Source of the DNA: a virus
Lineage: Duplodnaviria > Caudoviricetes
Strand: one strand, 5' to 3'
IMG/VR virus record: IMGVR_UViG_3300009151_000346
Span: 1 to 25,019 of that record
DNA: 25,019 bases
Shown here one piece after another: positions 1-25,019 of this stretch. The stretch's first letter is position 1, and every line of letters begins with the position of its first letter. The notes under the pieces are model-generated. The model ran no database searches and had not been told where the DNA came from. It saw only the letters and a program-made list of their open reading frames with translations. A program made the translations under genes and the position numbers.

Positions 1-372
1 ATTAGGAAAGCGTACATCACTAATAACAATGTCATCGTTACTGGTTAATAGTTTATGCTCTAAACTAGCAATCCAAATATCATTATGAAATGCTTTACGG
101 CAAACTTCTGTACCCCACCATTGAAGAATCCACCTTGGTGTTAGATTGGGCATGTCTAAACGTTCTGCCCACCACGGATCCACTTGTTCTCGCCATTCTC
201 GGGCTTCTTTTGTACGGCCTTCGAGTAATGTACGATCCCAACCAAACACGGCTGCTACAGCATCTTTTAATGTGCCAGCAAAACTATCTCTTCTAAATCC
301 GTGAAAATTAACCAAATAATCAGCGGCGGTGTCTTTTCCAGAGCCAATTAAACCTACAAAACCAATGATCAT
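1..372 (-). CDS. Deoxynucleoside monophosphate kinase, T4 gp1-like (partial, runs off window start)
   Basis: Not in the ORF track. Manual translation from ATG at 372: MIIGFVGLIGSGKDTAADYLVNFHGFRRDSFAGTLKDAV...TPRWILQWWGTEVCRKAFHNDIWI...IVISDVRFPN. Has P-loop GxxGSGKD, R-x-x-LQ-x-x-GTE and ISDVRFPN motifs, and a GAGGA SD upstream. Confidence 0.9.
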   Translation of the reverse strand, partial: MIIGFVGLIGSGKDTAADYLVNFHGFRRDSFAGTLKDAVAAVFGWDRTLLEGRTKEAREWREQVDPWWAERLDMPNLTPRWILQWWGTEVCRKAFHNDIWIASLEHKLLTSNDDIVISDVRFPN

Positions 373-393
373 AACATCCTCAAGTGATACTAT

Positions 394-422
394 AATATAT
401 TACAATTATATTAATTTGTCAA
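394..422 (-). promoter_or_regulatory. Sigma70-like promoter for the dNMP kinase
   Basis: Minus strand reads TTGACA (422-417), 17-nt spacer, TATATT (399-394), in the intergenic gap upstream of the SD and ATG. Confidence 0.65.
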
Positions 423-429
423 TAATTTA

Positions 430-1188
430 TTAGCCAATTACAAAAGTAAGCGGTGTGCCCCCGTCTTTGTAATTTACTAAATCAAGTTCAAGGGTTTCAA
501 TTTCAGCTTTACCTTCACCTTTGAGAGCTGCACCATTTAATTGTGTGGTGCCCGATGGTGCAGCAATACTGGCAAACTTTTCACGTGCTTCACCTAGCAT
601 AAGTTTACAAGTTGCTAATGAATAATCTTTTAACCACTGTCCTGCAAACTGATCTTGCATGAGATTAAAGTCTGGGCGATAGTTATATAACCACAACATG
701 ACTTCTTCTTCGGCTCGTGGACGTTGCATAATAGTAAGTTTTTTAGTAGTTTTGTTAAATGTAAAGTTAATTTCGCTACCAAACATTTTACCTACTAATT
801 TTTGATAGCTGGCAAATGCGTAATAAGTTGCTAATCCTCCCATATTTGTACTAGTTAACAAATAAGTGTTAGAATATGCTAGATTAAATGGTTCGTATAC
901 TGAGCCGCCTTGACCGCCTCCTGATCTACTGCCAACGCTACGACGGAAAATCTGTCGAACATTGGTAACTTCTTGTGGAAGCATATACTCATTTTGATCC
1001 ACGTCGAGTGTTAAGAATCCAAAACTTTCTTCTACTGCATTACTACTGCGTTGGCGAAATTTAGCCAATGCCCTGTTAATTGCTGTGCTGTAATGTACAG
1101 GGTCTAGTTCTACATCAACCATGCCACTACCTAACATGGATTTGACGTATTCTACAATTTGTTGGCGTTCGTTTTCGTTTTCAGTCAT
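430..1188 (-). CDS. Neck / head-completion protein, T4 gp13-like
   Basis: 252 aa. N-terminal YVKSMLGSGMVDVELD, W-L-K-D-Y-S-L-A...LGEAREKF, and C-terminal TQLNG...GKAE...PLTFVIG match the gp13 family pattern. Adjacent to gp14/gp15-like genes. Confidence 0.85.
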   Translation of the reverse strand: MTENENERQQIVEYVKSMLGSGMVDVELDPVHYSTAINRALAKFRQRSSNAVEESFGFLTLDVDQNEYMLPQEVTNVRQIFRRSVGSRSGGGQGGSVYEPFNLAYSNTYLLTSTNMGGLATYYAFASYQKLVGKMFGSEINFTFNKTTKKLTIMQRPRAEEEVMLWLYNYRPDFNLMQDQFAGQWLKDYSLATCKLMLGEAREKFASIAAPSGTTQLNGAALKGEGKAEIETLELDLVNYKDGGTPLTFVIG

Positions 1189-1193
1189 AACAA

Positions 1194-1209
1194 TATTTAC
1201 CTATAAATA
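1194..1209. promoter_or_regulatory. Back-to-back T4-late-like promoters (TAAATA on minus 1194-1199; TATAAATA on plus 1202-1209)
   Basis: Both boxes lie in the 28-bp gap between divergent ATGs, 5 and 7 nt from each start. TATAAATA is the T4 gp55 late consensus. Confidence 0.75.
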
Positions 1210-1216
1210 CAATACT

Positions 1217-2416
1217 ATGCCAAAACTTTCCATGTACAAGCCCGAAAAGGGCAATGATTTTAGATTTATAGATCGTGTAATTAACGAAGAATTCCAAGTC
1301 GGCGGTACAGATGTTTATATACACAAATATCTCGGCCCCGTTAATCCCGAAGAAGGAAACAGTACTCCTACACAACCTAATAATTCCAATCCTATTCCAG
1401 AATTAGGAATACAAGATTTGTTGTTTATGGAAAACAGAGATAGACATTATGCTCCAGATGTTTACGTTATTCGTGGCATATATACCATGCAAGACTTAGA
1501 TTTTAATTTGAGTCAATTTGGATTATTTCTTCAGAATGACAACATTATGATTAATTTTCACTTACGTAGCAGTTTTGATGCATTAGGTAGAAAAATTATG
1601 GCAGGCGATGTTATAGAATTGCCACATCAAAAAGATGAATATGCATTAGATGATAGTCTTGTAGCACTAAGAAGATTCTATGTTGTTTCAGAGGTTACAC
1701 GCCCTGCCAGTGGATATAGCCAAACTTGGTATCCACATTTAGTTAGAGCAAAATGTTCACCACTAGTTGATAGTCAGGAATTTAAAGAAATTCTTGATGC
1801 AGATTCTGGAGCAGAAGATGGTAGTACATTACGTGATTTAATATCATCATATAAGAAAAATATAGAAATTAATAATCAAATTATTCAACAGGCACAAGCG
1901 GATGTTGAAAAGAGTGGATATAAAACTGAGCAATTTTACATTGTACCAGTTAGTAATACCGGAACAGGATTATTATCCGTAGCTGATGCTACAATTGATA
2001 ATACCGATGTTACGTCAGAATCATCATATTTAGATGCATCGGCTGTATTAAATACTCCTGGTAAAAATTATTATATCGGATATTTAACAGGTGATGGACT
2101 TCCACCAAATGGTATTCCTTATGGATTTGGTATTATATTTCCTGCAACTCCAGCACTTGGTGATTTTTTCTTAAGAACCGATTATTTGCCTAATAGGTTA
2201 TTTAGATACGATGGGGTACATTGGATCAAATACGAAGATAATGTAAGAATGACCACCAGTATGATGGGAGAATCACAAACAGATAATCCATTATTGGTAA
2301 GAAGAAAGTTAAAAACTAGTTTTGTCAATAATACAACAACTGGTACAATTTCTGGTGTAGTTGTTCGAGAACGACAGGCACTAAGTCAAGTATTAAAACC
2401 AAGGGCAGATTTATAA
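1217..2416 (+). CDS. Neck / head-closure protein, T4 gp14-like (true start 1217, 399 aa)
   Basis: MPKLSMYKPEKGNDFRFIDR...; FQVGGTDVYIHKY, DLLFMENRDRHY, LSQFGLFL, GDVIELPH and YVVSEV follow the gp14-family pattern. The ORF-track start at 1121 overlaps the gp13-like gene, whereas ATG 1217 follows a TATAAATA box. Confidence 0.8.
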   Translation: MPKLSMYKPEKGNDFRFIDRVINEEFQVGGTDVYIHKYLGPVNPEEGNSTPTQPNNSNPIPELGIQDLLFMENRDRHYAPDVYVIRGIYTMQDLDFNLSQFGLFLQNDNIMINFHLRSSFDALGRKIMAGDVIELPHQKDEYALDDSLVALRRFYVVSEVTRPASGYSQTWYPHLVRAKCSPLVDSQEFKEILDADSGAEDGSTLRDLISSYKKNIEINNQIIQQAQADVEKSGYKTEQFYIVPVSNTGTGLLSVADATIDNTDVTSESSYLDASAVLNTPGKNYYIGYLTGDGLPPNGIPYGFGIIFPATPALGDFFLRTDYLPNRLFRYDGVHWIKYEDNVRMTTSMMGESQTDNPLLVRRKLKTSFVNNTTTGTISGVVVRERQALSQVLKPRADL

Positions 2417-2417
2417 T

Positions 2418-3867
2418 ATGGTTATTTACAAATTAAACACGGAGGCAGCGGTTTAACACCGACTGTACTAAATCGGACTACTTTTATGATGGGCAAATAC
2501 GTAGATATTTGTCACAATTTATTCAAATACTTAGTAATTTTGCCTACAAAGATGCCAAAGGTAATTTAGTACAGGTGCCTGTTCGTTATGGAGATATGAC
2601 TAGACAAGTTGGACAAATACTAAAAAAGAATAGTGAGAACACAATTCCTAGTGCTCCATTTATTTCTTGCTATATCAAAGAATTAGAATTTGATAGAGAA
2701 CGATTACAAGATCCAACTTTTATTAGTAAAATTAATATAATAGAAAGAGACATTGAGCATCAACAATACTTAAATACCAAAGGCAATAACTATACCATTG
2801 AACGTATTATGCCAAGTCCGTATAAATTAACGTTAAATGCAGATATATGGACTACTAGTAACGATCAAAAATTACAAATATTTGAACAAATAGCAATTTT
2901 CTTTACTCCAAGTTTTGAAATACAAACTACAGATAATTATCTTGATTGGACAAGTCTAAGTACTGTTAGATTAGATGATGTGAACTGGACTAGTCGTCAA
3001 ATTCCCCAAGGAGTTACAGAAGATATAGATATCATGACTATGACATTTGATACGCCTGTATGGATTACTCCTCCTGCCAAAGTAAAAAAATTAGGAGTTA
3101 TTACTAAAATTATATCTAATATATTTTCAGGTAATGCACAAGGAACAATTTCTAGTCTATATAATGTACAAGATGCTTCTGATGTATTTTCAAATGTTTC
3201 TCCAGATGCAACAATTACAATAACTCCTGGAAATTATGATTTATTAGTTTTAAACAATACTGCAAGGCTAATACACAGTAATGGTGTTGGTGAAAACATT
3301 GATATTACAGCACCAAAAAATACAGCATCGTGGCATAAAGTATTAGATTTATATCCTGGAAAATTTAGAGCAGGGTTAAGTGAATTAAGATTTGCTCAAT
3401 CGGGAGGCAATGAAATAATTGCTTATATGAGTTTAGATCCTAGTGATGATTTTGCTATGAGATTGAACATAAACACCGACACTGTACCAAGTAATACAAT
3501 TATTGCAGGTAGAGGAACAGTCGATGCTGTAGTTAATCCTGAAAATTTTAATCCTGGAACAGTCACAATAAACACAAGATATTTGATATTAGAAGATATC
3601 AATAACAATCCGCTATTTGGACACACAGGATATCAAGGACCGGTTGCATGGCAAAATTCCGATCATACAGATTTTCAAGCATTTGCCAATGACATTATAG
3701 AGTGGAATGGTAGTAACTGGAATGTTATATTCAGTTCTGCGACAGTTACTAGTATTATATACATAACTAATTCATATACGAGTACACAGTATAAATGGGA
3801 TAACGGAGCATGGAGTAAGAGTTATGAGGGCGTTTATAGTTCAACATTATGGAGAATAATTCTTTAA
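2418..3867 (+). CDS. Tail terminator / sheath stabiliser, T4 gp15-like, with interrupted 5' end (ATG 2418; conserved frame resumes at 2476)
   Basis: The frame from 2476 reads DYFYDGQIRRYLSQFIQILSNF...VPVRYG...MPSPYKLTLNADIWT...QIFEQIAIFFTP, the gp15-family pattern. This frame has no ATG/GTG/TTG between TAA 2434 and TTG 2509. ATG 2418 is in a different frame. Confidence 0.8.
2421..2475 (+). other. 55-nt intervening element (candidate mini-intron or recoding signal) containing GGAGG and a hairpin
   Basis: Removing it fuses ATG to GAC TAC TTT TAT (MDYFY...). It contains GGAGG (2441-2445) and the hairpin CAGCGGT-TTAAC-ACCG(A)CTG (2446-2465), with the frame-0 stop TAA (2454-2456) in the loop. Confidence 0.55.
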
Positions 3868-4289
3868 ATCAAGTAATATGTAGCGGCGGGCTATTTCTTG
3901 CCAAAGATACTAAACGATTTTTATTTTTATCAAGAACTCAGTCCAAAACCGCAGGAACATGGGGACTAGTTGGGGGTAAAAAAGAACCCTCAGATGTTAC
4001 CCCATATGATGCTCTTATACGAGAGATACATGAAGAAATAGGCAAAATGCCTACTATAAAAAAAGTAATTCCTTTAGAATTGTTTATCAGCAATGATCTA
4101 CAGTTTCAGTACAACACATATCTATTGATTGTTGATCGTGAATTTATTCCTGTACTAAATGAAGAGCACGATGGATATGCTTGGGCCAGTTACGATCAGT
4201 GGCCCAAACCGTTGCATAGAGCTGTAAAGAATTCATTTAGCAGTAAAATTATTAGAGCCAAATTAGAATTATTATTGGATTTATTTTAA
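3849..4289 (+). CDS. Nudix hydrolase
   Basis: Nudix box WGLVGGKKEPSDVTPYDALIREIHEEIG and LNEEHDGYAW motif. Overlaps the 3' end of the gp15-like gene by 19 nt. Confidence 0.9.
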   Translation: MENNSLNQVICSGGLFLAKDTKRFLFLSRTQSKTAGTWGLVGGKKEPSDVTPYDALIREIHEEIGKMPTIKKVIPLELFISNDLQFQYNTYLLIVDREFIPVLNEEHDGYAWASYDQWPKPLHRAVKNSFSSKIIRAKLELLLDLF

Positions 4290-5074
4290 AATCCTAGATG
4301 TTTTTTTCTAACAAATTCTAAATCGTAATTAGATTGCTGAGAACTTTCTGCTTGTTTTTCAAATGGTGTACGTGTTGGAGAACATATTCTCCAGTCTGGT
4401 CCCCATTTCTTTGTCAATTACTCTATATTCATTGCGTTGACATCATCTAATTTTTCTTTTAAGCTAGGATCATTTTTTTGTGTTTGATAATGATATTCCC
4501 CATCGCTTAGTTCTAATCCGTGATAGTATGGTTTTTCTAAAGACAATATTTTTCTAATTGGTCTATGTATAAATCTCATAATATAGTCCGCATCTTCACA
4601 ATATGCTGGATATAAGTTTTCGTCAAATAATCCAAAATGTTGAATAATAACATCTCTTATTAAAAATAAATCCCAACTACCAACACCAAATGCTCCCGGA
4701 TTACCATGTATCAATCCTAGATTAGAATCGTTCTCTATCTTAGTTGACATTTCTTCCAATACACCTGGACCAAATGACACATCGTCATTGGCTATAATCC
4801 AATATGGACTATTCATGAAACATTTAATTATAAGATTCCATGCACCAGCAACTCCTATATTTGCGGGTAAATGTACTATTTTTATATTCTTAACAAATTT
4901 GTGATTTATTTTTTTTAAATTATCCAAATCTTCGTCTAATTCTCCACGACCATTATTGTTGATAATAACAAAATTATCAACAGGATAGTCAATACTCATT
5001 AGTAATCTAGTTACCCAGAAATTACTATTAACTACTGCTGTTCCAATAACTGGTATTGATTGTTGTGTGCTCAT
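4286..5074 (-). CDS. GT-A fold (GT2-like) glycosyltransferase with internal in-frame TAA at 4418-4420 (218 aa to first stop; 262 aa if read through)
   Basis: NIGVAGAWNLII, YWIIANDDV (DxD-like) and FGLFDENLYPAYCEDADY motifs. After the TAA the same frame continues LTKKWGPDWRICSPTRTPF...YDLEFVRKKHLGF* to a stop that overlaps the Nudix stop. Confidence 0.8.
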
Positions 5075-5991
5075 CTTATAAAACCTTTTTCAAATTTAAT
5101 TACATCAGAATCTAACTTTATTCCATTTTCACAAGATCTACAAATGTTAAAAGTAGAATAAGGTTCTGGGATTACTTCTTCGTAACTTTGATCATATAAA
5201 TTACCTATAATATTTTCTAAACTATAATCCATACAACAAAGAGAAACATCTCCATTTGGCAATAAAACATTATGATACAATCTTTCTTCACAATTGCAAG
5301 TCATGTCATGATTTCCGTGAAATACTGTTTTATATTCATTCTTTAAATTTTCTAACTCGGGTTTTAATAATGCCTCACCTAGTAAATTTCCTGCACGATG
5401 CCACATTTCGTGTACTGGTGCAGATGAATATAGATGCCTAATATCTTCATGAATTTCGGTTCCCATAGACATGGTATGAAAATTATGTATTTCATGTTGA
5501 ATTGTTTTCATGTATTCTAAAAGTTTAATATATCCTTTAGTTATTGGATGTTTTGCTAAACGCCCTTGATCGGGCAAATGTAAAACAAAACCACCGTTGG
5601 GATTACCAGAAAACGGAATATGTTTAATACGTTCCATATCTTCTATAGACATTCCTATACCAGTAGTGAATATAGACACAGGATGGCCTTGATCGTGTGC
5701 ATACAATACCATATCTGTACAATATTTATTCATCCACGGCTCAGTAAATCCTGCAAATGTAATTCTTATGTCTTTAGGTACTTTATCTATTAACGTTCTA
5801 AACCCTTCTATAGATAAAATTGCTTCGCCTTTATATTTAGATTCTAAAATGCGTTGTGGACAGAACACACAATCAACCACGCATCCTTTTTTTGGAATTA
5901 TGGTAGTAATTTCCAACGTGGGAGCACGAGACAGTCTCCACTTCTCAGTATAAACTCCTGGAAAAACTTTTATTTTATGTTCTGATTTCAT
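5071..5991 (-). CDS. Radical SAM protein with SPASM/twitch-like C-terminal domain
   Basis: CxxxCxxC (GCVVDCVFCPQ), GFTEPW, IFTTG, and C-terminal C...VLLPNGDVSLCC...IGNL...CRSC. ATGA overlap with the GT gene. Confidence 0.9.
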   Translation of the reverse strand: MKSEHKIKVFPGVYTEKWRLSRAPTLEITTIIPKKGCVVDCVFCPQRILESKYKGEAILSIEGFRTLIDKVPKDIRITFAGFTEPWMNKYCTDMVLYAHDQGHPVSIFTTGIGMSIEDMERIKHIPFSGNPNGGFVLHLPDQGRLAKHPITKGYIKLLEYMKTIQHEIHNFHTMSMGTEIHEDIRHLYSSAPVHEMWHRAGNLLGEALLKPELENLKNEYKTVFHGNHDMTCNCEERLYHNVLLPNGDVSLCCMDYSLENIIGNLYDQSYEEVIPEPYSTFNICRSCENGIKLDSDVIKFEKGFIR

Positions 5992-5992
5992 A

Positions 5993-7954
5993 CTATCTGT
6001 TGTCTATGTATATGGTAATTGCACCGTAATAATCAATAAAATGATCATTCCATAGATCCCACTTGATATTTACGTTATCCATTGAAAATATTTCAATTTT
6101 CTTAAAATCTTTTAAATATGTATCTCTAAATTTTTTAAATTTAATTTTTAGCTCTTCATTATGAAGATGGAATTCTCCAGAAATTTTCTTTACATTACTA
6201 AAAACCCATTCTTTGTTTTCATCTGTGAACATATCATATTCACCGCCCTCACAATCAGTTTTTAAGAAATCAATTTGATTAATACCATAGGTGTTTATTA
6301 ACGTATTAAAAGTAATTCCGTCAGCATCTGATTCTTTACCCCAAATTTCTTGTACATCTTTGTCAAATATTCCCCAAGATTTAAATGCTGTATCAACGTG
6401 AGCTACTGCTTTATTAATACCAGTAACATTATCATACTTTTTTAAATTATTAGTTAATGTTTTATATAAATTCTTGTTAGGTTCTAGGCAAATTACCCTT
6501 GATGGTTTTTTATCAATAATACTATATGTAAATGGGCCAACACTAGCACCTACGTCTAATACTACATCACCTTCTTCAACTTTGAAAAACTTTTGATATA
6601 AATCTTGTACAAAAATTTCATCTTTAACTACTTTAAGGAACCATGGATTTTCTTGAATTTCTCCCCAGTCGAACTCATCATCGGTAATTTTACCAAACAT
6701 ATAGTCTTCTGCTTTTTTGATTTGTGAACCAGTAAATTTCATCTTTTCTAATATTGATGGATCTATTAAATCTGGATGTATCCACCAATCTTCATAGTTA
6801 CGCCATTCGTCAGGTGCAATATTGCCTGCTACCATAACATATCCAAAGGACTCTAAATATTTTCTTGATTTTTCCCTAAAACTTTTAGATTCATCACAAT
6901 AATAATCGTGCTCATAAGTAATAACTGCAAATTGATATTTTTCAAAAGGTATTGATAATAGTATTTTATACGTAATATTAGGTGGGTCACAATCTAATTG
7001 CAGATAATCTATATTGTTAGAAAAATCCAATCCAGATAAAAATTTCTCATAATTTACTAATGTTGCATCTTTCAGCAGACATGGGTTTTTTCTTTCTTTT
7101 GAAAACGCATCAATAAACTGCTGATCTATATCTAGAGATATTCCTGTCCACTCAAAATCTTGTTCTAGTAATGCTGTATTATTTCCATAAAATGGATCAG
7201 CAGCACCTATCTCTAAATAAGTGCCTTTGCGTTTTCCATTTAACATCGTTAACACAAACATATCTTGATACGATTCAGAAAAGTTTTTTTCAATTTTTTC
7301 CGACCCTGGAAATTTTAATTTTAGTTGATTAAATTTTTCTTTATTGAATAAAGTTAATTTATTTTCTTTAATTCCAATTTCTTCAAAATACTTTAAATTT
7401 TTTAGAACTGCTTCTCTATGTACAGTATCAATATTATGATTAACTAATAAATCGTTGAATAACGTTCTAGATTCTTCGCATAATCCACACCACCAACTAC
7501 TAACTGCCTTTTCAAATAATAATCCATATTTTCCGGGATATCCTACATCGGTAATCAATGATGGAGAATTATGGTCACAAACACCCAACCCTGTAGATGA
7601 TAACATGTAACATAAAAACCAATCGCCTTCTTTCTGTTCAACTTCATGTAATCTACTTAAAAAGAAATATGCCTCTGGTCGGGTTGGCAACAATGCAATA
7701 GCATGTTGCAGTAGACCTTTTACGGAAAATGCCCGTGTTCCTTGAGATTCAAAACATCGTGCGGCTTTTATTAAACATTCGTATTTTAACAAATCGTCGT
7801 TTGTTCTTTCAGCGGTCCTTATATAATAAGAAACTGCCGATGCGGTTTGTCCTATACTATTATAATACAATGCTAATGAAAAATTAATTTCAGCATCCGC
7901 GGGGTCATGTATAAATTTTTCTAATAAACTAATAAGTGTGCTATTTGTTTTCAT
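5993..7954 (-). CDS. TPR-like domain plus two FkbM-like SAM-dependent methyltransferase domains
   Basis: N-terminal helical repeats (AVSYYIRTAE, LLPTRPEAYFFLS). Domain 1 has SYQDMFV...YLEIGAADP...IDYLQLDCDP...YEDWW. Domain 2 has VLDVGASVG...CLEP...IDFLKTDCEGGE...GEFH. Confidence 0.85.
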   Translation of the reverse strand: MKTNSTLISLLEKFIHDPADAEINFSLALYYNSIGQTASAVSYYIRTAERTNDDLLKYECLIKAARCFESQGTRAFSVKGLLQHAIALLPTRPEAYFFLSRLHEVEQKEGDWFLCYMLSSTGLGVCDHNSPSLITDVGYPGKYGLLFEKAVSSWWCGLCEESRTLFNDLLVNHNIDTVHREAVLKNLKYFEEIGIKENKLTLFNKEKFNQLKLKFPGSEKIEKNFSESYQDMFVLTMLNGKRKGTYLEIGAADPFYGNNTALLEQDFEWTGISLDIDQQFIDAFSKERKNPCLLKDATLVNYEKFLSGLDFSNNIDYLQLDCDPPNITYKILLSIPFEKYQFAVITYEHDYYCDESKSFREKSRKYLESFGYVMVAGNIAPDEWRNYEDWWIHPDLIDPSILEKMKFTGSQIKKAEDYMFGKITDDEFDWGEIQENPWFLKVVKDEIFVQDLYQKFFKVEEGDVVLDVGASVGPFTYSIIDKKPSRVICLEPNKNLYKTLTNNLKKYDNVTGINKAVAHVDTAFKSWGIFDKDVQEIWGKESDADGITFNTLINTYGINQIDFLKTDCEGGEYDMFTDENKEWVFSNVKKISGEFHLHNEELKIKFKKFRDTYLKDFKKIEIFSMDNVNIKWDLWNDHFIDYYGAITIYIDNR

Positions 7955-7961
7955 AATATTT

Positions 7962-8942
7962 TTAATAGGAATTTATAAAATTTTCAAGTTCTTTTACTGG
8001 AAACTTTAGCAAGTAGGCAGCGTTATCTTGGAATCCAAATGTAATTAATATATCATTTTTATAGTTGCACATACCTATGGAAAATTCAACATGAGCATCC
8101 ATGATAGAAAAATCATTGGTATATTTAACTACGTTCCAGTTTTTATCCCAAATGATAAATCTATGTCTATATACTGCATCTTTTCTACCAACTTCACTTT
8201 TGAATAAATCTACTTCGTGTGTTAATGCAATATATCCGTCTTTGAATTTCATCACTTGCGAACCGCCGCGTATATCTCTAGGTAGCCATATTGATCCACT
8301 TAGATATTCTGTTTTAGAAGTTTGTAATATTGGATCAACACTTACTAGTTCGGTAGGATTGGTCCACTTAATATAATGATATGGGACATCCAATACAGGC
8401 ATCCAATTTTTTTCACAATAAGAATCTAGATCTTTAGGGGGAGGTATTCTAAATCTGGATATTTCTGTAACAGCATTTTCTGAAACTGCTATTTCAGACA
8501 GTTCCATTCTACCCTGCCCATTGGTGGTGGTGTCTCTACGTACACCGGTTATATATAACTTTCCGTTCCATCTTATTAATCTTGCATCTTCTAATCCTAC
8601 AAAATCCCACATAGGTTCATAGGTATCAAATTTAGATGTGTCAATTTTATTGATTCTAGTAATTTCAAAATCATCATTGAGTTCGCAATAAAAATTGTCA
8701 GTCCTTAAATGAATATCATTTTCTGGATGCAGGTAAGTTAGAGGACCCCATGGATGTTGAAATAATTTCTTTTCAGAATGAAAAAATGTATAATTAACAT
8801 GTCGAATATTAACAATAATTTTACCGTCGTCTATTAAAATAGATGGATTCATTAATCCCGTACCATTTGTTTGCTCTGACGGGATAATAAGAGGATGTAT
8901 GCTACCGCCTCTATCTAGAGCGAATTTTGCAAGATTTGTCAT
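7962..8942 (-). CDS. Glycosidase/phosphorylase-like beta-propeller protein (GH130-like superfamily, tentative)
   Basis: MNPSI, GLEDARLI, EKNWMP, RGGSQ and HVEFSIGM motifs are typical of this propeller family. Confidence 0.7.
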   Translation of the reverse strand: MTNLAKFALDRGGSIHPLIIPSEQTNGTGLMNPSILIDDGKIIVNIRHVNYTFFHSEKKLFQHPWGPLTYLHPENDIHLRTDNFYCELNDDFEITRINKIDTSKFDTYEPMWDFVGLEDARLIRWNGKLYITGVRRDTTTNGQGRMELSEIAVSENAVTEISRFRIPPPKDLDSYCEKNWMPVLDVPYHYIKWTNPTELVSVDPILQTSKTEYLSGSIWLPRDIRGGSQVMKFKDGYIALTHEVDLFKSEVGRKDAVYRHRFIIWDKNWNVVKYTNDFSIMDAHVEFSIGMCNYKNDILITFGFQDNAAYLLKFPVKELENFINSY

Positions 8943-8953
8943 AATTGAGCTTT

Positions 8954-8959
8954 TATTTA
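8954..8959 (-). promoter_or_regulatory. Possible late promoter TAAATA for the modification cassette
   Basis: TAAATA 11 nt upstream of ATG 8942. The region is AT-rich, so a chance match is possible. Confidence 0.35.
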
Positions 8960-9018
8960 GTTGAATAAAATACTCAGTTAATTATAATTGATAATCTTGC
9001 AAAATCCTAGTAATGTTT

Positions 9019-9210
9019 TTAGTTCATTTTTTCCAAAGAACTTGCCGATAATGAATTAGAATTTGGATCACCTAATTGAGCGTGTGCTTGTTTTTGTATT
9101 TCTGTAAACGTGTCAAGCCCCATTTCAATTGGCAATTTGGCTACTCCTGTTAATATTGTATTAAGTTGATTAATATCTAATTTTAATGTAACTGATTGTT
9201 GTTCGTTCAC
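9019..9210 (-). CDS. Small hypothetical phage protein (63 aa), fibre-associated context
   Basis: GTG start with AGGAG SD and an upstream TATAAATA. Amphipathic helical sequence LNTILTGVAKLP...IQKQAHAQL. Confidence 0.75.
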   Translation of the reverse strand: MNEQQSVTLKLDINQLNTILTGVAKLPIEMGLDTFTEIQKQAHAQLGDPNSNSLSASSLEKMN

Positions 9211-9241
9211 GATGTTCTCCTATTATATACATTGTTAACGA

Positions 9242-9249
9242 TATTTATA
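9242..9249 (-). promoter_or_regulatory. T4-late-like promoter TATAAATA
   Basis: Exact consensus in the intergenic gap upstream of the SD and GTG 9210. Confidence 0.6.
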
Positions 9250-9290
9250 TAAGAGAATGTACTAGAAGAGTATATATTGATGTTTTATAT

Positions 9291-11303
9291 TTAAGATTTT
9301 TCAAGTTTTTTAATTTTTTCTTCTAGCTCTTTAATAGCTTCAATTAATAGAGGAATAATAAGATCATATCTAACAGCCTTAAATGGATTGTTGGGATCGT
9401 TTTTATTTTCTAACCCTAGAGGAATATGTTTAAATACAGCCTCGGGTAATACATTTTCAAGTTCTTGAGCAATAACACCAACTAACTTATCATCTGTTCT
9501 ATGAATATAATTATAATGATATCCATTAATTTGAGATACTTTATCCAGTGCTCCTGTTATCTTAACAATATTTTCTTTAAGTCTTCTATCTGAAGTACCA
9601 TAGAAAGCAGTAATATCACCAGTAGCAGTGATTGCACCATTTATAGTAAGTCCAGCGAATGTTGGACTATTACCGGTGCCAAGTGGTTGTACAGCAGGTC
9701 CAGTTGCACCCGTGGCGCCCTGTGTGGCTGTACCCGTGGCACCCTGTGTGGCTGTACCGGTAACGCCTTGTGTGGCTGTACCGGTAACACCTTGATTACC
9801 AGTCGTACCTTGATTACCAGTATTACCTTGATTACCTGTAGTACCTTGATTACCTGTAGTACCTTGATTACCTGTAGTACCTTGATTACCAGTCGTACCT
9901 TGATTACCAGTCGTACCTTGATTTCCTGTAGTACCTTGACTGCCAGTAGTACCTTGATTACCAGTAGTACCTTGATTACCAGTAGTACCTTGATTACCAG
10001 TAGTACCTTGATTACCGGTGATACCTTGACGACCTTGAGTTCCTTGACTGCCTAATACCCCTTGACTACCAGTAGTACCTTGATTACCAGTAGTACCTTG
10101 ATTACCGGTGATACCTTGATTACCAAAAGTACCTTGACTGCCTAATACACCTTGATTACCAGTAGTACCTTGATTACCAGTAGTACCTTGACTACCAATA
10201 ACACCTTGACTGCCAATAGTACCTTGATTACCAGTAGTACCTTGAATACCAGTAGCACCTTGAATACCAGTAGCACCTTGAATACCAGTAGTACCTTGAA
10301 TACCAGTAGTACCTTGACTGCCTAATACACCTTGATTACCAGTATTACCTTGATTACCTGTAGTACCTTGACTACCAATAACACCTTGACTACCAATAAC
10401 ACCTTGACTACCAATAACACCTTGACTGCCAATAGTACCTTGATTACCTGTAGTACCCTGAGTTCCTTGATTACCAGTAGTACCTTGATTACCAGTAGTA
10501 CCTTGACTACCAGTAGTACCTTGACTACCAATAACACCTTGACTACCAATAACACCTTGATTACCTGTAGTACCTTGATTACCAAAAGTACCTTGACTGC
10601 CTAATAAACCTTGAGTTCCTTGATTACCTGTAGTACCTTGATTACCTGTAGTACCTTGAATACCTGTAGTACCTTGACTGCCTAATACACCTTGATTACC
10701 AGTAGTACCTTGATTACCAGTAGTACCTTGAATACCAGTAGCACCTTGAATACCAGTAGCACCTTGAATACCATTGGTGCCCTGACCGGCAGTAGCACCT
10801 TGATTACCAGTCGTACCTTGATTACCAGTAGTACCTTGAATACCAGTAGCACCTTGAATACCAGTAGTACCTTGATTACCAGTCGTACCTTGATTACCAG
10901 TATAACCTTGATTACCAAAAGTACCTTGACTGCCTAATACCCCTTGACTACCAATAACACCTTGACTACCAATAACACCTTGATTACCTGTAGTACCTTG
11001 ACTACCAATAACACCTTGATTACCTGTAGTACCTTGTGTAGCTGTACCAGTAGCACCTTGGACACCTGTTGTACCTTGAACGCTAGTTCCTTGGGGTCCC
11101 GCAGTACCCTGAGGTCCTGTAAGGAGGCCAGTACTAATATAAACTTGTCCACCAACATATAAATCTTTACCAATACCAACACCACCAGAAACGGTTAATG
11201 CTCCAGTAATTGTTGAAGATGCATTGGTAGTGCCATTGACTAATAATCGAGTATCAACGGTACCGGTTCCGTATATTCTTGTTCCAGATAAGAGTTGTGC
11301 CAT
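9291..11303 (-). CDS. Collagen-like tail fibre with C-terminal intramolecular chaperone (peptidase S74-like)
   Basis: About 139 G-X-Y triplets, then GDITAFYGTSDRRLKENI...GVIAQE...VRYDLIIPLLIEAIKEL followed by a coiled coil. Confidence 0.9.
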   Translation of the reverse strand: MAQLLSGTRIYGTGTVDTRLLVNGTTNASSTITGALTVSGGVGIGKDLYVGGQVYISTGLLTGPQGTAGPQGTSVQGTTGVQGATGTATQGTTGNQGVIGSQGTTGNQGVIGSQGVIGSQGVLGSQGTFGNQGYTGNQGTTGNQGTTGIQGATGIQGTTGNQGTTGNQGATAGQGTNGIQGATGIQGATGIQGTTGNQGTTGNQGVLGSQGTTGIQGTTGNQGTTGNQGTQGLLGSQGTFGNQGTTGNQGVIGSQGVIGSQGTTGSQGTTGNQGTTGNQGTQGTTGNQGTIGSQGVIGSQGVIGSQGVIGSQGTTGNQGNTGNQGVLGSQGTTGIQGTTGIQGATGIQGATGIQGTTGNQGTIGSQGVIGSQGTTGNQGTTGNQGVLGSQGTFGNQGITGNQGTTGNQGTTGSQGVLGSQGTQGRQGITGNQGTTGNQGTTGNQGTTGNQGTTGSQGTTGNQGTTGNQGTTGNQGTTGNQGTTGNQGTTGNQGNTGNQGTTGNQGVTGTATQGVTGTATQGATGTATQGATGATGPAVQPLGTGNSPTFAGLTINGAITATGDITAFYGTSDRRLKENIVKITGALDKVSQINGYHYNYIHRTDDKLVGVIAQELENVLPEAVFKHIPLGLENKNDPNNPFKAVRYDLIIPLLIEAIKELEEKIKKLEKS
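9780..11033 (-). repeat. 18-bp coding tandem repeat array (GTTGNQ / GVIGSQ / GATGIQ / GVLGSQ variants)
   Basis: Plus-strand unit ccttgattaccagtagta and variants, repeated about 69 times. Flanked by 24-bp QG(V/A)TGTAT units. Confidence 0.95.
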
Positions 11304-11310
11304 AGTTTAG

Positions 11311-11318
11311 TATTTATA
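11311..11318 (-). promoter_or_regulatory. T4-late-like promoter TATAAATA overlapping the upstream stop codon
   Basis: Exact consensus 7 nt before ATG 11303, with no SD between box and ATG. Confidence 0.65.
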
Positions 11319-11535
11319 TCGGTTTATTAACTTCGTCAAATCCATTAGATACAAAGATTGTTCCTGTATTTGTTTCTCGTTTCGCCACATTGTTTCTATA
11401 TAAAAAAACTTCATCAAATTGAGCCGCATAGTAAGTTGTAGTAGTGAGTTTTATGCTTGATGTAGTAACCTCGTTTAATTCTCCACTGATAAACAATGTA
11501 CCTGATGAGGTCAAACGTGATGCTACTGTAGGCAT
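11314..11535 (-). CDS. Small hypothetical virion-associated protein (73 aa) with three (F/L)(D/N)EV motifs
   Basis: TAATG stop/start overlap with the 1465-aa gene. Motifs ELNEV, QFDEV and GFDEV. Confidence 0.75.
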   Translation of the reverse strand: MPTVASRLTSSGTLFISGELNEVTTSSIKLTTTTYYAAQFDEVFLYRNNVAKRETNTGTIFVSNGFDEVNKPI

Positions 11536-14500
11536 TATCCAAACACCGTATCTAAACTATTGGTAGCAGTATTGTAATATTGATAAACAGCACTAATATT
11601 TGTAGCAGATGTCCACCCAATTCTATTACCTACATATATATTACCACCAACTCCTATGCCGCCTCTTACCTGCAATGCTCCAGTTGTAGTACTAATTGAA
11701 GTTGTTGTGCCTGCTAATGTCAATGTGTTTTGGAATACAGGACCTGTTAATGCTGTTCCAGCACTCACTAAAAGATTACCAGCGGTTCCTGGACCAAAGA
11801 AACTTGTTAATCCAGTTCCAGTTTGGAATGGAATCTGTCCAATTGTTCCTCCTCCAATATTTGTTGCGGTAGTTGCACCTTCTGTAGCAACTTTAATCCA
11901 TGATGGTGCAGAACTAACACCGGTTGACGCTAAAACCCAACCAGATGTTGTGGCTGGTGATAAGAATGCCGTTGTGTTAGGAGCACTTTGATATATTATA
12001 GAATTTGATGCACCGCCTGCTAAGTGTACATCTACTGCTCCTTTGGTCCCAGAGACAACATCTTCTGAAATTCCAGCTTCTGGAATAAATGTAAAAAATC
12101 CCAATGAATCTTTATAGCCAAAAAATCCTGTTTTTGCGCCGCCATCGTACCATTTAAATGCAATACCTTTATCTTGATTAGTATCAATTGTGTATGGTGC
12201 ATCATCAGTAGCACCACCTAGTGTAATAATAGGATCGGTAATATTTGTCACTGTACTATCAACTATTGTTCTTGTACCTCGAACAATTAAGTTTCCTCCT
12301 ACAGTTAAATTATTATTAATAGTAGTAGTACCGGTACTAGCACCAATATTAATAGTTGTACCAGCACCGGCAAAATTAATCACAGTAGCAACACTGTTTA
12401 ATAAATTAATGGTATTTTCATCTGTTTCAATATTGTTACCACCAATATAAAGATTACCACCAATACCAACACCGCCTACAACTATTAATGCTCCAGTAGT
12501 AGTACTTGATGCTCCGGTATTGTTTGTTATGCTTGTTGCTCCTGATATTCTAACTGCTCCACCAATATCAACGTTAACAGTAGGTGTTGAAATTCCAAAG
12601 CCTGTATATCCTGTACTTGGAATATAAGTTAATCCTGATGGTCCGGACGTTTTAACACCAGCAGCACCGGTAGTAGTATTCAAGAAAGTAATGTAATGTA
12701 CAGTAGCACTACTTATTTCATTAGTGACAGATACATTAGTTGCTGTTCCTGCGGACAAGGATCCTAGTCCAACCCAGGCAGGATTAGATCCATCGGAAGT
12801 TAGTAAGAATCCGCCGGTACCAATAGGCAATGTGGTAGTTGCACCAACAGCAGTTTGATAAAGTAAAGACCCTGAAGCACCGCCTACAATGTTTGTAGCG
12901 GTAACTGCCGATCCTACATATAAAGAACCAGTAGTAATAAAGTCAGTGGTATTTGGTGCAATTTGATATAATAGTGTTCCGGTACTACCTCCTACTATAT
13001 CATTTGCATATCCTACAGTAAATGTAGAAGTGTCTACAAATATAGCAGCATCTGTTCCCCTACTAACTAATATTTGTCCCACTGTTCCAGTGGACACAAA
13101 TCCAGTAGTACCAGTACTAGATTGATATATAAGTTGTCCAGGTCCGCCATTACCGATATTAGTTGCAGTAGTAACTACTCCAGTCAAACTACCAACAAAT
13201 GATGTTGCGGTTACAATACCACCAACAAATATATTGCCACCAACAAATATATTGCCACCAACTCCAATACCACCCGAAACTCTTAATGCTCCGGTTGTTG
13301 TATTTGCACTAGATGTAGTACTGGTAAAATGAACTATATTAGTAAATGTGCTTATTCCGTTAACAAATAATGCACCACCAATGCCAACACCACCTGATAC
13401 TCTTAATGCTCCAGTTGTTGTTGAAACTGCCGAGCCTGTATTTGTGATATTAATTACGTTTGTGGTAGTTGATCCCCTATTTGTAATAGTTTGAAATGTG
13501 CTAGTATTCCAAATTGTAACTATACCCGAACTAGTATTAACAGCAGTATCGGTTCCTGCTCTAATAGCCGCCACTCCAAAACTTCCTATATTTCCTGTGT
13601 GTACAATTTCACTATTATTAATATAACCTTTACCACCAATATATACATCGCCACCAATGCCTACACCACCGCTAACTATCAAAGCCCCTGTAGTAGTAGA
13701 TGTTGATATTACGTTGCTGGTTATTGTTGTTTGATTTCTAATAAGTGTAAATCCATTGTTATTACCAATGGTAATTGCAGTTCCATCACCGGCAAAATTA
13801 ACAGTAGTAGCAGTTGTATTAATTAAATTAAAAGTAGTGTTATCTGTTGCAAAATCTCCACCAATATATAAATTACCACCTATACCAACACCACCTGCAA
13901 CTCTTAATGCACCTGTAGTAGTATTTGATGCAGATCCTACGCTTTTAATAGAAATATATCCAGTATCAGAACCAATATTAATTACAGTACCAGATCCGGC
14001 AAAATTAACAGTAGTAGCAGTAGTATTAATTAAATTAAAAGTAGCTTTATCTGTTGTAAAATCACCGCCGCGTACCTCGATATCACCCAAGATAACTTCA
14101 TTGCCGCCTACATATAAGTCTTTACCAATCCCAACACCGCCGGCTACTTGGATTACTCCAGTGATAGTACTTGATGCATTTGTAGTATTAGTAAATATGC
14201 CCGAACCAGCAGTTAGTGTAACAGCACCTAATGAGCTTTCAATTTTTAAATCTGTAAGAGTACTAGAAAATTTAATTGTATCAACATATAATGAGTTTGA
14301 TCCTAGGAATATATCAGCAAATGGAGATGCTAATGATCCTAATGACACAAAATTGCTGGTAGGAATTATATTTCCTCCAACTTTGATTTCACCACCTACA
14401 TATAAGTCTTTACCAATGCCAACGCCGCCTGCTACTTGCAATGCACCAGATGAGGTACTTATTGATGATGCAGTGTTTGTAATTGTTGTTCTATTTTTTA

Positions 14501-15932
14501 TTTCAACATATCCGTTACCTGATCCAATATTAATTGTAGTTCCAGATCCTGCAAAATTAATAGTAGTAGCGGTAGTATTAATTAAATTAAATGTTCCAGA
14601 ATTATTAGTATTAATATTACTACCATTAACAGAAATGTTGCCAAATAAAACAGCATCGTTACCTAAATATAAATTTTTACCAATAGCAACACCACCGGAT
14701 ATTTGTAATGCACCTGTTACAGTACTCGATGCATCGGTAGTTCCTGTAAATATAGCATTAACTGTTCTTAAGGTATTGTTAGTATAATCATATCTAAAAT
14801 CGTATTCAAACTCTGTTTTTCCATACCCTGTTTGGTAAGGAATCTGCATATCTGCACCAGCATTTATATTTGTAGCAGTATTTGAATACTCAACTGGAAC
14901 GGTAGCTAACGGGTACCATACTGGAATATTACCATCTGATGATAATACTTGTCCACTTCCTCCAATTGGAAGAGTTGTTGAAACGCCTGGAGCACTTTGA
15001 TATATTATAGAACCAGTAGTACCTGCTATAATATTAGATGCCGTTGACGCAATTCCTTGTAAATATCCAGTAAATGTTGATGCACTGACTATTCCAACTA
15101 CAAATAAATCTTTACTAATACCCACACCACCAATAACTTGTAATGCTCCAGACTGAGCGCTAACTGCTGTATCTGTTCCAGTTAATATTATATTACCAGT
15201 TTTAAATGTTCCGTAAGTAGTGGCTGTAAAAGTTCCAGTAGTAGATTCTGCACCAGTATCATACCATTCTAAATATTTTGTACTGTTGTTTAATACCAAT
15301 GCTCCTCGTTGATTAGAGCTATTTGAATAATAATTAAAACGTAAACCGATATCTTTCCCGTCATCAAATGTCCATGTGGAGGTATTGTTGGGTACATGTA
15401 ATTCTAATAAATTATCAGTATAAACAGTATTAGTGCTATAAACATTTGTAGTAGCACCAGTAAAAATTACATCGCCTTGAAATAATGTTTGCCCGGATAC
15501 AACTAAAGATTTTGCAATACCAACACCGCCGGCTACATATAGTGAATTGTTTACAATACTACCTGTGCTAGCATTTGTTCCATTTATTACAATATTACTA
15601 CCAATATATACACCACCGCCAACTTTAAGTGTTCCTACTCCTCCTATAGTTGCTGTGGTTAAATCAAGTAATATTAATGATGTAGCAGTAGTGGCTCTTA
15701 GTTTAATACTTCCAAGAACTGATAAATCTCCAGATATAGTTGCATCTCTGTTTGTGATTAAATTCCCGCCAATAGTAGCGGTAGTTCCTACAATCAAATT
15801 TTTAGCAATAGCTGCACCGCTGTTAACTTGAAGAGCTGTAGTTTGTCCTGTTGAACTTGTAACCGTTCCGGTACCTTGGATAATTAGTCCACTTCTGGTT
15901 ACAAAATCTTCTGTGATTACTGCTATTGCCAT
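11535..15932 (-). CDS. Long tail-fibre-like repeat protein (1465 aa)
   Basis: About 13 STTTGALxVxGGVGIG modules, 4 NL(I/L)NxxATxxNFAG modules and about 7 ATNIxGGxxGxxxYQ modules. Thr/Gly-rich, with AAGGA SD upstream. Confidence 0.8.
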   Translation of the reverse strand: MAIAVITEDFVTRSGLIIQGTGTVTSSTGQTTALQVNSGAAIAKNLIVGTTATIGGNLITNRDATISGDLSVLGSIKLRATTATSLILLDLTTATIGGVGTLKVGGGVYIGSNIVINGTNASTGSIVNNSLYVAGGVGIAKSLVVSGQTLFQGDVIFTGATTNVYSTNTVYTDNLLELHVPNNTSTWTFDDGKDIGLRFNYYSNSSNQRGALVLNNSTKYLEWYDTGAESTTGTFTATTYGTFKTGNIILTGTDTAVSAQSGALQVIGGVGISKDLFVVGIVSASTFTGYLQGIASTASNIIAGTTGSIIYQSAPGVSTTLPIGGSGQVLSSDGNIPVWYPLATVPVEYSNTATNINAGADMQIPYQTGYGKTEFEYDFRYDYTNNTLRTVNAIFTGTTDASSTVTGALQISGGVAIGKNLYLGNDAVLFGNISVNGSNINTNNSGTFNLINTTATTINFAGSGTTINIGSGNGYVEIKNRTTITNTASSISTSSGALQVAGGVGIGKDLYVGGEIKVGGNIIPTSNFVSLGSLASPFADIFLGSNSLYVDTIKFSSTLTDLKIESSLGAVTLTAGSGIFTNTTNASSTITGVIQVAGGVGIGKDLYVGGNEVILGDIEVRGGDFTTDKATFNLINTTATTVNFAGSGTVINIGSDTGYISIKSVGSASNTTTGALRVAGGVGIGGNLYIGGDFATDNTTFNLINTTATTVNFAGDGTAITIGNNNGFTLIRNQTTITSNVISTSTTTGALIVSGGVGIGGDVYIGGKGYINNSEIVHTGNIGSFGVAAIRAGTDTAVNTSSGIVTIWNTSTFQTITNRGSTTTNVINITNTGSAVSTTTGALRVSGGVGIGGALFVNGISTFTNIVHFTSTTSSANTTTGALRVSGGIGVGGNIFVGGNIFVGGIVTATSFVGSLTGVVTTATNIGNGGPGQLIYQSSTGTTGFVSTGTVGQILVSRGTDAAIFVDTSTFTVGYANDIVGGSTGTLLYQIAPNTTDFITTGSLYVGSAVTATNIVGGASGSLLYQTAVGATTTLPIGTGGFLLTSDGSNPAWVGLGSLSAGTATNVSVTNEISSATVHYITFLNTTTGAAGVKTSGPSGLTYIPSTGYTGFGISTPTVNVDIGGAVRISGATSITNNTGASSTTTGALIVVGGVGIGGNLYIGGNNIETDENTINLLNSVATVINFAGAGTTINIGASTGTTTINNNLTVGGNLIVRGTRTIVDSTVTNITDPIITLGGATDDAPYTIDTNQDKGIAFKWYDGGAKTGFFGYKDSLGFFTFIPEAGISEDVVSGTKGAVDVHLAGGASNSIIYQSAPNTTAFLSPATTSGWVLASTGVSSAPSWIKVATEGATTATNIGGGTIGQIPFQTGTGLTSFFGPGTAGNLLVSAGTALTGPVFQNTLTLAGTTTSISTTTGALQVRGGIGVGGNIYVGNRIGWTSATNISAVYQYYNTATNSLDTVFG

Positions 15933-15948
15933 TTTTTCATTCCTTTAA

Positions 15949-16857
15949 TTAAGAAATCATCGCGGTTCTTAATACTTTAACATGTTTTACTGGCGATGAT
16001 GATGCCGCCTTAAAAGTTAAAGATATTAGTATATCGGTACCGGTAGATTCTCCTATTGCACCAAACGTTCCTAACTCTGCTCCAGTGGTCACATATCCAT
16101 ATTGTGTCATATATGGCGTTCCGTCATTTTTAGCAGTTAAAATTATTTCTACTGCCTGATAATTTAAATTAGGCTCTGTATTAGAATATCCTGTTCCTTC
16201 TGAAACTTGTATAAAATATTTTGATGATCTATATTGACTTAACAAATAAGAATCAATTGTATATTCACTAAGATCGTTTACATAAGTATCAGTTGAATCA
16301 AATACAGTATCAGCAATTTGTATACTTTCTGTATTTAATCGTCCTCCAATACCAACCCCACCTGTTACTACTAATGCACCGCTGAACACTGATGTTGAAG
16401 TTGTACCATTTGTAATTTGTATAATATTTGGAGTGGTTGCACCTCTACCTGTAACTGATTCTAATGTTGAAATATTATTAAATTGTATAGTAGGTAATCC
16501 TGAAACTGGATCAATTACATTTGATATATTAATATCAACGCCGCCGTCTGGTCCTGCGCTAAGATTAAAACTTGCTGTTGTTAATGCAGGAACGCCGTTG
16601 GTATAAAGTATACCACCTATATGTACATCTCCACCAATGCCAACACCACCTGTTACTGTCAATGCACCAGTGATGGTTGAAATAGAAACAGTACTACTTG
16701 TAATGGTTACATTTGGAGTTATTACACTTGTTGATGTAGTTTGTGATGTATATATTAACCAAGCACCCTGAGATGAGGACCATTGATAGGTTTTATTACT
16801 CCCGGAGGGAGAATATATATACCCGTTTGGTATGCCAGTTGGAAATCCTAATGCCAT
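15949..16857 (-). CDS. Virion structural / fibre-associated protein (302 aa)
   Basis: N-terminal MALGFP...YQWSSSQGAW, two GALxVTGGVGIGG modules, and a C-terminal YRSSKYFIQV...YG domain seen in T4-like structural proteins. Confidence 0.7.
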   Translation of the reverse strand: MALGFPTGIPNGYIYSPSGSNKTYQWSSSQGAWLIYTSQTTSTSVITPNVTITSSTVSISTITGALTVTGGVGIGGDVHIGGILYTNGVPALTTASFNLSAGPDGGVDINISNVIDPVSGLPTIQFNNISTLESVTGRGATTPNIIQITNGTTSTSVFSGALVVTGGVGIGGRLNTESIQIADTVFDSTDTYVNDLSEYTIDSYLLSQYRSSKYFIQVSEGTGYSNTEPNLNYQAVEIILTAKNDGTPYMTQYGYVTTGAELGTFGAIGESTGTDILISLTFKAASSSPVKHVKVLRTAMIS

Positions 16858-16874
16858 AATATTTTTCTCATTTA

Positions 16875-18260
16875 TTAAATTGAACTAACCTGTAACCAAA
16901 TTTTATTAGCACCATCTACAATATATTGTAGATATGCATACGTATTTTGATTTATCCAAAAATCTCCAACTCGTGGATCAGTCGGTGTACTAGTACTTAC
17001 TGTTACTCTAGGAGTGTATAACAAATAATTTTCATCTGGATGACCTTCATTGCTATATACACTACCATCTGCTCCAATTCCACCTATAACTCGAAGAGAA
17101 CCTGTTTCCCTTGATGTAGAGTTTTCCCCTAATCCTACACTAAGTGTAGAATATATTTCACTAGTACCGGTTCCGTCATAATAAAATATACTACCAATAC
17201 CAATTTGATTATCAATTCCATCTAAAATTGTTTCTGCACCAATAGAAATTATACCATTAACACTGGTTAGATTATTTCCTACCTCGTTGCCTATAAAGAA
17301 ATTATTAGATCCAGTGGTTAAATCTTTTGCTGATCTATTACCAAGAATAAAATTGTTGCCACCGTCTATTAAGTTAAGAGCAGTCTCATGTCCAATAGAG
17401 ATATTATCATTACTGCTAACAACTCTACTTAATATTCCGCCGCTGCCATATGCAGTATATCCAGTACCATCAACGGTGGTTGATAAAAGAATATCCGTAT
17501 AAAGTGATAAATTACTTGTATCTATAGCATTAACATAATATTCATTACCATTTAATTCTGTCATTCCAGTAATATCAGCAATGGTAATAACGGACCCAGT
17601 ATTTAGATTATGATTTGCAACATGTATTACTACAGGATTTGCGTTAGTTGCATTAGTTATATTACCTACGTATATAGAATGAATAGTGCCCAAATTTTTC
17701 ATTGCACTATGGCCAATTGCAATACTATTAGAAATTTTAGTACCAGTGGAAAATATGTTTGATCCAATAGAAATAGTTTTATAGGCCTGGTCTATATTTT
17801 TTAATGTGTTATATCCAAATACTAAATTTTCTTGACCTCTATCTGGTGTTACAACTGTTTGTGCCGCACCTGTTACTACAATATTATTTTTCCCTTCATA
17901 CCCACGGCCAATAGTTATATCATTAACATGAATATCATCTTTCACCCATAAATTTCTACCAATTCCAACTCCTCCATTAACTACTAGTGTTCCGGTAGCG
18001 GTACTTGTTGATAGTGAGGTTGTTCCTGTAGAAAGTATAGTAATTGTTCCAGTACTTTGATTACTATACATTTTAGATTGATTAAATTCAATATTCCCCA
18101 AACTAGATGCATATGATGTTTGCAAAAATTTGTTGGTAATTATAGTAAAACCAGTAGTAGTAGAAGCACTTTCAGGCAACTGGGGTTGGGCATTTGATAC
18201 CTGAAGGAATTCCCCGCTGCCTCCACCTCTTAATCTTGATCCACTTAATAAATTAGCCAT
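16875..18260 (-). CDS. Virion structural / fibre protein (461 aa) with NxxIG repeats and an inserted beta domain
   Basis: NSIAIG, NISIG, NFILG and NFFIG repeats; ITNATNANPVVI...HNL...ITGMTELNGNEYYV insert; GGVGIG module; C-terminal PTDPRVGDFWI. Confidence 0.7.
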   Translation of the reverse strand: MANLLSGSRLRGGGSGEFLQVSNAQPQLPESASTTTGFTIITNKFLQTSYASSLGNIEFNQSKMYSNQSTGTITILSTGTTSLSTSTATGTLVVNGGVGIGRNLWVKDDIHVNDITIGRGYEGKNNIVVTGAAQTVVTPDRGQENLVFGYNTLKNIDQAYKTISIGSNIFSTGTKISNSIAIGHSAMKNLGTIHSIYVGNITNATNANPVVIHVANHNLNTGSVITIADITGMTELNGNEYYVNAIDTSNLSLYTDILLSTTVDGTGYTAYGSGGILSRVVSSNDNISIGHETALNLIDGGNNFILGNRSAKDLTTGSNNFFIGNEVGNNLTSVNGIISIGAETILDGIDNQIGIGSIFYYDGTGTSEIYSTLSVGLGENSTSRETGSLRVIGGIGADGSVYSNEGHPDENYLLYTPRVTVSTSTPTDPRVGDFWINQNTYAYLQYIVDGANKIWLQVSSI

Positions 18261-18273
18261 ATTAATCTCTCTT

Positions 18274-18684
18274 TTATGTATTTGCCGTTTCTAAAACGCT
18301 CAATACTAATTGAAGTGTACCTGTACTGCTACCATATGCACGTATACTATCAAGTTGTTCTAAAATCAATTTACCAGTTAATACTGATGCAGAGTCTCCA
18401 GAGGGAATTGAAAAATTCTTCACTAATGGACTATCGGTATTTCCAGCTTGAGAACCGTTTCCTTGTGCGTCTGATAATATTGGTCTATTTCTATGATGCA
18501 TGAAACTACAATATTGTGTTTGTGTGCCAATATTTGCTACTTGGGCCATTAGAATAATTGAAGTTACTCCAATTGGTGCTGTATATACTGTAGAGGTACT
18601 AACTCCGTTATAATTAGAATACGTGATTGATCCTGTCAACACTGTTGTTTTTGTTTTAAATGTGTTTAATGGTATTAACGCCAT
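18274..18684 (-). CDS. Small virion structural protein (136 aa)
   Basis: MALIPLNTFKT...VYTAPIGVTSIILMAQVAN...GKLILE...LVLSVLETAN. AAGGA SD, tight operon packing. Confidence 0.7.
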   Translation of the reverse strand: MALIPLNTFKTKTTVLTGSITYSNYNGVSTSTVYTAPIGVTSIILMAQVANIGTQTQYCSFMHHRNRPILSDAQGNGSQAGNTDSPLVKNFSIPSGDSASVLTGKLILEQLDSIRAYGSSTGTLQLVLSVLETANT

Positions 18685-18700
18685 GATTTATCCTTTTATA

Positions 18701-21700
18701 TTATCCCATTCCGCCGCCTTCAATTGCTAGAATGAACGGAGTCATGTTAGCAAATAAAGATTTAGTAAATGTTCTACCGCTTAGAACACCTGTTGCCTGA
18801 CTAATTACCAATCCTGGACCAATTCGGAAATCGCCGTTCTGGTCCGTACTTGTAAAGAATACTTTACCGCTATCTAGTTGTACAACTTCTTTACCTTGTA
18901 CAGGATCTGCAACGCCTCGTTGCGGTAATGCTCCATAGTTGGTACCGGCACCAACATATTCAAATACATATCCCGAAGCACTGATATAACTACGTTGATA
19001 GAAGTTAACTGTGGCTCCATCTGGGAATAAATCTGTTCTGGTTACTCCTTCACCTAATTGAACAATATGGTGGGCACCATCTCTTGACCAATAACTTAAA
19101 CCAGTTAACACTGAGTTGTATCTGCCACCGGTTTCAATATCATATATTAATCTTTGTAAAATTATTTTTATATCTCTCTGACATTTAAACTCATCGTATT
19201 GAGTTGATAACGAAGGATTGTTTATTTTTACACGAGCATTAATCTCGTCGGCTAAAAATTCAATATTAGCCTTAATTAATGTAATTGCATCACCGCCGCC
19301 TTGAACAGTGGGTCCTGATTTAGTTCGTTGACTTAGTTTGATAACAGCTTCGGCAGCAGCTAATGTAAATGGTTGCCCAATACGGGTTGGATCAACAATA
19401 TTTTTTATTTCTTGGAATCGAAGATCAATAAATGTAGTTGCTAGACCGCCTCGTGCTACTAATGAAGCAGTAGTTTGATATGTAGGTACACCTTTATTAT
19501 TTCCACCAGGCCCAGATGTTTGTAATCGTGTAATCAATTGATTATTAACAACTTGATTAGTTAATGTATTTAAAAATGTCAATGCCTGAATGTGTGCAGA
19601 AACTTGATCAATTGTTCCACCTGTAGATGCTGTTGTTAGTATATTAATTCCTGATGGTTTAGGATTATTTCCAACAGTACTGCTTAAAACTGTATAGTAG
19701 GCATTTCCACAGAAATATAAATCAAAGTAATTATTATTATAACTGTTTAAAGTATTTAATGGATCAGATCCACCACTGGTCAATGCATAATTTAGTGTAA
19801 CACTTTGGTATCCAAGTGCAGTTACTACGGTTCCGGAGGCCGCATACAATATACCATTTGTTCCAGTTTGACTTGCATTTTGATCACGTATATATAAAGT
19901 ATTGCCAATGGCAATACCGGTTGTATCAATTCCTGTAATTGTAATACTACTGGTTGTTAATGTTCCTGTATTAGGAGCAGCATTTAAGAATCCAGGAAAT
20001 CCCTGATCATTAACATACGGAACTACATTACCTGTAAAATCTTTAAATGTTTCAGGTGGTACTGTTTCCATAACCAATGAAATATGTGGCCTGTCGTCTA
20101 AATCAGGTAAAAATATTCTTACTTGACCATTATTTGGCCAATATCCGTTTGGATAATATATATTAAGATCCGGATCATCTGGATATGCTTTATTTGGAGG
20201 ATTATAAACTGTTCCACTAAACTTACGTGATCCATACCCAGTTGATAATAAACAGATATCGCCAAAGTTAGCATTACTATTAACAATACTTGCAATACCG
20301 CCATTGTCAGTCTGAACACCAATAGAACAGAAAATTGTAAACACAGAAACTAACTGTGCGTATCCATCATTGGTAATATGAACTCCCCTACCACCTTGAT
20401 TAACTTGTGTAAACGCATCATAAACAAAAGATTGAATAGGACTTCGACTACTAATTACCGCACCGTCGACTAAACTACCTCCCATACTACCGATTGGATC
20501 AACTTTACGATTGTTCCAGGTAGATGCTCTGCCTGTATATTCTAAACTTAATGCTTCTACTTCTGAATCTCGCTTTGGATATATTGATGTTTCTCCAAAG
20601 TATAATGTAGAATTAGTACCAAACCCAATTGTTGGCGAACTTAATCCAATTAGATACTTATTTCCGCTGATCTGAGACACAGAAGTCACTGTCGGAGAAA
20701 TTTTTACATCAGATCCATTCAGTCCTGTTAATGCAAATAGACCACCTCCAGCGTATGATATTGGTGCATACAACGGACCTCTTTGAATTATATCAGTAAT
20801 AATACCAAAATTGCGAGTTACTGCCTGCTGCGGCATGTAGTCAGCACCATATTGGAAGAATGTATTAATTACCTGGACGGTTGTTGTTCCAGTTTGTGGA
20901 ATAACTGTGGTATTGGCAATAATCTTTAATGCTATATCTCTAGCATGATTGATAGCATTTGTTGTAGTAGTTTCTTGCCCTTGAACTTGATTATAACCAA
21001 AATTCCAATATGCCAATCCTGCGTCAACTGATTTTTTATTACCACCCAACAGTATATCTTGGCTAACAGCATCAACAATTAATCCAGTATCTCTGTAACA
21101 TAATTCTTCATCATATGAAAATTTACCAGGATTATAAGTTTGATCAATATAAGCAATTACTTCTTCAACAATGAATGCTTTGTTAGCCAACAAGTTTTTG
21201 TAAGCATTATTAATATTAGTATCAGCGCTCTTTGTAAGTGAAATAGAAGTACCAGGGCTGGCATTAGTAATGCTGGTTATAATGCTATTAATTTTAGTTA
21301 CTTTTGCATTTAATGTTATTGCTTCGGTAGCAGTAGCAGGAGTAAGAGATAAATTTTGTTTTACTCTTGCTTGTAATGCAGTTACTCTAATATTTTGTAT
21401 AATTTCTTGTGCTATTGTAGATAAATGTGTAAACGCATTAGTAGTTTGAACTATTTGTCCTTGTATTGAAGAACTTGCAGAATTTATGCCAAGGTAATAA
21501 ACACCTGCCTGAATACTTTGACGATTACCTCCGTGTAATAAATCAAAACATATACAATCAATTATTAATCCTATATCAGTTTTACATCTGTTTACATCAT
21601 AATTTGCTGATGAATATCCTAGCCCACCACTTGCAACAGAAGCTTGAATATACTCGTTTACTTCATTTTGTAAATAAGTTTTATTATTTTGTAACGATGT

Positions 21701-24202
21701 AACAGCATGTTGAACACTAAGTAATTGACTATCATCTCCGTTAGGAATAACACTGTCGGTCCATGTGGTGTTAACTTTATTAATAATATCTATTATTGTG
21801 TCAAACAATGGATTAATAATTGCAACTTCACTATCAGTAGCAGGTTCTATACTGATATTTTGAGAAGCAACTGAAAATCTTTGAACTAAATCATCGGTGG
21901 GTGTAATATTTTTTATAATTTTAACTGATAATTCTTTTAGATAACGAATGGCACCAGTAGTGGTACTTAATTCTCTTTCAATAGCACCGGTATACCCACT
22001 TTTATTCCAGTATTGAATTCCTGCAAAATTACTTTGTGTAAGTCCATTATATAATAAATCAAGTGCAATAGAGTCAACAATTAATCTTGTATCTCTACGA
22101 CACTTAATTTTACTGTATGGAAATGACCCTGCATAGATTACATTATTAATATAATTAATTGTATCTTCTTGTATAAACTTTCTGTTAGCTTGCATTAATA
22201 TTTCAGCACTAACAAAAGCAGCATCTGGACCAGTACTCTTATACATAGTGGGTGCAGCACTTGGTCCATTATTGATTATAGTAGTAATAATTCCAAACAA
22301 GGATGTTATTGAATCGGTTGCTATGCTACCGCCAAGTAATACAGTGTTTCTCACTTGTGAAAATAATCCACCTGATAGAGTATTTGTACATGTGGTATTA
22401 GTTATAACTTCCAAGCAACGAGCTTCAAGATAATTGATAGCATTACTAGTTTGTAGTTCCTGTCCTGCAATTAAACTAATCACTCCGTCATAATACGATA
22501 GCCCACTTTCTACCGCTTTTTGATTTCCACCAAATGCTGCGTCATATGCAACATTTTCAACCAATATGCCTACATCTCTTCGACATTTTTCTTGATTATA
22601 TGTAAATCTATACCATATACTCGATGGAGTACTTACATTACTTACTATTTGTTGATTTATATACTTAACAACTTGTTCTTGTAAAAACGGTTTACTGGCT
22701 AATAATAAAGTACGGGCATTAAAAAATCCTGGATTTTGCTCTCCCGCATTAATAGACATTCCGTTAACTATAGTACCTAAGCTAGTAGATACAACAATAG
22801 TGGTAGTATTAGCAATCCAGGTACCTGTACCAACCGCAGCAGGTACTTGTACAGTTTGACTTGGTACAAACATAGTACCATCTTTAAGCCACGGGCCGCT
22901 TTGATTAGTACAGTTTTGAATGTATGGAGAATGGAATAAATCAATTCGATCGCTGCCAGTTAGTGGAGGAAATGATGTTGCATACGCACCACGATTAAAT
23001 CCTTGAGCATACTGGCCTTCTAATAATCCACTACGTCCATTTAAGAAAGTCATATAGTTAAGATAGCATCCACTTTCTACATGAAATAAATCTTGTGTTT
23101 TATTAATCGGTTCAATAAACGTTGTACGGATATCACTACCTCTAATACTAGTATAAGGTTTCATTCTTAGAGGATTATCTTCTAGATAAAATCCAGCACT
23201 GACTAAAATTTGTGTACCAGGTTGATAGTACGGACTATTAAGTGCTGCTCCAATAGTACGGCAGGCACGACTTGCATCCATTGCACGACCGTCGTTGGTA
23301 TCATTACCGTCTACTGTAACATACAAAGTATTTGTAACTACTGGTGCAGTACCAATGGGATTTGTACCCCGTACTCTAATGTCACCATAAATGTCTGTTA
23401 AGCCTGCTTCGGGTCTAATATCAATGGTACCAGTGGTAGATGCAAGTACTCTAGTATATATATCGTGAACATAGGCTTCTGCCCATTGAGTACCAGTGTT
23501 ACCTAATTGTTGTTCAAGATCAACAGCAGGTATTATATCCCCTCCAATGGTCATTGTACTTGCAATTCCAACGCCTCCATTAACAACTAATGCACCGGTT
23601 TGCGTACTTGTAGATATATCACTTTGTTCTACAAATATCCTATCAGTTTTTAATGTTCCGGTAAAAGGATTATATCTTAATCCATTTCCTATTCCATCTT
23701 TGTCAACAAATACTATCTGATAAGATGAAGTATTCAATACAAAAGTAGGATAATAGTCTATATCAACATTAGTTGCGGTAACAACTACAGATAATGAAGT
23801 GTTGGCAGTTTCAATTCTGCCATATATAAATCCGCCAACGTTTAAATCTTTTTCAATACCAACGCCGCCAGATACATATAATGATGCAGTATTTCTATTA
23901 GCAGGAGTGTCGTACATGTCTGTAGGATCATACGGACGATTGTATTTGTTTTTAACATTATTTGGGCTAAGTATTCTCTGTTGTTCATTGTATATGAAAT
24001 TCCAAGAATTAGTTGCAGTACCTAAATTATAAGTTGAGGAAGTTTTTGGTATTAAATTGGTAATAAATTTTGCAAAAACGGCAATCGTACTAGTACTAGT
24101 ACTGGCTCCCAAAATAATATTTCCTGAAATGGACACCGTTCCATTCGTACCACTAGATACAATTTTATAATTACCTGGTAAATTTAATACGTTAGTTGTC
24201 AT
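18701..24202 (-). CDS. Large virion protein (1833 aa): pectin-lyase-like beta-helix with inserted alpha-helical CxRD repeats
   Basis: LYVTVDGNDTNDG...RTIGAAL...ILVSAGFYLEDNPL...SIRG beta-helix entry; SPYIQNCT; DAFTQVNQGG; five C-x-(R/T)-D repeats; C-terminal FTSTDQNGDFRIG. Confidence 0.8.
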   Translation of the reverse strand: MTTNVLNLPGNYKIVSSGTNGTVSISGNIILGASTSTSTIAVFAKFITNLIPKTSSTYNLGTATNSWNFIYNEQQRILSPNNVKNKYNRPYDPTDMYDTPANRNTASLYVSGGVGIEKDLNVGGFIYGRIETANTSLSVVVTATNVDIDYYPTFVLNTSSYQIVFVDKDGIGNGLRYNPFTGTLKTDRIFVEQSDISTSTQTGALVVNGGVGIASTMTIGGDIIPAVDLEQQLGNTGTQWAEAYVHDIYTRVLASTTGTIDIRPEAGLTDIYGDIRVRGTNPIGTAPVVTNTLYVTVDGNDTNDGRAMDASRACRTIGAALNSPYYQPGTQILVSAGFYLEDNPLRMKPYTSIRGSDIRTTFIEPINKTQDLFHVESGCYLNYMTFLNGRSGLLEGQYAQGFNRGAYATSFPPLTGSDRIDLFHSPYIQNCTNQSGPWLKDGTMFVPSQTVQVPAAVGTGTWIANTTTIVVSTSLGTIVNGMSINAGEQNPGFFNARTLLLASKPFLQEQVVKYINQQIVSNVSTPSSIWYRFTYNQEKCRRDVGILVENVAYDAAFGGNQKAVESGLSYYDGVISLIAGQELQTSNAINYLEARCLEVITNTTCTNTLSGGLFSQVRNTVLLGGSIATDSITSLFGIITTIINNGPSAAPTMYKSTGPDAAFVSAEILMQANRKFIQEDTINYINNVIYAGSFPYSKIKCRRDTRLIVDSIALDLLYNGLTQSNFAGIQYWNKSGYTGAIERELSTTTGAIRYLKELSVKIIKNITPTDDLVQRFSVASQNISIEPATDSEVAIINPLFDTIIDIINKVNTTWTDSVIPNGDDSQLLSVQHAVTSLQNNKTYLQNEVNEYIQASVASGGLGYSSANYDVNRCKTDIGLIIDCICFDLLHGGNRQSIQAGVYYLGINSASSSIQGQIVQTTNAFTHLSTIAQEIIQNIRVTALQARVKQNLSLTPATATEAITLNAKVTKINSIITSITNASPGTSISLTKSADTNINNAYKNLLANKAFIVEEVIAYIDQTYNPGKFSYDEELCYRDTGLIVDAVSQDILLGGNKKSVDAGLAYWNFGYNQVQGQETTTTNAINHARDIALKIIANTTVIPQTGTTTVQVINTFFQYGADYMPQQAVTRNFGIITDIIQRGPLYAPISYAGGGLFALTGLNGSDVKISPTVTSVSQISGNKYLIGLSSPTIGFGTNSTLYFGETSIYPKRDSEVEALSLEYTGRASTWNNRKVDPIGSMGGSLVDGAVISSRSPIQSFVYDAFTQVNQGGRGVHITNDGYAQLVSVFTIFCSIGVQTDNGGIASIVNSNANFGDICLLSTGYGSRKFSGTVYNPPNKAYPDDPDLNIYYPNGYWPNNGQVRIFLPDLDDRPHISLVMETVPPETFKDFTGNVVPYVNDQGFPGFLNAAPNTGTLTTSSITITGIDTTGIAIGNTLYIRDQNASQTGTNGILYAASGTVVTALGYQSVTLNYALTSGGSDPLNTLNSYNNNYFDLYFCGNAYYTVLSSTVGNNPKPSGINILTTASTGGTIDQVSAHIQALTFLNTLTNQVVNNQLITRLQTSGPGGNNKGVPTYQTTASLVARGGLATTFIDLRFQEIKNIVDPTRIGQPFTLAAAEAVIKLSQRTKSGPTVQGGGDAITLIKANIEFLADEINARVKINNPSLSTQYDEFKCQRDIKIILQRLIYDIETGGRYNSVLTGLSYWSRDGAHHIVQLGEGVTRTDLFPDGATVNFYQRSYISASGYVFEYVGAGTNYGALPQRGVADPVQGKEVVQLDSGKVFFTSTDQNGDFRIGPGLVISQATGVLSGRTFTKSLFANMTPFILAIEGGGMG

Positions 24203-24219
24203 TCTCTGATCCTCAGATA

Positions 24220-24225
24220 TATTTA
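24220..24225 (-). promoter_or_regulatory. Late-type TAAATA box upstream of a GAGGA SD
   Basis: The minus-strand intergenic sequence reads TAAATA-tatct-GAGGA-tcagaga-ATG. Confidence 0.55.
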
Positions 24226-24229
24226 TTTG

Positions 24230-24754
24230 TTAATGTACTCTTAGTTCAATTGCATCTACTAACGCACTACATTTATGTGGCCAGTTTGGGTGACTTTGGA
24301 ATCTTACTACCACACCAAAATTTGAATTTTGTATATTTCCTAGAGATAACACTGCTCCCCAAGTATTAGTTGGGTCTCCGTAAATGTTAGAGGGATCTAA
24401 CTTTAAAGTAGCTTGATTATCTCCTAACATATTTTCATCTAAACATAGTTGTACAGTTTCATCAGTTATTCTACCATATCTATTCATTGATAGTTTCATT
24501 TCAATACCTGATACAATATCGGGTATTGTATTAAAATTAAATCCAGTAGCTTTTAAAAAATAAGTTTTTTCCACTAAATCATGTTTTGGTTGTTTAGCAA
24601 TATGTAATAAGTCTCTTGACGTTTTTACAAATTTGCCATCTCGATTTTTAATTGAATAAAAATCATTATCAGTTAGCCATGATACGTGAATATTTTCAGC
24701 ATCGGGTTCGGCATATTGAATTACAGATGTAGGTAGTGTCCAATTGGAAGTCAT
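24230..24754 (-). CDS. Hypothetical phage protein (174 aa), probably a structural beta-sandwich
   Basis: Full ORF between late-type boxes. GFNF...VSGIE...YGDPTNTWG...FGVVVRF pattern. No function recognised. Confidence 0.7.
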   Translation of the reverse strand: MTSNWTLPTSVIQYAEPDAENIHVSWLTDNDFYSIKNRDGKFVKTSRDLLHIAKQPKHDLVEKTYFLKATGFNFNTIPDIVSGIEMKLSMNRYGRITDETVQLCLDENMLGDNQATLKLDPSNIYGDPTNTWGAVLSLGNIQNSNFGVVVRFQSHPNWPHKCSALVDAIELRVH

Positions 24755-24758
24755 ACCG

Positions 24759-24764
24759 TATTTA
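24759..24764 (-). promoter_or_regulatory. Late-type TAAATA box 4 nt before ATG 24754
   Basis: Reads GGTAAATA-cggt-ATG, the same GGTAAATA context as the gp13-like promoter. Confidence 0.6.
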
Positions 24765-24792
24765 CCTTAATGCATATACTACGCATTAAATG

Positions 24793-24817
24793 AAAAAAGG
24801 CTCCGCAGAGCCTTTTT
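24793..24817. terminator. Intrinsic terminator, potentially bidirectional
   Basis: AAAAAA-GGCTC-cgca-GAGCC-TTTTT hairpin about 20 nt downstream of the stop of the partial gene at the window end. Confidence 0.8.
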
Positions 24818-24838
24818 ATTACTAGCTAATATATTAGA

Positions 24839-25019
24839 TTAGATAGTATCTGCAATAGTAACAATTGTACCTGTGGCCGCATTTAAAGTCCACCCGGTAG
24901 CAACACCGTTACCTACTAAGAAAGATCCGGTAGCTGTAGTTTGAACTACAACTGCCTTACGTGCAGTTAATTTCCTAACATAGTAAGTGCTTCCGTTCCA
25001 ATCTGTAGCTACTATATTC
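24839..25019 (-). CDS. 3' end of a hypothetical (probably structural) protein, partial
   Basis: Manual translation ...NIVATDWNGSTYYVRKLTARKAVVVQTT...WTLNAATGTIVTIADTI*, followed by a terminator. Confidence 0.75.
   Translation of the reverse strand, partial: NIVATDWNGSTYYVRKLTARKAVVVQTTATGSFLVGNGVATGWTLNAATGTIVTIADTI

Follow-up and report, generated by a model that had tools for sequence, protein, structure and literature searches.

Remnant of a GIY-YIG endonuclease gene behind the start codon of a phage tail gene, with a candidate hairpin-bridged initiation module at its 3' end

Introduction

Genes 38 and 25 of phage T4 have split translation initiation regions, in which the Shine-Dalgarno (SD) sequence lies 22 and 27 nt from the start, and these regions have been tested (PMC3014915). 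Non-AUG starts are also found in bacteria, where infC and pcnB use AUU; in E. coli, initiation at AUA, AUC and AUU reaches 1-2% of that at AUG, and codons two changes from AUG fall in a class ranging from 0.01 to 1% of AUG (Hecht et al., bioRxiv 10.1101/063800). In termination-reinitiation, an SD sequence raises re-initiation (PMC2268962). Moreover, the insert in T4 gene 60 was reported by Manning and Atkins to block self-cleavage (bioRxiv 10.1101/2022.08.31.505936).

In this study, a stretch of 25,019 nt from a virus of the Caudoviricetes (IMG/VR record IMGVR_UViG_3300009151_000346, positions 1 to 25,019; hereafter the window) was analyzed at the junction of its gp14-like and gp15-like genes. 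A first-pass annotation, made from the sequence alone, had described a 55-nt insert that separates the start codon of the gp15-like gene from its codon 2, and had offered RNA excision and ligation, a ribosome hop or an SD-stimulated +1 shift as an explanation of the insert.

Results

All features described here lie on the plus strand. The upstream structural gene (1220..2416), gp14-like by position, matched PHROG 11591 (virion structural protein) and ends in TAA 2414-2416, which is followed after 1 nt by the captured ATG 2418-2420. This ATG occupies the position of the original gp15 start codon and now starts a nuclease stump; it is the same ATG that opens the full nuclease in L007 and L003. 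In the window it opens only a mini-ORF, MVIYKLNTEAAV* (2418..2456, stop at 2454-2456), in which the first 5 codons of a GIY-YIG endonuclease gene are joined to its last 7. The gp15-like tail sheath stabiliser/terminator (codons 2-464, 2476..3867; Pfam T4-gp15_tss, E 6.5e-24) begins with DYFYDGQIRRYL at 2476 in a frame closed upstream by TAA 2434-2436, and the first ATG, GTG or TTG of that frame is TTG 2509, from which the ORF measures 452 aa. The YFY..RRY of this protein aligns with residues 4-13 of T4 gp15. Thus, the stop, start and frames given by the first-pass annotation, its gp15-like gene with the YFY/RRY motif and its GGAGG inside the insert (2441-2445) all held on checking, and the frame analysis agreed that full-length gp15 is not obtainable by ordinary initiation. 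GGAGG as such is present at 26 places in the window.

The insert was confirmed by comparison with relatives. In L004, whose gp15 protein is 95% identical, the ATG stands immediately before GAC, which represents an empty site, and in run X10 a DNA contig lacks precisely 55 nt of the window; removal of exactly these 55 nt therefore restores the native start, as had been proposed. L002 carries the same insert as the window, a contig of run X3 is identical to the window across 2372-2522, and the insert is spanned gap-free in runs X4 and X5 (for the three runs, among the differences listed). These three runs belong to three different studies. An assembly error was ruled out by L002, by the X3, X4 and X5 contigs and by the X10 comparison, and it was agreed that something foreign sits exactly at the boundary of the gp15 ATG and codon 2. 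The comparison covered 79 distinct carrier and 43 empty junction types, so that the presence and absence of the insert, which the annotation had suggested examining, were both found; 27 anchor-less loci and four false carriers (L214, L232, L243, L274) had been dropped, the partial L054 was dropped from the empty-site comparison and the register of L141 was set by hand. Empty, remnant and long alleles were all present within one sample. On a quick gp15 tree that omitted 10 short carriers, the empty state needed 23 changes, at least 10 of which were forced. The parent GIY-YIG element occurs at one site, is present or absent among relatives and is scattered over the host-gene tree. Since the junction of ATG and codon 2 exists as DNA in empty relatives (L004, X10 contig), RNA reads across it, suggested earlier as a test, are unsafe as evidence of splicing.

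The 55-nt insert is almost certainly what an in-frame deletion has left of a GIY-YIG endonuclease gene located between the gp15 ATG and codon 2, an ancestry that the first-pass annotation had missed. The full-length nuclease version was found in L007, where the ORF matched Pfam GIY-YIG (PF01541) above the cut-off (E 4.6e-6) and a PHROG homing endonuclease (E 1e-25). The L007 insert is matched identically by the window over 17 nt on the 5' side and over 46 nt on the 3' side; the deletion junction is an AAATT microhomology (2430..2434), and the loss of 528 nt (176 codons) between the AAATT repeats is in frame and left the window copy without the GIY-YIG domain. Across carriers the inserts measure about 34 to 587 nt, and 32 of them encode a whole nuclease of 170-190 aa. 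The 5' end is variable or absent among relatives, and five of the 43 remnants, including the TCG carrier L115, lack an upstream ATG. At the 3' end, carriers retain a conserved module that comprises GGAGG, a small hairpin, 7 nt and then a triplet where ATG is expected. In the 38 remnants with an ATG, the ORF ended at the stop in the hairpin loop in 31 (32 after correction of L138) and ran past the start slot in none; a microhomology null gave 0.33-0.46 for ending at the loop stop, compared with 25 of 31 hand-collapsed events (P 7e-5). In four to five remnants the ORF stops far upstream of the loop, and coupling is therefore not obligatory.

Within the module, GGAGG (2441..2445), conserved in carriers, is the predicted first half of a split ribosome-binding site. 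It is followed by a hairpin (2446..2465) closed by a C-G pair, with the nuclease stop TAA (2454-2456) in its loop, and by the AU-rich 7-nt spacer TACTAAA (2466..2472), which places A at -3 and -6 of the slot. An A at -3 is characteristic of ordinary starts in these phages. The distance from hairpin base to slot was 7 nt in 61 of 63 modules, although the hairpin length varied from 18 to 20 nt. In the same 61 of 63, an SD and a hairpin are followed by a start that comes within working distance if the hairpin is left out of the count; at ordinary starts of the TCG carrier G001, the GGAG-to-ATG spacing is 4-8 nt. The hairpin was predicted at -9.2 kcal/mol, with folding z-scores of -1.4 for the insert and -2.0 for a 41-nt piece, so that folding alone is weak evidence. 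In 36 modules chosen without selecting on the hairpin, the four core pairs were kept in 36, 36, 35 and 34 and the closing pair in 35, and the outer two positions, mostly U.U, were paired in 6 and 16. Pair changes in the stem were the alternation of U-A and U.G (17/15) and C-G to U-A in two of the 36, with few two-sided changes; the core was predicted as paired (>0.8) in only 51 of 79 contexts. Of the two mutually exclusive hairpins described earlier, that at 2446-2465 was thus predicted, whereas TTAAAC/GTTTAA was not and is possible in only five of 79 carriers; pairing of the insert ends was likewise not predicted, and the 5' end that it needs is variable or absent in relatives.

A search with the hairpin pattern matched 104 viral loci, each of which is a gp15 start; none of these matches placed the element at another gene. 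Of 67 metagenome matches, 20 were set aside by the anchor filter, which comprised three gp15 carriers (L322, L326, L339) and 17 unrelated sequences, mostly GC-rich chance matches. A promoter reading of the spacer, which resembles a -10 box (TA-T-T), was rejected because no -35 or T4 late consensus fits by eye and the resulting transcript would have no start codon. The conserved NTG at the hairpin base was rejected as a start; it is one base out of frame and is followed in the window by a stop.

The predicted initiation codon is the start slot at 2473..2475, which is TCG in the window. Among the 79 carrier junctions, this triplet was ATT in 21, ATC in 19, ATA in 14, TCG in 24 and ATG in one; ATH or ATG thus stood in 55, at the exact position of the ATG of empty relatives. 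The residue encoded by codon 2 (D, E, Q, L or N) depends on the host gene. When TCG modules are set against ATH modules, the registers coincide; A stands at -3 and -6 in 14 of 14 of the former, and near-identical gp15 proteins follow both kinds (L115/L184, L109/L144, L001/L003). A context matrix built from 96 ATG starts of G001 scored the slot at 2.05 bits, the AUC register at -0.21 and the AAA register at 0.57; a matrix from the window's 15 starts did not separate the UCG from the AAA register (0.0 vs -0.14). No in-frame near-cognate codon occurs back to the last stop in 14 of 24 TCG junctions, and five more have only AGG or ATA upstream of or within the SD. Codons 2-12 of TCG carriers showed 43 synonymous and 13 non-synonymous nearest-neighbour differences, with no stops in 21 sequences; in the TCG carrier L326, close to the end of a contig, codon 3 reads TAG. 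Since the 14 TCG modules are related by descent, the invariance of TCG carries little weight as evidence. Two of the three positions of UCG differ from AUG. ARAGORN found 41 tRNA genes in the G001 cluster, a record about 62% complete, and none had the anticodon CGA; no candidate for a phage tRNA that reads UCG as a start was thus present in this part of the genome. A literature search, thin in its coverage of subscription papers, returned no report of the element or of a natural UCG start.

Discussion

These comparisons suggest that the conserved 3' module is likely a hairpin-bridged ribosome-binding site at which gp15 is newly initiated on a non-AUG codon, here probably UCG 2473-2475; non-AUG re-initiation was absent from the options listed by the annotation. 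That gp15 initiation falls somewhere within the module appears likely, and whether UCG is the codon actually used in the window is close to an even question. Ribosomes coupled from the upstream gene would decode the stump of 12 codons and terminate at the UAA of the hairpin loop; the small subunit could be retained there by GGAGG, which lies 5 nt upstream of the last sense codon. Refolding of the hairpin would then cut the distance from GGAGG to the slot from 27 to about 7 nt, and the slot would receive fMet-tRNA to give M-D-Y-F-Y, the same product as in empty relatives. Low output would be expected, which a hexameric tail protein could tolerate. ATG may be avoided in the slot because it would rebuild the nuclease target. 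A broader proposal, offered tentatively and at somewhat less than even probability, is that the nuclease cassette acts as a portable RNA ruler in which the start is set by distance and not by codon, with natural UCG initiation in at least 14 distinct modules across unrelated gp15 lineages.

Other starts in or near the module have to be weighed against UCG. Initiation at AUC 2472-2474, with an immediate +1 slip or a four-base reading of AUCG in which C is extruded to mimic AUG, would also yield M-D-Y-F-Y. ATC occurs no more than 3 nt upstream in all 14 TCG modules, which fits the rival readings: in 11 it is out of frame, in the register of this AUC, and in the other three it lies in frame just before TCG. 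Moreover, AUC is a measured near-cognate start, and L109 and L144 differ only by the ATCG or ATC register, with identical hairpin and spacer. We nevertheless regard this start as unlikely, given that A is at -3 in 0 of 14, the context score is negative and the spacer would be 6 nt, compared with 7 in nearly all modules; a start codon read as four bases has, to our knowledge, no precedent. Similarly improbable is initiation one triplet before TCG (AAA 2470-2472; ACA or ATC elsewhere), with TCG as Ser2 in M-S-D-Y-F-Y. M-S-D-Y starts do exist in several empty relatives, three TCG modules have an in-frame ATC at that triplet, and A is at -3 in 14 of 14 there as well. However, AAA and ACA are no better than UCG as starts, the spacer would be 4 nt, the context score with the G001 matrix is lower, the nearest empty relative (L004) lacks the Ser, and the Ser codon would be TCG in 24 of 24 junctions, with no other Ser codon, despite AT-rich genomes. 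It is quite improbable that gp15 starts downstream at TTG 2509 without its first 11 residues: this is the first canonical in-frame start, and the TAG at codon 3 in L326 would suit it, but the first downstream ATG, GTG or TTG ranges from codon 13 to 41 over the 24 TCG junctions, and residues 2-12 form the conserved start of the Pfam model, align with T4 gp15 and show synonymous bias. The conserved module would also be left without explanation.

The mechanisms of the first-pass annotation fared worse, since each needs the upstream ATG that is absent in five of 43 remnants. Recoding that joins the stump to gp15, either by a +1 shift at GTT-TAA stimulated by the SD or by a hop of the gene 60 kind, is hardly probable. 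The window itself would allow it, for its loop stop is at +1 offset, the frame is open to gp15 and GGAGG lies just upstream; remnants keep the ORF in frame with the loop stop, and in T4 gene 60, too, the bypass is carried by a homing-endonuclease element (bioRxiv 10.1101/2022.08.31.505936). Across carriers, however, the offset of the loop stop to gp15, expected to be conserved, was 0, +1 and +2 in 66, 10 and 3 of 79, a TGA is met after the shift in four of the nine TCG carriers with +1 offset, and a further in-frame stop lies between the loop and codon 2 in 21 of 79. Not one of the 79 has matching take-off and landing codons, and the 32 full inserts would fuse a nuclease of 170-190 aa to gp15. 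Excision of the 55 nt from RNA as a mini-intron is the least credible reading. Exact removal does restore the native reading, as in L004, but the 5' end is not conserved, length ranges from 34 to 587 nt, the last insert base can be A, C, T or G, and an Rfam scan of 2200-2700 gave no match at E<=10 over the insert, with two chance hits outside it. A shared excision, hop or +1 shift from the ATG is thus excluded by the ATG-less remnants, the varying offset and the further in-frame stops.

If hairpin-bridged initiation is correct, it would represent a third way for a homing endonuclease to persist in a conserved gene, besides splicing and gene splitting or bypassing, in which the element seizes the ATG and gives back a compact initiation module. 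The module, at less than 40 nt, presents a natural series of start triplets (ATT, ATC, ATA, TCG, ATG) in one context, and this puts the limits of bacterial start-codon choice within direct experimental reach. If UCG is used, it would be a natural start outside the near-cognate set. Furthermore, it would mean that gp15 is cut short by gene callers in this phage group.

Comparison with known systems places the element apart from several of them. Self-splicing introns, of group I/II or other kinds, find no counterpart, with no Rfam hit at E<=10 and ends that are not conserved. The conserved +1 offset and open frame of the prfB type are also missing, as +1 occurs in 10 of 79 carriers and TGA blocks four of nine TCG carriers. 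The MobA/T4 gene 60 cassette resembles the element as an RNA device, borne by a homing endonuclease, that lets a disrupted host gene be translated; in both, the cassette outlasts the nuclease and has a stop in a stem-loop, an SD and an AU-rich 3' part (bioRxiv 10.1101/2022.08.31.505936). However, bypassing in gene 60 depends on a nascent peptide as well as on matched take-off and landing codons, whereas the codons of the element never match and the N-terminal ORF is absent in five of 43 remnants and is a 170-190 aa nuclease in 32 full inserts. Unlike in gene 60, the SD precedes the hairpin, and the device appears to serve initiation, not bypass.

The T4 seg genes, which encode free-standing GIY-YIG enzymes, share with the element an intron-less ORF between conserved genes, patchy presence, a start coupled to the upstream stop and frequent decay (PMC2988022). 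Unlike seg genes, the element lands in the first two codons of a gene, takes its ATG and supplies initiation signals to the downstream essential gene; the known hairpins of seg/mob genes regulate the nuclease itself, whereas that of the element is proposed to serve the neighbour gene (PMC2988022). A weak start behind a strong SD is common to the module and bacterial non-AUG starts, although UCG, two changes from AUG, does not appear among the natural starts mentioned in the accessible text of bioRxiv 10.1101/063800 or PMC2268962. In the window, the stop-to-start distance of 16 nt exceeds that of efficient coupling in termination-reinitiation unless the hairpin shortens it (PMC2268962). Finally, the T4 gene 38 and 25 regions (PMC3014915) have in common with the window an SD that is too far from the start (27 nt in the window), a hairpin in the gap that would reduce it to a working distance, and a phage tail gene. 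The T4 split sites have been tested and start at AUG, whereas the slot of the predicted module is AUH or UCG, with ATG in one of 79 junctions; by this AUG criterion, the module is best classed as a variant, not a member, of the gene 25/38 type, one that derives from the 3' terminal part of a mobile nuclease gene whose stop codon lies in its loop.

Results

On re-reading, the coordinates and translations that the first-pass annotation gave for the gp14-gp15 junction were correct. The gene 3' of the 55-nt insert (2421-2475), which separates ATG 2418-2420 from codon 2 at 2476, matched T4 gp15-like tail sheath stabilisers in Pfam and PHROG. The YFY..RRY motif of its product aligned with T4 gp15 residues 4-13, and its closest cultured matches were from jumbo phages (~40% identity). 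A sequence error was ruled out, as the insert recurred in the related locus L002 and in sequencing runs X3, X4 and X5, the runs coming from three studies; the copy in an X3 contig was identical, and contigs of X4 and X5 spanned the insert without gaps. Locus L004 had the empty site, and so did a DNA contig of run X10, which skipped exactly the 55 nt. In X10, from one lake sample, contigs over 2403-2475 included the empty allele, a remnant longer by six A, and also a long insert that was joined at both ends. Over 2343-2770 in X4 and X5, the differences listed clustered densely as far as 2407, and almost none fell between 2408 and ~2750, a pattern resembling a conversion or recombination tract.

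The junction was read in 79 related loci: many had codon 2 immediately preceded by ATG, and others carried inserts of varied length with a common 3' end. Loci L007 and L008 harbored at this position a 188-codon ORF matching GIY-YIG in Pfam and homing endonucleases in PHROG. The window insert equals the L007 insert minus 528 nt, lost between two AAATT repeats; therefore, MVIYKLNTEAAV consists of the two termini of a nuclease. Homing activity of the GIY-YIG element is putative, from its family and patchy distribution. The 75 inserts with the upstream gene end in view comprised 32 full nuclease genes and 43 remnants of ~34-272 nt. Loci L095 and L096, with a distant nuclease at the same site and handover by plain TAATG coupling (M-P-A-S-Q-D-F-F-Y), and L039, in which a remnant (MYIY*) has an SD-like stretch and an ATG-Ser of its own, are other solutions to the same insertion.

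Pattern and protein scans yielded 122 distinct anchored junctions; the carrier rule selected 83, from which 4 false ones were dropped, giving 79 carriers and 43 empty junctions. All 43 empty junctions had ATG or TTG at codon 2 or within a few codons, and all 104 viral pattern matches lay at a gp15 start. Every carrier retained GAGGC or GGGGC, a hairpin of 18-20 nt and a spacer, and had one triplet (the slot) ahead of the host's own codon 2; in the window these are GGAGG 2441-2445, hairpin 2446-2465 with TAA in its loop, 7 nt, and TCG 2473-2475. Of the 63 distinct modules, 61 had the hairpin closed by a C-G pair exactly 7 nt ahead of the slot. Stem conservation was counted over 36 modules whose loci had been chosen without regard to the hairpin: the core pairs, four in number, were kept in 36, 36, 35 and 34, with U-A and U.G alternating, and the two outer positions were mostly U.U; the folding energy of the insert was unremarkable taken alone. 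The slot held ATT, ATC, ATA, TCG and ATG at 21, 19, 14, 24 and 1 of the 79 junctions, and in 20, 15, 13, 14 and 1 of the 63 modules, respectively. The insert and its module are real, and no description of this element was found in the titles and abstracts of the literature searched.

Elsewhere in the window, the head-tail adaptor gene (430-1188, minus strand) and the following gene (ATG 1220, plus strand) diverge across 31 nt (1189-1219) containing TATAAATA, the T4 late promoter consensus. Collagen-like G-x-Q-G-T-T repeats make up most of a 670-aa ORF (9291-11303, minus strand), whose C-terminal part, judged by eye, may resemble a tail-fibre chaperone domain. Four ORFs beside the tail-fibre genes (4418-8942, minus strand) are putatively glycosyltransferase, radical-SAM, methyltransferase and glycosidase-like by eye.

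Discussion

The first-pass annotation had proposed a mini-intron, a ribosome hop or an SD-stimulated +1 shift from the stump into gp15. No single recoding or excision event fits the carriers, because five remnants had no ATG anywhere from the upstream gene to the module, the loop stop was in frame with gp15 in 66, +1 in 10 and +2 in 3 of 79, another in-frame stop preceded the slot in 21 of 79 (including 4 of 9 TCG carriers with the window's +1 offset), and the codon before the loop stop matched the slot in 0 of 79. By the features tested, the module is not a bypass, frameshift or intron, with residual odds left to a mechanism private to the window's subfamily. In the 38 remnants with ATG, the ORF ended at the loop stop in 31 (32 after correction of L138) and never extended beyond the slot; the in-frame expectation for deletions at microhomologies was 33-46%, and 25 of 31 hand-collapsed events ended at the loop stop (P 7e-5). 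This pattern suggests that ribosomes terminate and then re-initiate, or at the minimum that their passage over a weak start has been selected against. SD sequences raise re-initiation (PMC2268962). Coupling to the stump is not obligatory, since four or five remnants stop far upstream of the module and five have no ATG. The T4 gp15 structure was solved as six chains, and so low a copy number would make weak initiation plausible.

The TCG slot is the feature that sets the window apart, and TCG is not a near-cognate start. At 14 of 24 TCG junctions no near-cognate codon stood in frame back to the last stop; in-frame ATC lay just before TCG in 5, and another 5 had no near-cognate codon other than AGG or ATA, positioned at the SD or ahead of it. 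The first downstream start was not common to these junctions (codon 13 to 41), and codons 2-12 showed 43 synonymous versus 13 non-synonymous differences, a bias possibly inherited from empty ancestors. At ordinary starts, A occupied -3 in 70% of 96 in the TCG-carrier phage G001 and 80% of 15 in the window (background ~31%); relative to the slot, all 14 TCG modules carried A at both -3 and -6, and ATH (ATT, ATC or ATA) modules did so in 40 and 43 of 49, respectively. On the nuclease tree the TCG modules require at least 4 changes, and on a quick gp15 tree at least 10; like ATH modules, they stand before near-identical gp15 proteins, and the two forms thus look interchangeable.

Initiation at UCG itself is, on these comparisons, about an even chance, and is the part of the finding most worth pursuing. 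Counting against it, the TCG modules share ancestry and each has an ATC within 3 nt, from which an AUC start with an immediate +1 slip could be drawn; such a slip is improbable, however, as A at -3 of that register occurred in 0 of 14 modules and the G001 start-context matrix scored it -0.21 bits versus 2.05 for the slot. A start at AAA 2470-2472 with Ser2 is quite unlikely: the G001 matrix gave it 0.57 bits, although a small matrix from the window's own starts did not separate it from the slot. In the TCG-carrying metagenome contig L326, gp15 codon 3 is TAG (TAT or TTC in relatives) and the remainder of the 290 codons read is open; near the contig end this may be a sequence error, and otherwise speaks against codons 2-3 being translated in that lineage. 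None of the 41 tRNA genes identified in the G001 cluster had anticodon CGA. That cluster includes a 90-nt tRNA-like gene (L386:10001-10090), called Ile with anticodon TAT, unusual in both anticodon and length.

ATG filled the slot in only 1 of 79 carriers, though a single change separates it from ATH. Often the spacer is similar to the end of the upstream gene at its 3' side, and AAC TAA A precedes ATG in the empty loci L014, L021 and L042; ATG in the slot might therefore recreate the site that the nuclease targets. Protection against self-cleavage is reported for the gene 60 cassette (Manning and Atkins, bioRxiv 10.1101/2022.08.31.505936). Anecdotally, relatives using ATG after a nuclease or remnant (L039, L095) have extra codons before the conserved motif, which fits target rebuilding. 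The other option is that ATG avoidance would keep gp15 low. The sole ATG carrier, L167, combines a full nuclease with an unusual start, D-H-Y-Y, and is a natural control for the immunity idea.

Among known systems, the module is laid out like the split initiation regions of T4 genes 38 and 25, which have been tested; in these, a hairpin brings the SD closer to AUG, to 5 nt rather than 22 and to 11 nt rather than 27 (PMC3014915). The hairpin of the module would likewise reduce effective spacing from 27 to 7 nt; in a carrier phage, GGAG lay 4-8 nt from ATG at 15 of 16 ordinary genes. In E. coli, initiation reached 1-2% of the AUG level at AUA, AUC and AUU, and 0.01-1% at other codons (Hecht, bioRxiv 10.1101/063800). 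The module would work as the gene 25 and 38 sites do, but it departs from them in the AUG.
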